DNA of 64,000 nt. Source: Minisyncoccota bacterium (GTDB lineage: Bacteria > Patescibacteriota > Minisyncoccia > Phycocordibacterales > JABMNX01). The stretch covers positions 42,986 through 106,985 of the forward strand of contig JBBDOU010000008.1 in assembly GCA_040876885.1 (NCBI GenBank), written 5' to 3'. Positions 1 through 64,000 of this stretch are shown here, piece after piece; within the stretch, counting starts at the first letter, position 1, and the number at the start of each line of letters is the position of its first letter. The notes under the pieces were generated by a model. That model saw only the letters and a list, made by a program, of their open reading frames with translations. It searched no databases and was not told the DNA's origin. A program made the translations under genes and the position numbers.

Positions 1-1182
1 ATTATTGATGCAATTGAAACATCTCTGGCCACTGCATATAAAAAAGAATACGGAAAGCGCGGACAGATTATTCGCGCGACGTTTGATTTAACAACAGGAG
101 ATACAGAATTTTTCCAAGTAAAAATAGTTGTCGATGACACGCTCGTGCGCGATGAAGAAGCGGAAGCAGAAAATGAAGATGATGTGCGTTCACGATTCAA
201 CCCAGAGCACCACATTATGATTGAAGATGCTAAGCGTATTAAAAAAGACGCAGAGCTTGATAGCGAAATCACCTTCCCCCTTGAAACTAAAGACGACTTT
301 GGGCGAATTGCCGCACAAACTGCAAAACAAGTTATCGTACAGAAAATTAGAGAAGCTGAGAAGGTATCTATTATGGAAGAATACGGAGAACGTGAAGGTG
401 ACATCATCACCGGAACAGTACAGCGACTTGAGCGTGGAAACATGTTTATTGACCTTGGACGAGCAACGGGGATTATCCCGTATGAAGAACAAATCCCTGG
501 AGAGAGATATCGTCAAGGAGAACGTCTTCGTGCATACCTATACTCAGTAGAAGAAAGTCCTCGAGGAACATTCCTTCGCATGTCACGCTCACACCCTGAC
601 TTCCTTAAGAAACTCTTTGAAATGGAAGTTCCTGAGCTTGCGTCAGGTGCTGTTGGCATTAAAGAAATAGCCCGCGAGGCAGGTTCACGTTCAAAGATCG
701 CTGTCGTTTCACACGATGAGCATATTGACCCTGTTGGTTCCTTTGTTGGACAACGTGGAGTGCGTGTTACGACTGTTATGGGGGAGCTCGGTGGAGAAAA
801 AATAGATGTTATTGAGTGGTCAGAAGACCCAAAAGAATTTATTGAAAAAGCACTCTCCCCTGCAGAAATCCTCAGCGTAACGCTTGATGAAGAAGAAAAG
901 AAAGCGACTGTTGAAGTCGCTGACGACCAACAGTCTCTCGCAATCGGAAAAGGAGGACAAAATGTTCGCCTTGCTGCAAAACTTACTGGATGGAGAATAG
1001 ATATTCACTCTCTTGGCGGAGACACTAAAGAAATTACCCCTGAAGAAGTGCCTGCTACAGAGAAAGTAGCTCCAGAAGCAACAGTAGAAGCACCAGCAAT
1101 TGAAACTGAAGAACCAGTTACAGAAAGTGAGGTAGCAACTGAGGCACCAGAAGCAGAAGAAAAACCTAAAGAAGAAGCGTAA
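1..1182 (+). CDS. nusA: Transcription termination/antitermination factor NusA (5' end cut by window edge)
   Basis: Frame-1 translation is open from base 1 (IIDAIETSLATAYKKEYGKRG...) and joins track ORF 145..1182; S1-like segment and two KH-like motifs (IAIGKGGQNVRLAAKLTGWRI); acidic C-terminal tail. Confidence 0.88.
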   Translation: MIDAIETSLATAYKKEYGKRGQIIRATFDLTTGDTEFFQVKIVVDDTLVRDEEAEAENEDDVRSRFNPEHHIMIEDAKRIKKDAELDSEITFPLETKDDFGRIAAQTAKQVIVQKIREAEKVSIMEEYGEREGDIITGTVQRLERGNMFIDLGRATGIIPYEEQIPGERYRQGERLRAYLYSVEESPRGTFLRMSRSHPDFLKKLFEMEVPELASGAVGIKEIAREAGSRSKIAVVSHDEHIDPVGSFVGQRGVRVTTVMGELGGEKIDVIEWSEDPKEFIEKALSPAEILSVTLDEEEKKATVEVADDQQSLAIGKGGQNVRLAAKLTGWRIDIHSLGGDTKEITPEEVPATEKVAPEATVEAPAIETEEPVTESEVATEAPEAEEKPKEEA

Positions 1183-1255
1183 TCTAACCCACTAACACTA
1201 AAAAACCGAACGCAGAGCGTTCGGTTTTTTAGTGTTAAGTGCATCTAACAAAAAT

Positions 1256-1789
1256 TTACTTTTGACCCTTGTATCGTTCGATACAGTCCTTAATAACAAC
1301 AATGGCATCCTGAGCGTCTCCATACCCAAGCACTTTTGTTGTTCCTCGCTTTTTAAGATCCTTGTATGTGTTGAAGTGGTATTCAATTTTATTCTTCCAT
1401 TGCTCCCCCAAATCATCTAATGTCTTGATACGATCACCACTATCGTAATCAGTTGCTGGTACACAAATTATTTTATGATCTTTCTCACCATCATCTTCAA
1501 AATTAAGTACCCCGATTACTTTTGCCTCGACAACAACCCCTGTCGGAACTGGCTCAGCGGTTACGAGCAAGGTATCGAGCTCGTCATTATCTTCGTCGAG
1601 TGTTGCAGGAATAAACCCATAATTAGAAGGCTTTACAAAAATAGCGGGTTCGACTCTATCAAGCTCGAACGTTCCTTTATCTCTGTTGTATTCTATTTTC
1701 AACATAGACTTCTCTGAAATCTCAACTACCGTGTTGATTTTGAAATTATCCAAATCTCCTGGCGTATATAATGTATTGTAATCTGTCAT
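1256..1789 (-). CDS. ppa: Inorganic pyrophosphatase (family I)
   Basis: 177 aa; motifs PATLDEDNDELD, DGEKDHKIICVP and YGFIP are typical of soluble family-I PPase. Confidence 0.9.
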   Translation of the reverse strand: MTDYNTLYTPGDLDNFKINTVVEISEKSMLKIEYNRDKGTFELDRVEPAIFVKPSNYGFIPATLDEDNDELDTLLVTAEPVPTGVVVEAKVIGVLNFEDDGEKDHKIICVPATDYDSGDRIKTLDDLGEQWKNKIEYHFNTYKDLKKRGTTKVLGYGDAQDAIVVIKDCIERYKGQK

Positions 1790-1934
1790 ATATTTTCTAT
1801 GTATTATCTAAAAATGCACCTCTCGCTACAATATCTGTAACTGTGTAGACTACAGTATACCTATCAACAAAAGAAATGCACAATCCCACGTTTCTTTTGC
1901 TATACTGGTCGTATTATACATTTATATTCATCCT

Positions 1935-2786
1935 ATGAAACACGCATTACCATTTAGTCTTGTATCTACCAGTATTGTACTCGCGGTCTTTTTACTCACA
2001 CTCTCAACTGCATCAGCACAAACCACAACACAATTACGTCCCGCTGCACGCGAAGCTATCAAAAATGAACAGCCTGCACGACCACCCTCCCAGCCAGAAA
2101 ATTTCGAGAGAAAAGAAATCGAGATGCGCGCCATGGAAACAAAGATGCGTGATGATGCAATGAAAGAGGTCGAGAGTGAAGAAATGCACACTGATGACTC
2201 TCTTGAGGCAAAACCTCGAACATTTCTTGAAAAAGCACAAGCAACTCTTAAAGAAAAACGCCAAAGAGAGAATGCGGAGATAAGGATAAATGAAGATGCT
2301 CAAAGAAAGGACAACTTCTCTCGAGGCGAAGAGCCACGAGATGCAGTACTTAAAAAACAAAAAGAAGACCGCACCGTTAAGTTCCTCAGCAACATTAAAA
2401 ATAAAATGGATGCTGCAATCTCACGACTTGAAATACTTGCCGAAAGAATCGAATCAAGGATAGACAAGTTTGAAGCACGTGGAGTAGATATGACCGAAGC
2501 GCGTCGCCTTCTTGAAACAGCAAAAGAAAGTATCGCCCAGGCTGTAGAAAATATCACCACAGCGTTTGAAGAAGCGCGCGAAGTACTTGCTCTAGACCTC
2601 ACTCGAGATGCGTTTGGCGGAGTTGTATCAGAGCTATCAAAAGCAAAAGAAAACCTCCGCGCCGCGCATAGCGTACTCATTCAAGTAGTACGTACTATGA
2701 AAAACAGTATTTCAAATGAAGAAACTCCTGAGGATACAAACGTCGAAAAAGATGCGCCGGATTCAAATAGCCTTGAAAATAATTAA
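1935..2786 (+). CDS. Secreted coiled-coil protein, unknown function
   Basis: N-terminal signal peptide (LAVFLLTLSTASAQT), then a long charged, heptad-like K/E/R-rich region. Confidence 0.6.
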   Translation: MKHALPFSLVSTSIVLAVFLLTLSTASAQTTTQLRPAAREAIKNEQPARPPSQPENFERKEIEMRAMETKMRDDAMKEVESEEMHTDDSLEAKPRTFLEKAQATLKEKRQRENAEIRINEDAQRKDNFSRGEEPRDAVLKKQKEDRTVKFLSNIKNKMDAAISRLEILAERIESRIDKFEARGVDMTEARRLLETAKESIAQAVENITTAFEEAREVLALDLTRDAFGGVVSELSKAKENLRAAHSVLIQVVRTMKNSISNEETPEDTNVEKDAPDSNSLENN

Positions 2787-2813
2787 TAACCTTTGTAACT
2801 AACACCCATACGT

Positions 2814-3164
2814 ATGAATGAAGAAAATAAAAACGTGAATGAAGAGCCTGTAATGGAAACTCCTCAAGAAGACACCCCCAACACACCTCAAGGAAACAGT
2901 ACGGAAGAACATGCGTCCTCTGGCCCTCTTGTTGGGGTTGCAATTATTATTCTCGTATTAATCGTTGGCGGTATCTACTTCTGGAATACTGAGGTGAATA
3001 ACCACAAAGGAGACGCGACTCAAGAAACCTCTGCAGAAGCTACTGTAGACGCACTGAACACCCAGGGGACGTCTGATGAGGTTGCTGCAATCGAAGCTGA
3101 CCTTGATACAACTGACCTTGATAACCTCGATGCAGAGCTTGACGACCTTCTCAACGGGCTGTAG
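2814..3164 (+). CDS. Small single-pass membrane protein with acidic tails, unknown function
   Basis: 116 aa; central TM helix (LVGVAIIILVLIVGGIYFW); acidic N- and C-termini; follows the previous gene. Confidence 0.45.
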   Translation: MNEENKNVNEEPVMETPQEDTPNTPQGNSTEEHASSGPLVGVAIIILVLIVGGIYFWNTEVNNHKGDATQETSAEATVDALNTQGTSDEVAAIEADLDTTDLDNLDAELDDLLNGL

Positions 3165-3293
3165 AAACCTAAAGGAAAGCTCAAATAAACACCTCGACTC
3201 GTTGCGGTGTTTATTTTTTATGATGTTTTTGACTTTGTGGTGTACAAGCGGTAGACTGGGCAAACTTAATATCTAGTAAATAACACGTACACA

Positions 3294-4526
3294 ATGGCAA
3301 CAGAAACAGCAAAACTCTACGAAAACGTAAAAATAACAGAACTTGAAAACTCTGAAATTGAAATTGAGGGGGAAATTCCTCTTTCTTGTATTCCAGCATA
3401 TAGAACGAAAGCACTAAAAAAACTTGGTGAACACGCAAACATCGACGGTTTCCGAAAAGGGCACATTCCTGAAAAAGTACTAATAGAAAAGGTCGGAGAA
3501 GGATCACTTATGGGTGAAGTCGCTGAACTCGCGCTTGCGGACATGTATCCTACGCTTGTGCAGGATAAAAATCTTGAAGTTATTGGTGCACCACAGGTGA
3601 CCATCACAAAACTAGCCCCAGGAAACCCTATTGGATTTAAAATCAAAAGCGCCATAGTTCCTGCGTTCACACTCCCTGACTACACGACAATTGCAAAAGA
3701 AGTTATGGGCGCACCTGTAGTTGATGGTGATGCGCTTGAAGTAACTGACGCTGATGTAGAAAAAGTAATGACCGAAGTGCGTCGTGGAAAAGCGCGTTTT
3801 GAGAAAGCACAAAAACAAGCTGAAAACCCTAATACTGAAACAGGAGAACCAAAAGAAGAGCCTAAGGTAAGTGGCCCTGTTAGAACTAACGACTCCAAAA
3901 AGTCTACTTCTAACGGGGTAGGAAGCGAAACCCCGTTAGAGACAGGAACTAAAAGTTCCGAAGACTCTAACGGGGAAAACCTTCCAGAGCTTGATGATGC
4001 ATTTGTCGCAACACTTGGTGACTTTAAAACAGTGGCTGATTTTGAGAAACGAGTGCGAAGAGACCTTGAAAAAGAAAAAGAACAAAAAAATCGTGACAAG
4101 AAACGAATCACGCTTTCAGAGAAACTCATCGAAGCGACTGACATTAAACTTCCCACCATTTTAGTCTCAAGTGAGCTCGACAAGATGGTTGCGCAAATGA
4201 AAGACGACACTGCACGGATGAATATGAAATTTGAAGATTACCTTACTCATGTAAAGAAGACAGAAGCAGACCTTCGTCTTGAATGGAAAGAACAAGCAGA
4301 AAAACGGGCAACACTACAGCTCCTCCTTAATAAAATAGCTGACAAAGAAAAAATATCAGCAGACCACGATGCAGTACACAAGCAAATGGATATAATCCTC
4401 GAACACCACAAAGATGCAGACCCTCGAAACGTACATATCTATGTAGAGACTCAACTCACTAACGAAGCGGTATTCCAACTACTTGAAGAAGAAAAGAAAG
4501 AAAAAGAAACCCCAGTTGAGAAGTAA
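3294..4526 (+). CDS. tig: Trigger factor (ribosome-associated chaperone)
   Basis: N-terminal ribosome-binding signature IDGFRKGHIPEKVL; classic tig-clpP order. Confidence 0.9.
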   Translation: MATETAKLYENVKITELENSEIEIEGEIPLSCIPAYRTKALKKLGEHANIDGFRKGHIPEKVLIEKVGEGSLMGEVAELALADMYPTLVQDKNLEVIGAPQVTITKLAPGNPIGFKIKSAIVPAFTLPDYTTIAKEVMGAPVVDGDALEVTDADVEKVMTEVRRGKARFEKAQKQAENPNTETGEPKEEPKVSGPVRTNDSKKSTSNGVGSETPLETGTKSSEDSNGENLPELDDAFVATLGDFKTVADFEKRVRRDLEKEKEQKNRDKKRITLSEKLIEATDIKLPTILVSSELDKMVAQMKDDTARMNMKFEDYLTHVKKTEADLRLEWKEQAEKRATLQLLLNKIADKEKISADHDAVHKQMDIILEHHKDADPRNVHIYVETQLTNEAVFQLLEEEKKEKETPVEK

Positions 4527-4577
4527 CAGCGGTGTGCTACTATTGCATAATACTTATTGGTTTATCTAAATTAATGT

Positions 4578-5174
4578 ATGAAACACGGAGATATAAAAAA
4601 CCAACTCGTTCCCATGGTGGTTGAAAAATCACAAGGAGGTGAACGTGCATATGATATTTATTCACGCCTCTTAAAGGACCGTATTATATTCTTGGCGGGT
4701 CCTATTGATGACCACACGGCAAATCTTATCATCGCACAGCTCCTCTTCCTCGAATCTGAGGACCCAAAGAAAGATATCTCTTTCTACATCAACTCACCAG
4801 GAGGTAGCGTCTCAGACGGACTCGCGATACTTGATACTATGAACCATATAAAACCAGATGTTTCTACAGTCTGTGTCGGACTTGCAGCATCGATGGGAGC
4901 TGTACTACTTTCAGCTGGAAAGAAAGGTAAACGATTTGCACTTCCAAACGCTGAAGTGATGGTCCACCAACCATGGGGTGGAGCACAAGGACAAGCGTCA
5001 GACATTGAAATCACCGCAAAGCATATTCTTGCAACACGAGAGCGGTTAAATAAAATTCTTGCTAAAAATACTGGAAAGAGTCTTCCCCAGATAGAAAAAG
5101 ATGTCGACCGAGACTACTTTATGACCTCAGACGAAGCTAAAAAATATGGACTCGTTGACGAGGTATTGAAATAA
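4578..5174 (+). CDS. clpP: ATP-dependent Clp protease proteolytic subunit
   Basis: 198 aa; active-site region [30 protein letters not shown]; directly follows tig. Confidence 0.95.
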
Positions 5175-5185
5175 CATGTAATCGA

Positions 5186-5218
5186 AAAACGCCGTGCATA
5201 TCCTGCACGGCGTTTTTA
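5186..5218 (+). terminator. Rho-independent terminator after clpP
   Basis: Hairpin gccgtgca-tatcc-tgcacggc followed by TTTTT. Confidence 0.75.
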
Positions 5219-5671
5219 TTTATATGCATCTTTTCTTAGTGCGTACGCACCCCATAAAATAATTGCCTCTTTGACATTGAGACTTCCATTCTGGGGTAAT
5301 GTAGAAATAGTACGCGAGCTTAAAACAATACAGCGCACCGAAGCCGAGGACCCACAGAATAGTTGCTTGAATAAGATCTACAAGCACGAGTTGCATTTCC
5401 GTCTCCATTTCTAAACATTTCTATTCAAAATAGAGAACAATGCGAACAGTTAGACAATCGCAAAAACCCGTGATATATTCAGAGTGCACTGCAATAGTGT
5501 TCTTATTTAATTTAACACTGAAATCAAGCCCTTTACCTTACGTTGCTGATGTTCCTGAATGACAGAAATCCTCACGATGGCCCGTATCACCATATACTCT
5601 CTATATAGACCTTACATACTACATAAAAACCATCCGTATACTCACTATAAAGGCACGATTTTAGCCTACAT

Positions 5672-7201
5672 ATGTCATTAAAAGTAATACTGGTTCTGCT
5701 CATCGTTGCGGGACTTATCGGTATTGCAGTTGGTTACTTTCTACGTTGGCTCCATTCTCTTGGAAGACGAGGTTCAATGGAACTCGAAATCAAGCAAATG
5801 ATGCTTGAGGCACGTGACGATGCGAAAAACATCACAAAAGAAGCCGAAGCAAAAGCCGAAAAGACACTCACTGAGCTGAGTCAAGAGCTAAAAGAAGGAA
5901 GAGAACAGTTGAAGAGAACTGAAGACCGTCTTGTAAAAAAGGAGGAGCTTTTAGATAAACGACAGACAGATATCGACGCTGATGTTGAAAACCTCAAAAA
6001 GAAAATAGAAGAAGTCCGCGTATTTAAAGAAAAAGCTGAAGCGTTGGTTCTAGAACGACAACTGAGTTTAAGTAATGTTGCACATCTTAGTGCTGACGAT
6101 GCAAAAAAGGAGCTCCTTGGGCTTATTGAAAAACAGTCTGAAGAAGATATGCTTATCCGTCTTCAAAAGCTAGAAATTGAAGGGAAAGAACGTCTTGAAA
6201 GAAAAGCGCAGGATATCCTTACCACCTCTATTCACCGTCTTGGAAACTCAGTGATTGACGATATTATGTCTACGTCAGTGAAAATTCCATCTGATGAAGT
6301 TAAAGGAAAGATAATTGGAAAAGAAGGTCGTAATATAAAAGCATTTGAACGGGCAACCGGCGTTGACGTCATTATTGATGACACACCACACACAATAAAT
6401 ATCTCATCATTTGACCCGATTCGTCGTCATGTAGCACGTATTGCACTAGAGAACCTTATCGCTGACGGACGAATTCAACCGGCAAAAATTGAAGAAGTGG
6501 TACAGAAGGCAAAAGATGAAATCAATAAGACGATTAAAGAAAAAGGTGAGCAAGCAGCGTACGAATCAGGAGTACATAATCTTGATCCACGCGTTGTCGC
6601 GATACTTGGGCGCCTTCACTTCCGTACGAGCTACGGGCAAAACGTCTTGTACCACTCAATAGAGATGGCGCACATTGCGGGAATGCTTGCAGAAGAACTT
6701 GGTGCTGACCCGTACGTTGCACGCGCTGGAGCACTCCTTCATGACATCGGTAAAGCGGTTGATCACGAGGTTCAAGGAACACATGTTGAGATAGGAAAAC
6801 GTATCTTACAAAAATTCGGAGTAGACGAGGCTATCATCAAGGCGGTTATCGCACATCACGAAGAATACCCGTACGAGACACCTGAATCTATGATAGTTCA
6901 AGTTGCTGATGCTATTTCAGGTGGACGACCTGGAGCACGTCGTGATTCTGTAGAGAACTATATACAACGTCTCGAAGAGCTTGAGGCTATAGCCAAAAAC
7001 TTCCCTGGTGTTGAAAAGAGTTACGCAATTCAGGCTGGACGAGAAATTAGAGTATTCGTAACTCCTGAGAAAGTCTCTGACTTAGAAGCTAAGAAAATGG
7101 CGCGTTCTATAGCGCTCCAGATTGAAAACGAGCTCAAATACCCAGGAGAAATTAAGGTAAATGTTATCCGAGAGTCACGCTCTATAGAGTTTGCGCGGTA
7201 A
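5672..7201 (+). CDS. rny: Ribonuclease Y
   Basis: N-terminal TM helix, coiled coil, KH domain (KGKIIGKEGRNIKAFERATGVDVIID) and HD domain (HSIEMAHIAGMLAEELG...LLHDIGK). Confidence 0.9.
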   Translation: MSLKVILVLLIVAGLIGIAVGYFLRWLHSLGRRGSMELEIKQMMLEARDDAKNITKEAEAKAEKTLTELSQELKEGREQLKRTEDRLVKKEELLDKRQTDIDADVENLKKKIEEVRVFKEKAEALVLERQLSLSNVAHLSADDAKKELLGLIEKQSEEDMLIRLQKLEIEGKERLERKAQDILTTSIHRLGNSVIDDIMSTSVKIPSDEVKGKIIGKEGRNIKAFERATGVDVIIDDTPHTINISSFDPIRRHVARIALENLIADGRIQPAKIEEVVQKAKDEINKTIKEKGEQAAYESGVHNLDPRVVAILGRLHFRTSYGQNVLYHSIEMAHIAGMLAEELGADPYVARAGALLHDIGKAVDHEVQGTHVEIGKRILQKFGVDEAIIKAVIAHHEEYPYETPESMIVQVADAISGGRPGARRDSVENYIQRLEELEAIAKNFPGVEKSYAIQAGREIRVFVTPEKVSDLEAKKMARSIALQIENELKYPGEIKVNVIRESRSIEFAR

Positions 7202-7265
7202 ATTTCTGAAGCACATTGACATAAGACACCAATACATAGCGTAATACTTGTGCAAAATACAGATA

Positions 7266-7293
7266 TTGCGCTAACAATGGGGCTCTGTATAAT
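7266..7293 (+). promoter_or_regulatory. Candidate sigma70-type promoter for hup
   Basis: TTGCGC-N16-TATAAT about 70 nt upstream of the hup start. Confidence 0.3.
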
Positions 7294-7363
7294 GATTGTG
7301 TAATTTCACAGTACAGAATGTATACATTATGTCCTGGTTATTAATGCACAAGGTCGAGATTAA

Positions 7364-7660
7364 ATGACTTTTAGCAAAACACATATGAACAAAGCAGCAA
7401 TCGTAGAAAAAGTACACGAGACGCTTGGTGGAACTAAAGCTGACGCAGAACGCGCAGTGGATACAATGGTAGGAAGTATCATTGACAGCCTTAAAGGAGG
7501 TCAGGAAGTTTCAATCGCAGGTCTTGGTATTTTTGAAGCTAAGATGCGAAGTGCACGAACTGGACGAAATCCTCGAACAGGAGAGTCAATCCAAATTCCA
7601 GCTATGCGCGTACCAAAATTCCGCGCAGCTAAAGCACTTAAAGACGCAGTAAAAAATTAA
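7364..7660 (+). CDS. hup: DNA-binding protein HU
   Basis: 98 aa; HU/IHF fold signature GLGIFEAKMRSARTGRNPRTGESIQIPAMRVPKFRAAKALKDAV. Confidence 0.9.
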   Translation: MTFSKTHMNKAAIVEKVHETLGGTKADAERAVDTMVGSIIDSLKGGQEVSIAGLGIFEAKMRSARTGRNPRTGESIQIPAMRVPKFRAAKALKDAVKN

Positions 7661-7688
7661 GCTTAATTTTTAACTTGTCACTATCTAT

Positions 7689-7716
7689 AAAAGCCTCACG
7701 AAAGTGAGGCTTTTAT
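7689..7716 (+). terminator. Rho-independent terminator after hup
   Basis: gcctcac-gaaa-gtgaggc hairpin followed by TTTT. Confidence 0.75.
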
Positions 7717-7736
7717 AGTGGAGATGTAGTTTCTTA

Positions 7737-7811
7737 AGAGAGAATCGGTCACGGTCGCTAAATGTTTTGGGGTCAAGTTTCTAAACTTGCTTTGTTAGTA
7801 GAGAGAATCGA
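7737..7811. repeat. Two partial copies of the tRNA-Gly(TCC) T-loop/3' stem flanking an 18-nt motif TTGGGGTCAAGTTTCTAA
   Basis: agagagaatcg at 7737 and 7798 matches the T-arm of the adjacent tRNA (gtagagagaatcgaac at 7932); the same 18-mer recurs at 12986. Confidence 0.5.
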
Positions 7812-7892
7812 CGACTAGTCACTAAGTAAAATTTTCGTCTTTCAGACTTAATTTTACTTAGTGCTTTTCGTCTAGCCTCAGCTAAATACAAA

Positions 7893-7920
7893 AAGACCCC
7901 ATAAAACGTGGGGTCTTTTT
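7893..7920. terminator. Bidirectional hairpin terminator just 3' of tRNA-Gly(TCC)
   Basis: agacccca-taaaacg-tggggtct with T-runs on both strands. Confidence 0.65.
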
Positions 7921-7928
7921 GTATTTTG

Positions 7929-7999
7929 TGCGGGTAGAGAGAATCGAACTCTCGTCTACTGCTTGGAAGGCAGTCATTCTACCACTAAACTATACCCGC
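7929..7999 (-). tRNA. tRNA-Gly (anticodon TCC)
   Basis: Reverse complement GCGGGTATAGTTTAGTGGTAGAATGACTGCCTTCCAAGCAGTAGACGAGAGTTCGATTCTCTCTACCCGCA folds as a cloverleaf; anticodon loop CTTCCAA. Confidence 0.9.
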
Positions 8000-8037
8000 T
8001 CTTATAACTCAACGAATGTAATCCTACCAAAATACAA

Positions 8038-8060
8038 CAAACCCCGCAATTGCGGGGTTT
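8038..8060. terminator. Bidirectional terminator hairpin (aaaccccgcaattgcggggttt)
   Basis: Perfect palindrome; T-rich on the minus-strand side, just downstream of the small acidic ORF. Confidence 0.6.
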
Positions 8061-8083
8061 GTTAGTTGAAGATTGAATAAAAA

Positions 8084-8203
8084 TTACTCAGCTGCTTCTT
8101 CTGTAGTTGCTTCTTCAACAGCTCCTTCAGTTGCTGGTGCATCTGTAGTTGCTTCTTCAGTTCCTTCTGCTCCTTCTACTACTTCGTCAAATACGAATGT
8201 CAT
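8084..8203 (-). CDS. Small acidic peptide (39 aa), unannotated
   Basis: ATG...TAA ORF MTFVFDEVVEGAEGTEEATTDAPATEGAVEEATTEEAAE, below the ORF-track length cutoff; followed by a CCCCGCA hairpin terminator; N-terminus resembles a second acidic mini-ORF at 52112..52228. Confidence 0.3.
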   Translation of the reverse strand: MTFVFDEVVEGAEGTEEATTDAPATEGAVEEATTEEAAE

Positions 8204-8407
8204 AATATTTTTTGTCTTACGTTCAAACACCATTTAAAGTGTTCGGAACACTGATAAACAAAAAGCTGGGCTTATAACCCAAGCTATGTCCATAAGTATA
8301 CATGAGACACCCGTATTGTCAATACTACATAATAAATATAATCTATTGTCAAAATCTATAATAACCCGTGTTGAAGGGCTCTTTCTTGGTGTTATACTAA
8401 ATAAACT

Positions 8408-9571
8408 ATGCCGATATTTGCACTTATTCAAGTACTCATCAGTCGTATTGTTATTACAGTGATTGCGGTTCTCTCAGTAGTAGGAATTGGGTCATTTTCT
8501 GAAGCGCCACAGCACCTCGTCATAGAGGAGAAACCGGTGTCCATACAAGAAGAAACAACGCTACCTATCGATGGAGTAGTGGACATCCGAGAGCTCTCTG
8601 AAGAGTCTCTACCCGACCCAGAAGAATCGAAGCCTAAGGAAGCAGTATCGGTCCCTATAGCTGAAGAGACAGTTGAAGTGCCAGTAACCATCCCAATTCA
8701 GGAAGTTACAGTCCCCTTGTCCTTCTCTCAAATCAACACTGATACAGCAAAGACCCTCGTGAACGTGCTGTGCACACAAAATTCAGCGGGCGCAGCGCAT
8801 CCAATCACAGGGAGTGGGGTGATTATTGACCCACGAGGTGTTGTTATCACTAACGCACACGTGGCTCAGTTTTTTCTTTTGAAAGACCATCCGGTTGAAA
8901 ATGCACTCCAATGTACTTTAAGAACAGGAAGTCCTGCTCGAAACACATATACCGCTGAACTTCTGTATATATCACCAGAATGGGTGCGCCTCCACGCAAG
9001 TGACATAAACAATACTGCCCCAAAAGGCACTGGTGAGTACGACTATGCACTCTTGCGCATTACAGGGCGTACTGATCCCCAAGCACAGCTTCCAGCAACC
9101 TTCCCGTTCGTCTCTATTGGTATACATGACGAATCCATACAAACGGGTGATCAAGCGCTCGTTGCAGCGTACCCAGCAGGCTTCCTTGGGGGAGTCTCTA
9201 TTCAAAGAGATCTGTTCTCAGTCTCGAGTGTCGCGACAATAGGAGAGCGGTTTACGTTTCTTGAAAACACCATCGACCTTATTTCCGTTGGAGGGACGGT
9301 CGTCTCACAAGGAGGTTCTTCCGGAGGAGCGGTTGTCTCACAAGAAAATACCTTGATTGGTATAATCGTCACGAGTACGCAAGCTGATACAACTGCCGAG
9401 CGTGACTTACGTGCAATAACCACGGGGTATATAAATCGCTCCCTTATTGAAAACGAAAACACGACAATCGAAGGCCTGTTGTTTGGAGATGTCTTACTTA
9501 AAGCAAGACTGTTTAACTTGGGTGTCGCACCAGCGCTCACTGCATTATTTCTCCCCTATTTAGTGCAATAA
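8408..9571 (+). CDS. Membrane-anchored trypsin-like (S1 family) serine protease
   Basis: N-terminal TM helix, acidic linker, then catalytic His (VITNAHV), Asp (DYALLRI) and Ser (GGSSGGAVV) contexts. Confidence 0.75.
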   Translation: MPIFALIQVLISRIVITVIAVLSVVGIGSFSEAPQHLVIEEKPVSIQEETTLPIDGVVDIRELSEESLPDPEESKPKEAVSVPIAEETVEVPVTIPIQEVTVPLSFSQINTDTAKTLVNVLCTQNSAGAAHPITGSGVIIDPRGVVITNAHVAQFFLLKDHPVENALQCTLRTGSPARNTYTAELLYISPEWVRLHASDINNTAPKGTGEYDYALLRITGRTDPQAQLPATFPFVSIGIHDESIQTGDQALVAAYPAGFLGGVSIQRDLFSVSSVATIGERFTFLENTIDLISVGGTVVSQGGSSGGAVVSQENTLIGIIVTSTQADTTAERDLRAITTGYINRSLIENENTTIEGLLFGDVLLKARLFNLGVAPALTALFLPYLVQ

Positions 9572-9642
9572 TATATACCGTTGACTTTCTTTTCCTCTGA
9601 GAGTAAAACTAAAATAGTATCGAGATTTGAACCAAAAATAAC

Positions 9643-9678
9643 AAAGACCTTTACACAGACGTCTGTGTAAAGGTCTTG
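9643..9678. terminator. Bidirectional palindromic terminator between convergent protease and mscS genes
   Basis: agacctttacacagacg/cgtctgtgtaaaggtct perfect inverted repeat. Confidence 0.65.
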
Positions 9679-9706
9679 CTCCGTTCCTAGGAAGACGTCT
9701 GTCAGA

Positions 9707-10762
9707 TTATTTAAGCAGATGCACTGTCTGCGTCGGGTATGCGAATTCTATCTTTTCTTTTTTAAAGGATTCCAATAACTTTATATTAAGCTCCTCTTGA
9801 AGGTCTACGTAATCGATGTATTCACGTGTTGGTATATAGTACACAACCTCATAATCAAGTGCCGAAGAAGCGAGTGCTTTGAGGTGCACTCTATCAAGCC
9901 GTGCATTCCCCACTTCAAGCCCCGCAAATATTGCTCGCACCATATCGGGAACCGCCTTTATTTTTGGAAGATCGGTCTCATATAAAATACCAAAAGAAAA
10001 CACTGCTCGCCGTTCGGTCATCTTTTTAAGGTTTTGAATACGTGCAGAGGTCAGTTCCTGATTTGAAATTACAATCTCCTCCCCCTGCAGTGCACGAAGT
10101 CGTGTTGTTTTAATACCAATCTTTTCTACTGTACCTGAGTGCTCTCCTACAATAACAAAGTCACCTACCTCAAATGGTTTGTCGAAGTAAATCGCAAACG
10201 AGCTAAACAAATCAGAGAGAATATTCTGCATTGCAAGCGCAATCGCAATACCTCCAATACCAAGACCGGCGACAAGTGAGGTAATGTTAATTCCAAGGTT
10301 TGAAATAACTGCAAGAATCGCAATAATCCACAATCCCCATTTCACTGCACTCCCTAAGAATCGATATGCTTTTTGTCCATCTTTCCCTTCCCGCTTCGCC
10401 CACTTTTCTAATGTGTAATCAATAAGCACATGGAGTGCGGTTACTACCTGGTAGGCAATTACAACAAAAATTAACCCGTCAATCACCCTATCGATAGTAG
10501 TGGTGAAAGATAAGTATTGCAGTGCAAAATACACCGAAAGCATGTAATAAAATGCAGGCTTCACACTTCTGATAATGCGAATTAACGTATCATCAATATC
10601 AGTCTCGGTCTTTTTAGCAAGACTCTCTAGGCGTTTCAAAATCCCCCACTGTAGAAATCTAAATACGAGTGTCAGCACGATAAAAATACCGAGCGCCAAC
10701 AGGTACGCCTGAAGACTATTACCAAAAAATACATACTCACTCCTTTGTAACATTTCAATCAT
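9707..10762 (-). CDS. Mechanosensitive ion channel, MscS family
   Basis: 351 aa; several TM helices followed by the MscS beta-domain region GDFVIVGEHSGTVEKIGIKTTRLRALQGEEIVISN. Confidence 0.85.
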   Translation of the reverse strand: MIEMLQRSEYVFFGNSLQAYLLALGIFIVLTLVFRFLQWGILKRLESLAKKTETDIDDTLIRIIRSVKPAFYYMLSVYFALQYLSFTTTIDRVIDGLIFVVIAYQVVTALHVLIDYTLEKWAKREGKDGQKAYRFLGSAVKWGLWIIAILAVISNLGINITSLVAGLGIGGIAIALAMQNILSDLFSSFAIYFDKPFEVGDFVIVGEHSGTVEKIGIKTTRLRALQGEEIVISNQELTSARIQNLKKMTERRAVFSFGILYETDLPKIKAVPDMVRAIFAGLEVGNARLDRVHLKALASSALDYEVVYYIPTREYIDYVDLQEELNIKLLESFKKEKIEFAYPTQTVHLLK

Positions 10763-10997
10763 ATAATCTTAGTATATCAAAAATTAAAGACTTTTTAAAA
10801 AGTATGCCACAGGTAAGCGTCTTCCTTAATATGAGATCATGGGATATGTCTTGACTATCTCTAAGTTCGTAAACCCACTAAGAGTGGCGGGACACAACTC
10901 AGCCTTTCCTCGCTTCGTGCGTGATTCCGCCGTTCGTGACTTTGTTTTATTTATAAAACAAGAAACACTCCTGTGGTGAATCCCAGTACTTCGCGCA

Positions 10998-11045
10998 CAT
11001 GAAAACAAAAAGATGACTAAAGCTAGCCATCTTTTTGTTTTCATG
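10998..11045 (-). terminator. Long hairpin immediately 3' of tRNA-Pro (18-bp perfect inverted repeat)
   Basis: catgaaaacaaaaagatg ... catctttttgttttcatg. Confidence 0.6.
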
Positions 11046-11118
11046 TCGGGATGCCGGGATTCGAACCCGGAGTCGCCCGCTCCCAAAGCGGGAATGTTAG
11101 CCGTTACACTACATCCCG
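11046..11118 (-). tRNA. tRNA-Pro (anticodon TGG)
   Basis: Reverse complement CGGGATGTAGTGTAACGGCTAACATTCCCGCTTTGGGAGCGGGCGACTCCGGGTTCGAATCCCGGCATCCCGA; anticodon loop TTTGGGA. Confidence 0.88.
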
Positions 11119-11416
11119 ATATACGACTCTCCTGCTTGCAAAATCACTCTCACTGCAATTGCAAAATCATACCATAAAAACTAAATACTACTAGCGTTCC
11201 GCCTCAAATTATAAAAAGCTCGTCAACGTATGTGCTGACGAGCTTCCTGTTTATTATTTCTGATTATTGCTTATTCTTTACTGCGCATATAATTAAAAAT
11301 ATAATACATAAGTTTAAAAATACTAATTCCATCTCTCCTCCTTTTTCCAAGTGTATATGTTCCCCTCTGCTCTTATATAAGTATGCAACCTACTGATTAG
11401 TTACATATGTGTCTTA

Positions 11417-11450
11417 TAAAGGACATATTGTATACACAAAATGTCCTTTA
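11417..11450. repeat. Inverted half-sites TAAAGGACAT-N14-ATGTCCTTTA (same half-site as the palindromes at 15841-15901)
   Basis: Exact 10-nt half-sites in everted orientation, adjacent to the yraN terminator. Confidence 0.5.
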
Positions 11451-11459
11451 TAAAAATAC

Positions 11460-11494
11460 CCTCTCTTTGGCGGTCCGACCGCCAAAGAGAGGGT
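11460..11494 (-). terminator. Terminator of the HD-yraN operon
   Basis: Perfect palindrome ccctctctttggcggtc/gaccgccaaagagaggg followed by a T-rich run on the minus strand. Confidence 0.7.
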
Positions 11495-11495
11495 A

Positions 11496-11903
11496 CTATA
11501 TGATGATATCTTCAATATACCTGCACTTCGCTTCCCTGTTCTTAATATCAAGAAAAACTGCTATCACGTCAAATTGCCATTCTTCCTCGTATTTCTTCTC
11601 CAAAAGATATGTTTGGATAGTACGTGAAAGCCGTTCGAGTTTCTTTTTATGTATATTCTCCTCAGGCCTATACTCATCAAGTGTTTCATGAGAAACAGCT
11701 CGTATACTCTCACGTGAAACTGTTTTTACTTCTATAAAATGTACTATACCCTTATTTTTAGCGATAATATCAATCTCACCCCACTTTTTCCAGTAGTTTT
11801 GCTGTACTATACTAAATCCCTGTTTCATAAGAAACCTACATGCGGTCTCCTCCCCTAGTCTTCCAACTTCATTGTGAGATATCTCCTTCATGTATTTAAG
11901 CAA
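11496..11903 (-). CDS. yraN: YraN-family (UPF0102) predicted endonuclease
   Basis: 135 aa; GEIDIIAK motif and size typical of UPF0102. Confidence 0.7.
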   Translation of the reverse strand: MLKYMKEISHNEVGRLGEETACRFLMKQGFSIVQQNYWKKWGEIDIIAKNKGIVHFIEVKTVSRESIRAVSHETLDEYRPEENIHKKKLERLSRTIQTYLLEKKYEEEWQFDVIAVFLDIKNREAKCRYIEDIII

Positions 11904-12494
11904 CTAATCCTGTTCCACGTGAAACATATCTTTATGTTCCTCTAAAATTAGAAGTAACTCCTTATAATACGCCTCTATTTCAGGTGAAACAGCTATCTTA
12001 GTGGTTTTCCCGTCAATAAGCATTTGGAGTGTCACTTTATGTTTTTTCCAGTTTCTCCCCTTATCGAGGTATACATTAATTATTGGAAGTAACTTGTCGA
12101 GTGCATACACAAATCTGCCCTCATTATCAATTTGATTCTCATAATCTTCTATAGTTTCATGAAAATCAGGGAATTCTGGAAACTCTTTGTTTAGCCGGAT
12201 AGCTGATTGCTTTTCGCGTTCCTTTTTTTCGATATTATCAGACTCAGAGCGGTAAAACCACGTATCTCCTGCGTAAACCTCAACAAAGTCATGAACAAGA
12301 GCGTATTTGATAATAAGATCCTTGTTTAACGTGTACTTCCCTTCAGAAAGTATGTACCAAGCGGTCATAGCAAGTTGGTAACTGTGCTCGGCATCGTTTT
12401 CATTTCTATCCAATCCAGTAGCATAAATCAAGCGTTCTACATCCCTAAATTTATTTATAAGTGTTACGAATTTAAAAATCGAGTCAATGTTCAT
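11904..12494 (-). CDS. HD-domain phosphohydrolase (YfbR-like 5'-deoxynucleotidase family)
   Basis: HD motif context AEHSYQLAM...LVHDFVEVYAGD; 196 aa. Confidence 0.75.
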   Translation of the reverse strand: MNIDSIFKFVTLINKFRDVERLIYATGLDRNENDAEHSYQLAMTAWYILSEGKYTLNKDLIIKYALVHDFVEVYAGDTWFYRSESDNIEKKEREKQSAIRLNKEFPEFPDFHETIEDYENQIDNEGRFVYALDKLLPIINVYLDKGRNWKKHKVTLQMLIDGKTTKIAVSPEIEAYYKELLLILEEHKDMFHVEQD

Positions 12495-12582
12495 ACTTTT
12501 AAGTATACATCAAAAATTAAGAAAAAAGTCTCAGTGTTACACATGAAACGTGTGATATAAAGTATAAACACATCAATATACT

Positions 12583-12596
12583 GTTTCACGTGAAAC
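12583..12596. promoter_or_regulatory. Perfect 14-bp palindrome GTTTCACGTGAAAC upstream of the HD gene; two further copies of CACGTGAAAC inside the operon
   Basis: Also ccacgtgaaac at 11925 and tcacgtgaaac at 11699. Confidence 0.4.
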
Positions 12597-12796
12597 ACTT
12601 GTTAGTGGAAAAATGATGTCTTTAAAATAACCATGTTTACAGCCATATTTTATAAAAGACAGTATTTTCATGTCCTTTTAATCCACACTATACACAGAGT
12701 TATCCCCAAAAAACAGTAAAAATGGCTTATTTTCTAGGCCTATTTAGGACAAATAAAGGACAGGTATTAAAGATATTCGTCTTGTAGTCAATAAAA

Positions 12797-12824
12797 AAGA
12801 CCCTCTGGGTACAGGAGTCTTTTT
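12797..12824 (-). terminator. Imperfect hairpin plus T-run 3' of tRNA-Gly(GCC)
   Basis: aagaccctctgggtacaggagtcttttt; shares the tttttgtattttgtgcgg flank with the tRNA-Gly(TCC) locus. Confidence 0.4.
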
Positions 12825-12832
12825 GTATTTTG

Positions 12833-12903
12833 TGCGGCCAGGGGTAATCGAAACCCCGACTCATCCTTGGCAAGGACGTGTTATACCACTTAACCATGGC
12901 CGC
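12833..12903 (-). tRNA. tRNA-Gly (anticodon GCC)
   Basis: Reverse complement GCGGCCATGGTTAAGTGGTATAACACGTCCTTGCCAAGGATGAGTCGGGGTTTCGATTACCCCTGGCCGCA; perfect D-stem; anticodon loop TTGCCAA. Confidence 0.88.
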
Positions 12904-13007
12904 AAGTGGAGATATTATACTATGTAAATATGTTATTCCAAATTTAAACAGGGAAGTCTGTGGCGCAGATTTATAAGTGATAGTTGTTGGGGTCAAGTTT
13001 CTAAGTT

Positions 13008-13292
13008 CGCCAGGATTCGAACCTTACAGATTCAGTACAGGTTGGCGATATTTTTACAAAATATCTGACAACCTTTTCGAATCCTCTTAGTCGCTACAAA
13101 CAAAATCACCCAATGTTCTCACATCGGGTTCATTTGTTTGTTGTGCGCCTACCAGGATTCGAACCTTACAGATTCAGTACAGGTTGGCGATATTTTTACA
13201 AAATATCTGACAACCTTTTCGAATCCTCTTAGTCGCTACAAACAAAATCACCCAATGTTCTCACATCGGGTTCATTTGTTTGTTGTGCGCCT
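13008..13292. repeat. 142-bp tandem duplication (two units) each carrying the 3' half of tRNA-Arg (T-loop to discriminator) plus 119 bp of downstream spacer
   Basis: caggattcga recurs at 13011, 13153 and 13295 (period 142); units are identical and run directly into the intact tRNA-Arg; the most distal copy (13008-13022) diverges after CCTGG. Confidence 0.85.
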
Positions 13293-13357
13293 ACCAGGAT
13301 TCGAACCCAGAATAACGGTTCCGAAGACCGTTGTGATATCCATTTCACCATAGGCGC
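13286..13357 (-). tRNA. tRNA-Arg (anticodon TCG)
   Basis: Reverse complement GCGCCTATGGTGAAATGGATATCACAACGGTCTTCGGAACCGTTATTCTGGGTTCGAATCCTGGTAGGCGCA; perfect acceptor stem; anticodon loop CTTCGGA. Confidence 0.85.
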
Positions 13358-13420
13358 AGTGATACGGAAGAATTATACGCTATATTCGCTTCACAACCAA
13401 ATATGTAATAAAATAGAAAC

Positions 13421-14899
13421 ATGTCAACTATTACACACTCACAAATTCCAAAAGAAATACAAGCGGTAACAGAAGCGCTCGAGAAGGCTGGTTTTGAAGC
13501 GTACCTTATTGGTGGCTGTGTCCGTGACCTCCTTATTGGACGCACCCCTAAGGACTGGGACGTGACCACAAACGCACACCCAGAAAAAATTCAAGAACTT
13601 TTTGAAGAGACATTTTATGAAAACGATTACGGAACAGTGGGTGTTGTTAACGAAACTGAAAACGCGTCACTCAAAGTCGTTGAAATAACTCCATACCGAC
13701 TTGAGACGACATATTCCGATGCACGCCGCCCCGATTCGATTCAGTTCTCAGAGAACCTTGAGGACGACTTAAAGCGTCGAGACTTCACTATGAACGCGAT
13801 AGCCTACAGTGTTTCAACAGGGGGGCTCACAGACCCATATAACGGACAGTCAGACCTTAACGGTAAGAGTATCACCGCTGTAGGAGACCCCTTTGAACGA
13901 TTTGAAGAAGATGCACTTCGCATGCTTCGCGCAATACGGCTCTCAGCGGAACTTGGTTTTACTATTGAAACAAAAACAGCCGAAGCAATTGCAAAGTCTG
14001 CTCCACAGCTTGGAAAAATTGCAAAAGAAAGAATTCGAGATGAATTTCTTCGTATTGTAATGTCTGATAACCCAATGCACGCGCTCATTATTTCAGAAAA
14101 ACTAGGACTACTTCCGTATATTGCACCTGATTTAGAGCGGGGGATTGGTATAGAACAAAACCAAGCACACACCTACGATGTGTTCGAGCATCTCCTGCGC
14201 ACCATGCAACACGGTGCTGATATGCATTGGAATATAGACGTGCGGTTAGCGGGACTCTATCACGATATTTCAAAACCAGAGACACGGAGATGGTCAAAAG
14301 AGAAGGAAGACTGGACGTTTTATGGACATGAGGTTGTTGGCGCACGAGTCGCAAGACGAGCATTTCAAGATTTAAAATTACCAAAGAAACAAACCGACAA
14401 ATTAGTCACAATGGTCCGGTGGCACATGTTTTTCTCTGACCCTGAAAAAATTACACTCTCGGCAGTCAGACGTATGATTAGAAATGTTGGTGAAGAAAAC
14501 ATCTGGGACCTGCTTAACCTGCGTATTTGTGACCGTATTGGTTCGGGGCGTCCTAAAGCACAGCCATTTCGATTTAGAAAATATAAATCAATGGTTGACG
14601 AGGCACTTCGTGACCCTATTTCAGTCGGCATGCTTAAAATAGACGGCGCGGGTGTTATGGAAATCACCGGAGAGAAACCTGGACCACGACTTGGGTACAT
14701 ACTCCACGCGCTTCTTGAGGAGGTGCTTGATGATCCTAAGAGAAACACCGAGGCGTATTTAGAAAAAAAGATAAAAGAGTTACAAGAACTTCCTGAGGAA
14801 ACACTTAAGGCGCACGGAGAACAGGGAAAGCGGAAAAGGGAGGAGTTTGAAGAGGAAGCGGTGAAAGAAATCCGTAAAAAACACTGGGTAGACAAGTAA
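13421..14899 (+). CDS. cca: CCA-adding tRNA nucleotidyltransferase with C-terminal HD domain
   Basis: Pol-beta NTase head signature GGCVRDLLIGRTPKDWDV, RRDFTMNA motif, HD region (YHDISKP). Confidence 0.9.
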   Translation: MSTITHSQIPKEIQAVTEALEKAGFEAYLIGGCVRDLLIGRTPKDWDVTTNAHPEKIQELFEETFYENDYGTVGVVNETENASLKVVEITPYRLETTYSDARRPDSIQFSENLEDDLKRRDFTMNAIAYSVSTGGLTDPYNGQSDLNGKSITAVGDPFERFEEDALRMLRAIRLSAELGFTIETKTAEAIAKSAPQLGKIAKERIRDEFLRIVMSDNPMHALIISEKLGLLPYIAPDLERGIGIEQNQAHTYDVFEHLLRTMQHGADMHWNIDVRLAGLYHDISKPETRRWSKEKEDWTFYGHEVVGARVARRAFQDLKLPKKQTDKLVTMVRWHMFFSDPEKITLSAVRRMIRNVGEENIWDLLNLRICDRIGSGRPKAQPFRFRKYKSMVDEALRDPISVGMLKIDGAGVMEITGEKPGPRLGYILHALLEEVLDDPKRNTEAYLEKKIKELQELPEETLKAHGEQGKRKREEFEEEAVKEIRKKHWVDK

Positions 14900-14923
14900 T
14901 TTATTACACGTAATAAAAAGAAA

Positions 14924-14954
14924 GACGCCATCCAAGATTGGATGGCGTTTTTAT
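14924..14954. terminator. Bidirectional terminator between convergent cca and nudix genes
   Basis: gacgccatccaa-gattggatggcgt hairpin followed by TTTTTATTT. Confidence 0.7.
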
Positions 14955-14977
14955 TTCGTGTTATATCGTTTTCGAGA

Positions 14978-15484
14978 TTAAGCACTTTTTTTCAGAGTAT
15001 CTTGAATCTCTTTTTTGACCCCCACACGATACAGTAGATCATCGTGGTTGGGCAAAAGGTCTGGGAGTCCATCAACGCGTGAAAAAAAGTTTTCGACGGG
15101 ACACGTGACGACGATTTCCCCTTCATCACCGACCTTTTTAAGTGGATTTTGCTTCCATTCTTCACCAGAATAGTGCTTCACCACCAGAAACAAGTACCGG
15201 TCGTAGTCACCTTTGTCTTCTTTAGAGCGAAAAGTGACCGTGTCAGGGTCTACAATCCCAGTTTCTTCAGCAACTTCACGTATGACGGTTTTGAATGGAT
15301 CGTTTTTGTCACACGGGTCAACATTTCCGCCGGGCAACTTGCGGTAGACGGTACCTCTTTTTTCTGGGTCATCGTGTACCATGACGAAAAGAAGTTGCCG
15401 AGGCAAGAAGATTAACGCAACAGAAGAATAGCTCCGGCCAGCAAGGGCGGATGGGCACTCAGGCCCACTAAGCGTTCCAACCAT
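14978..15484 (-). CDS. NUDIX hydrolase
   Basis: Nudix box context KLPGGNVD...VIREVAEETGI; possibly starts at the internal Met (MVHDDPEK). Confidence 0.8.
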   Translation of the reverse strand: MVGTLSGPECPSALAGRSYSSVALIFLPRQLLFVMVHDDPEKRGTVYRKLPGGNVDPCDKNDPFKTVIREVAEETGIVDPDTVTFRSKEDKGDYDRYLFLVVKHYSGEEWKQNPLKKVGDEGEIVVTCPVENFFSRVDGLPDLLPNHDDLLYRVGVKKEIQDTLKKSA

Positions 15485-15535
15485 TTGAAAGTTCCCCTTT
15501 TTATGGTTGACCCATCCTATGATGAATCTGTAATC

Positions 15536-15564
15536 ATTTTAGCATAAAAAGGTGTGCGAGTCAA
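15536..15564 (-). promoter_or_regulatory. Candidate promoter for the NUDIX gene (TTGACT-N17-TAAAAT on the minus strand)
   Basis: Read on the minus strand, about 50 nt upstream of the start codon. Confidence 0.4.
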
Positions 15565-15840
15565 GTTTCAGTATATAAAATAAAGCCGCTTTAGTGCGGG
15601 TTTCGGTATTAGGAGATTGGGCAAAAAATATCCGAAGGGTGCGTTAAAGCGACTTTGTCTACAAACTATCTCAGTAAAAGAACTGTCTTAAGAGTCAACA
15701 TACCCGATAATTCCAATACGCCGAAGCGTTATAATGTTAGTGTAAAAGGGATTGTTGTATTCCTCTCAAGGTGCCTCAGACTAAAATAAGTCTGTGAAAC
15801 TCTCTGAAAGATCTAAGAACGAACTTCTGAGTATTAGTAT

Positions 15841-15901
15841 ATGTCCTTTAGAAAAAGAGTAAAGGACATGGGTGTGGATAAATGTCCTTTATAAAGGACA
15901 T
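15841..15901. repeat. Two tandem copies of the palindromic element ATGTCCTTTA/TAAAGGACAT, each followed by GGGTG
   Basis: 15841-15869 is an inverted repeat with a 9-nt spacer; 15882-15901 is a perfect 20-bp palindrome; the same half-sites occur at 11417-11450. Confidence 0.7.
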
Positions 15902-15910
15902 GGGTGTTTT

Positions 15911-16288
15911 TTACCGATAATCCTCCCAAATACCAGCAAATACGCCCGCATAGTGCACTACTACATAAAGAAAGAACACATACCCAATAACCCCAACAAT
16001 AAGGACAAGTAGTGATGTATTGATGATTTCCTTACGGCGTTTCTTTGCTTCATCAAGAGTACACACACCCTTTTGTTTGTAGAAATAAAATAAAGTGGAT
16101 GCGACAAGAAGTAGTAACCCTACTCCTCGAAACGCCCACTTATATTCACCATAAAATGTATCAGAGAGAGAACTTGCGAAACTCACTGTTGAGAGCCCAA
16201 ACAAGACAAGGACGAGCGGACTTAAGCAACATAATGACGCGACAACCACCGGGAGACCGGTAACCTTAAGAAGTTCTTTTATTTTCAT
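15911..16288 (-). CDS. Small polytopic membrane protein, unknown function
   Basis: 125 aa with three or four hydrophobic helices. Confidence 0.5.
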   Translation of the reverse strand: MKIKELLKVTGLPVVVASLCCLSPLVLVLFGLSTVSFASSLSDTFYGEYKWAFRGVGLLLLVASTLFYFYKQKGVCTLDEAKKRRKEIINTSLLVLIVGVIGYVFFLYVVVHYAGVFAGIWEDYR

Positions 16289-16331
16289 ATTGATAAGTGT
16301 AGCGTATTGAGTGTTTCAATGTCAAGTTTAC

Positions 16332-16360
16332 TTGACATCAACATGTGGACTTCCTACAAT
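16332..16360 (+). promoter_or_regulatory. Candidate promoter TTGACA-N17-TACAAT ending 7 nt before the msrAB ATG, overlapped by a 9+9 palindrome (atgtcaagt-tt-acttgacat)
   Basis: Consensus-like hexamers with exact spacing; near-leaderless geometry. Confidence 0.45.
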
Positions 16361-16367
16361 AGACGCT

Positions 16368-17558
16368 ATGAACCATAGAATAAAGAACATGTTGTTGCCG
16401 TTTCTCCTTATCGCACTAATCCCAATCCTTATCTGGGGGTACGGGTGGTATCAGGGAAAGGTGTCGCCAAGTGAAGCAGACATGTCTGAAGTTATAGTGG
16501 GCGAAGCGGTTGGATATTTTGCTGGTGGGTGTTTCTGGTGTACTGAAAGTGATTTTGAAAAACTATCGGGGGTAACCGACGTTGTCTCTGGATACATGGG
16601 AGGGGATAGTGAGCATCCAAGCTACGTGCAAGTTGCAGGTGGAGAGAGTGGTCATCGAGAAGTGGTGAAGGTGACGTATAATCCAAACGAAGTGAGTTAT
16701 CGAAGGCTCGTCCTCGATCTCTTAAAACACACCGATCCAACTGACGAAGGTGGCTCGTTCTACGACCGAGGACATCAATACACGTCTGCGGTGTACTACC
16801 AAACGGAAGAAGAGAAGGCTATCGCGGAAGCAGTCCTCACGGAGATCGACACACTTGATGTGTATGAAAAACCTACTGTAACGAGTGTTGAACCTGCAGG
16901 AACATTCTGGGTGGCAGAAGACTACCACCAGGACTACTACAAGAAGAATCCTCGACAATACCAATACTACCGGACCGGTTCAGGGCGAGATGCATTTATA
17001 CAATCAGTGTGGGGGGACGGCATGCATGATGCGTTATTTATAGAGGAGATAATGAACGAATTAAATATAGGTAACAAAGGTAGTGCGGGAACGGATACTA
17101 TAAAGAATTCCTGGATAAATTTTGAGAAGCCAAGTGACGCAGTGCTCAAAAGCACCCTTACTGAACTTCAGTATTATGTAACACAAAAAGAGGGGACCGA
17201 GACTCCTTTTAAAAATGAGTACTGGGACAACCACGAGGAAGGTATTTATGTGGATGTCGTTTCAGGAGAACCTCTTTTTTCTTCAACTGATAAATTTGAT
17301 TCAGGTACAGGGTGGCCAAGCTTCTTAAAACCAATTGACTATAGCTTTGTGACCGAGCATAAAGATTACAAACTTATTATTCCACGTACGGAGATACGCA
17401 GTAAGATTGCGAATTCTCACCTTGGGCACATTATCCTTGATGGACCAATTGAGAACGATGGAATCCGCTACTGTATGAACTCTGCAGCACTTCGTTTCGT
17501 ACCAAAAAAAGACCTCAAAGCAGAAGGTCTTGGTGAGTATGCGAGCCTGTTTAAATAA
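16368..17558 (+). CDS. msrAB: Peptide methionine sulfoxide reductase MsrA-MsrB fusion with N-terminal membrane anchor
   Basis: MsrA active site GGCFWCTE; MsrB zinc/catalytic region ([10 protein letters not shown]...[11 protein letters not shown]); start taken at MNHRIKN, which precedes the TM helix. Confidence 0.88.
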
Positions 17559-17588
17559 CCACCTCACCGCCAGCTTCTTTCCACTGCA
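17508..17588. repeat. 81-bp direct repeat, copy 1 (3' end of msrAB plus truncated 3' end of the rhodanese gene)
   Basis: Matches 18151..18231 with 2 mismatches. Confidence 0.9.
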
Positions 17589-17624
17589 CAATATCTTACT
17601 CCAGTGGAAGGACTCAAGCTTTTC

Positions 17625-18158
17625 TTATTTTTGCACAAAAATAAAATCTTCGTCACCTTTCCAAAAATCATCTAGATGCTTATGGTCTCCAACGAGCCAA
17701 ATAAAATTATCACCTCCATGCACTACTCGGAACTGACTCTCGTGATTTTCTGAGTCAAATTGAGATTCCATTCCAATTTGTAATGATTCTAATCTTGGTT
17801 GATGTAAATATTGAATTCTTAACTGAGGACCAACCTCTAAAGGACATATTTCTAGCCCAGCTTCAGTAGCCTTTTTATATATATCTTTTCTATAAGCTCC
17901 ATTAGAGAACCCTAAACCTGAAGGAGTGATCCTAACTAAATCTACTTTCTTTTCGGTTTTGGACATCGTGAAAGATTCACTATGTAAAACATCCTCCGCC
18001 CAGCTACCTATCCTAAATCCTTTCTCTTTAATAGCCCTCTTTAGTTCCTCCACGTTTTTATACGTACCAATGTTAATAGTCTTCCAAACTTGAAATCTTT
18101 TCATGTCTTTAGTATACCAAAGCTTTAAAAGTACCATGCTGAGGTATAAAAAAGACAT
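17625..18158 (-). CDS. Orphan protein of unknown function carried on the insertion between the 81-bp repeats
   Basis: ORF lies entirely between the repeat copies; first ATG is inside repeat copy 2 and an alternative start is MKRFQV (18104); no recognisable motifs. Confidence 0.5.
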   Translation of the reverse strand: MSFLYLSMVLLKLWYTKDMKRFQVWKTINIGTYKNVEELKRAIKEKGFRIGSWAEDVLHSESFTMSKTEKKVDLVRITPSGLGFSNGAYRKDIYKKATEAGLEICPLEVGPQLRIQYLHQPRLESLQIGMESQFDSENHESQFRVVHGGDNFIWLVGDHKHLDDFWKGDEDFIFVQK

Positions 18159-18231
18159 CAAAGCAGAAGGTCTTGGTGAGTATGTGAGCCTGTTTAAATA
18201 ACCACCTCACCGCCAGCTTCTTTCCACTGCA
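18151..18231. repeat. 81-bp direct repeat, copy 2 (pseudo 3' end of msrAB plus the functional 3' end of the rhodanese gene)
   Basis: aaagacatcaaagcagaaggtcttggtgagtatgtgagcctgtttaaataaccacctcaccgccagcttctttccactgca. Confidence 0.9.
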
Positions 18232-18496
18232 TGATACCGTGCGCGTTCTCGACGTGAGTAAAGCCTGCTTCTTCTAAGATTTCCTTAGCTCTTCCTGCGC
18301 GTCCTCCAGCATTACATGCGGTATATATTTTCATGTCTTTAGGTATGTTTGGTAATTCACCGTTTTCAAACCGTTCGAACTCAAACCGTGTGGCGAGCTT
18401 CGCGTGTCCTGTGTCCCACTCTTCGTCTCTTCTTAAATCAAGAAATACCGCCTCTCCAGATTCAACTTCTTTTGTTATTTTTTCTATATCTATCAT
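18194..18496 (-). CDS. Rhodanese-like single-domain sulfurtransferase
   Basis: 100 aa; active-site loop YTACNAGGRAGRA. Confidence 0.75.
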   Translation of the reverse strand: MIDIEKITKEVESGEAVFLDLRRDEEWDTGHAKLATRFEFERFENGELPNIPKDMKIYTACNAGGRAGRAKEILEEAGFTHVENAHGIMQWKEAGGEVVI

Positions 18497-18505
18497 ATTA
18501 TTTAT

Positions 18506-18904
18506 TTACGTTGGTCTGTTATTTTTTCTAAAAGTAATCCTGTATACAAAGTACCCAATGAGTCCTAACTGAATGGTGGGAGTGAGTCCTACCACAAGGA
18601 AGGGTACTAACGGCATCATGTATGTATACTCCCAACGCTCAATCCCCAGTGCCCAGTATTCGATACCTACAGATACGATCACCCCGCCAAGAATAAGTAA
18701 ACTCGGATACCGTCTTGATATAGCAAAAAGTTGTAGTGCAAAAATTAATGCGAGTATTATTACCGCGTCAACAAATGCTGCCCTAAACAACATAAGTTCT
18801 GTTATAGGCTCTCCTTTATAGTGAACATACAAAAAGTGATGCGCGTTCTCCCAAATGAGATTTAATCCAAACGCGTAGATAAAAACGAGAAACCATTTTT
18901 TCAT
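18506..18904 (-). CDS. Polytopic membrane protein, unknown function
   Basis: 132 aa with four hydrophobic helices. Confidence 0.5.
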   Translation of the reverse strand: MKKWFLVFIYAFGLNLIWENAHHFLYVHYKGEPITELMLFRAAFVDAVIILALIFALQLFAISRRYPSLLILGGVIVSVGIEYWALGIERWEYTYMMPLVPFLVVGLTPTIQLGLIGYFVYRITFRKNNRPT

Positions 18905-18933
18905 ACCAAGCAGTATACCAAAATTAGAAATAT

Positions 18934-19734
18934 CTACAGATCTATTTCAATACTCACAGGGCAGTGGTCTGAGCCCATCACCTCTTTATGAATAGTTGCT
19001 TGAGTAAGCTTTGGTACAAGTTTTTTACTGACAAAAAAATAGTCAATACGCCACCCAACGTTTCGTGCGCGAGAGTTTTGCCAATGTGTCCACCATGAAT
19101 AGTGACCATTCCCTTCTGGAGTGAAGTGACGAAAGGTATCAACGAATCCAACGTCAACCATACGGTTGACACCGTCTCGCTCTTCGTTGGTGAATCCATG
19201 CTTTCCTTCGTTTGGTTTTGGATGTGCAAGGTCTTGTTCCTCATGCGCTACATTGAGGTCACCACAAAAAATGACCGGTTTCTTCTTCTGAAGCACTGCA
19301 CAGTATTCAAGAAATGCAGGATCCCAGTTTTCATGACGGAGCTTTAAGCGGCTTAAATCACCTTTTGAATTTGGCGTGTACACGGTCACCACAAAAAATT
19401 TTTTAAACTCAGCCGTGATGACACGACCTTCTGTGTTTGGATTACCATATCCATCGTCTTTAATCTTGTACTTCTTTGCGATGTCAGTCGGTATATCATT
19501 GACTACAGACAGCGGTTTTTCTTTTGTGAAAATTGCGGTACCTGAATATCCTTTTTTTACTGCTGAGTTCCAGTACTCAGTGTAGTCAGGTAAATCAACA
19601 GGGGACTGGTCAGGTTGTGCCTTGGTTTCCTGAAGACATAGGATATCTGGTGTATGTTTCTTAACAAACGGAATAAAGAGTCCTTTATTGTGAACTGCGC
19701 GTATTCCATTTACATTCCATGACATTATTTTCAT
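18934..19734 (-). CDS. xth: Exodeoxyribonuclease III / AP endonuclease
   Basis: MKIMSWNVNGIRA N-terminus, ILCLQETK, C-terminal SDHCPV; start placed at MKIMSW rather than the longer track ORF. Confidence 0.88.
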   Translation of the reverse strand: MKIMSWNVNGIRAVHNKGLFIPFVKKHTPDILCLQETKAQPDQSPVDLPDYTEYWNSAVKKGYSGTAIFTKEKPLSVVNDIPTDIAKKYKIKDDGYGNPNTEGRVITAEFKKFFVVTVYTPNSKGDLSRLKLRHENWDPAFLEYCAVLQKKKPVIFCGDLNVAHEEQDLAHPKPNEGKHGFTNEERDGVNRMVDVGFVDTFRHFTPEGNGHYSWWTHWQNSRARNVGWRIDYFFVSKKLVPKLTQATIHKEVMGSDHCPVSIEIDL

Positions 19735-19750
19735 TACCATCGAGTATACC

Positions 19751-19786
19751 ATGAACAAAAAACACCTCACCTTCCAGAAGGTGAGG
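19751..19786. terminator. Bidirectional hairpin terminator (acacctcaccttc-caga-aggtgaggtgt)
   Basis: Perfect stem flanked by A- and T-runs. Confidence 0.65.
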
Positions 19787-19806
19787 TGTTTTTATGTATG
19801 TATTTC

Positions 19807-20214
19807 CTACAAGAGAAAACCTTGGTAAACAAAATAGATTCCGAGAACTACAGAAACGACTCCCATGAGTCGGGCCATGTGTGCTCCCATAAAGGCTTCA
19901 ATCATTGCCGAGATTGTCTTCTGTGGAAGAAGCATCATCAGTACTCCTTCTACGACTACAACCCAACCAATAAGAGAAACGAGTACTTCTAGAAGTCCGT
20001 CCCACACGTTGTGGTTAAGAACTAAAAGAAGACCTACAACAAGCGCAATTGCTCCATCAAAGTAGGGAAGAAGATAACTTCGTTTCGCTTCCTGCATTGC
20101 TCCCTTCATACGAGCTGGGTTTAAAAGCATACCTACTCCTGCTACGAGAAAGTACACCCCCATAACCTGAGCAAGAAATAATGTAATATCCATCATATAT
20201 ATATGTATGAGCAT
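19807..20214 (-). CDS. Polytopic membrane protein, unknown function
   Basis: 135 aa, four predicted TM helices. Confidence 0.5.
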   Translation of the reverse strand: MLIHIYMMDITLFLAQVMGVYFLVAGVGMLLNPARMKGAMQEAKRSYLLPYFDGAIALVVGLLLVLNHNVWDGLLEVLVSLIGWVVVVEGVLMMLLPQKTISAMIEAFMGAHMARLMGVVSVVLGIYFVYQGFLL

Positions 20215-20412
20215 CTAGTAAATACCGACCTCTGTATATATACTACTGCCGGTGGTGAATATAAAGATAGTCTGTCTCTGTGGATAGAAACCTTTCATGA
20301 AAAACATTTGTTTGTAGAGAAAGAGAGGAGATCTTTATGAATACCGATGTGCAAAGTGCTATCACTTTTATTGAAACGACCGGGAGATATGTTCCTATTG
20401 CCGTACCAATAA

Positions 20413-20446
20413 TAAAAACCTAGCGATATATCGCTAGGTTTTTATT
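20413..20446. terminator. Bidirectional terminator (aaaaacctagcgatatatcgctaggttttt)
   Basis: Perfect palindrome flanked by A- and T-runs. Confidence 0.7.
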
Positions 20447-20582
20447 ATTGTTGTACGACTTCACTCGATACGTCAGAAAAAATCTTTGGACGTACTGAGT
20501 GCGCTCTGGAAACCGCACGCGACGCTCATCTTGGGGCAATTTAGTGGCGTACTTATGAGTGGACCTTTGTTTTAATATCCAA

Positions 20583-21521
20583 CTACTTTCTGCCTTTACC
20601 ATGAAACTGTTTATGTATATCGTGAAGATGTTTATCGGTTACGTGGGTGTAAATCTGAGTCGTCGCGATATTTGCGTGTCCTAAGAGTGCCTGCACTGAA
20701 CGGAGGTCTGCGCCGTTTTGTAGCAAGTCAGTCGCAAATGAGTGTCGGAGCGTGTGTGGTGTCACTCGCTTATCAATCCCTGCTTTGATTGCATATTGTT
20801 TCACTAAACGTTCTACTCCTCGTGTTGAGAGTCGCATGGAACCACTTTCAGTCTCTGCGCGTTTTGCACCACGACCTAAGTAAATAAAGAGTGCCTCATC
20901 AGTGTCTTTTCTTTTATCTAAATATTTTTTAATCGCACTTTTTGCTCCGAGCGATATAAATACTGGACGTACTTTGCCACCTTTACCACGCACAGAGATT
21001 TCGTCACGACTCCAATCAAGATATCGCGAGAGGGAACACAGCTCTGACACACGAAGTCCTGTAGAGAAGAGAAGCTCGAGTATTGCTCTATCGCGGAGTG
21101 CCTTCACCTCGTCTCCCTCGGGGGACTTAAGGAGTCTTTGAAGTTCTGTTGATGAAATGAGACTCAAGTCCCGTGGGGTTTCTTTTGCAAGCTCTATCGT
21201 GTCAGGAGGAAGGACCTCAAAACCACGTTTCACAAGATATTTTAGGAATTGACGAAGCGCAATAAGATAATAATTCTGTGTACGCCGATTAAGCCCCGCA
21301 CGGTTCAGTTCAAGTCGATATTTTCGTATCTTTTCAGTTGTAATATCTTGTACTTCTTTAGCCCCCGAAAAAACAAAAAACCGAGTGACGTACCGGTTAT
21401 AATTTTCAACCGTCTTGAGTGCACGACCACGCTCAATCTCAATATATTCGAGATATTCTTGCTTGAGTGACTTTAAGTTCTGCGCCATTATATTTATTAT
21501 AGCAGTTATTGTGCGACCCAT
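20583..21521 (-). CDS. xerC: Tyrosine site-specific recombinase (XerC/XerD family)
   Basis: C-terminal catalytic region HTLRHSFATDLLQNGADLRSVQALLGHANIATTQIYTHV. Confidence 0.85.
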   Translation of the reverse strand: MGRTITAIINIMAQNLKSLKQEYLEYIEIERGRALKTVENYNRYVTRFFVFSGAKEVQDITTEKIRKYRLELNRAGLNRRTQNYYLIALRQFLKYLVKRGFEVLPPDTIELAKETPRDLSLISSTELQRLLKSPEGDEVKALRDRAILELLFSTGLRVSELCSLSRYLDWSRDEISVRGKGGKVRPVFISLGAKSAIKKYLDKRKDTDEALFIYLGRGAKRAETESGSMRLSTRGVERLVKQYAIKAGIDKRVTPHTLRHSFATDLLQNGADLRSVQALLGHANIATTQIYTHVTDKHLHDIHKQFHGKGRK

Positions 21522-21829
21522 ATATCTTATGAAGACCTTCCGTCTGAATTAGATAAATGGGGAGTGCTACAGTAAGCCGACTATATTTTCTTGGAGATGA
21601 AATCGGCGAAATTAACCTAACTTTCTTAGCGGTGAAACCGATTTAGAAAATAGGAGACGTATGGACCGACCATATATAAACTCAACAGGGAGCAAATGTA
21701 AGAACATCACTAACTTCCATAGACAGAAACATCCATAAAAAAGCTCATTAAGGTCATACTAAAACAGTAGCTTCTATAGAATAAGCCATATATTATAGGT
21801 ACTAAGACTACCAAAGCACGCGAAAAACC

Positions 21830-21858
21830 TTGCAAATAGCCATATTCTATGCTACTAT
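21830..21858 (+). promoter_or_regulatory. Candidate promoter TTGCAA-N17-TACTAT ending 6 nt before the rpsO ATG
   Basis: Hexamers and spacing as stated; no Shine-Dalgarno space. Confidence 0.4.
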
Positions 21859-21864
21859 GTCCCC

Positions 21865-22131
21865 ATGTTAACTAAACAGAAAAAAGCACGAGCAGTTAAA
21901 ACCGTCCAGAAACATGAGACTGACACGGGCTCTTCTGAGGTGCAAGTGGCACTCCTTTCAAAGAAAATTGATGCACTTGCCCTACATCTGAAGAAAAACA
22001 ACAAAGATAAGCACTCACGAAGAGGGCTTCTCCAGATGGTTGCGGATAGACGCAAGCACCTAAAATACCTTGAAACAAACAATAAGCGTTCTTATACGGC
22101 ACTTATTAAAAAGCTTGGTTTGAAGAAATAA
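21865..22131 (+). CDS. rpsO: 30S ribosomal protein S15
   Basis: 88 aa; TGSSEVQVALLSKKIDALALHLKKNNKDKHSRRGLLQMVADRRKHLKYL. Confidence 0.9.
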   Translation: MLTKQKKARAVKTVQKHETDTGSSEVQVALLSKKIDALALHLKKNNKDKHSRRGLLQMVADRRKHLKYLETNNKRSYTALIKKLGLKK

Positions 22132-22320
22132 TTCTCTATAGTTATTTCTTAATTTACTTATTCTTATACTTATTTTGATTTTATAAGTAAGTCTTTTATA
22201 CTTTAAGGAGGTCGTTTCGTTAGCGATACATAACGATATGTTGTTTTGTGTACATTTTTACTCGTGCGCATTCTGAGCGTTAACATTTTATAAGCATTAA
22301 TTTCATTTACAATAAAATAT

Positions 22321-22854
22321 ATGGCTGTTATTAAACATAAAGAACAGCGCGTTGGTGTTTTTATCGATACGCAAAATCTTTACCATAGCGCAAAAAATTT
22401 ATATAAAGCCAAAGTTAACTTTGGAAATGTTTTGAAACAAGCAGTTGCGGGACGTCAACTCATTAGAGCTCGGGCATACGTGGTAACAACAGAAAGTGGC
22501 GAAGAACAAAACTTCTTTGAAGCACTTGAAAAGCTTGGTATCGAAATAAAAACAAAAGACCTGCAGGTCTTTTATGGAGGCGCAAAAAAAGCAGACTGGG
22601 ATGTGGGTATGGCTGTTGATGCTATCTCAATGGCATCAAAATTAGATGCGGTGGTACTCGCGACAGGTGATGGAGACTTTAACCCACTTGTTGAATACCT
22701 TCAGTACAATGAGGGATGCCAAGTAGAGGTTATTTCATTTGGTAAATCTACCTCATCAACACTTCGCGAGCTTGCTGATGATTTCTATGACCTCTGCGAT
22801 GATCACAAAAAATATCTCATTGGAGGCTCAAACTGGAAACTTCCACGTCCGTAA
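22321..22854 (+). CDS. NYN-domain (LabA/YacP-like) predicted RNase
   Basis: RVGVFIDTQNLY opening, ATGDGDFNPLV aspartate cluster. Confidence 0.7.
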   Translation: MAVIKHKEQRVGVFIDTQNLYHSAKNLYKAKVNFGNVLKQAVAGRQLIRARAYVVTTESGEEQNFFEALEKLGIEIKTKDLQVFYGGAKKADWDVGMAVDAISMASKLDAVVLATGDGDFNPLVEYLQYNEGCQVEVISFGKSTSSTLRELADDFYDLCDDHKKYLIGGSNWKLPRP

Positions 22855-22881
22855 CGCCTTATAGCGTTTCACGCTTCAAAA

Positions 22882-22906
22882 CTCACTCACCTATGAGTGG
22901 GTTTTG
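22882..22906 (+). terminator. Terminator after the NYN-domain gene
   Basis: ctcactca-ccta-tgagtggg hairpin followed by TTTTGTGATTTT. Confidence 0.55.
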
Positions 22907-22991
22907 TGATTTTATATAATTACACATCCCTCTGTTATAATAAAGGAAACAAAAAAATTAACCCTGCAGAGAAATAACACTCCGTATATCT

Positions 22992-24050
22992 ATGAGCACC
23001 GAACCAGAAAAAAAATTTAGCCTTAATGACGAAGTAGACGCAAAATTTGCGCCAATGCGGTCTCTATCTTCTTTTCCTGGAGAAGAAAATAGAGCTTCTC
23101 TTGATGAAGATTTTGACAGCAGTATTGTACAGAATGGGAAACCAAAAGCTCCGCTCCGTGGAGGCATAAAGAGGGTGCGAACATACAAGGAAGATATCGC
23201 AGAAGCTGTTAAGAACCAGAAAGCTTCCGTAACAAGTATTGCGGCAGCAGAAGAGAGGAGAAGGACGGGTATTCCGCAAGATGTACTTGAAAAAAAACCA
23301 CGGGACATAAAAAGAACCCTCACGGTACTCGGCAGTATCCTCCTACTCCTCATAGGAATAGGGGTTATTGCTTTTTTCTACTTTTTTTATGAAAAAGAAT
23401 CAGTGGTTATACAACAAGAAATTCCTTCGTTAGTTTTTGCAGAGAGCCAAGAAGAAATCAATGTCACCAAGAAAACAGCCCGTGAGATTCTCCAACAATT
23501 ATATACTTCACGAAATACAACACAGCTCCCACTTGGACAAGTCTCTCACCTATACCTTACAGAATCCACGGAGACACCAGAAGGTACGTATACTCAGTTA
23601 ATTACCACTGAGGCACTCCTTACAAAAATACAAGCACAGGTAAGTGGCTCATTTTTGCGTTCACTTGAGCCGTCTTTTATGCTCGGCGTACATGTATTTA
23701 ATAACAACCAACCGTTTATCATCCTTAAATCAAATTCTTACCAACATGCTTTTGCGGGGATGCTCGAATGGGAGCGAACACTGTATGACGACCTCTTCCT
23801 GTTTACAGGATTAAAGAACGATCCAGTTTTAGGAGCACCAATAGACCCCCAAACCGGTAACGAAATTGTGCTCAGCGAAGTATTTGAAGATAGAATAGTA
23901 AAAAATATCGATGTGCGGGCGCTCACTGATGAAAGTGGAGTAATCAAATTCCTCTATGCATTTCCTGATCAAAAAACCCTGATTATAACTACTAATGAGA
24001 ATACGCTTATTGAAATAATTACACGACTTAACTCAGTCAGAGTGTTCTAA
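22992..24050 (+). CDS. Single-pass membrane protein, unknown function
   Basis: Acidic N-terminal region, one TM helix (LTVLGSILLLLIGIGVIAFFYFF), extracytoplasmic C-terminal domain. Confidence 0.55.
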   Translation: MSTEPEKKFSLNDEVDAKFAPMRSLSSFPGEENRASLDEDFDSSIVQNGKPKAPLRGGIKRVRTYKEDIAEAVKNQKASVTSIAAAEERRRTGIPQDVLEKKPRDIKRTLTVLGSILLLLIGIGVIAFFYFFYEKESVVIQQEIPSLVFAESQEEINVTKKTAREILQQLYTSRNTTQLPLGQVSHLYLTESTETPEGTYTQLITTEALLTKIQAQVSGSFLRSLEPSFMLGVHVFNNNQPFIILKSNSYQHAFAGMLEWERTLYDDLFLFTGLKNDPVLGAPIDPQTGNEIVLSEVFEDRIVKNIDVRALTDESGVIKFLYAFPDQKTLIITTNENTLIEIITRLNSVRVF

Positions 24051-24122
24051 TAGTAATTGCGCTTGCTAGAAACTAATCCTCTGCTATGATTTTACTATAA
24101 TAAAAATCATTAACTAACTGAT

Positions 24123-24491
24123 ATGGAAATTGATACACAAAAATTTAAAGAAAAACTTACTACTGAGATGGAAACACTTTCTGGAGAACTGCAGAAAATA
24201 GCGCGTGTCAATCCTGATAGCGAAAAAGAAGACTGGGAAGCAAAGGGTGCACAAGAAGGGGTTGGTCAAGCGGACCCAAATGAACGTGCTGACGCACAGG
24301 AAGAGTACGAACTTAACAACACACTCCTTAAAGATATCGAAATGCGATATAACAATGTAAAAGAAGCACTGACGCGCATAGAAGACGGTACATATGGTGT
24401 TTGTTCTGTAAGTGGGGAGCCTATTGAAATAGATCGTCTTGAGGCAAATCCTGCAGCAACCACTTGCAAGGCTCACATGAACGAAGTGTAA
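24123..24491 (+). CDS. DksA/TraR-family protein with a degenerate zinc finger
   Basis: Coiled-coil N-terminus; C-terminal GTYGVCSVSGEPIEIDRLEANPAATTCKAH keeps only 2 of the 4 usual Cys. Confidence 0.6.
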   Translation: MEIDTQKFKEKLTTEMETLSGELQKIARVNPDSEKEDWEAKGAQEGVGQADPNERADAQEEYELNNTLLKDIEMRYNNVKEALTRIEDGTYGVCSVSGEPIEIDRLEANPAATTCKAHMNEV

Positions 24492-24503
24492 TATTCCTAC
24501 GGT

Positions 24504-25997
24504 ATGAGTTTTGCGAAAGTATACAGTGCACAGACATCATACTTAGAAGCTCATATAATTGATATCGAAGTAGACCTTTCAAAAGGTCTTCATTCGTTTG
24601 GAATTGTTGGACTTCCTGGTAAAGCTGTCGAAGAATCTCGAGACAGGGTGTCAGCAGCAATTAAAAATTCTGGCTTTAAATCTCCTAAAAGTAAAAACCA
24701 AAAGGTGGTTATTTCTCTTGCGCCCGCAGATATAAAAAAAGAAGGTCCTGCATTCGACTTAGGCATAGCACTTGCATACCTCCTTGCGACAGAAGACATC
24801 ACATTTAACCCAACGGGACTTTTGTTTTTAGGAGAGCTCTCTCTTGATGGAGAACTTCGTCCGATACATGGAATCTTGCCACTTATACGGAAGGCAAAGC
24901 AGGTTGGATTTAGAGAAGTCTTTGTACCATTTGAAAATAGTAAAGAAGCTGGTCTTATTGAGGGAGTTGATATCTATCCAGCAAAAACACTCTCTGAAGT
25001 AATTCTTCACCTAGACACAGAGCACACAGAGCACGCACAGCTCACGAAACAACAAAAAACCGAGGTGCAGTACGATATTCCTGAGAGCGCAATTGATTTT
25101 GGTGACATACGCTCACAAGAAAGTGCCAAACGTGGACTCCTTATCGCAGCATCGGGGCGTCATAACATTATGCTCTATGGACCGCCGGGCACAGGAAAGA
25201 CAATGCTTGCACGAGCGTTTAATAACATCCTTCCAAACCTTTCATTTGAAGAATGTTTAGAGGTGACATCAATCCACTCAATTGCCGGAGTACTCTCTGG
25301 ACCATTGATTACACTCCCTCCATTTCGGAGCCCGCACCACACCGCATCCTACGTATCTCTTGTTGGCGGTGGAGCAACGCCAAAGCCTGGTGAAATAACC
25401 CTTGCGCATCGTGGTGTTCTTTTTCTCGATGAGTTCCCTGAGTTTGAACGCCGGACTATCGAAGCGCTCCGCCAGCCACTTGAAGAGCGGACGGTCACCG
25501 TGGTTCGTGCAAAGGGGTCTGCACTTTTCCCTGCAAACTTTATTTTAGTTGCCGCAATGAACCCCCCAGAAAAAGATGGTATAGCACAAGGAAGGTTTGA
25601 AAAGAAAATATCTGGACCAATTATAGACCGCGTCGATATGTGGATTGAAGTTGGAAACATTGACCACAAAACACTCTCTGTGGAAGGAGACTCACCACGA
25701 GAATCAGAAGGACTTAGGAGACAAGTGCTCGAAGCACGAAAAAAACAAAGCAAACGTTTTGGGGTAGCAAAATGCAATAGTGAGATGACAGTACGTGAAC
25801 TTGCGTGCCACGTTACCCTAGAAGGACCGGTCCGAGATATCCTCAATAGTGCCGCTACAAAACTAAACCTCTCACCGCGCGCATATCACCGTGTTATCAA
25901 ACTTGCCCGAACTATCGCAGACATAGAAGATGCGAACGAGGTTGAGGAAGGACATATTCTCGAAGCGCTTCAGTACCGTCCGCGAAGTTTTTTGTAA
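24504..25997 (+). CDS. comM: YifB/ComM-family Mg-chelatase-like AAA ATPase
   Basis: Lon-like N-domain, Walker A GPPGTGKTMLAR, Walker B VLFLDEFPEF. Confidence 0.85.
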   Translation: MSFAKVYSAQTSYLEAHIIDIEVDLSKGLHSFGIVGLPGKAVEESRDRVSAAIKNSGFKSPKSKNQKVVISLAPADIKKEGPAFDLGIALAYLLATEDITFNPTGLLFLGELSLDGELRPIHGILPLIRKAKQVGFREVFVPFENSKEAGLIEGVDIYPAKTLSEVILHLDTEHTEHAQLTKQQKTEVQYDIPESAIDFGDIRSQESAKRGLLIAASGRHNIMLYGPPGTGKTMLARAFNNILPNLSFEECLEVTSIHSIAGVLSGPLITLPPFRSPHHTASYVSLVGGGATPKPGEITLAHRGVLFLDEFPEFERRTIEALRQPLEERTVTVVRAKGSALFPANFILVAAMNPPEKDGIAQGRFEKKISGPIIDRVDMWIEVGNIDHKTLSVEGDSPRESEGLRRQVLEARKKQSKRFGVAKCNSEMTVRELACHVTLEGPVRDILNSAATKLNLSPRAYHRVIKLARTIADIEDANEVEEGHILEALQYRPRSFL

Positions 25998-26056
25998 CCT
26001 TTTAAATATCGTGTTTGTTTATACCAGAAGAAACACGTGTTCTTGGAGGACGTCTA

Positions 26057-26245
26057 ATGCATAGACATAAAAAGGTTTCACCGCATGAAGATACGCTCTT
26101 AAGTCGTGCCTGCGCACTCGAAGTGTATCTAACAGAAATCCGTGACCATATAGAAAATGACGAAATAGAATCTGCAAAAGAAATAATTGATACAGTACTT
26201 CGTGTCCTCGTACGAGTGACACTAAAAAACGACTCAAAAAATTGA
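26057..26245 (+). CDS. Small hypothetical protein
   Basis: GGAGG Shine-Dalgarno 9 nt upstream of ATG at 26057; fills the gap before a terminator; no motifs. Confidence 0.3.
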   Translation: MHRHKKVSPHEDTLLSRACALEVYLTEIRDHIENDEIESAKEIIDTVLRVLVRVTLKNDSKN

Positions 26246-26252
26246 GTCGTTT
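26228..26252. terminator. Hairpin terminator (aacgactcaa-aaaa-ttgagtcgtt)
   Basis: Perfect stem between comM and the small ORF on one side and the convergent M23 peptidase gene on the other. Confidence 0.6.
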
Positions 26253-26273
26253 ACTGCTTTATATCTCACTTAT

Positions 26274-27308
26274 TTAAAATGGGTTCTTCGCTCCACGAAC
26301 CTCAAAGTGAAGATGTGATCCTGTTGAACGTCCTGTACTTCCAACATACCCAATAACCTGACCTTGCACGACACGTTGCCCACTATAGACAATTACCGTC
26401 GACATGTGGGAATACAGGGTCTGTGTTCCGTTACCATGACGAATCACGGCATATGTTCCGTACCCACCGTTCCATCCACCATTTCGAACGACAATAACGT
26501 CACCTGTAGCTGAGGCAAGAATTGGAGTTCCTGATGGAGCAGCAAGGTCGACACCGTTATATCCATGAATCCCCTGTGATTTTCGCCCACCAACAATCGG
26601 TCGCATATAGTATCCAGAATATGATGAACTGTTTGAACCGGTGACTACCTGTGTTGTTGCTTTATAGACTGGTGCCTCCACCTCTCCACCTGGCACGGTG
26701 ATAACATCTCCAACGGCAAGAATTACATTTTCCGTAATGTCGTTATATTGTAGAACTTCGTTGAAATCTCCTTTGTATTTCTTAGCAATACTCTGTAGGG
26801 TGTCTCCTTTCTCTACAATGTGCTGTACTCCAGACACAGGAAGAATAACGAGCGTTTGTCCTTCTTTAATAAGAGAACCTTTCTTAATGTCGTTCGCCCA
26901 AATAATTGTACCCGTTGTGACGTTAAACATTTTAGCTATTTGAGAAAGCGAATCTCCTTCACGAACAACATAAATACTAATACGCCCTCCATGCTGTGGG
27001 CGAACCTCAACATCAGCAAGCGTTCCTGTTGGTCCTGTTTCAGAAAGCAGTGCAGAACCGTCTACAACAGTAATATCACCTCCTCCTTTTGCAGGGTTTG
27101 GGTCAACGTTACGAGCAGCTTTTAATACTAGCGCATTTTGAGAATTATATTCTGAATCAACCACACGTGCCGTATCAGATAAAAAAGAGGATATAAAAGA
27201 AACAATCCCCGCATGCGTAGGGGTTGGGGATATAAATAAGAGCGCAATGACAATGCTACATAATGAAAAAACAGCGGTACTGAGCCGTGCATGTTTCTTT
27301 TTTATCAT
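26274..27308 (-). CDS. LysM-LysM-M23 peptidoglycan endopeptidase
   Basis: Signal/TM N-terminus; two LysM motifs (GDSLSQIAKMF..., GDTLQSIAKKY...); M23 HxxxD/HxH region (GIHGYNGVDLAAPSGTP...GSHLHFEV). Confidence 0.85.
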   Translation of the reverse strand: MIKKKHARLSTAVFSLCSIVIALLFISPTPTHAGIVSFISSFLSDTARVVDSEYNSQNALVLKAARNVDPNPAKGGGDITVVDGSALLSETGPTGTLADVEVRPQHGGRISIYVVREGDSLSQIAKMFNVTTGTIIWANDIKKGSLIKEGQTLVILPVSGVQHIVEKGDTLQSIAKKYKGDFNEVLQYNDITENVILAVGDVITVPGGEVEAPVYKATTQVVTGSNSSSYSGYYMRPIVGGRKSQGIHGYNGVDLAAPSGTPILASATGDVIVVRNGGWNGGYGTYAVIRHGNGTQTLYSHMSTVIVYSGQRVVQGQVIGYVGSTGRSTGSHLHFEVRGAKNPF

Positions 27309-27572
27309 CTGATGAGTTTCCTTACTATATAAGGGGTCAGAATCCTGTGGATTTGAGTTGATAAGTTAAATGTTATGAGAAAAACCCGAACGGTCACATC
27401 TGGAATGGCTTAGTTAAGCCATGAAAATAATCCCGCTATTCAGTACCTACCCACTATATCTTCTACTCATTAAAAGTCAACGAGTAATACACACCAAAAG
27501 AAACTGCCTATTATAGCCTTATGTTAAGCCATTTTTAGGCGCTTTCACACAAAACTATGCTATAGTTTTTTA

Positions 27573-29525
27573 GTGAATTACCTAGACGACTTAAATGAAA
27601 AACAGCGAGCTGCGGTCCTCCATAAAGAGGGTCCACTCCTTATAATCGCTGGTGCTGGTGCTGGAAAGACGCGAGTACTTGCGCATCGCATATTGCACCT
27701 TCTAAAAAACGGAATCCTACCGGAAGAAATCCTTGCAGTAACGTTTACTAACAAATCTGCAAAGGAGATGCGAGAGCGAGTTATTGATTTAATCAATAAT
27801 GACAGGGATTTAAACCTTCCGGTTTCTCAATCTGCACAAAAGACTCCAACACCTTTTGTTTCTACCTTTCATGCACTTGGTGTACACATTATAAAAGAGA
27901 ACGCAGTGCTTTTAGGACTGAAACGTCACTTTAGTATCTTTGATCGGTCAGATTCAATACGTGCGATTAAAGAATCTATGAAGAAAAGTGACATAGACCA
28001 AAAGCAATTCGAACCAAGGAAGATTCTCGGACTTATTTCTCGTGCAAAAGGTGACGGCGTCTCACTTGCCCGCTATCAAGAAGGTGCGGGAAATGACTAT
28101 ATGAAAAAAATTGTTTCTCTGGTATGGGAAAAATATGAAACGATATTAAAAGGCGAGTGTTCGCTTGATTTCGACGACCTACTCCTTAAGACCGTGACCC
28201 TCCTTGAAACAAATGAAAAGGTCAGAAAACATTATTGTGGTATTTGGAAATATCTTCTTATAGACGAGTACCAAGACACAAACAAAGTACAATACAGAAT
28301 TTCAGAACTTCTTGCAGGAGATACGAAAAACATCTGCGTTGTGGGAGACATCGATCAAAATATTTACAGCTGGCGAGGAGCTGATATTCAAAATTTACTC
28401 GATTTTGAAAAAACATATCCAAACACCACGACCGTCCTCCTTGAGCAAAACTACCGTTCCTCGCAAAATATCCTCGGTGCATCAAATGCCATCATTGAAA
28501 AAAACAAAAATCGACTTGAGAAAAAATTATTCACCGAACAGGGGCGTGGAGAGAAAATCATGGTCGCAGGTAACTACGACGAAGAAGCCGAGGCACATTT
28601 TATTACTGAAAAAGTTGAGACACTTGTCAGAGGAGGGGTATCGCATAAAGAAATCGCGGTCCTATATCGCACAAACTTTCAGTCACGAATCCTCGAGGAA
28701 GTTTTCTTATATCAAGATATTCCGTATCAGGTTCTCGGCACTCGATTCTTTGAGAGAAAGGAAGTCAAAGACATACTCTCATTTATGCGAGCCGCGTATA
28801 ATCCAGAAAATACCGCCGATATAAAGCGCGTTATCGATGTCCCTCCTCGGGGGATTGGAAAAGTGACACTCCTGCGCATGATAGAGAAACGTGAAGATGA
28901 GCTCTCTTCTGCAATGAGAAAACGGGTCGAAGATTTCAAGAACCTCCTACTCCGTATCCGGGAATACGGGGGAGCGCATGCACCATCTGAAACAGTCCTT
29001 TTTATTTTAAAGGAAAGCGGACTTGAAGCGACTCTTAAAGAAGGTGTAGGAAGCCACAAGGAAGAAAACCTTGAACGGCTACAAAACGTATACGAACTCA
29101 AGACACTCGCAGAGAAATATGACACACTACCACCAGATCAAGGAATAGAAAAACTACTTGAAGACGCCGCGCTTGCAACGGACCAAGATTCACTAGAAAA
29201 AGAAAACGACGCGGTGAAGCTTATGACCGTCCATGCGTCAAAAGGGCTCGAATTTGATTATGTATTTATCTCTGGACTTGAAGAAGATTTGTTTCCGCAA
29301 CAATCTAGTGACGATAGAGACACCGAAGAAGAACGGAGACTATTTTACGTTGCACTTACTCGGGCACGAAAAAAAGTATTTCTCACGTTTGCATCAACCC
29401 GTATGATCTTTGGTTCACGAGAGGTTCGACTCCCTTCTGATTTTATCAATGATATCCCTGATGAGTTTCTTGAAGTAGAGGGGGATGCACCACAGTCGCG
29501 TGGGGAATTACTGACGATAGAATAA
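27573..29525 (+). CDS. pcrA: ATP-dependent DNA helicase PcrA/UvrD family
   Basis: Motif I AGAGAGKTRVLAHR, motif II LLIDEYQDTN, motif V/VI region (VALTRARKKVFL). Confidence 0.9.
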   Translation: MNYLDDLNEKQRAAVLHKEGPLLIIAGAGAGKTRVLAHRILHLLKNGILPEEILAVTFTNKSAKEMRERVIDLINNDRDLNLPVSQSAQKTPTPFVSTFHALGVHIIKENAVLLGLKRHFSIFDRSDSIRAIKESMKKSDIDQKQFEPRKILGLISRAKGDGVSLARYQEGAGNDYMKKIVSLVWEKYETILKGECSLDFDDLLLKTVTLLETNEKVRKHYCGIWKYLLIDEYQDTNKVQYRISELLAGDTKNICVVGDIDQNIYSWRGADIQNLLDFEKTYPNTTTVLLEQNYRSSQNILGASNAIIEKNKNRLEKKLFTEQGRGEKIMVAGNYDEEAEAHFITEKVETLVRGGVSHKEIAVLYRTNFQSRILEEVFLYQDIPYQVLGTRFFERKEVKDILSFMRAAYNPENTADIKRVIDVPPRGIGKVTLLRMIEKREDELSSAMRKRVEDFKNLLLRIREYGGAHAPSETVLFILKESGLEATLKEGVGSHKEENLERLQNVYELKTLAEKYDTLPPDQGIEKLLEDAALATDQDSLEKENDAVKLMTVHASKGLEFDYVFISGLEEDLFPQQSSDDRDTEEERRLFYVALTRARKKVFLTFASTRMIFGSREVRLPSDFINDIPDEFLEVEGDAPQSRGELLTIE

Positions 29526-29529
29526 TTAT

Positions 29530-30306
29530 ATGTTTGCAAAAAAATCACTCGGGCAACACTTTCTTATCGCCCCACTCATAATTACAAAGACTGTATCGGC
29601 AGGTACTGTAACCCACGATGACGTTGTCCTTGAAATTGGTCCCGGTAATGGTGCGCTCACTAAAGAACTTCTCCTTACGGCAAAAAAAGTTGTTGCTGTT
29701 GAAAAAGACAGGGCGTTGGTAGAGAAATTAGAAGTAGTTTTTAAAAAAGAAATAGAAAATGGGTCCCTTGAACTTATTCATGACGATATTTTATTATGCG
29801 ATTTTGAAACGTTACAACTTCCTGCTTCATATAAAGTTGTCGCAAATATCCCCTACTACATCACCGGGATTCTTATTCGAACCCTCCTCACAAACAAAAT
29901 AAAACCAAAAACAATCGTTCTTATTGTTCAGAAAGAAATAGCTGAACGTATTGCACGTGACAAAAAAGAAAGCCTGCTTTCACTCAGTGTTAAAGCATAC
30001 GGAACACCGCGATACATTGGAACTATAAAAGCAGGCGCTTTTAACCCCCCTCCTAAGGTGGATTCTGCCATACTTCTTATTGAAAATATCTCCTTGGGCT
30101 TTTTCGACACAATCTCAGAAGAATCCTTCTTTACAGCCATAAAAGCAGGCTTCTCAAGCAAAAGAAAACAGGTAATCAACAACCTTGAGAAGATAGAAAA
30201 CAGAGAAAAAATCGTGCGCGTGTTTGAAAAACTATCCTTAAACCAGAAGATTAGAGCAGAAGATATCACCCTTGGGGTCTGGAAGGATATTCTAACAACG
30301 CTTTAG
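29530..30306 (+). CDS. rsmA: 16S rRNA (adenine1518/1519-N6)-dimethyltransferase
   Basis: FAKKSLGQHFL opening, SAM motif VVLEIGPGNGALT, NIPYYIT. Confidence 0.9.
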   Translation: MFAKKSLGQHFLIAPLIITKTVSAGTVTHDDVVLEIGPGNGALTKELLLTAKKVVAVEKDRALVEKLEVVFKKEIENGSLELIHDDILLCDFETLQLPASYKVVANIPYYITGILIRTLLTNKIKPKTIVLIVQKEIAERIARDKKESLLSLSVKAYGTPRYIGTIKAGAFNPPPKVDSAILLIENISLGFFDTISEESFFTAIKAGFSSKRKQVINNLEKIENREKIVRVFEKLSLNQKIRAEDITLGVWKDILTTL

Positions 30307-30327
30307 GATGCTTTGAGTTTAACGGAA

Positions 30328-30678
30328 TTAGATCCCGCCACTTGAACCAACAATCATCATAATAGGACCCGCGCCAATATAAAATTGGCCCAAGAAACAA
30401 AGTCCGGGAGGGCCCGCATTGCCAAGAACCCAACGAGGGACCGATGGGGGACCATATAAATATGTTCGGGTTGCTAGTGTATACATATACTCACCGCCAA
30501 CAGGTGGACCAATAAGCGCAAGGAGTCCCGTGTTACACGGCTTTGTTATTAAGGTTCTACCGCCAAATGGAATCAGCGCATGTGCTTGAAATGGAAGTAA
30601 TAAAATTCCAATAATACATAAAAGAAGCGCCAGTGTAGGTAGTCGTCTTTGTAAAAAAAGAATTACAAAATATCTCAT
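30328..30678 (-). CDS. Small secreted Gly/Pro-rich protein with two Cys and a hydrophobic C-terminus, unknown function
   Basis: Signal peptide ending QAHA; mature about 80 aa; divergent from the T4SS-like cluster. Confidence 0.45.
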   Translation of the reverse strand: MRYFVILFLQRRLPTLALLLCIIGILLLPFQAHALIPFGGRTLITKPCNTGLLALIGPPVGGEYMYTLATRTYLYGPPSVPRWVLGNAGPPGLCFLGQFYIGAGPIMMIVGSSGGI

Positions 30679-30715
30679 ACTAAAAAGTATACCTTCTAAA
30701 TGGTATACTCACCAC

Positions 30716-31453
30716 ATGCATCTTCAGATTAGGCAAATGGGTACGCTTGCAATACTACTTGCGCTCTTTATAGCGGTAACAATTTATTTATTTCCAAGAG
30801 AAGACTCGCCACAAAGCACACAAGGCACCCTAAAAGGTATTTCAGTCTCTAACGCAAAAAAAACAGGTACTCAAACGGGGTATACTTCTCTTTCGTCGAC
30901 TGAGGGAGGTGTGCTCCATACGGGAGGTACGTCTATTTTCAATAAAACAACCCTGCAAGAATTTTTAAATACAAACACAGATGAGCGTACTGCTACAATC
31001 ACCGGAACGGACTCGGGCGAAGAAGAAGTACTGAGCGCATTAAAAGACTATGGGAATAGCGCTGGTGCTATTATAAAAAGTCACCTAAGCGAGAGTCGTG
31101 ACGAGGCAGGTGTACTCGACAAGTTTATAACAACTCCAAAAAATATCGAAGCACAGAACGACTTTAAAGCGCTTCTCAATGACTACCGTGCAGTTGGTCA
31201 CGAACTTAACGCACTTGTACCGCCTACAGTACTCGACATGCACCACAAAAAATTTGCCGACGTCTATATACATATAGGGGACTCGATGGAGCAACTTTTA
31301 TACAGTGCTATCAGTAGTGAAGACGCAGACACATACAACGAAAATATTACCTTATATATTGATGCGTATGTACACGTTGCAGAAACCTTACGTGTGTACG
31401 GGGTGACATTTAACGCAGACGAACCCGGGTCCCTATTCACACTTCCGTTCTAG
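30716..31453 (+). CDS. Membrane-anchored protein, unknown function (first gene of the T4SS-like cluster)
   Basis: N-terminal TM helix, Ser/Thr/Gly-rich linker, globular C-terminal domain. Confidence 0.55.
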   Translation: MHLQIRQMGTLAILLALFIAVTIYLFPREDSPQSTQGTLKGISVSNAKKTGTQTGYTSLSSTEGGVLHTGGTSIFNKTTLQEFLNTNTDERTATITGTDSGEEEVLSALKDYGNSAGAIIKSHLSESRDEAGVLDKFITTPKNIEAQNDFKALLNDYRAVGHELNALVPPTVLDMHHKKFADVYIHIGDSMEQLLYSAISSEDADTYNENITLYIDAYVHVAETLRVYGVTFNADEPGSLFTLPF

Positions 31454-31480
31454 GAATGTACGGCTAAACACTGCTATACT

Positions 31481-32398
31481 GTGGTTATGAACGGGCGTTT
31501 CTTAAAGAAAAACGTTGTACTTGTAGCTGTTGTTACTGGTGCACTACTTATCAGTGCCTCTTTTGTATTAGTAGCGCTAAAACACAAAGGAGCAGTGACG
31601 ACAAAGGGAGTAGCAGTAAATAAAAATCTTGAGCAAATAGTTACCCAGACGGTTTCTGTAGATTCAGACAATGATGGGCTTAAAGACTGGGAGGAAATTC
31701 TTTTTGGGACGGACCCGCAAAACCCAGACTCAGACAATGACGGGATTCTAGACGGACAAGAAGAAGATATTGCACAAACGCCAGGGTCTATAGACAGAGA
31801 GAAAGTAGAAGCGCTTGCACATACTGATAAACTCGCCTTCCAGCTTTTTGAGGGATATATTGACTTGAAACAACGGCGCTATTTAGGAACAAATATTGAA
31901 GAAAATTTTGTCGCTGGACTTGTTGAAGACAGTCTTCCTGAAATTTCTTACACCCAATACTCCTCGAAAGATTTTACAATAGATACAAAGGCCACACCAA
32001 GTGAAAAGGAACGAGTACGTACCTACCGGTCAGCACTTAATGTTGCCTGGAGCCCTTTATTCCTTGTAAAAGAAGACGAGCTCATTACATTTACCCGAAT
32101 CGTAGAGGATGGTGATAAGAAAGGAATAGCGAAACTACAATTTGCAAAAGAAAAGTACGAAGAAGCAATCAAAAACATGCTTCGTGTTTCTGTACCGAGC
32201 GATGCAGTCACACTACACACAGATATACTCAATGGATTTAGTTTTTTTATTGGAGTTCTTGATACAATGATACAAGTAGAAAATGATCCCTTATCTGCAC
32301 TTGTTGCAGTTGAAGGATACGCCGAAGGGGAGGGGCGCATACGGGCATCAATTGAACGCTTCAAGACTTACTTGCTACTAAAAGGAATAACAAAATAA
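31481..32398 (+). CDS. Membrane-anchored protein with thrombospondin-type-3-like Ca-binding repeats
   Basis: N-terminal TM helix; DSDNDGLKDWEE...DPQNPDSDNDGILDGQEED. Confidence 0.55.
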   Translation: MVMNGRFLKKNVVLVAVVTGALLISASFVLVALKHKGAVTTKGVAVNKNLEQIVTQTVSVDSDNDGLKDWEEILFGTDPQNPDSDNDGILDGQEEDIAQTPGSIDREKVEALAHTDKLAFQLFEGYIDLKQRRYLGTNIEENFVAGLVEDSLPEISYTQYSSKDFTIDTKATPSEKERVRTYRSALNVAWSPLFLVKEDELITFTRIVEDGDKKGIAKLQFAKEKYEEAIKNMLRVSVPSDAVTLHTDILNGFSFFIGVLDTMIQVENDPLSALVAVEGYAEGEGRIRASIERFKTYLLLKGITK

Positions 32399-34047
32399 TG
32401 AATACCATTTCTAAAAACATACTCACCCTACTCATAGTGTTTGCGCTTTGTGTTCCTTTTGGTTTATCCTCGACTACCTATACCGCTCACGCTCAATCAA
32501 CGAGTGGGGCAGATGCTGGAGGTAACCCTGATCTTGGAGGGGACGACACTGCTGATGATGCTGCTATATCTTCCGCAGGAGGCATCCTCTCCTGTCTTGC
32601 TGGTGGATATATAGATGGTTTCTTAGGGGCTGGTGCGAGTGCAATTGGACTAGTAGTTCCTGTTAACGATTCTCTGGTAACCTCAAACACCGGAACAATA
32701 AAAAACAAAGATTGTGTTCTTGATGGACTGACGACTGTTGTGCGTGATGTATTAATATCAAGCATGACTCGAAGTATTGTAAATTGGATTAATGGCGGCT
32801 TTGACGGAAACCCAGCATTTATAACCGACCTCGAAGGATTCTTATTAGATGTAGGGGATCAGGTCGTAGGAACATACATCGAAGGTTCAGAGCTTGCCTT
32901 CCTTTGTAGTCCCTTTCAATTAGATGTGCGTATTAGCCTTGCGCTTGACTACTACACCAACGCCCGCGACCGTGTCTCATGTACCTTAACAGGAGTAATC
33001 GAAAACCTTAACGATTCTTTTGATGACCTCTCATCAAAAAACTCATGGGACTCATGGCTTGAGCTTTCGGTAAACCCACACAACAATCCGTACGGATCAT
33101 TTTTGGCTTCAAGACAAGCGATGCGTCAATCCATCGCCTCTGCGCAAAACAACCAACAAAGCATCCTTAATTGGGGTAGTGGATTTCGTTCTTATGAAGT
33201 CTGCGATACTGCTGGAGTACAAGACCCTAATGACAGTGCGAACATCTCCGTGGGGAACTTTAATTGTAGAATTGCGACTCCTGGAGTTGTTATTAACGAA
33301 CAACTCAGCCAAACCTTAGGTTCAGGGTTCAGGCAACTTGAGCTTGCTGATGAAATAAATGAGATTATTGGGGCGCTTCTTGGACAACTCTCAAAACAAG
33401 TTCTCGGCGGTTCTCGATCAGGTCTATCTGGGTTAAGTAGTAGTCGTTATGGGCGACCTTCTTATGTTAATCAGCTCGTGAGCGCTTCTAACGAAAAATC
33501 TGAATCAGAATTCCGTAGCTACGGAACAAGTGTTGTTGACGGGTCAATTAACACAGAAAGTCAACTTATCACGAGTAAAAAAGTGTCACTCGCTCGACTT
33601 AATGCATCAGAAACATTATTAAAATCTCTTGCCGTATGTTATGAAGGGAAACTCTCAACCACACAAAACCCAACACTTACTCCCGAAGAAAGAACTACCG
33701 CAACCGAGGGTATGAACACTGCAAGCTCAACTATTGCTGCGAGCATAACACCACTACAAAAACTTATCACGGATGATATAGCACACGCTGAAAATAATAT
33801 CTCCAAGCTTCTTGTTATTAAAGAGAATCTAAAAAATACAACCTCCCAAGCTGGCGTCGACCGAGTCCTCGCAAACGAACTTGACCCGCTCGTTAAAGAT
33901 AAAATCATCCACTCCCAACCCGATTTTGTTATTGCAACACAACAAAAAGAAGACATCAGTAGTATCACGGACGCAATGAACACGGCAACAAATGCAAACC
34001 TCACGACGTGTTCTGCATTTCCTGTACGGGGGACTAATCAAAACTAA
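32398..34047 (+). CDS. Large secreted protein (549 aa), unknown function; candidate surface or pilus-tip component
   Basis: Signal peptide ending AHAQ; Gly/Asp-rich region; no TM helix; start overlaps the stop of the previous gene. Confidence 0.55.
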   Translation: MNTISKNILTLLIVFALCVPFGLSSTTYTAHAQSTSGADAGGNPDLGGDDTADDAAISSAGGILSCLAGGYIDGFLGAGASAIGLVVPVNDSLVTSNTGTIKNKDCVLDGLTTVVRDVLISSMTRSIVNWINGGFDGNPAFITDLEGFLLDVGDQVVGTYIEGSELAFLCSPFQLDVRISLALDYYTNARDRVSCTLTGVIENLNDSFDDLSSKNSWDSWLELSVNPHNNPYGSFLASRQAMRQSIASAQNNQQSILNWGSGFRSYEVCDTAGVQDPNDSANISVGNFNCRIATPGVVINEQLSQTLGSGFRQLELADEINEIIGALLGQLSKQVLGGSRSGLSGLSSSRYGRPSYVNQLVSASNEKSESEFRSYGTSVVDGSINTESQLITSKKVSLARLNASETLLKSLAVCYEGKLSTTQNPTLTPEERTTATEGMNTASSTIAASITPLQKLITDDIAHAENNISKLLVIKENLKNTTSQAGVDRVLANELDPLVKDKIIHSQPDFVIATQQKEDISSITDAMNTATNANLTTCSAFPVRGTNQN

Positions 34048-34053
34048 CATTTC

Positions 34054-36165
34054 ATGAAACGTATTATCTTTATCAGCCTTATACTCACACTACTCTACGT
34101 ACCAGTATCATTTAACCTTGATACTACGAATAACTTTGAACCTTTAATAGCAAATGCTAACCATAGTGACGAGCAACACCCGGGTATTGTAGGAGAGGAT
34201 ACTTCGCCACAATCAGGATCTCTGACAACAGATAGTAGCGGAGTTACACGAGAGGCATTTAGCCCTATCTCTAATGCATTTAACGAGTTTATGGAGAATG
34301 TTGCGCTTCTCCCAATCTTTATTTCAGGTTTTTTTGTGTATGTGGCAGGGGCACTTTTTGACGTATCAATACTAGAGACAGTTAGTAGACTTGGGGTGCA
34401 TTTCAGCGCTGTGGATGGAATTAATATTGCATGGGGGACACTTCGAGACTTAGCGAACATACTCTTTATATTTGGACTTCTGACAATTGCGATATCCACA
34501 ATCCTGGGCCTATCTGGTTTTGGGTATAAGAAACTACTCGCTCGGCTTATTATTGTCGCACTATTAATAAACTTCAGTCTCTTCTTCACCAAATTTGTGA
34601 TAGACGCTTCAAATATTTTTGCGCTTCAATTCTATCAACAACTTTCTGTACCAGACGCCGATGGTACTCGGAGCATCTCAAATATTTTTAGACACGCACT
34701 TGGACTCGACACACTGTGGAGCACGGAAACTGTACTTAATAGACTTAACCAACTTAACTATAACTCTAGTGGAGGATTCGGCTTAATGTTTCTCTACTCA
34801 ATATTTACTTCAATATTCTTATTTATCACCGCATTTGTATTTATGTTTGGTGCAATTTTGCTTATTGTTCGTGCTGTTGGATTTATACTACTTGCTATCC
34901 TTTCTCCCGTTGCTTTCGCGGCGTACGTTCTACCCACAACTCAGAAGTGGACCGACATGTGGTGGAAAAAACTCTGGGAGTACGCTATTTTTGCGCCAGC
35001 ATTTCTCTTGATGTTGTGGATTACCGCATCCATTATTCCAAGTATTACCGCGACTTTCGCACCAAACGGAGGGGGGTTGCTTGAGGCTATTTCATCAAAT
35101 CCTGAGGAACGCATCGGGAGTGTGAGTATGATACTTAATTTTATTATTTTGATATCACTACTCATTGCTTCAATTGTTATTTCCAATAAACTTTCTATTG
35201 CGGGTTCAGAAAAACTTACCAAAATGGGTAAGAGCCTTGGCAAATTTGGTGCAGGAAAAGCACTCGCACTTCCTTTTGGCCTCACAGCAGCACTTGGCAG
35301 GAATCTTCCGGGACGCGGTCTTAGAGCATTAAGTAACTCACAAGGACTAAAGGATGTTGCTTCTGGTAAACGAAACTTTAAACCATTAGCGGGCGATGGG
35401 GTTTTTGCTAGAGGTGCAAACATAGCAGCTAATAAGATAGCCCAGAAGAGCGCTGAGTATGGGCTAAAAGGAGCACGGGTTGGTGCCGATGCAAACTTTG
35501 ATGCACGCGCCTTCCCTGGAGCTGGAGCTGTTATAAAAAGCACTGGATTAAACCTAGGGAAGCCAAGAAAAGGTGGGTATGAGACTACAATTAAAAAACA
35601 AGTTGAGGACAGGAAGAAATTTGGAGAGTCATTAGGTAACGACTCAGTAACTCAAGATGCGTTAATAAAACCTCTAGAAAAAGAACAAGGAGAAATCAAA
35701 GGACGCAAAAAAGAACAGGAAGGAGAGAAGACCGAAGATCAAAATAGGATAAAAAATCTTAGTCGACAAAAACAAGCGCTCGTACGGGATGGAAAAGAAT
35801 ATTCAAACGAAATGAACGCGCTTGATGTAGAGCTAAACAAAGCAGAATCAAAACTTGCAGACACAGAGAACACGCTGAAGAGAATTGGCGATGAGGAAAA
35901 GAAAATCAAAGAACAGCTTGACGCAGTAAATAATATCGGAAAAGAAAGAGCTAAAAGTTTTGCTCAGATGTTGGCTTCAGAAAAGACTGTTGATACGCTT
36001 TGGTTTAAAGTTCCTAGAAAAAATAAAGAAGCAGGGATTGCAATGATGAAGGGGAAAAGTGACGAAGATAAACTAATAGAAGGCCTTACAAAAAAAATGA
36101 AAAAAGAAAAAAAAGAGAGCGATACAGATGATGACGGGGAATCTTCTGAAAAGAAAGAGAGCTAA
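34054..36165 (+). CDS. VirB6/TrbL-like polytopic membrane protein with a long charged coiled-coil C-terminal tail
   Basis: Signal/TM N-terminus, about 7 TM helices between residues 90 and 370, then 300 aa of K/E-rich coiled coil; topology and position next to VirB3/VirB4-like genes. Confidence 0.5.
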   Translation: MKRIIFISLILTLLYVPVSFNLDTTNNFEPLIANANHSDEQHPGIVGEDTSPQSGSLTTDSSGVTREAFSPISNAFNEFMENVALLPIFISGFFVYVAGALFDVSILETVSRLGVHFSAVDGINIAWGTLRDLANILFIFGLLTIAISTILGLSGFGYKKLLARLIIVALLINFSLFFTKFVIDASNIFALQFYQQLSVPDADGTRSISNIFRHALGLDTLWSTETVLNRLNQLNYNSSGGFGLMFLYSIFTSIFLFITAFVFMFGAILLIVRAVGFILLAILSPVAFAAYVLPTTQKWTDMWWKKLWEYAIFAPAFLLMLWITASIIPSITATFAPNGGGLLEAISSNPEERIGSVSMILNFIILISLLIASIVISNKLSIAGSEKLTKMGKSLGKFGAGKALALPFGLTAALGRNLPGRGLRALSNSQGLKDVASGKRNFKPLAGDGVFARGANIAANKIAQKSAEYGLKGARVGADANFDARAFPGAGAVIKSTGLNLGKPRKGGYETTIKKQVEDRKKFGESLGNDSVTQDALIKPLEKEQGEIKGRKKEQEGEKTEDQNRIKNLSRQKQALVRDGKEYSNEMNALDVELNKAESKLADTENTLKRIGDEEKKIKEQLDAVNNIGKERAKSFAQMLASEKTVDTLWFKVPRKNKEAGIAMMKGKSDEDKLIEGLTKKMKKEKKESDTDDDGESSEKKES

Positions 36166-36177
36166 ACAAACACTATT

Positions 36178-36645
36178 ATGGAACACCATGCACCCACTAT
36201 TCTAGAAAAACAATTTGATAAGCTTCCGAAGCAATTACAGGCCTTTATCAGTTCTGGAAACCTTACACGTACTTTAGAAGATATCGGCAAGGATCATACT
36301 TTAAGTGACCGAGAACAAACCGGGTTAGAAAACACCTCGCTCATGATTCTTTTAGGACTCGAGCCACTCAGTGAACTTAAAAACCACTTAATGCAAAAAT
36401 ACGCATTGACTGAAGAAAAGGCAGAGAGTGTCTCTGATGATTTCTCTGCAAAAGTAATTACCCCGCTGGAACAAGATTTGCGTAATTTCCTAGAAAATGA
36501 ACGCCAAGAGGAAATATCAAACCCTATGGAAGAGTCGACTGTACAACCATTGTTATCTAAAGACGACACCGACAGAGTACGTGCACTCCTTCGAGAAAAT
36601 GCCAAGACAGTAAGTATTAAAAATATTATTGCTAACATTGAATAA
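36178..36645 (+). CDS. Cytoplasmic protein, unknown function (paralog A)
   Basis: 155 aa; shares a KLPxQLQ...H.L...Q...LEN....LLG.E pattern with the next gene. Confidence 0.5.
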   Translation: MEHHAPTILEKQFDKLPKQLQAFISSGNLTRTLEDIGKDHTLSDREQTGLENTSLMILLGLEPLSELKNHLMQKYALTEEKAESVSDDFSAKVITPLEQDLRNFLENERQEEISNPMEESTVQPLLSKDDTDRVRALLRENAKTVSIKNIIANIE

Positions 36646-36646
36646 T

Positions 36647-37159
36647 ATGAACGACGTAAATATTCACACAACACTCAAGGAGCAGTTTAAAAAACTCCCG
36701 CCAAAACTGCAAGAAGCAATCACATCAACAGAAATTGCTGAAAAACTTCGTGCAATAGCTCAAAAACATAGGCTCCATATAGACCAAGGACAGATACTTG
36801 AAAATGAGACTTATATGGTACTTCTTGGGATAGAGCAGGCGGGGGCATATGAAAAAAATCTACAAAAAGAACTTACTATACCAACTGAAGTCGCACAAAA
36901 GATATACACTGATGTGGCAAAAGACATTTTCTTAGTAATACGCGACACATTAAAAGAGGCGACAACTACCGAGAAGCCAACACAAGTGCCTGATCCTGAG
37001 GCCCAAACTGTACACGCCCAGGAAACAAGTCCATTTACAACAAATACTGACACAGCTCACAATAAACTTGAGTCAGTAGTGAGAAAACAAAGTAAAGATT
37101 TTGAGATTTCTCCCAGAAAAACATACACAACAGACCCCTACCGAGAATCGATAGAGTAA
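36647..37159 (+). CDS. Cytoplasmic protein, unknown function (paralog B)
   Basis: Start set at MNDVNIH immediately after the upstream stop; shares the pattern described for paralog A. Confidence 0.5.
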   Translation: MNDVNIHTTLKEQFKKLPPKLQEAITSTEIAEKLRAIAQKHRLHIDQGQILENETYMVLLGIEQAGAYEKNLQKELTIPTEVAQKIYTDVAKDIFLVIRDTLKEATTTEKPTQVPDPEAQTVHAQETSPFTTNTDTAHNKLESVVRKQSKDFEISPRKTYTTDPYRESIE

Positions 37160-37222
37160 AAAGTACTAAGAAAAAGTGTATAGCGCACTTAAATAGGGAG
37201 ACAAATACAGTATAATAAAGAC

Positions 37223-37648
37223 ATGCGCTACCAAGTGCCGCAGTTTATTGATGTAGAAGATAGAATATTTGGCCCACTAACCATCAAGCAATTCGTCTAC
37301 TTGGCTGGAGGTGCTGGTATTTCTTTTGTTTTATGGAGGTTATTTCCTATCATTGTTGCACTTATCATCATTGCTCCGGTAGTTGCGCTCTCTTTAGGGC
37401 TTGCTTTTTATAAAGTAAATGACCGCCCACTAATCACCACAATAGAATATGCGCTTGGGTACCTCTTTGGGAAAAAACTCTACTTATGGGAGACGAGTAA
37501 AAAACTTCCGAAAGAAGCGACAGCAAAAGTAACCAAAGAAAACGAGCTCATCTCAGTACCTAAGCTCTCAGACAGTAAGTTAAAAGACCTCTCATGGAGT
37601 CTCGATATAAAAGAAAATATACACTCTTCAGAAAATAATACTATTTAA
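37223..37648 (+). CDS. VirB3/PrgI-like small membrane protein
   Basis: 141 aa; VPQFIDVEDRIFGPLTIKQFVYLAGGAG followed by a TM helix; directly precedes the VirB4 region. Confidence 0.45.
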   Translation: MRYQVPQFIDVEDRIFGPLTIKQFVYLAGGAGISFVLWRLFPIIVALIIIAPVVALSLGLAFYKVNDRPLITTIEYALGYLFGKKLYLWETSKKLPKEATAKVTKENELISVPKLSDSKLKDLSWSLDIKENIHSSENNTI

Positions 37649-37650
37649 CT

Positions 37651-38310
37651 ATGGCTCAAGCAGACACAAAAGCTTCACAAGATTTTGTTCCCGTTCAGGA
37701 AATACGGGATGGTATTGTGGTGTTGAAAGACGGCTCACTTCGGGGAATTCTGCTTGCATCATCCATAAACTTCGCACTTAAGTCTACCGACGAACAAAAT
37801 GCCGTTGTTTCTCAATTTCAAAATCTTTTGAACTCACTAGAATTTTCAATACAAATATCTATACAGTCACGAGAACTCGACATCAGACCGTACGTGGCGC
37901 TTTTAGAAAAACAGCTCGAAAACAACACTAATGATCTTATGCAAATCCAAATACGAGAGTACATAGAGTTCGTAAAGAATTTTGTTGATGTCTCTAGTAT
38001 CATGACTAAAAATTTCTTTATTGTTGTTCCATACCAAAAACCCGCACTACAGTCGATGGGCACTAACCCTGTTTCAAAATTATTTGGGAAGACAAACACA
38101 GCTCAAGAAGACTCAGCAAATTTTGAAGAGGCTGTTTCACAACTCGAACAAAGAATGTCAGTCGTCGAGCAAGGACTTGCTCGCTCAGGAGTACGAACCC
38201 TTCGATTAGGTACCGAAGAAGTGATAGAGCTTTACTATAAGATTTTCAATCCTGGAGAGCAGGAAAAACCAATTAATCTTAACCAAGAGAGTATAATGCA
38301 ACAACAGTAA
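37651..38310 (+). CDS. Soluble T4SS-associated protein, unknown function
   Basis: 219 aa, no TM helix; translationally coupled between the VirB3-like and VirB4 genes (1-nt gaps). Confidence 0.4.
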   Translation: MAQADTKASQDFVPVQEIRDGIVVLKDGSLRGILLASSINFALKSTDEQNAVVSQFQNLLNSLEFSIQISIQSRELDIRPYVALLEKQLENNTNDLMQIQIREYIEFVKNFVDVSSIMTKNFFIVVPYQKPALQSMGTNPVSKLFGKTNTAQEDSANFEEAVSQLEQRMSVVEQGLARSGVRTLRLGTEEVIELYYKIFNPGEQEKPINLNQESIMQQQ

Positions 38311-38311
38311 T

Positions 38312-40141
38312 ATGGCACTTCTAGACTTTTTCAGAAAAAATAAAAGAGAAGTAAGTAGTGACATCGTTCCTATTCTTCCTGAGGAAATTTATCGAGCAGG
38401 AGCGCTTGAACTTAAAGACATTATCGCTCCCTCGGCGCTAAAGATAACTCCAAAAGAGCTCCACCTAGGGGACAAAATTGCACGTACATTCTTTGTTATA
38501 TCCTACCCAAGATTCTTGAACAGTAGCTGGTTTTCTCCTGTTATTAACCTCGATAAAGTATTCGACATATCTATCACCGTACATCCCATAGATACTGCGG
38601 GAGTCCTCCGTAAATTTCAGAAAAAAGTTGCAGAAATCCAAAGCCAGATAATAAGCAGAGAAGAGAAAGGACTCGTGCGTGACCCAAAGCTTGATACCGC
38701 CCACCAAGACCTTGAACAACTTCGTGAACAGCTCCAGCAAGCACAGGAGAAGATATTTGATGTGGGTCTTTATATAACAATTTATGGAAACTCAGTAGAG
38801 GAATTAGACAAAACAGAATCAGAAATCAAATCTATGCTCGAGTCGAAACTCATTTACCTTAAACCAGCACTCTTCCAACAAGAGCAAGGATTTCTAAGTG
38901 TCCTTCCCTCAGGAACCGATAAGCTTATGGTCCATTCAAAGCTAAACTCAGCACCTCTTTCAAGTATCTTTCCGTTTGTATCTTTCGACTTAACCTCAGA
39001 CAAAGGAATCCTCTACGGAATAAACCGCCACAACTCAAGTCTGGTACTCTTTGACCGATTCTCTCTTGAAAACTATAACTCAGTAACCTTTGCTAAGTCT
39101 GGTTCTGGTAAGTCATATGCAACAAAACTCGAAATCCTTCGTACGCTTATGTTTGACACGGAAGTCATTGTCATCGACCCTGAGCGAGAATATGAATACA
39201 TGGCAGAAGCAACAGGGGGGAGGCACTTTAATATTTCTTTAAGCTCAGAACACCACATCAATCCATTTGATTTACCGACTCCACGAGAAGATGAAAACCC
39301 TTCAGACATATTGCGCTCAAACATTATCACGCTTGTTGGACTCTTCCGTATTATGCTTGGTGGACTCACTCCAGAAGAAGACGCAATAATTGATAGGGCG
39401 ATAACTGAAACGTACGCACTAAAAGACATCACCGCTCAATCAGACTTTAGCAACGTAGAGCCTCCACTTCTTTCTGATTTTGAAATGGTTCTTGGTGGCA
39501 TGGAAGGAAGTGAGTCTCTTGTACAGCGACTCTCTAAATACACCCGAGGAACATGGTCTGGCTTTATCAACCAACCAACCAACGTTGATATCAATAAAAA
39601 ATTCGTCGTGTTCTCTGTTCGAGACATGGAGGACGATCTTAAGCCAGTTGCAATGTACATTGTGACGCACTTTATATGGAATATGGTCCGAAAAGAACTT
39701 AAAAAGAGGCTCCTTGTCATCGACGAGGCGTGGTGGATGATGAAATCAGAAGACACCGCTTCGTTCCTGTTTAGTATTGCTAAGCGTGGTAGGAAGTACT
39801 ACCTGGGACTTGCTACTATCACGCAGGACGTGAGTGACTTCCTAAGCTCACCCTATGGGCTTCCGATGATCAGCAACTCTTCAATACAGATGCTTATGAA
39901 GCAGTCTCCAACCTCAGCTGACCTGGTACAAGAAACCTTTAAACTTAGTGACGAAGAGAAATATCTCCTCCTTGAGTCTGATGTTGGAGAGGGGATATTC
40001 TTTGCGGGACTTAAACATGTCGCTATTAAGGTTATCGCTTCATACACTGAAGACCAGATTATAACTTCAGACCCATCTCAAGTCCTCGCAATACGGAAAA
40101 ATAAAGAAGTTCTGAGACAACAAAAGGGATCCGCAACGTAA
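38312..40141 (+). CDS. virB4: VirB4/TrbE/ConE-family type IV secretion ATPase
   Basis: N-terminal ...YPRFL... domain, Walker A FAKSGSGKSYATK, Walker B LLVIDEAWWMM, C-terminal IATITQ-type motif region. Confidence 0.85.
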   Translation: MALLDFFRKNKREVSSDIVPILPEEIYRAGALELKDIIAPSALKITPKELHLGDKIARTFFVISYPRFLNSSWFSPVINLDKVFDISITVHPIDTAGVLRKFQKKVAEIQSQIISREEKGLVRDPKLDTAHQDLEQLREQLQQAQEKIFDVGLYITIYGNSVEELDKTESEIKSMLESKLIYLKPALFQQEQGFLSVLPSGTDKLMVHSKLNSAPLSSIFPFVSFDLTSDKGILYGINRHNSSLVLFDRFSLENYNSVTFAKSGSGKSYATKLEILRTLMFDTEVIVIDPEREYEYMAEATGGRHFNISLSSEHHINPFDLPTPREDENPSDILRSNIITLVGLFRIMLGGLTPEEDAIIDRAITETYALKDITAQSDFSNVEPPLLSDFEMVLGGMEGSESLVQRLSKYTRGTWSGFINQPTNVDINKKFVVFSVRDMEDDLKPVAMYIVTHFIWNMVRKELKKRLLVIDEAWWMMKSEDTASFLFSIAKRGRKYYLGLATITQDVSDFLSSPYGLPMISNSSIQMLMKQSPTSADLVQETFKLSDEEKYLLLESDVGEGIFFAGLKHVAIKVIASYTEDQIITSDPSQVLAIRKNKEVLRQQKGSAT

Positions 40142-40153
40142 ACACATTTTAGT

Positions 40154-40543
40154 ATGTCTGACACCAAAGGCTTCAACCCAAGAATATCTAATCTCCTAGC
40201 AGTAGTACTTATCACTATTGCTATTTTCGTTGATATCACACAAGCCTTACTGAGCGTTATTGGATTTTTAATCTTGGGAGTTGCATTAAACACACTAATA
40301 TCTGCATGCATGACCATGTTTTTTGGTATAGTATTTATTATGAACGGTGTTTCTTTTTTCAGTTCACGACGACTTGCTGTAACAGGTACAGCGCTCCTTA
40401 TTGAGGCGATACCGCTCCTTAACAATCTTCCTACCTGGACCATGTACACAGTAGTCGCGGTAAAGAACGTACGAAAAGAAGACAAGGAGCGGTGGCTAGA
40501 AAAAAACAGCAGCGCGTACAAAAAAGGAAGCTTCACTCAATAA
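40154..40543 (+). CDS. Small membrane protein (3-4 TM), unknown function
   Basis: 129 aa, hydrophobic, within the cluster. Confidence 0.5.
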   Translation: MSDTKGFNPRISNLLAVVLITIAIFVDITQALLSVIGFLILGVALNTLISACMTMFFGIVFIMNGVSFFSSRRLAVTGTALLIEAIPLLNNLPTWTMYTVVAVKNVRKEDKERWLEKNSSAYKKGSFTQ

Positions 40544-40569
40544 AATAAAACTACAAACGCAATCTAACT

Positions 40570-41598
40570 ATGCTTAAAAAACTTTACAAAAAAACCCTCC
40601 TTTTCATTACCCCACTTCTCTTAGTTGCACCTTTTTTTGTTTCAGCACAGATTATTCCTGATTTTGGAAGTACATTACTGCTTACTATTACACCAACATA
40701 CCCAAGTCCAGAAGAAGGCGTCACTGTTTCTATAGAAAGTTTTTCCGCAGACTTACATAATTCAAATATTTCATGGTTTTTGGATACCAAGCTCGTACAA
40801 GAAGCTGTCGGCATCACCTCTTTTACTTTTACCGCAGGGGCCTTGGGGAGCCCGACAAGAATTGACGTTGTCGCACAAGAGCCAGGAGCTCCACTTTTGA
40901 GCGAAACGGTCTATGTCCGCCCAACAGATATGGATATCCTCTGGCAAGGGGATACATTCACACACCCGCTCTACAGAGGGAAACGTCTCCCCACAACAGG
41001 AAGTGCAATTAACGTTGAAGTTATCCCTCATTTTATAAATGAGTTTGGGAGGAAGTTTGCAACAAGTGAACTGACATACGTATGGAGCGTTGAAGGTAAA
41101 AAACTAACCCACGCGTCCGGACGAGGAGAAAACACAATAACGATAACCCAAAACAAGCCAATAAAAAATATACCCATTGAGATTGAGGTAGCGTCTCCAG
41201 ACGGGCTCATCACAAGAAAAGAATCACTGCAAATACCAATAGAAACCAGCGCGTTACATATTTATGAAAACAACCCACTTCTTGGGATTCTTTTCAATAA
41301 AGCAGTAAACAGTCTATACTCATTAGTAGGGCAAGAAACCAATTTTATAGCCTATCCTTTCTTTATGTCCGCTGTTGATAGAAATGATTCATCCCTTCAG
41401 TACTCGTGGAGTCTTGATGGGAAACCAATCACCTTAGGAGAAGATACAGGAAGTATCACCGTCAGTCACGAAGGAGGGGTGCGCGGAACCGCCTTAATTA
41501 AAGTCGGTGCGCGTAACACTAAAGAAATTTTTCAAAAAAGTGACGTGGAGTTTAGTATAGAGTTTGGTAACAGTCCTTCGTCAGGTTTCAGTTTTTAA
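40570..41598 (+). CDS. Secreted protein, unknown function
   Basis: Signal peptide (LLLVAPFFVSAQ); about 310-aa mature beta-rich domain. Confidence 0.55.
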   Translation: MLKKLYKKTLLFITPLLLVAPFFVSAQIIPDFGSTLLLTITPTYPSPEEGVTVSIESFSADLHNSNISWFLDTKLVQEAVGITSFTFTAGALGSPTRIDVVAQEPGAPLLSETVYVRPTDMDILWQGDTFTHPLYRGKRLPTTGSAINVEVIPHFINEFGRKFATSELTYVWSVEGKKLTHASGRGENTITITQNKPIKNIPIEIEVASPDGLITRKESLQIPIETSALHIYENNPLLGILFNKAVNSLYSLVGQETNFIAYPFFMSAVDRNDSSLQYSWSLDGKPITLGEDTGSITVSHEGGVRGTALIKVGARNTKEIFQKSDVEFSIEFGNSPSSGFSF

Positions 41599-41601
41599 TA
41601 C

Positions 41602-42111
41602 ATGGTAAAAATGCACATCCATAAAAAAACATTTTCAAAAATAGGCCATCTCGCAACCTTTTCTTTTGTGTTTCTTTTATTACCTATACTTGTGTTCGGG
41701 GCAGGTGAAGCATTTGTTCCCCTTACTGATGGAGGGATTCCTGGCGTATCATCTGGTGTTGAGTTCAAAGACTTCTTAAACGCAGTATTTAAGCTCGGCC
41801 TTGCTATTGCAGTGACGCTTGCGGTTATTATGATAACTGTAGGAGGTTTAGAGTACATGACCACAGATTCTGTAAATAATAAGAGTTCCGGGAAAGAAAA
41901 GATACAAAATGCACTTATGGGGCTCCTGATTGCTCTCATGATTTGGATTATTCTCTTTACTATCAACCCAAATCTCCTCAATATTGATTTAAAAATAGGT
42001 ACCGGCAGTGGAGCGCCTACTGATTACGAGTTGGAAGATTATAGTTCAATACCTACGACAAATTTACGTGGAGGTAATGTACTAGACTACGAGGGAGACG
42101 CGTACCCTTAA
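41602..42111 (+). CDS. VirB2/TrbC-like putative pilin
   Basis: Signal peptide, then two hydrophobic helices separated by a short polar loop (LGLAIAVTLAVIMITVGGL ... ALMGLLIALMIWIILFTI); topology-only call. Confidence 0.35.
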   Translation: MVKMHIHKKTFSKIGHLATFSFVFLLLPILVFGAGEAFVPLTDGGIPGVSSGVEFKDFLNAVFKLGLAIAVTLAVIMITVGGLEYMTTDSVNNKSSGKEKIQNALMGLLIALMIWIILFTINPNLLNIDLKIGTGSGAPTDYELEDYSSIPTTNLRGGNVLDYEGDAYP

Positions 42112-42152
42112 AGAATCTTTACGGAGACCTTTTTAATACAGTAAACAAGATT

Positions 42153-43340
42153 ATGACCACTCAAAGAAAAATCCTTACACTTATCATTATTGTTTTTATA
42201 CTTATTATTGGTGGGCTATTCTTTTTGTACCAATCGTTTGTACAAACAGACACAGAGCCCACTGGAAATGGCACTGGGGGTACGGGGAGCGGAGGAAGTA
42301 TACTATTTCCAAATACTGGACAAGGAGAGACATCAGGAATAGGTACCACAACAGGACCGTCTTCAATAGCAACACTACGGCAAATATCAAGTGTTCCAGT
42401 TTCGGGTGCAGTAATATTTACGGACGAGGAGACTGCTGTAATTAGGTACGTTGAACGCTCGTCTGGTCATATATTTGAAACAACCAGCACATCATTGGAG
42501 CTAAATCGCATATCTAATACGACTATACCTCGAATTCAAAGAAGTTTCTGGGCGCCAGACGGTAGTACGGTTATCTTGCAATACTTAGATGAAAATGAAA
42601 CTCTTAAAAGTTTTTATGGAAAGGTGGCACCTGAAACTGGTGCGCTTGAAGGATGGTTTCTTGGAAATAATATCTCTGATGTAGCAGTAGCTCCTGACGG
42701 AGATATGCTCTATGTACAGAAGATTGGTGGTGGAGTGCAGGGGATTATCTCTAATTTTGATGGAACTAATAGCGCTACTATATTTTCATCCACCCAGCGT
42801 GACTGGCGTCCATTGTGGATGGGTAAAGAAGTAACCTTCACTACAAATCCAGCACGAGATATCACTGGGTTTATGTATCAAATACAAAAAGGGGAGTATA
42901 AAAAAATTCTTTCGCGTGATGGGTTGATTACTAATATAAACCCCGATGGTGGAAATATACTCTTCTCGTTAAGTAATTCTAGAGAAACAAATCTCTTTGT
43001 ATACAATCAAAAAACAAAAGAAACTGTCGAGGTCCCTTTTAGAACCTTAGCTGAAAAATGTGCGTGGTCTGGCAACACCGTTGTCTTCTGCGCTTCACCC
43101 CACAGAGTTACAGAAGGGATTGTCCCTGACGACTGGTACAAGGGATCCCTTTCATTTTCTGATGACATTTGGTCATATAACACTGAAACAGACGAAGCAC
43201 AGTTGGTGTATGACGCGCTTTCTAATGAGCAAATATTTGACGCTATAAACCTCCGCATCGACAGCGAAGGAAAAGTACTGCTCTTTACTGATAAAAATAA
43301 CCTAACTCTCTGGGCCCTTTCTCTTAAGGAGCGCCTATAA
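42153..43340 (+). CDS. Membrane-anchored protein with Gly-rich linker and beta-rich ectodomain, unknown function
   Basis: N-terminal TM helix (ILTLIIIVFILIIGGLFFLY); GTGGTGSGGS linker. Confidence 0.5.
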   Translation: MTTQRKILTLIIIVFILIIGGLFFLYQSFVQTDTEPTGNGTGGTGSGGSILFPNTGQGETSGIGTTTGPSSIATLRQISSVPVSGAVIFTDEETAVIRYVERSSGHIFETTSTSLELNRISNTTIPRIQRSFWAPDGSTVILQYLDENETLKSFYGKVAPETGALEGWFLGNNISDVAVAPDGDMLYVQKIGGGVQGIISNFDGTNSATIFSSTQRDWRPLWMGKEVTFTTNPARDITGFMYQIQKGEYKKILSRDGLITNINPDGGNILFSLSNSRETNLFVYNQKTKETVEVPFRTLAEKCAWSGNTVVFCASPHRVTEGIVPDDWYKGSLSFSDDIWSYNTETDEAQLVYDALSNEQIFDAINLRIDSEGKVLLFTDKNNLTLWALSLKERL

Positions 43341-43793
43341 TTCAGTGTACTGTAAAACAACCCTCCGCAGTCTCCCTTCACCAACAGAAGTGGTTTCTAT
43401 ATGTGCATTTTTTGTAAAAAGAGAGTGTATAACCATCCTTTCGTACGCATTCATTGGCCCTAGCTCTACATTTCGTTTAAATGCGCGCGCCCTTTCAGCA
43501 AGAAGTAGTGCGCTTGTTTCTAAGTCTTGTAATTTTTTTTCTTGATAGCTATTAATGTCTATTAAAAACTGTTCCTCCTTTCCTATTTCTTTAAAAAGTA
43601 TGCCCTTAATAAGGTGATTCAGTGCTTGTATAATTTCACTTAATGTCTCGTCAGTTAACACCCTGTCTTTTGTTTTTATTGAAAAAATAGGATGAAGCAC
43701 ATGAGGTTTAATCTCAATAGCATCAGGAATAATGTCTAACCTCTCTAAAAATTTTCTGATTCCTTCTTCAATTTTTTCGTGAGTATCCATCAT
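43335..43793 (-). CDS. jag: Jag/KhpB R3H-domain RNA-binding protein
   Basis: R3H motif LGPMNAYERMVIHSLF; conserved position downstream of yidC. Confidence 0.8.
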   Translation of the reverse strand: MMDTHEKIEEGIRKFLERLDIIPDAIEIKPHVLHPIFSIKTKDRVLTDETLSEIIQALNHLIKGILFKEIGKEEQFLIDINSYQEKKLQDLETSALLLAERARAFKRNVELGPMNAYERMVIHSLFTKNAHIETTSVGEGRLRRVVLQYTEL

Positions 43794-43805
43794 TTGTTAT
43801 TATCA

Positions 43806-44567
43806 TTACGTCTGCGCTATGTCTGATGTCCCGTCTTTAATTTCAGCACTCTGTACCATGCGTTTTCGTACAAAGATTTCCTGGAGAATTGCAAAAATAT
43901 TACTGGTTGTCCAATACAGTGCTATCGCAGCTGAGATTGAATACGAAATCACCCCAATAATAACGGGGAGCACGTACCGCATTTGTATCTGCATACTTCT
44001 TGCTAAATCATTTTTAAATGACTGCTCTTTATTTTTAGTATCAAACTTAGGAAAAGAAATCCGCGTATGGATAAATTGAGTAACCCCGGCGAGAACTGCG
44101 AGGACAATACTCTTACCTGCCATATCAACAAAACCAATAAAATTCATATTCACCATATCCGGAACGCTGACAAATGAATATAAGATGTCCGCATTAATTT
44201 CAGGAAACCCTCCTTTAAAAAACACCCAATACAATCCGAAAATAATCGGGAGTTGTATAAGAAGCGGTAAAATCATAGCGAACGGATTAATCCTCTTTTC
44301 CTTATACAGAGCCATCGTCTTTTGCGCTTGCTCTTGTTTATTGTCTTTGTACGTCTCTCTGATCTCTTCGAGTTCTGGTTTAACCGCGTTCATCATGATT
44401 TGTGAACGGATTGCACTCTGCGCAAGCGGGAGGAGGATGAGCTTCACTCCTATCGTCAAAATAACCACCGCGATACCCATATCAGCGTAGGGGATATGGT
44501 TTATAAGGAAGACGAGACTGTTATACAGTGGATCATAAATCACTGTGGAAAAAAGATATGAAAACAT
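43806..44567 (-). CDS. yidC: Membrane protein insertase YidC (short form)
   Basis: 253 aa; five TM helices; conserved rnpA-yidC-jag order. Confidence 0.88.
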   Translation of the reverse strand: MFSYLFSTVIYDPLYNSLVFLINHIPYADMGIAVVILTIGVKLILLPLAQSAIRSQIMMNAVKPELEEIRETYKDNKQEQAQKTMALYKEKRINPFAMILPLLIQLPIIFGLYWVFFKGGFPEINADILYSFVSVPDMVNMNFIGFVDMAGKSIVLAVLAGVTQFIHTRISFPKFDTKNKEQSFKNDLARSMQIQMRYVLPVIIGVISYSISAAIALYWTTSNIFAILQEIFVRKRMVQSAEIKDGTSDIAQT

Positions 44568-44603
44568 GAGGCAATTTTAACGCACTCACCCATCTTCCAC
44601 AAC

Positions 44604-44909
44604 TTATATTTTTTTTATGAGATAACTAATTTCTTCACGCAACTCTTTTTTTGATATGTCTTGTGCGCCTTTTTTTGTATAAAAAATAGCTTCTATAGGA
44701 TAAGGAGCTACTTCTTCAAATAAACCCCGCACACGTCTTCTCAGGAGGTTTCTCGCGGTAGCGTGTTTTATAGTCTTTTTTGAAATAACGACCCGAACCT
44801 GTGTTTTTTTAACACCGAGCTTCACCGCCCGTAATGAAAGGTGTGGGGAACTAAATAAACCGCCTGATTTCATGACGGTTTTAAAAAATGTCTCTGTTTT
44901 TTCTCTCAT
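44604..44909 (-). CDS. rnpA: Ribonuclease P protein component
   Basis: 101 aa basic protein; RNLLRRRVRGLF motif; immediately downstream of rpmH. Confidence 0.85.
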   Translation of the reverse strand: MREKTETFFKTVMKSGGLFSSPHLSLRAVKLGVKKTQVRVVISKKTIKHATARNLLRRRVRGLFEEVAPYPIEAIFYTKKGAQDISKKELREEISYLIKKI

Positions 44910-44915
44910 GAGGCT

Positions 44916-45050
44916 TTATACAGTAAGACTCGCTCGTCCCTTTTGACGGCGTCTTTTAAGGACATTTTGACCAGTTGAGGTTGCAGCTCGACCCAAAAAA
45001 CCATGGGCTCGTTTGCGCTTCCTGTTTTTAGGATTGTATGTTTGTGACAT
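44916..45050 (-). CDS. rpmH: 50S ribosomal protein L34
   Basis: Minus-strand [47 protein letters not shown] (44 aa), missed by the track; the track ORF 44906..45088 is a different frame. Confidence 0.85.
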
Positions 45051-45322
45051 AAGGACGTTAGTATACGATACAATGACACACTTTTCAAGGAAAACGTACC
45101 AGCGCTCTAAAAACCAGCTTTAGTAAGAATATTGGTCCCTTCACAACCACCTAAAGGGGTGCGTATCTTCCTATACACAATTTATACACAACTTATGAAC
45201 ATAATCATTCAAAGTGCACAAGTTCTATCATCTCCCCACTTCTATATAATAAGGATTATATATTTTTATATGCCTGATTTCTAAACTAGGCATAAAAATA
45301 CTTATGGAGTAACTACGATACT
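45051..45322. promoter_or_regulatory. oriC-proximal DnaA-box region and dnaA promoter region
   Basis: Degenerate DnaA boxes CTATACACA (45171) and TTATACACA (45182); tgtgggaat immediately at the dnaA start; rpmH-dnaA divergent arrangement. Confidence 0.5.
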
Positions 45323-46675
45323 GTGGGAATAAAACAACTTTGGGAAAATACACTTGTCGATATTGAACTGAGTATTTCAAAAGCAAACTTTAGTACTTGG
45401 TTTAAAAACACATCTATTCATAAAATAGATTCTGGTGTTGTGTATTTAGGGGTTCCTAATCAATTTGTTAAAGACTGGCTCTCAAATAAGTACCATAAAG
45501 ACATTTTAAAGACACTACGAAGTTTTTCTACAGAGGTGCGCGGTCTTGAATATATTATCTCTAAGGACCAAAAAGGCGCCCTCCATAAAAACCCCACGTC
45601 TGTAAAAGAATTTAACCAAAACTCAGTGGGGGAGCTCCCACTTGATGATTTTTATATTAATAAAAACGATAACTTAAACCCCCGGTATACATTTGATACA
45701 TTTGTAGTGGGGCCTTTCAATCAGCTTGCACACGCGGCAGCTCAGGTTATTACACAAAAACCAGGTATTGTGTACAACCCACTCTTTATTTATGGTTCGA
45801 CGGGACACGGTAAGACCCACCTTATACAATCAGTAGGGAATTATATTAAAAAAGTTAACCCAAATAGAAAAGTATTCTATGTAACCTCTGAACGGTTCGC
45901 GGTTGATTATCTTAATTCAGTTCAGGAAGGGAAAGCAAACACTTTTAAAGAGAAGTACCGACAATATGACGTTCTTATTATGGACGATATACAATTCCTC
46001 TCTGATAAAGAGAAGACCCAAGAGGAACTATTCCATTTATTTAATGCGTTATACGACAACAATAAGCAAATAATTTTTTCTTCTGATAAACACCCTAACT
46101 ACATTCCAGGGCTTGAAGACAGGCTAAAATCACGGTTTAACGCTGGTATGATTGCGGATATCCCTGCACCAGATCATGAGTCACGTATGGCGATTCTGAA
46201 ATCTAAAACTGCACAGAATAATTTTCTACTCCCTGATGACTTAGTTTCGTATATTTCAAGTGAGGTTCAGGGGAATATTAGAGAGTTAGAAGGTGTCTTA
46301 AACTCAATAATTTTTCAATCACAAGTAAAAGGGAGAATCCCCAACCAAACAGAAATTCGGGCGATTATTAAAAACAGCTCTAAACCTAAAAAATCAGTAT
46401 CAGCAAAAGATGTGATTAAAAAGATTGCTGATTTTTATGAAATAAACGAAAACAGTATCTACGAAAAGACTCGAAAAAAAGAAATTGTTAAACCAAGACA
46501 GCTAATTATGTATATCTTGCGAGAAGATTTTGGTGTGTCTTATCCAAGTATTGGAGAAAAATTAGGAGGAAGAGACCACACAACAGTAATACACTCTTGT
46601 GAGAAAATTAAAAACGACCTAAAAACAAACCCGACCCTTGGGCAGGAGATAGACCAAATACGGGCATTGTTATAA
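45323..46675 (+). CDS. dnaA: Chromosomal replication initiator DnaA
   Basis: Walker A GSTGHGKTHL, AAA+ sensor motifs, C-terminal DNA-binding domain. Confidence 0.95.
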   Translation: MGIKQLWENTLVDIELSISKANFSTWFKNTSIHKIDSGVVYLGVPNQFVKDWLSNKYHKDILKTLRSFSTEVRGLEYIISKDQKGALHKNPTSVKEFNQNSVGELPLDDFYINKNDNLNPRYTFDTFVVGPFNQLAHAAAQVITQKPGIVYNPLFIYGSTGHGKTHLIQSVGNYIKKVNPNRKVFYVTSERFAVDYLNSVQEGKANTFKEKYRQYDVLIMDDIQFLSDKEKTQEELFHLFNALYDNNKQIIFSSDKHPNYIPGLEDRLKSRFNAGMIADIPAPDHESRMAILKSKTAQNNFLLPDDLVSYISSEVQGNIRELEGVLNSIIFQSQVKGRIPNQTEIRAIIKNSSKPKKSVSAKDVIKKIADFYEINENSIYEKTRKKEIVKPRQLIMYILREDFGVSYPSIGEKLGGRDHTTVIHSCEKIKNDLKTNPTLGQEIDQIRALL

Positions 46676-46889
46676 ATAAAAACATGTTCATTGACTGTGG
46701 AAAAAAAGTTAATATATAAAAAGTAATCAACAAGAGTATTATGAAAAAAGAAACCTATAAAATAAAATCAACTTTTTATACACACGTTGTTGGTAAATTA
46801 TTTAACAGAATATACTTATTTATAAACATTAAAAATACTTTTCAACATATACACAGTACTAATAGTAATAATAAATTATATATACATAT
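46676..46889. promoter_or_regulatory. AT-rich dnaA-dnaN intergenic region; candidate DNA-unwinding element of oriC
   Basis: About 80% A+T with a further TTATACACA box (46777) and tgtggaaaa. Confidence 0.45.
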
Positions 46890-47993
46890 ATGAAAATAAC
46901 CTGTGAAAAAAAAGATCTATTAAACAGCTTAGTTATTACAGAAAAAATAACTGGTACTAATCCAACACTACCAATCCTTAGTTGTGTGTTATTAATTGTG
47001 AAAGATTCAATTCTTACTGTACGTTCAACAAATCTTGAGCTTGGTATTGAAGTATATATACCAGTCACTTCAGAAGAAGATGGAATAGTTGCTATTCCGG
47101 GTCATATTTTTTATAACACTATACAAAATACACACGATAATTCTATTACTCTTGAAACACAAAAAGATACACTTGTTATTCAAACAAAACATAGTAAAAC
47201 AGTACTTAATACACAAATATATGATGATTTTCCATCATTACCAATAATTCAAAACAACACAACATATACATTAAAAACAGAGAATATTATTAAAGGTATA
47301 GAATCAGTTGTGTATAGTGCGTCTAATTCAACTATTAAACCAGAGCTTTCAAGTGTGTATGTGTATGAACATGATAATAAAATATTTTTTGTTGCAACAG
47401 ACTCTTTTCGATTAGCTGAGAAAACAACACATATTAAAGAAAAAAATACACTTAACCAATCATTTCTACTTCCATTAAGAAACGCATTAGAGGTGGTGAG
47501 AATTTTAAACCAATTACCAGATGATAATATTTTAATTAAAGTAGATAATAACCAAATATCCCTTGAAGGTAAAAATTTATTTATCACATCAAGAATTATT
47601 GATGGTGTATTTCCTGACTATAAACAAATTATTCCTAAAGATTATATTTCAGAGGTAATTGTATTAAAACAGGATTTAGTTAATGTTTTTAAGAAAATAA
47701 GTATTTTTTCTGATAAATTTGGACAGATATCTATCGATATACAACCAAAGAAAAAAAACGTGACCATACATACAAATAACAATACAATAGGGAAAACAAG
47801 TGATGGTATTGATGCTGCGGTGACTGGAGAAGCGTTGGTAATGAGTTTTAATTACCGATATATATACGATTGTCTTACCTCAATACATTCAGACAGTATT
47901 ACGTTACTTTTTACTGGTATTGGTAAACCACTTATTATAAAAGGTGTCTCTGATGAGTCATTTTTGTATCTCGTAATGCCGATGAATAAGTAA
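46890..47993 (+). CDS. dnaN: DNA polymerase III beta sliding clamp
   Basis: 367 aa with three-domain clamp architecture (MKITCEKKDLLNSL..., C-terminal LVMPM); directly after dnaA; about 28% GC. Confidence 0.88.
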   Translation: MKITCEKKDLLNSLVITEKITGTNPTLPILSCVLLIVKDSILTVRSTNLELGIEVYIPVTSEEDGIVAIPGHIFYNTIQNTHDNSITLETQKDTLVIQTKHSKTVLNTQIYDDFPSLPIIQNNTTYTLKTENIIKGIESVVYSASNSTIKPELSSVYVYEHDNKIFFVATDSFRLAEKTTHIKEKNTLNQSFLLPLRNALEVVRILNQLPDDNILIKVDNNQISLEGKNLFITSRIIDGVFPDYKQIIPKDYISEVIVLKQDLVNVFKKISIFSDKFGQISIDIQPKKKNVTIHTNNNTIGKTSDGIDAAVTGEALVMSFNYRYIYDCLTSIHSDSITLLFTGIGKPLIIKGVSDESFLYLVMPMNK

Positions 47994-48013
47994 CATAGAA
48001 AAAGATTCAAAAT

Positions 48014-48268
48014 ATGAAAACTATTGGCGATTTTTTTAAGAAATTTTCTCACATAAAACCAACAGCTCGGGTTATTAGAAAAATAATGGTAAGTATTCTC
48101 GATAAAAAAAATATACCAATTACAGAAGATGAGATTGTGTATAGTAGTGGAATTATATATATAAAAAGCAACCAGAGTGTAAAAAACGAGGTATTTATAC
48201 TTAAACAGACTCTTTTAAAAGAGTTGGAAGAAGGCCTTAATAGGAAAACGGTGACTGATATTCGTTAG
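48014..48268 (+). CDS. Small hypothetical protein downstream of dnaN
   Basis: 84 aa, AT-rich like dnaN; no motifs. Confidence 0.3.
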   Translation: MKTIGDFFKKFSHIKPTARVIRKIMVSILDKKNIPITEDEIVYSSGIIYIKSNQSVKNEVFILKQTLLKELEEGLNRKTVTDIR

Positions 48269-50757
48269 AACTGTATTTTCAAGAATGATTCGGTACTGTT
48301 TTTATTGAAAACAGAGTCGTAGATAACTGCAGTCGCTGTATTTTCTGTATTAATATTTTCTAATGTAAATGGGGAGAATGTGAAAGAAAATGGGTGTGTG
48401 TTTGATGAACCAATAAAGACACCATTAATAAAATAATCAACTTTTTTAATAGGAAAAACGTTAGTATAAGAAACTGCTAACGTAAGCGGCGAATCAATAG
48501 GTTTTGGCGTGTCTTCGTTTATTGAAGTAAAACGTACTGTGGGTTTGTTTTGGGGCGTATGGAGGGTGTCTACTGCTGTTGGGGCAGCACCTCCTCCAAG
48601 TATATTATTTTTTATAACCCATTCTTGTATCGGCCACTCCCATAAAGTATATTGAGGATCATTTTCTGGCGCTTTGGGTATCGCTCCGTGAGGTTTGTTT
48701 TTATCCACCCAGTGAAGAATAGAGTGCACACGAGTAACAACCCGAGTTTCCCGAGTTTCTTCTGGTGTAAATTCAGTTGCCAAGTTTCCTGAAATTGAAT
48801 CTATAATATATTGTTCACTGCCTCTCCATTCACCTTTTAAAACAGGTTTTATTTCTTCAGTGTTGCCCACGACTGGTTTTTTAAAGGATTCATTAGGAAA
48901 CGTTGGGAGTGCTACGCGCATAAACTCATTCCAAAGCGGTGCAATAGTGAAGCCCGCAACTTTTTTCTCCATAGGAGAGTTGTCGTTATTTCCTGCCCAA
49001 GCGCCAACGGCTATTGTTGGTGAGTAACCCACTATCCATGCGTCCCTAAAATCGTTTGTGGTACCTGTTTTTGAGGCAACATCATAGTCTTCAAAATACA
49101 AAGGTGATCGAGCGCCAAATGCTGGTGTCCGAGCTTCATTATCAGAGAGTACATCAGATATTTGTCGAGCGATTTGCGGTTCAAGCACTTGTGCTGGGTG
49201 CGCGCGGAATTCTTCTACAACGACTCCGTTTGTGTCTTCTATTTTGAGTATACCCGTGTAGGAATTCTTTACGCCATCATTTGCAAATACACTATATGCG
49301 CTTGTTATATCAAGCGGTGTGACTTCACCCCCTCCAAGTACTAACGTGAGTCCGTATCTCCCCACATCAGAGAGTGTCGTCAGTCCCATGTCGCGGGCGG
49401 TATTAAGAGAATCACTTAATCCTGATAGGTACAGAGCTTTTACTGCGGGTATGTTGATTGATTGGGCGAGTGCCTCACGAAATGTTATTGGCCCATGAAA
49501 GACCCCATCATAGTTTCCTGGGGAGTAGCAATTGTCTTCACTGGTAATGTTGTCTGGGGCACAATTTGTTGAGAATTGTGTTTTTAAGTCGAATACAACT
49601 GTGTCTGGTGTATACCCTTTCTTAAATGCCGTTGCGTATACAAAGGGTTTAAATGCAGAACCCGGTTGTCGTTTTGCAAGAGCAATATTAAAGTTTCCAT
49701 CTATTTCCTCATCAAAATAATCACGTGATCCGACCATAACAAGTATCTGACCTGTCTTAGGGTCAATTGCAGTGAGCGATGCATTTTCTGCGTTAAAGTT
49801 TTCTTCGTTTTCAAACGCGTAGCGCTTCACAATTTCTTCTGCTTTTTCTTGTAGTGGGTAATCAATTGTTGTTATTACTTTAAACCCTCTTTCTTCAAGC
49901 GCTCTTTTACCGTATTTATTTTCTAAATATTCCCTAATGAAAAATACAAAATGAGGAGCTTTAATACCAATGTCTTCTTGTGGTTTAAACGTGACCACTT
50001 CTTCTTTAGCATGAGTATACTCCTCCTCAGTAATGAAATTATTTTCAAACATCTTAAAGAGCACGAGGTTTTTTCGGGTTTCTAGTTTGTCTCGGTTGTT
50101 TCCGTGGGGTGAATAGTATGTTGGTGCTTGCGGGAGTGCTGCTAAGTATGCTGATTCGGTCAGTGAGAGTTCCACAGCAGATTTTCCAAAAAAAGCACGA
50201 CTCGCTTCTTCAATTCCATAGAGGTTTCCGCCGTATGGGGACTCATTTAGGTATAAGGCGAGAATCTCTTCTTTATTGAGTATTTTTTCGAGTTTAATAG
50301 AAAGAATCCACTCTTTTAATTTTCTTGATATCTTACGTTCGTTTGTTAAGAGAGAGTTTTTAACAACCTGTTGTGTGATAGTTGAACCACCCTGCACTCC
50401 TTTACCGCGAAGTGGCTGAATAAAGACCGCTCGAAACGTAGCGATAGGCCGAACACCAAAATGATTATAAAATTCTGCATCCTCTATAGCGATGGTAGCG
50501 TTTTTTATATTTCGTGAGATGTCTTCATAGGGAATAACTGTTCTTCTAACATTTTGATGTAGGTCGAAGAGAAGAATTTCTCCAGTTCGGTCGTAGATTT
50601 TTGTTGATTGCTCTACTTTCCTTTTCTCAAAAGACTGTAAGTCTGGTATCTCAAGGGTTGCGCCCCACAGGATAATACTGCCAGCTATAAGGAGCCCAAG
50701 TGCAAGGAAAAATACAATGGAGGTACGCAGAAAAGTACCTTTTCTTTTCTTTATCAT
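48265..50757 (-). CDS. Class A penicillin-binding protein (PBP1A-type glycosyltransferase-transpeptidase)
   Basis: N-terminal TM helix; GT51 motifs (EDAEFYNHFGV, GGSTITQQVVKN); transpeptidase SxxK/SxN/KTG motifs; C-terminal extension. Confidence 0.9.
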   Translation of the reverse strand: MIKKRKGTFLRTSIVFFLALGLLIAGSIILWGATLEIPDLQSFEKRKVEQSTKIYDRTGEILLFDLHQNVRRTVIPYEDISRNIKNATIAIEDAEFYNHFGVRPIATFRAVFIQPLRGKGVQGGSTITQQVVKNSLLTNERKISRKLKEWILSIKLEKILNKEEILALYLNESPYGGNLYGIEEASRAFFGKSAVELSLTESAYLAALPQAPTYYSPHGNNRDKLETRKNLVLFKMFENNFITEEEYTHAKEEVVTFKPQEDIGIKAPHFVFFIREYLENKYGKRALEERGFKVITTIDYPLQEKAEEIVKRYAFENEENFNAENASLTAIDPKTGQILVMVGSRDYFDEEIDGNFNIALAKRQPGSAFKPFVYATAFKKGYTPDTVVFDLKTQFSTNCAPDNITSEDNCYSPGNYDGVFHGPITFREALAQSINIPAVKALYLSGLSDSLNTARDMGLTTLSDVGRYGLTLVLGGGEVTPLDITSAYSVFANDGVKNSYTGILKIEDTNGVVVEEFRAHPAQVLEPQIARQISDVLSDNEARTPAFGARSPLYFEDYDVASKTGTTNDFRDAWIVGYSPTIAVGAWAGNNDNSPMEKKVAGFTIAPLWNEFMRVALPTFPNESFKKPVVGNTEEIKPVLKGEWRGSEQYIIDSISGNLATEFTPEETRETRVVTRVHSILHWVDKNKPHGAIPKAPENDPQYTLWEWPIQEWVIKNNILGGGAAPTAVDTLHTPQNKPTVRFTSINEDTPKPIDSPLTLAVSYTNVFPIKKVDYFINGVFIGSSNTHPFSFTFSPFTLENINTENTATAVIYDSVFNKNSTESFLKIQF

Positions 50758-50814
50758 AATAGTGAATCAATAGTAGCACAGACTCTCTAGGGCTGGAATT
50801 CGCTCTAGAATATA

Positions 50815-52056
50815 GTGAGTACTTCGTGCTACAGTAGGTGTATGTTTGGGTTACGAAGTCTAAAACAAAAACCAGTAGATACTGAGGTGTCTAAAGTAGA
50901 GGAAATTCTCGCTCGGGGAGTTTCTCAGGTTGTCGATATGGAAGCATTGCGAAAGAAACTCCTCTCTGGACGAAGACTTCGTATAAAACTTGGTATTGAC
51001 CCCACAAGCCCTCATTTACATATCGGCCGAGCTGTCTCACTTTTAAAACTAAGAGATTTTCAAGAGCTTGGACATACTATTGTGCTTATTATCGGAGACA
51101 CTACAGGTGTTATCGGAGACACCTCGGATAAAGACAGTGAACGCCCACTTCTTACAAGAGATGCCGTTAGAGAGAATGCAAAGACATATTTTAAACAAGC
51201 GGGAAAAGTTTTAGATATGAGTGCGGTTGAGAAGCATTACAACTCAACGTGGCTTTCAAAGCTTTCTTATAATGAAATTGGCGAGCACGCAGATCAATTT
51301 TCTGTTGCGGACTTTGTCGCTCGCGACAATATTAAAAAAAGACTTGATGGTGGTAAGCGAGTTTCTTTACGGGAAATACTCTATCCTCTTATGCAGGGTT
51401 ACGATAGTGTTGCGGTACACGCAGATGTTGAGATAGGTGGAAATGATCAATGGTTTAACCTTCTCGCCGGACGAAAACTTCAGTCTCGATTTAACCAAGA
51501 ACCGCAGGATATTGTTACCACAAACTTAATTCTCGGCACTGATGGTAGAAAAATGAGTTCAAGTTGGGGTAACACCATAAATTTAACCGACTCACCAAAA
51601 GACATGTACGGAAAAATTATGAGTATACCGGACGAGCTGATTGTTCCGTATTTTATTCACTGCACTCGAGTTGAGAACAATCGTATTCAGGATATAGAAA
51701 AAAAAATGGAGAAGGGGGATAATCCACGGGACTATAAGATGGAGCTCGCAAAGACAATTGTTGCGCTTTACCACACAGAGAAAGATGCACAAAAATCTGA
51801 AGAAGATTTTGTAAAAAAATTCCAAAATAAAGATGTGTCAGATGCGCGAGTAGTGTCTGTAAAAAGCAACACACTCCTTAAGGACGTCTTTGTGGCGGAA
51901 GGGGTGGTATCTTCTAGAAATGAATTTAATCGATTAGTAGCGTCTGGTGCTGTGAGTGTTGTTGGCGCTGATAAGGTATCTGACCTTAAAGAGATAGCAA
52001 CAGACAACACATACAAAATAGGGAAGCGAAGGTCGCTCACTATCGAGATTATTTAA
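50815..52056 (+). CDS. tyrS: Tyrosyl-tRNA synthetase
   Basis: HIGH-type motif (PHLHIGRAV), KMSKS variant KMSSSWGNT, C-terminal S4 domain. Confidence 0.9.
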   Translation: MSTSCYSRCMFGLRSLKQKPVDTEVSKVEEILARGVSQVVDMEALRKKLLSGRRLRIKLGIDPTSPHLHIGRAVSLLKLRDFQELGHTIVLIIGDTTGVIGDTSDKDSERPLLTRDAVRENAKTYFKQAGKVLDMSAVEKHYNSTWLSKLSYNEIGEHADQFSVADFVARDNIKKRLDGGKRVSLREILYPLMQGYDSVAVHADVEIGGNDQWFNLLAGRKLQSRFNQEPQDIVTTNLILGTDGRKMSSSWGNTINLTDSPKDMYGKIMSIPDELIVPYFIHCTRVENNRIQDIEKKMEKGDNPRDYKMELAKTIVALYHTEKDAQKSEEDFVKKFQNKDVSDARVVSVKSNTLLKDVFVAEGVVSSRNEFNRLVASGAVSVVGADKVSDLKEIATDNTYKIGKRRSLTIEII

Positions 52057-52061
52057 TGTAA

Positions 52062-52094
52062 GTAAAAACCCCGCACACAAGTGCGGGGTTTTTA
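52062..52094. terminator. Bidirectional terminator aaaaaccccgcacacaagtgcggggttttt
   Basis: Perfect stem with flanking A- and T-runs. Confidence 0.75.
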
Positions 52095-52111
52095 CTTAAA
52101 GAAGATTAGGA

Positions 52112-52228
52112 CTACTCTTCGTCATCGTCTCCATCTGTGTCTGTATCTAGGTCCATATCATCGTCTCCATCTGTGTCTGTATCTAGGTCCAAGTCGTCAT
52201 CTTCTAGCTCATCGTCAAAATAAAACAT
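52112..52228 (-). CDS. Small, highly acidic repeat peptide (38 aa), unannotated
   Basis: ATG...TAG ORF MFYFDDELEDDDLDLDTDTDGDDDMDLDTDTDGDDDEE, below the ORF-track length cutoff; lies immediately upstream of the CCCCGCA terminator. Confidence 0.3.
   Translation of the reverse strand: MFYFDDELEDDDLDLDTDTDGDDDMDLDTDTDGDDDEE
52120..52191. repeat. 36/37-bp tandem direct repeat (x2) inside the acidic mini-ORF
   Basis: atcgtctccatctgtgtctgtatctaggtcca occurs twice in tandem. Confidence 0.8.
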
Positions 52229-52442
52229 ACGTTTTTTATTTTAAATTTTAAATTTATACTAACCGACCCACAATCGTAAGAGTTTACGAAAATGTGACCC
52301 TATAGTTGTACCAGAACTTAGTACTTTTTCAATACCCCAATATTTTTTTTGTGGATAATCTGTGTATATCTCAAAAAACACAAACGAGGCTTCTGTTAAG
52401 CGACCTGCTCTGGCACTTCCATTTTTATACTCGCTCCACTCG

Positions 52443-52925
52443 TTAAAAAATAAGTCGCTCTGATGCGAGGCACGTAAGCCCAACAGCAATTGCATCATAC
52501 TCATCATCGAGTGCTATTTCCTTCCGTATTTCAATAAGGTGAGGGATCATTTTTGCCACCTGCTCTTTAGTGCTTTTCCCATAGCCAGATACCGCACTTT
52601 TGATCTGAAGGGGGGTATATTCAAAGATTAAAAGGTTTTCTTTTTTAGCTATATAGGTGATAACACCAATAACTTCTGTGACTGAAAGCGCTGTTTTTTG
52701 GTTTGTATTAAAAAAAAGCTGTTCTATCGCAATCACGTTTGGGGAGTATGTCTCAATAAGTCTTTCAATCTCTAATCCAATTTGGAGTAGGCGATCTTTG
52801 AAGGAGTCTTGTGTATCTGTCCTAAAGCAGTCTGAATACAAAAGAGTATCCTTTGGGGTATTTGTTTTTTCTATAATCGCAATACCAAGTCGTTCGTACC
52901 CCGGATCTATTGAAAGGACTCTCAT
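52443..52925 (-). CDS. ruvC: Holliday junction resolvase RuvC
   Basis: MRVLSIDPGYERLGIAIIE opening; catalytic acidic residues in RuvC spacing. Confidence 0.85.
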   Translation of the reverse strand: MRVLSIDPGYERLGIAIIEKTNTPKDTLLYSDCFRTDTQDSFKDRLLQIGLEIERLIETYSPNVIAIEQLFFNTNQKTALSVTEVIGVITYIAKKENLLIFEYTPLQIKSAVSGYGKSTKEQVAKMIPHLIEIRKEIALDDEYDAIAVGLTCLASERLIF

Positions 52926-52931
52926 AATTTT

Positions 52932-53480
52932 TTAATGAGATTCGTCACGCACCCGTTCATTAGTGAAAACATCTTGGACATCATCATGGTCAAGAATTGT
53001 TTCAATTAAACGTTCAAGCTTTTCGTTGTCATCTTTTGAAATCTCAACGGTTGTCTTAGCGGTGTACTCATCAGTATCTTTCTGAAATGCCCATGATGCT
53101 GCACCTGGAGCCGCAAGGGTAAGTCCTTGTTTCGTAAGCAGGTGTTTTATTTCAGCAGCAGTTCTGTTTCGATTATCAGTGAACCCTGAAATCATTATCG
53201 CCACTCCACCTGGGCCGTATACTTCATACAAAAGTGCTTCAAGCGCAACGCCCGTATCGTTTTTCCCTTTCTGTACCGCACGTGCAATATTGTCGTTTGG
53301 CATATTTGCTTGTTTTGCTTTCTCTATTGCAGCTCGAAGTCCTGGAGAGTTTTCGTCACCCTTTGCTTGTTTAGATTCAACAACAATAAGTTTTCCCAGC
53401 TTCCCAAAAATTTTGCTTTTCTGTGCGTCAGTTGCTGCTTTTTTATGTTTAATTTTTGACCATTTATTATGTCCACTCAT
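52932..53480 (-). CDS. yebC: YebC/PmpR-family regulatory protein (short form)
   Basis: MSGHNKWSKIKHKKAATDAQKSKIF N-terminus; conserved yebC-ruvC neighbourhood. Confidence 0.85.
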   Translation of the reverse strand: MSGHNKWSKIKHKKAATDAQKSKIFGKLGKLIVVESKQAKGDENSPGLRAAIEKAKQANMPNDNIARAVQKGKNDTGVALEALLYEVYGPGGVAIMISGFTDNRNRTAAEIKHLLTKQGLTLAAPGAASWAFQKDTDEYTAKTTVEISKDDNEKLERLIETILDHDDVQDVFTNERVRDESH

Positions 53481-53495
53481 AGTGTATCGGTGATG

Positions 53496-54533
53496 TTATA
53501 AAAGTGTAGTATGTCTCGGTGCTTGTTTTAGGTGTGTGTACGCCCGTTCTGTTACGACTCTTCCTCGTGGAGTTCTCTCAATAAGCCCTAGTTGTAGGAG
53601 ATATGGTTCGTGGACCTCCTCAATAGTCCCTTGCTCTTCTGATGTTGCTGCGGCAATGGTGCTCAGTCCGACTGGACCACCGTTGAACTTAGTGATGATA
53701 ATTTCAAGGAGTGCTCTGTCGGCCTGGTTGAGCCCGAGTGCATCTATTTGGAGTAATGAAAGCGCTTGGTCCACCATGTCTTTCTTTAGAGGCAGGTCTT
53801 TTACTTGGGCGAAGTCTCGACAGCGCTTCAAGAGAAAGTTTGCAGTTCGCGGTGTAAAGCGACTTCGTCGTGCGATCTCCGCAACGCTTTCACTATCGAT
53901 AGTAACACCTAATATTTTTGCGGAACGTTTCAAAATACTCTCAATCTCTTCATCGCTGTAATAGTTGAGACGGAATGTTCCTCCAGAAAACCGTGAGCGC
54001 AACGGAGACGAGAGTAGTGAGATACGCGTGGTTGCTGCGATAAGGGTAAATGGAGGGAGTTCTAGTTGGATTGTTCTTGCAGAAGGACCTTTCCCGATAA
54101 TAATGTCGAGTGCACCTGATTCCATAGCAGGGTAGAGTATTTCCTCAATTGTTTTATTAAGTCGATGTATCTCATCAATAAAAAGAATATCTCCAGGGTT
54201 CAGGTTTGTGAGAATTGCAGCAAGGTCACCGACGCGTTCTATTGCGGGGCCAGAGGTGATTTTAATTTGTGCTCCGATTTCACCTGCAATAAGGTGCGCG
54301 AGTGTTGTTTTCCCTAACCCAGGGGGTCCATAAAATAAAATATGCTCAGGAGGGTGTTCTCTCTGGCGAGCGGCAGTTAATAATATTTTTACGTTGTCTT
54401 TGAGGTTAGATTGCCCTATGTATTCGTCCCATTTATGAGGCCTGAGTGTTTGGTCAAGGAACGCTCGGTCAGTGGAGTCGAGGTTTCGCTCTTTTTCAGT
54501 AGTCGTATGAGGTTCTGGCTTAAGGGTTGACAT
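53496..54533 (-). CDS. ruvB: Holliday junction branch-migration helicase RuvB
   Basis: Walker [16 protein letters not shown], Walker [11 protein letters not shown], sensor and winged-helix regions. Confidence 0.95.
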
Positions 54534-54757
54534 AGACTTTCTTTTATGTTAACATAGTTGAGTAACCACAAATAACGTATGTAGTGTGGTTTTTCTTTTT
54601 AATCCTTATTATAAACCCCTAAACAATTTAGCTCCGCGCTTTGAATCAGTTTCGAGGACGTCATGGTCTTACCTTAGGGTAAGCAGCTGTTTCCATCCTT
54701 AGATTTTTGATTGACTTTAGGTCTCCTAAAGTATTGCTTAGGGATTTATGCTTGGGA

Positions 54758-56506
54758 TTATAATTTTGAATTTTCTCCCTTATATTTTAGACTAGCATTT
54801 ATCTCTTCTAAATCAATAACCCGTTGTAGTTCTGAAAGAGAAGTGACACCTTGTAAAGCCTTAAGGACCCCATCTTGAGCCATAGTCAGAATTCCCTGTT
54901 TTTGGGCAGCCCGAGTGATTTCATGTTCGCTTGGGTTTTCTGTTACGAGTCGCTCTATTTCCTCATCAACAACAATTGCTTCAAATATCCCGATACGTCC
55001 TTTATATGCATTAGGGGTTTCTTCTGTTGCTTCAAAAATAACGTCCCTTTTTTCTGGAACGAGTGTCTTGTCGTAAATTGAATCAAGTATTGCGTCCACG
55101 AGCTCTTTGTTTCGTCCAGTGAGTGGCACTTCTTTTTTATAGTCATCTTTAAGTTTTCTGACGAGTCGTTGTGCCATAGCGATATTCACTGCTGATCCGA
55201 TAATTTTTGGATTAACGCCAAGATCAATAAGTCGAGGAAATGTTCCCGCAGCATTGTTTGTGTGGAGCGTAGAGAATACTAAGTGCCCCGTAAGGGCGGC
55301 GTTTACTGCGGTTGATGCCACCTCTTTATCTCGGATTTCTCCCACCATAATAATATCCGGGTCTTGTCGCAGTGTTGAGCGAAGCCCGCTTGCAAACGTG
55401 TAATGCTCACCTTCTGTTTGGGTCTGCACAATACCGGGAAGGTGGTACTCAATAGGGTTTTCTATGGTGATGATTTTAATATCAGGGCTGTGTACTTTCC
55501 TTAAGAAGGCATAGAGAGTTGTGGTCTTACCAGAGCCCGTAGGTCCTGTGTTAAGAATCATTCCATTTGGACGTCGCACTTCGCGCTCAAGAATCTTTTG
55601 TAGATTTAGAGGAATACCAAGCGCTTCCATCTCAACGCCAATAGCATTTGGGTCAAGGATACGCATGACGACAGATTCTCCATACGCTCCAGGGAGGATT
55701 GAGGTACGCATTTCAACATCTTTTTCATGAATTGAGACACTAAATCTGCCGTCCTGCGCTGCATTATGTCTATTGAGTTTTAATCCAGAAATAAGTTTAA
55801 GTCGGGATAAGAGTAGGGTGTAGGTTTCAATATCAAAAGAAAGTACGTCAGTAAGGACTCCGTCAAGTCGGTATCGAAGCCGTACGTATGTTTCCTCAGG
55901 TTCTATGTGCACGTCTGAGGCGTGGAGACCCATAGCACCCGCAAGCACTGCCTCAAGGATTCTTGAAATTCGATAAGACTTTTTCATCTGCATAACCCCT
56001 TCGATGTATGTTTTTACATCAGGTATGGATTTAAGTTTTTCAATAAGCGAAACAATTTCCTCTCCCGATATATCAAGGACACCCGCCTTAGACTCTGTTG
56101 AAAATGAAAGGTCTTTGTACCGCTCCCACGCACGTTCTAAGCTTGCTCGAGACACCATAAATACGTTGACTTCGTAGCCAAGTTTTTCAAGGTCTTTAAT
56201 GATACGCTGTACCTCTTTCTTCCCAGGAGCGCGCACCGCAAGAGAGAGGCGTTTCGCTACTTTATGAAAACCGGCCACCTCAAAAGCGCGGGCCTCATCT
56301 TCTTTAACAAGACGAAGTGCGTCAGTACTAATAGATGTCTGAGAAAGGTCGATGTAGTTCACCCCATATTTACTTGAAAGGATTTTTGCTAACGCCTCTT
56401 CTTCTTCAAGTCGGAGTTTCAATACACGCTCTTCTTGTTCTGATTCATCAAATGTGGCCATATTTATGGCTTCATTGTAGTCTTTTTTATCCGTTCCAAC
56501 AAACAA
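54758..56506 (-). CDS. pilB: PilB/GspE-family secretion (type IV pilus assembly) ATPase
   Basis: N-terminal GSPII-like domain; Walker A GPTGSGKTTTL; Asp box and His box; about 570 aa; start may be the internal MATFDE. Confidence 0.88.
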   Translation of the reverse strand: MFVGTDKKDYNEAINMATFDESEQEERVLKLRLEEEEALAKILSSKYGVNYIDLSQTSISTDALRLVKEDEARAFEVAGFHKVAKRLSLAVRAPGKKEVQRIIKDLEKLGYEVNVFMVSRASLERAWERYKDLSFSTESKAGVLDISGEEIVSLIEKLKSIPDVKTYIEGVMQMKKSYRISRILEAVLAGAMGLHASDVHIEPEETYVRLRYRLDGVLTDVLSFDIETYTLLLSRLKLISGLKLNRHNAAQDGRFSVSIHEKDVEMRTSILPGAYGESVVMRILDPNAIGVEMEALGIPLNLQKILEREVRRPNGMILNTGPTGSGKTTTLYAFLRKVHSPDIKIITIENPIEYHLPGIVQTQTEGEHYTFASGLRSTLRQDPDIIMVGEIRDKEVASTAVNAALTGHLVFSTLHTNNAAGTFPRLIDLGVNPKIIGSAVNIAMAQRLVRKLKDDYKKEVPLTGRNKELVDAILDSIYDKTLVPEKRDVIFEATEETPNAYKGRIGIFEAIVVDEEIERLVTENPSEHEITRAAQKQGILTMAQDGVLKALQGVTSLSELQRVIDLEEINASLKYKGENSKL

Positions 56507-56615
56507 GAGTGGTGCATAGCACTATTGACAAACAGTATTGATTTGTGATATAATTAATATAGAAATGAAGGGTGTGCGATTGTGCATAGCCCCACCAAAA
56601 TTAGAGGATAAAGTC

Positions 56616-57023
56616 ATGAAGTGCCTTAAATCTTTCGTTACTGTACTGGCATTTTTTCTTCTGACAGCGTGCGCAGTCCAGGGAGTTCAAACACAACAAC
56701 CCCTCCCATTACCGTCGTCACTTGCTGAGAAGGTGGCGGACTGCACGTTCAACTTCGGAAACCGCGAAGGCGCGCTCTGGAGTTGTGAGAGTAAGGTCAA
56801 CTTGACCATTGCCGAAGCCGTTCTCGTTGAACAGTGGGCGCGTCAAAAAGATGCTGAAATTCTTGCGCTTCAGCGTCCACAGGTCAACTTCTCTCTTTTT
56901 GGGGTGAGGAACACTTCAAACAAAGTGACAACGTCACACTTTGACCGGAAACACTACGGCCTGAGGGACCAAGAGCATCGTTACCGCCGTAACCCAGAAA
57001 GATGGGTGTGGCGCCCTAATTGA
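56616..57023 (+). CDS. Putative lipoprotein, unknown function
   Basis: GAGGA Shine-Dalgarno then MKCLKSFVTVLAFFLLTAC lipobox-like signal. Confidence 0.5.
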   Translation: MKCLKSFVTVLAFFLLTACAVQGVQTQQPLPLPSSLAEKVADCTFNFGNREGALWSCESKVNLTIAEAVLVEQWARQKDAEILALQRPQVNFSLFGVRNTSNKVTTSHFDRKHYGLRDQEHRYRRNPERWVWRPN

Positions 57024-57043
57024 GACACTTTTAGTATCAGGGA

Positions 57044-57094
57044 TAAGGCGGACAGTTATGCAGTAAGCATAGACTTGTCCGCCTTTTTATTTTC
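57044..57094 (+). terminator. Rho-independent terminator
   Basis: aaggcggacag ... cttgtccgcctt hairpin followed by TTTTTATTTT. Confidence 0.6.
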
Positions 57095-57129
57095 AAACGG
57101 ATTTCTCCAAGAGGTGTTAAAATATATAC

Positions 57130-57579
57130 ATGACAGAGATTACTGAGGCAGAGCTCAATACTGAGGCAGAAAATTTTCTAGAGAGTCTTTCCCCGCAAAA
57201 AACTGCGACCGTTGTGGGTTTGTATGGTGATTTAGGTGCGGGAAAAACAACATTTACAAAAGCACTTGCTCGCGCGCTTGGTGTTGATGAGACGGTGACG
57301 AGCCCAACCTTTGTGCTTGAAAAAATATACTCGCTTGCCAATCAAAAACAAGCACGTGGTTTTTCACAGCTTGTACATATTGACGCGTACCGTTTAGAGG
57401 AAAGTAAGGAGCTTAAACAATTAAATTGGAACACGTATATAGTGGACCCAAAAAATATTATCGTAGTTGAGTGGGCTGATAGAGTTGCGGAATTTCTTCC
57501 AGAGGATATAAAAAAGGTAACGCTTGCGGTAGTTGGTGGTAGCGCAGAGAGTTTGGTCAGAAATATTTCATATGCCTAA
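57130..57579 (+). CDS. tsaE: tRNA t6A37 biosynthesis ATPase TsaE (YjeE)
   Basis: Walker A GDLGAGKTTFTK followed by SPTFVL. Confidence 0.85.
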   Translation: MTEITEAELNTEAENFLESLSPQKTATVVGLYGDLGAGKTTFTKALARALGVDETVTSPTFVLEKIYSLANQKQARGFSQLVHIDAYRLEESKELKQLNWNTYIVDPKNIIVVEWADRVAEFLPEDIKKVTLAVVGGSAESLVRNISYA

Positions 57580-59971
57580 AAAAGTAGGGACAAAAAACAA
57601 ACGAGTGGTACTTCTTGATGCACACGCAATACTCCATCGAGCGTACCATGCGCTTCCTGACTTTGCTTCAAACGCAGGAGAGCCAACAGGTGCGCTCTAC
57701 GGACTCACCTCAATGTTGATGAAAATTGTGCAGGATCTTAATCCTGACTATATGATTGCGTGCTATGACCTCCCCGAGCCAACCTTTCGACACGATGTGT
57801 ATAAAGAGTATAAAGGAGGCCGTGCAAAGACAGATGATGCGTTGATTGCTCAGATGAACCGCTCCCGAGATATCTTTACGGTATTTAATATTCCTATTTA
57901 TGAAAAAGCTGGGTTTGAGGCCGACGATATTTTAGGAACAATTGTTGAGCAAACAAAAGATCTTAAAGCGGTCGAAATAATTATTGCTTCAGGCGACATG
58001 GACACGTTGCAGTTAGTTGATAAGAAAAAGGTGCAGGTGTACACCCTTAAAAAGGGTATCAACGACACTATTTTATACGATGAAAAAGCGGTAGTTGAGC
58101 GTTTTGGTTTTAAACCAGCATTACTTCCTGACTACAAAGGGCTTCGCGGTGACCCGTCGGACAACATTATCGGGATTCCAGGAATTGGTGAAAAGACTGG
58201 AAGTATTTTGATTCAGGAGTTTGGTTCAATCGAATCTATATATAAAAAACTAAAAAAGAGCCACACTCCTTTTGAAAAGGCAGGTATAAAAACAAGAATC
58301 ATTGGTCTTTTAGAGGATAATGAAGAAGAGGCACTTTTTTCAAAAATGCTTGCGCTGATTCGACGTGACGTACCGATAACATTTGCACTTCCCGAGCACC
58401 GTTGGCGGGAACGTATTGATATTAAAGAAGCACTTAAGCTTTTTGAAGTGTTGTCGTTTCGAACACTTGGCGAACGGTTTAAACTTTTATTTTCTGAGAA
58501 AGGAGCGGTAGATGAAATAGTTGCGGAGCCCAGTAAACCGCGGGAGACTGTTGATGAGGCACTCCTTAAAGAAACAGCGGTTGCGCTCTGGGTACTGCGC
58601 TCTGACAAGACAAACCCGACGCTTGAGGATATTTTACAGTTTGCAAATACGGACTCATTTGCCGATGCGCGAAAAAAAATACACGCATGTATTAAAGAAC
58701 AGAAACTCGAAAAAATATATGAAGATATTGAAAAGCCACTGATTCCTATTACTGATTTGATGCGAGTGCGCGGGATTGAAATAGATGTTCCGTACTTGAA
58801 AACACTTTCAAAGGAGTATCACAAGGAGCTCGTAAGACTTGAGAAAAAAATCTATACGCACGCGGGTGCAGAGTTTAATATTAGTTCTCCAAAACAACTT
58901 GGCGAAATCTTATTTGAAAAAATGGGACTGACGGTAAAAAACCAAAAGAAGACAGGAACAGGGCAGAAGTCTACAAAAGAATCAGAGCTTGAAAAAATGA
59001 AAGTGCTACATCCGATTATTGCGGATATTCTTGCGTACCGCGAGTTACGAAAACTACTTACCACATACATCGACAATATACCTGACATGGTCGAAAAAGA
59101 CGGACGGCTTCACGCAGAGTTTTTACAAACAGGAACGACCACCGGGAGAATGGCATCGCATAATCCAAACCTACAAAACATCCCCATAAAGACGGAGCTC
59201 GGGCGACGCATTAGGAATGCATTTGTTGCGAAAAAAGGATATCAGTTTATTGCCGCAGATTATTCCCAGATTGAATTACGATGTGCGGCACTCCTTTCTG
59301 GGGATGAGAAACTTACAGAAGTTTTTGTAACGAATGGCGATGTGCACACGACCGTTGCAAGCGAAGTGTTTGGTGTCCCACCAGAGCAGGTGGACTATGA
59401 AATGCGAAGGCGCGCTAAGGTAATTAACTTTGGAATTATTTACGGCATGGGAGTAAATTCTTTACGACAGTCTTTAGGAAAAGACACCACCACAAAAGCA
59501 GAGGCACAGACGTTTTATAATGAATACTTTAAACAGTTTAGTACGCTCGCACACTACCTAGAGAGTGTTAAAGCTCAAGCAGCCCGAACGGGGTACACCG
59601 AAACATACTTTGGCAGAAAGCGATATTTTGAAGGAATTAAATCAAAAGTTCCTTTCATACGGGCGTCAGCAGAACGGATGGCAATTAATGCGCCGATTCA
59701 AGGGACAGAAGCTGACATTGTTAAGTACGCGACAATACATATTGATGCGTATATTAAGAAAAATAAATTAGAATGTGATGCAGGACTCCTTCTTCAGATT
59801 CATGATGAACTTGTGTACGAGGTAAAGAAAAGTGCCGTGAAGGAAGTCGCGGGCGCTATTAAACATATCATGGAGTCGGTGTTGCCCCCTGAAGAAACGA
59901 ACGGCATTCTTTTTAAGGCAGATATATCAGTAGGAAATAATTGGGGTGAAATGAAAAGGCTTGATATATAA
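57572..59971 (+). CDS. polA: DNA polymerase I (5'-3' exonuclease plus polymerase domains)
   Basis: Start at MPKKVGTK; FEN/5'-exonuclease N-terminus; polymerase motif A (IAADYSQIELR), motif B (RRRAKVINFGIIYG), motif C (LQIHDELV). Confidence 0.9.
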   Translation: MPKKVGTKNKRVVLLDAHAILHRAYHALPDFASNAGEPTGALYGLTSMLMKIVQDLNPDYMIACYDLPEPTFRHDVYKEYKGGRAKTDDALIAQMNRSRDIFTVFNIPIYEKAGFEADDILGTIVEQTKDLKAVEIIIASGDMDTLQLVDKKKVQVYTLKKGINDTILYDEKAVVERFGFKPALLPDYKGLRGDPSDNIIGIPGIGEKTGSILIQEFGSIESIYKKLKKSHTPFEKAGIKTRIIGLLEDNEEEALFSKMLALIRRDVPITFALPEHRWRERIDIKEALKLFEVLSFRTLGERFKLLFSEKGAVDEIVAEPSKPRETVDEALLKETAVALWVLRSDKTNPTLEDILQFANTDSFADARKKIHACIKEQKLEKIYEDIEKPLIPITDLMRVRGIEIDVPYLKTLSKEYHKELVRLEKKIYTHAGAEFNISSPKQLGEILFEKMGLTVKNQKKTGTGQKSTKESELEKMKVLHPIIADILAYRELRKLLTTYIDNIPDMVEKDGRLHAEFLQTGTTTGRMASHNPNLQNIPIKTELGRRIRNAFVAKKGYQFIAADYSQIELRCAALLSGDEKLTEVFVTNGDVHTTVASEVFGVPPEQVDYEMRRRAKVINFGIIYGMGVNSLRQSLGKDTTTKAEAQTFYNEYFKQFSTLAHYLESVKAQAARTGYTETYFGRKRYFEGIKSKVPFIRASAERMAINAPIQGTEADIVKYATIHIDAYIKKNKLECDAGLLLQIHDELVYEVKKSAVKEVAGAIKHIMESVLPPEETNGILFKADISVGNNWGEMKRLDI

Positions 59972-60252
59972 CGTACAGTATGGTTTATTGCTTCTAGGCA
60001 GTTTTAAAAGGCATGGTTAAAAGGTAGTTTTAAAAGATATGGGAGGAATATATGACACAGAGGATTCCGTTGCAAATTGGTCCTGCGCAGTCACAATTTC
60101 CTAGAGACATAGGGTGGCGCAAGAAAAAATTACTCTTTCGAGAGTTGTTGTTTGGGGTGTTCTTTTGGGGTGGTGTCGGTATCATGAGTGCTCTTCGCGA
60201 CACCTCGAAAAATCTTAAAAAAAGATTCTCTCGGGATTAAAATTATTCTCTA

Positions 60253-60286
60253 AAAAAGGGGCATACGTGCCCCTTTTTCTTTTTTA
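60253..60286 (+). terminator. Rho-independent terminator
   Basis: aaaaggggcatacgtgcccctttttcttttt. Confidence 0.65.
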
Positions 60287-60310
60287 TATCTCGCTTGATA
60301 TACTATTATT

Positions 60311-61024
60311 ATGATTTATCTCCTCCACGGAAACGATATACAAACTTCGAGAAAGAAGCTCCACACACTTCTTGATGGGCTTACTCAGAAACGTCCTGAT
60401 GCTGAACACTTTCACATACACACAGAGAACAGAAAAGAATTTTCTATCGCGGAGCTTATTGGGTCCAGAGGGCTTTTTGAAGAGAAGTACATTGTCATAC
60501 TCGATGGTCTTTTTATAGATAAAGAGGAGAGAGAGACACTTCTTACTTCCCTTAAAGAGATGCAAAGCGCTGAGCACATATTTATCTTTCTAGAAGGAAA
60601 GCTCGATAAAAAAACAATCACACGTTTTGAGAAATATGCAGAGAAGATCCAAGAATGCAGTGTCGCTGAAATAAAGAAAGAGCGTTTTAACACATTTTCT
60701 TTAACTGATGCGTTAGGGAAGCGTGATAAAAAGGGTTTATGGACACTGTATCAGCGAGCGAAAGCCGAACACATTGCGGACGAAGAGATTCACGGTATTC
60801 TGTTTTGGCAGGTAAAGAGTATGCTTCTCTCACTGCAAAGCGCTCACGCAAAGGAAGCGGGACTCAACCCTTTTGTGTACACGAAGTCAAAAGGTTTTCT
60901 AAAGAACTATTCTGACGCTGAGGTTCGGGCACTTTCTCAGAGACTGGTTGCACTCTCGCATGATGCTCGCAGGGGAATACATGAATTTGATATAGCGCTT
61001 GAAAGATTTATTTTAACGCTGTAG
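60311..61024 (+). CDS. holA: DNA polymerase III delta subunit-like protein (short)
   Basis: IYLLHGNDIQTSRKKLHTLLD opening typical of HolA; 237 aa; weak overall. Confidence 0.45.
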   Translation: MIYLLHGNDIQTSRKKLHTLLDGLTQKRPDAEHFHIHTENRKEFSIAELIGSRGLFEEKYIVILDGLFIDKEERETLLTSLKEMQSAEHIFIFLEGKLDKKTITRFEKYAEKIQECSVAEIKKERFNTFSLTDALGKRDKKGLWTLYQRAKAEHIADEEIHGILFWQVKSMLLSLQSAHAKEAGLNPFVYTKSKGFLKNYSDAEVRALSQRLVALSHDARRGIHEFDIALERFILTL

Positions 61025-61190
61025 AGCTGTTTTTTAAAACATCAAGGATGTCCTCTGTTGTTTAAAAATAAACGTCACAGGTATCGGTGGTGTTTATCTC
61101 ATGGAGGCATTTTTTTGTTTTTATGATATGGTGTATGGGTTGATTTTTGAGTTGTGAGTAGAACCAGCATTTGGTACCATATAAAGGCAA

Positions 61191-61263
61191 CCGCCCGTAG
61201 CTCAGTTGGTAGAGCAGCTCCCTTTTAAGGAGAATGTCGTAGGTTCAAGTCCTACCGGGCGGA
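61191..61263 (+). tRNA. tRNA-Lys (anticodon TTT)
   Basis: CCGCCCGTAGCTCAGTTGGTAGAGCAGCTCCCTTTTAAGGAGAATGTCGTAGGTTCAAGTCCTACCGGGCGGA; anticodon loop CTTTTAA. Confidence 0.85.
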
Positions 61264-61264
61264 C

Positions 61265-62095
61265 ATGAATGAGTTTAAACAGCAGTGTATTAAGTTGAGA
61301 GAAAAAGACCACACACTTTCTGAAATCATGCAGATAACAGGAAGGTCAAAAACATCTATCTATTTTCACATACAGAACATTGCACTTAGTTCTCTAAAAC
61401 AGAAAGAAATTCGAGATGCAAGTCGCACGAGAGTTCTTGATCTTTCACAAGCAAGGAAAGGTAAAAGCAAAAAACCTTTTAAGAAGTTTCCTCAGTGGAA
61501 CATTCAGGCAGTTTCTTTGGTGGCACACTTACTTTTTGGTGGAGAAATTCAGTCAAATAAATGTGTCTATAGTAACCGAAGCGTTGCTTTATGTAAGAAG
61601 GTCGAAAATTCTATGTGTCTGTTTTATGATTTTGAGCCTAAACGGCGGTATAACAAACAGACGGGAGTAACAAGTATCAGTTATTTTAATGTTGAGCTTA
61701 CATCATATCTTAAGCATAAAGCGAAGGCATTGCTTATTGAGATTGAATTTTTTCCTGAAGAATTTAAGCGAGAATTTTTGCGCGCATTTTTTGACGATGA
61801 AGGGTGTATAGATTTTAAACCTCATAGCGGTACGCGACGAGTTCGTGGGTATCAAAAAGATACAACAATACTATATCTTGTGTGGAAACTTCTTCGAGAT
61901 TTTAATATTAACGCAAAGATTCAACTTCCTAATGAAGTCGTAATATCAAAAAAAGAAAATTTACTAAAGTTTCAAAAAGAAATAGGTTTTTCTATTGGAG
62001 TTAAAATGAATGGAAATAGACCAAATAGCGTCTGGAAAAAACATATGGAAAAAAGTGATATTCTTAAAAAGGCTATAGACTCGTACGGTTCTTAA
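61265..62095 (+). CDS. Free-standing double-motif LAGLIDADG homing endonuclease with N-terminal HTH
   Basis: Motif 2 FLRAFFDDEGCI is canonical; motif 1 LVAHLLFGGEI is degenerate; HTH LSEIMQITGRSKTSIYFHI; begins 2 nt after tRNA-Lys. Confidence 0.65.
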   Translation: MNEFKQQCIKLREKDHTLSEIMQITGRSKTSIYFHIQNIALSSLKQKEIRDASRTRVLDLSQARKGKSKKPFKKFPQWNIQAVSLVAHLLFGGEIQSNKCVYSNRSVALCKKVENSMCLFYDFEPKRRYNKQTGVTSISYFNVELTSYLKHKAKALLIEIEFFPEEFKREFLRAFFDDEGCIDFKPHSGTRRVRGYQKDTTILYLVWKLLRDFNINAKIQLPNEVVISKKENLLKFQKEIGFSIGVKMNGNRPNSVWKKHMEKSDILKKAIDSYGS

Positions 62096-62103
62096 AAATA
62101 ACT

Positions 62104-62508
62104 TTATAACGGTAAGTCTACTGCGGGAGCTCCAGCACCAGTAAGGAGGAGAGAAAGAAAGATTGCAAAAAGAAGAATATAGAATATCCGTTCATGAGGG
62201 ACGAGGACTGGAAACTCTTTTTTAAACCAGAGGAGTTTTAGTGCATAGAGTCCACCAAGAAGCGCCATAACCTGTGTAAGAAATCCTGCAATAAGAAAGA
62301 GTCCAAGCACAACCTCAAAGAGTCCGCCGAAAACAATAAAGATTGTTGTGGGTGACCCAAGTCGAGCGTACAGTTTTTCAACAAGCGTCTCTCTTTGAGT
62401 AGTAAGGTGTCCCCATCCTATGTGGAGCAGATAGGCACCAACAACAACACGAAGAATAAACGGTGCGAAGATGCCAAAAATTAAGAGTGATGGAAAAATA
62501 CTTAACAT
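62104..62508 (-). CDS. DoxX-family membrane protein
   Basis: LRVVVGAYLLHIGWGHL ... LIAGFLTQVMALLGGLYALKLL; start set at MLSIFPSL, since the longer track ORF would overlap the convergent SpoU gene. Confidence 0.5.
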   Translation of the reverse strand: MLSIFPSLLIFGIFAPFILRVVVGAYLLHIGWGHLTTQRETLVEKLYARLGSPTTIFIVFGGLFEVVLGLFLIAGFLTQVMALLGGLYALKLLWFKKEFPVLVPHERIFYILLFAIFLSLLLTGAGAPAVDLPL

Positions 62509-62581
62509 AAATATATTGCTAGTATACCACGACTCCTTTATAGGAAACCACCGTTTCTGTGTGGTACCCTGCATAGACACT

Positions 62582-63046
62582 ATGAAAGAAACACACATTA
62601 TCTTGCACAATATACGAAGCGCTCTTAATGTAGGGTCCATATTTCGCTCTGCCGACGGGGCTGGTGTTTCAAAGATACATCTCACGGGGTATTCACCAAC
62701 GCCTATTGATAGGTTTGGGAGAAATGAAGCAACGATTGCAAAAACAGCGCTTGGTGCAGAGCATTCGGTTTCTTGGGAGCAGGGAGAAATACAGACAGTA
62801 CTTCGTACACTCAAAGATTCTGGATATTTAATCGTGGGAGTCGAGCAAACTGCAGACGCGAAGAACTACAAAGAGTTTATAGCCAGAGGGAAAACAGTTT
62901 TTATATTTGGAAACGAAGTTGGGGGTCTTGAGGATGAGGTTCTTAGGGTGTGTGATGAGACTATTGAAATTCCAATGCGTGGAGAGAAGGAGTCTTTAAA
63001 TGTTGCGGTTGTCGCGGGTATTATCTTGTTTAACTACACACCTTAG
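62582..63046 (+). CDS. SpoU/TrmH-family RNA 2'-O-methyltransferase
   Basis: NVGSIFRSADGAGV, IFGNEVGGL, ESLNVAVVAGIILF; start at MKETHIILHN. Confidence 0.8.
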   Translation: MKETHIILHNIRSALNVGSIFRSADGAGVSKIHLTGYSPTPIDRFGRNEATIAKTALGAEHSVSWEQGEIQTVLRTLKDSGYLIVGVEQTADAKNYKEFIARGKTVFIFGNEVGGLEDEVLRVCDETIEIPMRGEKESLNVAVVAGIILFNYTP

Positions 63047-63993
63047 TAGTTAAAGACGTCAACAGTCTTTCCGTCAGCATCAAGAAGACGAATAATGTCA
63101 CGGCTACCCCAAATCTCTCGGTCGTGTTTTAGATAGACACGCCACTCAGGGCTAAAGAAATCGCTATCATTTCTATGATTTTCTACGCAACTTGAGTAGT
63201 GTATCTCTTCAGTAATAAACACTGCGCAGGAATCAGAAAACCCTAGTGGTAGTGCTTCAAGGGGCATAGAGCATCGGTCTAAGTCTTCGATATATGAAAG
63301 ACACGCATCTCCAAAACGAAGTGGGTCACTTTCTGAAAATCTGAATTCGTCTTCAGGTAATGGGCATTGCTTTTGAATTGACGGGGTGAAGTCTTGGAAT
63401 TGTTCGAAGTATCCTGAGCATTTATTTATCTGGAAAGAGACTCCCGTAGGTGAATGACCTGTTAGGAGATATATTTTTTCTCGGTGGCCCGCCATAAGTG
63501 GCTGTTCTATATTTACCGTTCCTGAGGTAGATATTTTTGTGGCTTTAGGAATAGAGACCACTTCGTTAGAGATCATACTTTGTAGTTTCCAACCAGTAAG
63601 CGAAACAGGCGCTGTCAGTGAATATGCTGTTGAGAGTTCAACGTATTCCGTAAGTGGAGATGTTTCTCTTGGCCCGTTTGATGTTTTTTGAATACGTACC
63701 TGGCCCCAGTACGGAGATGTTTCTCCAAAGTCTCGAGTGCGTCCAAACTCCTCTACAATACGCGCATATTCTGCGTCAGCTTTTGAAGTACTACTGTCTC
63801 CTTGGCTAACAGGTGGAAAGAAGTTGCTTACTCCGGAGAAGATACTTTCTTTTGCGTTAAAATTAACCGTGCTCGTACTCGCTTTGTCTGCGCCACCTGA
63901 AAACACCCAAAAAATTCCAAGGATAATCACAAGAGAAGCAACCAACATAAAATCTCCACCCGCTTCTCCTGTGTTTCTTTTTTTAAACCACAC
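63043..63993 (-). CDS. Membrane-anchored protein, unknown function
   Basis: N-terminal TM helix (FMLVASLVIILGIFWVF); 316 aa; no motifs recognised. Confidence 0.45.
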   Translation of the reverse strand: MWFKKRNTGEAGGDFMLVASLVIILGIFWVFSGGADKASTSTVNFNAKESIFSGVSNFFPPVSQGDSSTSKADAEYARIVEEFGRTRDFGETSPYWGQVRIQKTSNGPRETSPLTEYVELSTAYSLTAPVSLTGWKLQSMISNEVVSIPKATKISTSGTVNIEQPLMAGHREKIYLLTGHSPTGVSFQINKCSGYFEQFQDFTPSIQKQCPLPEDEFRFSESDPLRFGDACLSYIEDLDRCSMPLEALPLGFSDSCAVFITEEIHYSSCVENHRNDSDFFSPEWRVYLKHDREIWGSRDIIRLLDADGKTVDVFNY

Positions 63994-64000
63994 TGTTTCT

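What the first reader, a model, noticed from the sequence alone, without database searches (positions are those of the whole stretch)
61191..62095. Free-standing LAGLIDADG homing endonuclease starting 2 nt after an intact tRNA-Lys
The tRNA-Lys(TTT) folds normally and is uninterrupted. Immediately after it, a 276-aa ORF carries an N-terminal HTH, a canonical second LAGLIDADG motif (FLRAFFDDEGC) and a degenerate first motif (LVAHLLFGGEI). Bacterial LAGLIDADG genes usually sit inside introns or inteins. A free-standing copy abutting a tRNA suggests either a homing event next to the tRNA or a domesticated enzyme with a half-decayed first active site.
Basis: partly seen in the sequence, partly recalled or inferred. 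Interest (0 to 1): 0.55.

Follow-up and report, generated by a model that had tools for sequence, protein, structure and literature searches.

The report
Homing endonuclease gene locked to tRNA-Lys
The ORF is a real two-domain LAGLIDADG endonuclease gene from a large family that, in many ultra-small (Paceibacteria) bacteria, always starts one base after the tRNA-Lys(UUU) gene; close relatives lack it at the same spot, and this copy has lost one catalytic residue.

Summary
tRNA-Lys(UUU) lies at 61191-61263, followed by C74. The 276-aa ORF (61265-62095) starts at the next base. It has an I-DmoI-like double LAGLIDADG fold and an N-terminal three-helix domain that looks like an HTH.

This is not a one-off event. 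The ORF belongs to a family of at least 441 proteins. In 77 of 77 informative genome loci the gene follows tRNA-Lys(UUU) on the same strand, and in 57 of 78 the junction is exactly A73-N-ATG.

At the same syntenic site (polA-holA-[tRNA-Lys]-DoxX-SpoU), 20 related metagenome loci carry the tRNA without the ORF. Three of these belong to the window's own clade.

- **Inheritance:** mostly vertical and under purifying selection. One genome pair shares a near-identical tRNA+ORF tract inside diverged flanks, and three copies are disrupted.
- **Active site:** the family's first motif is intact (FDG in all about 200 other copies). Only the window copy has D92G, and three assemblies agree on it.
- **Inferred mechanism:** co-transcription with the tRNA, then translation of a leaderless mRNA released by tRNA 3' processing.

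I found no published description of this linkage. I rate it a new variant of a known kind, of moderate interest.

The parts
61158..61190 (+). Conserved promoter-like element directly upstream of the tRNA (gtaGAACCagCatTtGgTAccaTATaAAGGcAa). It includes an extended -10-like TGnTAnnAT box.
   Evidence: Matches 20 of 23 specified positions of the consensus nTnGAACCTnCnTCTGnTAnAnTATnAAGGnAn. GAACC sits exactly 30 nt before tRNA +1 in 25 loci. The motif occurs in 37/78 ORF-bearing loci against 1/20 empty loci. The link is imperfect: L177, an ORF-bearing locus in the window's own clade, lacks it. Its function is inferred.
61191..61264 (+). tRNA-Lys(UUU) gene: positions 1-73 (61191-61263) plus genome-encoded C74 (61264). 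CCA is not encoded.
   Evidence: Rfam RF00005 70.6 bits and ARAGORN. All five tRNA genes in the window end A73-C74-A without CCA.
61265..62095 (+). 276-aa free-standing LAGLIDADG endonuclease ORF. There is no spacer, promoter or Shine-Dalgarno sequence between it and the tRNA.
   Evidence: The same ORF, with no nucleotide difference, is in three assemblies (L178-L180).
61265..61456 (+). N-terminal three-helix HTH-like domain and long connecting helix (residues 1-64), followed by a flexible linker (about residues 65-79).
   Evidence: AF2 helices 2-13, 18-25, 29-36 and 43-64, with a pLDDT dip at 61-70. Weak HTH family hits recur across members: IclR HTH, sigma-70 region 4, HTH_23/28.
61517..61549 (+). 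LAGLIDADG motif 1 (LVAHLLFGGEI, residues 85-95). Codon 92 (61538-61540, GGT) encodes Gly where the family has the presumed metal-binding Asp (GAT).
   Evidence: FDG is present in 119 of 120 homologs and in every other genomic copy. Residue 92 sits at the C-terminal end of helix 80-91. GGT is identical in three assemblies.
61775..61807 (+). LAGLIDADG motif 2 (FLRAFFDDEGC, residues 171-181). E179 is the presumed second metal-binding residue.
   Evidence: E179 is invariant in alignment A1, and DDEG/NDEG is found in 119 of 120 homologs. It lies at the end of helix 165-179.

Best explanation
The ORF belongs to a Paceibacteria-wide family of free-standing, monomeric (I-DmoI-like) LAGLIDADG endonuclease genes with an added N-terminal HTH-like domain. 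The family is physically locked to the 3' end of the tRNA-Lys(UUU) gene.

**Shown.** The start codon follows the last conserved tRNA-gene base (C74) with no spacer. The gene is present or absent at one syntenic site among close relatives. It is under purifying selection and mostly co-diverges with the host. One genome pair shows a recent transfer or gene-conversion tract covering the tRNA and the ORF. A few copies are disrupted.

**Inferred.**
- The gene has no promoter of its own and is transcribed from the tRNA-Lys promoter as the tRNA's 3' trailer.
- tRNA 3' processing (RNase Z-type cleavage at or after position 73/74) releases an mRNA that begins (C)AUG. It is translated as a leaderless mRNA, in a genome that largely lacks Shine-Dalgarno sequences.
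- The enzyme cuts ORF-less tRNA-Lys alleles at or near the junction between the tRNA 3' end and its flank. Repair from an occupied allele then copies the ORF, together with the tRNA and neighbouring flank.

The window's own copy carries D92G at the metal-binding Asp of motif 1. It is therefore probably cleavage-deficient, either a nickase or a DNA binder only, at an early stage of the decay part of the homing-endonuclease life cycle.
For: - **Fold and motifs:**
- **Family size and length conservation:**
- **tRNA linkage:** tRNA-Lys(UUU) lies directly upstream on the same strand in 77/77 loci not cut by a contig end. ATG begins exactly 1 nt after the discriminator in 57/78, and within 6 nt or less in 71/78.
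- **Synteny:** polA-holA-[tRNA-ORF]-(DoxX)-SpoU-orf316 is conserved.
- **Empty sites:** a sample chosen by PolA similarity alone gave 20 loci with tRNA-Lys at the same site and no ORF. They hold no remnant by profile HMM.
- **Mixed clade:** within the window's clade (PolA 76-81% identity) the window, L174/L175 and L177 carry the ORF, while L081, L083 and L091 do not.
- **Selection:** omega is about 0.07-0.11.
- **Recent transfer:** in L046/L047 the tRNA+ORF tract is 99-100% identical over at least 1.2 kb (ORF dS 0.00). The flanks are 80-88% identical (polA dS 0.60, holA dS 0.38).
- **Disrupted copies:** L060 has a stop; L069 and L078 have frameshifts.
- **Catalytic residues:** D92 and E179 are conserved across the family, as are basic residues R105 and K198. 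They match the roles of D21/E117 and the nearby Lys residues of I-DmoI (PMC3384342).
- **Window copy:** D92G is unique to it and reproducible.
- **Expression context:** SD-like motifs precede only 3/41 ORFs, and -10-like boxes pile up 6 nt before start codons. A host SpoU-family gene starts 1 nt after tRNA-Lys C74 in L090.
- **No phage copies**.
Against: - No cleavage activity, target site or transcript end has been measured.
- ORF and PolA identities correlate (Pearson 0.62). No recent transfer is seen apart from L046/L047, so long-term persistence looks mostly vertical. That is unusual for a purely selfish homing gene and fits a host function equally well.
- The tRNA sequence does not distinguish occupied from empty alleles. 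The window tRNA differs by 1 nt from that of empty locus L084. Immunity of occupied alleles therefore needs a target that extends into the poorly conserved 3' flank.
- The L046/L047 tract reaches a contig end on one side, so an assembly chimera cannot be fully excluded.
- The three disrupted copies could be MAG sequencing errors.
Confidence: 0.58

Rival explanations
1. Domesticated protein. The HTH-LAGLIDADG protein serves the host, for example as a DNA-binding regulator or guardian of the tRNA-Lys locus that binds the conserved upstream element. This would resemble WhiA or the autorepressor role of I-TevI. Its linkage to the tRNA would then reflect co-regulation.
For: - It co-diverges with PolA over deep divergence.
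- Purifying selection is comparable to that on neighbouring host genes.
- The junction is strictly conserved and the gene is tightly packed against the next gene.
- A 33-nt upstream motif is enriched in ORF-bearing loci, 37/78 against 1/20.
- The window copy keeps every other conserved residue despite losing D92: only 3 deviations at 93 conserved columns, against a family median of 2.
- WhiA appears among the structural matches.
Against: - Close relatives with the same gene order lack it, so it is dispensable.
- Disrupted copies exist.
- The nuclease residues are conserved in about 200 copies, unlike WhiA (PMC3384342).
- No WhiA-specific Pfam domains are found.
- One transfer-like tract exists.
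- The upstream motif is missing from ORF-bearing L177.
Confidence: 0.27
2. A single recent homing or insertion event next to the tRNA in this genome only.
For: The three nearest PolA relatives in the metagenome sample lack the ORF.
Against: - The same arrangement occurs in 77 other species-level genomes.
- Other members of the window's clade (L174/L175, L177) carry it in the same synteny. Their ORF divergence (62-64%) is similar to that of neighbouring genes (DoxX 61-62%; SpoU 60% and orf316 65% in L174/L175).
Confidence: 0.04
3. A remnant of an intron- or intein-encoded endonuclease whose host element has decayed, or a chance ORF.
For: LAGLIDADG_3 is the intein/I-DmoI-type domain. The NCBIfam hits are to intein-bearing archaeal proteins.
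Against: - The tRNA is uninterrupted and no intron RNA family is detected.
- No Hint/intein domains are found.
- The ORF is conserved in length and sequence in hundreds of genomes.
Confidence: 0.02

Closest known systems
I-DmoI and other monomeric double-motif LAGLIDADG homing endonucleases (Pfam LAGLIDADG_3)
   Same: [quoted passage not shown] Asp (motif 1) and Glu (motif 2) sit at the ends of the two LAGLIDADG helices. I-DmoI is the best structural match.
   Different: It is not inside an intron or intein. It has an extra N-terminal HTH-like domain of about 65 residues. It is fixed to a tRNA gene flank. The window copy lacks the motif-1 Asp.
Free-standing homing endonuclease genes of phages, such as T4 Seg/Mob enzymes. 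SegB lies in the T4 tRNA gene cluster and T5 enzymes lie in its tRNA region (from my own knowledge, not checked here).
   Same: An intergenic, free-standing endonuclease gene beside conserved genes, patchily present among relatives, and presumably spread by cutting alleles that lack it.
   Different: Those enzymes are GIY-YIG or HNH types and are phage-borne. Here the enzyme is LAGLIDADG and chromosomal in Paceibacteria, with none found in viral contigs. It is locked at zero spacing to one specific tRNA and mostly inherited vertically.
WhiA/DUF199 (domesticated LAGLIDADG plus HTH transcription factor)
   Same: A LAGLIDADG double domain combined with an HTH. WhiA is among the structural matches (3hyi, E 8.7e-7).
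   Different: The WhiA HTH is C-terminal and its catalytic acidic and basic residues are lost (PMC3384342). Here the HTH is N-terminal and the catalytic residues are conserved across the family. No WhiA Pfam domains are found.
LAGLIDADG endonucleases in rRNA insertion sequences and group I introns of CPR bacteria (Tsurumaki et al. 2024, PMC11270868)
   Same: The same bacterial radiation and the same enzyme superfamily. The target is a highly conserved RNA gene, and the distribution mixes vertical retention with loss.
   Different: Those genes lie inside rRNA genes and mostly have a single domain. That paper never uses the word tRNA. Here the gene lies outside the RNA gene, at the 3' flank of the tRNA.
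Mitochondrial 'tRNA punctuation' and leaderless mRNAs
   Same: A coding sequence abuts a tRNA, so tRNA excision would create an mRNA 5' end at the start codon.
   Different: This analogy concerns expression only and is inferred, not shown. The host is a bacterium, where the arrangement is not an established rule.

Membership tests
LAGLIDADG homing endonucleases (monomeric, I-DmoI type) | LAGLIDADG domain detectable by a profile above the curated threshold | tested here: met
   PF14528 scores 33.7 bits against a cut-off of 22.5. All 24 aligned members match.
LAGLIDADG homing endonucleases (monomeric, I-DmoI type) | [quoted passage not shown] | tested here: met
   AF2 model with pLDDT 91.4. Foldseek top matches are I-DmoI, E 1.9e-7, TM (target-normalised) 0.62.
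LAGLIDADG homing endonucleases (monomeric, I-DmoI type) | An acidic metal-binding residue at the end of each LAGLIDADG helix | tested here: not met
   The window copy has G92 in motif 1 and E179 in motif 2. The family has D92 in 119/120 homologs and in every other genomic copy, and E179 in all but one homolog. The family meets this feature; this copy does not.
LAGLIDADG homing endonucleases (monomeric, I-DmoI type) | Site-specific cleavage of a long target, leaving 4-nt 3' overhangs | not testable with these tools
   Needs an in vitro assay.
Homing (mobile) endonuclease gene | Present or absent at one homologous site among related genomes | tested here: met
   78 occupied and 20 empty tRNA-Lys loci share the same synteny. 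They are interspersed by PolA similarity and mixed within the window's clade.
Homing (mobile) endonuclease gene | Evidence of lateral transfer or gene conversion into diverged backgrounds | tested here: inconclusive
   There is one clear case, L046/L047: ORF dS 0.00 against flank dS 0.38-0.60. Otherwise ORF and PolA divergence correlate (r 0.62).
Homing (mobile) endonuclease gene | Housed in a self-splicing intron or intein | tested here: not met
   The tRNA is intact, no intron RNA is found and there are no intein domains. The gene is free-standing.
WhiA/DUF199 | C-terminal WhiA HTH, WhiA_N and LAGLIDADG_WhiA domains, with catalytic residues lost | tested here: not met
   No WhiA Pfam families are hit. 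The HTH is N-terminal and the catalytic residues are conserved in the family.
tRNA-punctuated leaderless mRNA | The coding sequence starts at or within 1 nt of the tRNA 3' processing site, with no SD or promoter in between | tested here: met
   The genomic junction is A73-C74-ATG, and 57/78 loci have the same junction.
tRNA-punctuated leaderless mRNA | A co-transcript exists and the processed mRNA 5' end lies at the start codon | not testable with these tools
   Needs RNA-seq or 5' RACE. There is only indirect support: SD motifs precede 3/41 ORFs and -10 boxes lie 6 nt before start codons.

The most novel reading that the evidence does not exclude
The unit [upstream element - tRNA-Lys(UUU) - endonuclease ORF] may be a gene-drive-like cassette that carries its own copy of an essential tRNA. 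It would replace resident tRNA-Lys alleles, and its mRNA would be made by tRNA 3' processing as a leaderless transcript. Alternatively, the protein has been co-opted as a sequence-specific regulator or guardian of the tRNA-Lys locus while keeping a nuclease site. Either way it would be a bacterial example of tRNA-punctuated expression of a protein gene, conserved across a class-level clade.
Probability: 0.25. Interest if true: 0.75.

Novelty: new variant of a known kind. Interest (0 to 1): 0.55.

Why it matters
- **A new anchoring point.** Free-standing LAGLIDADG genes in bacterial chromosomes are uncommon. I found no description of one anchored, base for base, to a tRNA gene across about a hundred species-level genomes.
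- **A natural experiment.** Occupied, empty, disrupted and catalytically mutated alleles exist at one syntenic site. This allows study of how a homing-type endonuclease persists in tiny, streamlined genomes.
- **A testable expression mechanism.** It gives a concrete case for tRNA-processing-dependent, leaderless gene expression in CPR bacteria.
- **A possible enzyme resource.** The family may supply new meganuclease specificities that combine an HTH with a LAGLIDADG core and target a tRNA gene.

Tried and rejected
1. **Remnants in empty sites.** A profile-HMM search of six-frame translations downstream of the 20 empty tRNA-Lys genes found nothing (best E 0.67).
2. **Nucleotide 'footprints' of the ORF 5' end in empty sites.** Only L090 stood out (z 4.6). 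That signal is the N-terminus of a SpoU/TrmH-like gene that itself starts 1 nt after the tRNA, so it is not a footprint.
3. **A second tRNA-abutting ORF after tRNA-Pro in the window (AC|ATG).** This is most likely just the terminator hairpin.
4. **The upstream motif as an inverted T-arm fragment.** Not supported: only 5/78 loci have an inverted match of 8 nt or more.
5. **tRNA sequence differences as an immunity mark.** None were found. The window tRNA differs by 1 nt from that of empty locus L084.
6. **Phage carriage.** No relatives occur in viral contigs.
7. **Distant relatives.** P0250, P0210, P0207, P0239 and P0187 (172 bits or less) do not follow tRNA-Lys, so the linkage is specific to the core family.
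8. **Same-population polymorphism.** Every contig carrying the window's exact holA protein also carries the ORF.
9. **'tRNA-Stop(tta)' in L110 and L112.** This is an ARAGORN register artefact. The anticodon loop is the usual CTTTTAA.
10. **Literature.** Five full-text searches found no description of a tRNA-Lys-linked LAGLIDADG gene.

Full report
**What is in the window.** ARAGORN and Rfam both call an intact tRNA-Lys(UUU) at 61191-61263/4 (70.6 bits, E 2e-14). The next base after C74 (61264) is the A of the ATG of a 276-aa ORF, 61265-62095. CCA is not encoded. All five tRNA genes of the window end A73-C74-A. The flanking genes are holA upstream and, downstream, a convergent DoxX-like gene and a SpoU-family methyltransferase gene. 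The window matches a Candidatus Paceibacterota MAG contig.

**The protein.** Pfam LAGLIDADG_3 matches residues 166-241 above threshold. An AlphaFold2 model built on 24 homologs is confident (pLDDT 91.4). [quoted passage not shown] Foldseek against the PDB returns I-DmoI first (E 1.9e-7), followed by intein endonucleases and WhiA. HTH families hit the N-terminus weakly but repeatedly across members.

Residues 92 and 179 lie at the C-terminal ends of the two LAGLIDADG helices. These are the positions of the essential metal-binding D21/E117 of I-DmoI (PMC3384342).

**The family and its fixed position.**
- A word-indexed search found 441 homologs. The top 120 are nearly all 273-288 aa long and 50-64% identical to the query.
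- A full profile search found 87 clusters (at 50% identity) below E 1e-30.
- Scanning one genome per GTDB species returned 80 loci, all in Paceibacteria-type MAGs.
- In every locus not truncated by a contig end (77 of 77), a tRNA-Lys(UUU) lies directly upstream on the same strand.
- In 57 of 78 loci (window included) the ATG begins exactly 1 nt after the discriminator. In 71 of 78 the start is within 6 nt.
- More distant relatives (172 bits or less) are not linked to tRNA-Lys.
- No relative was found in viral contigs.

**Presence and absence at one site.** The neighbourhood polA-holA-[tRNA-Lys-ORF]-(DoxX)-SpoU-orf316 is conserved. The tRNA-ORF unit occurs in either orientation within it.

A sample of 74 metagenome loci was chosen only by similarity to the window's PolA. 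It contained 20 loci with tRNA-Lys(UUU) at the same site and no ORF, and no remnant of one.

Occupied and empty loci are interspersed by PolA similarity. Inside the window's own clade (PolA 76-81% identity):
- **Occupied:** the window, L174/L175 and L177.
- **Empty:** L081, L083 and L091.

In empty L081 the tRNA is followed by a terminator hairpin and about 245 bp of intergenic DNA before DoxX. In occupied loci the ORF runs up to the stop codon of the convergent neighbour.

**Mode of inheritance.**
- Among occupied loci, ORF identity tracks PolA identity (Pearson 0.62).
- Where dS can be estimated, omega is about 0.07-0.11, similar to neighbouring host genes, although dN is 1-4 times higher than for PolA.
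- Within the window's clade, ORF divergence (62-64%) resembles that of DoxX (61-62%), and in L174/L175 that of SpoU (60%) and orf316 (65%).
- This points to long vertical residence with repeated loss.
- One exception exists. In L046/L047 the tRNA plus ORF tract is 99-100% identical over at least 1.2 kb (ORF dS 0.00), ending about 100-200 bp after the stop codon. The flanks are 80-88% identical (polA dS 0.60). This is the signature of a recent transfer or gene conversion. The tract reaches a contig end on one side.
- Three copies are disrupted: one by a stop codon and two by frameshifts.

**The active site.** The family consensus for motif 1 is LVAHLLFDGEI. The Asp is present in 119 of 120 database homologs and in all 80 other genomic copies. 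E179 of motif 2 is invariant in the 24-sequence alignment and conserved in 119 of 120 homologs, and basic residues R105 and K198 are conserved.

The window's protein alone has Gly (GGT in place of GAT), and this is identical in three independent assemblies. Otherwise it deviates at only 3 of 93 conserved columns, which is typical for the family. The 'half-decayed first motif' is therefore a private, recent lesion of this copy and not a family trait.

**How it probably works (inferred).** Nothing separates the tRNA from the ATG, so the ORF must be transcribed with the tRNA. A promoter-like 33-nt element sits directly upstream of the tRNA (61158-61190). It is shared by 37 of 78 occupied loci but only 1 of 20 empty ones, although occupied L177 lacks it.

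Processing at the tRNA 3' end would leave an mRNA starting (C)AUG. This genome seems suited to such mRNAs. Only 3 of 41 ORFs have an SD-like motif, and -10-like boxes cluster 6 nt before start codons. In empty locus L090, a host SpoU-family gene starts 1 nt after the same tRNA.

The likely target of the enzyme is the ORF-less allele around the junction between the tRNA 3' end and its flank. The tRNA body itself does not differ between occupied and empty alleles.

**Comparison with known systems and verdict.** The enzyme class is known, and NCBI already names these proteins LAGLIDADG family homing endonucleases. Published CPR work describes LAGLIDADG genes inside rRNA insertions (PMC11270868) and group I introns in tRNA genes (PMC13011429). 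Neither paper, nor five full-text searches, describes this tRNA-Lys-flank family.

It is not WhiA: the domain order differs, the catalytic residues are kept, and there are no WhiA domains. I file it as a new variant of a known kind: a free-standing, HTH-bearing LAGLIDADG homing-type gene locked to tRNA-Lys. A domesticated role remains a serious rival (about 0.27).

Noticed in passing
window, all ORFs of 150 aa or more (for example holA, start 60311): The genome almost lacks Shine-Dalgarno motifs (3 of 41 ORFs). TATAAT-like hexamers pile up 6 nt before start codons (7 genes; 11 of 40 at 5-9 nt). Leaderless mRNAs therefore seem common.
   Followed up: partly
window 13010-13284 (- strand), downstream of tRNA-Arg(tcg) at 13285-13357; also 7737-7811, downstream of tRNA-Gly(tcc): Tandem units of about 142 bp each repeat the last 23 nt of tRNA-Arg plus its terminator (copies at 13143-13165 and 13010-13023). 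Shorter 3' fragments follow tRNA-Gly. This resembles the E. coli tyrT repeats.
   Followed up: partly
L001 about 3759-3926; L084 upstream of the tRNA at 10247-10320 (- strand); L083, L085, L095/L097, L104: Copies of 'promoter plus the first 10-23 nt of tRNA-Lys' lie upstream of the real gene: four 42-bp tandem units in L001, three 39-bp units in L084, and single copies elsewhere. They occur in occupied and empty loci alike. Their origin is unexplained.
   Followed up: partly
L081-L131 and L001-L080, the tRNA-Lys locus: The orientation of tRNA-Lys relative to polA-holA flips even between close relatives (L081 is +; L083 and L091 are -), with or without the ORF. This suggests a rearrangement hotspot.
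   Followed up: no
L090 6244-6819: In a relative without the endonuclease gene, a SpoU/TrmH-like methyltransferase ORF (6319-6819) starts 1 nt after C74 of tRNA-Lys. A host gene therefore uses the same tRNA-abutting layout.
   Followed up: partly
window 10826-11044 (- strand), after tRNA-Pro at 11045-11118: AC|ATG also follows tRNA-Pro and opens a 72-codon frame with a lipoprotein-like N-terminus. The sequence is a perfect terminator hairpin (ATGAAAACAAAAAGATG...CATCTTTTTGTTTTCAT), so the frame is probably spurious.
   Followed up: yes
window tRNA genes 7928-7999, 11045-11118, 12832-12903, 13285-13357, 61191-61264; other tRNAs in loci: tRNA genes encode C74 after the discriminator (37 of 39 non-Lys tRNAs in the loci) but mostly not the full CCA (7 of 39). 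A CCA-adding enzyme is therefore needed, and there may be a shared 3'-processing determinant.
   Followed up: partly
window 62104-62814 (-) versus 62471-63046 (+): The 236-aa minus-strand ORF overlaps the SpoU-family gene. Only its 3' part (about 62104-62505, DoxX-like, 133-134 aa) matches genes called in related contigs.
   Followed up: partly
L110 10238-10311 and L112 3618-3691: ARAGORN labels these 'tRNA-Stop(tta)'. The anticodon loop is the same CTTTTAA as in the other tRNA-Lys(UUU) genes, so this is a register artefact and not a suppressor tRNA.
   Followed up: yes
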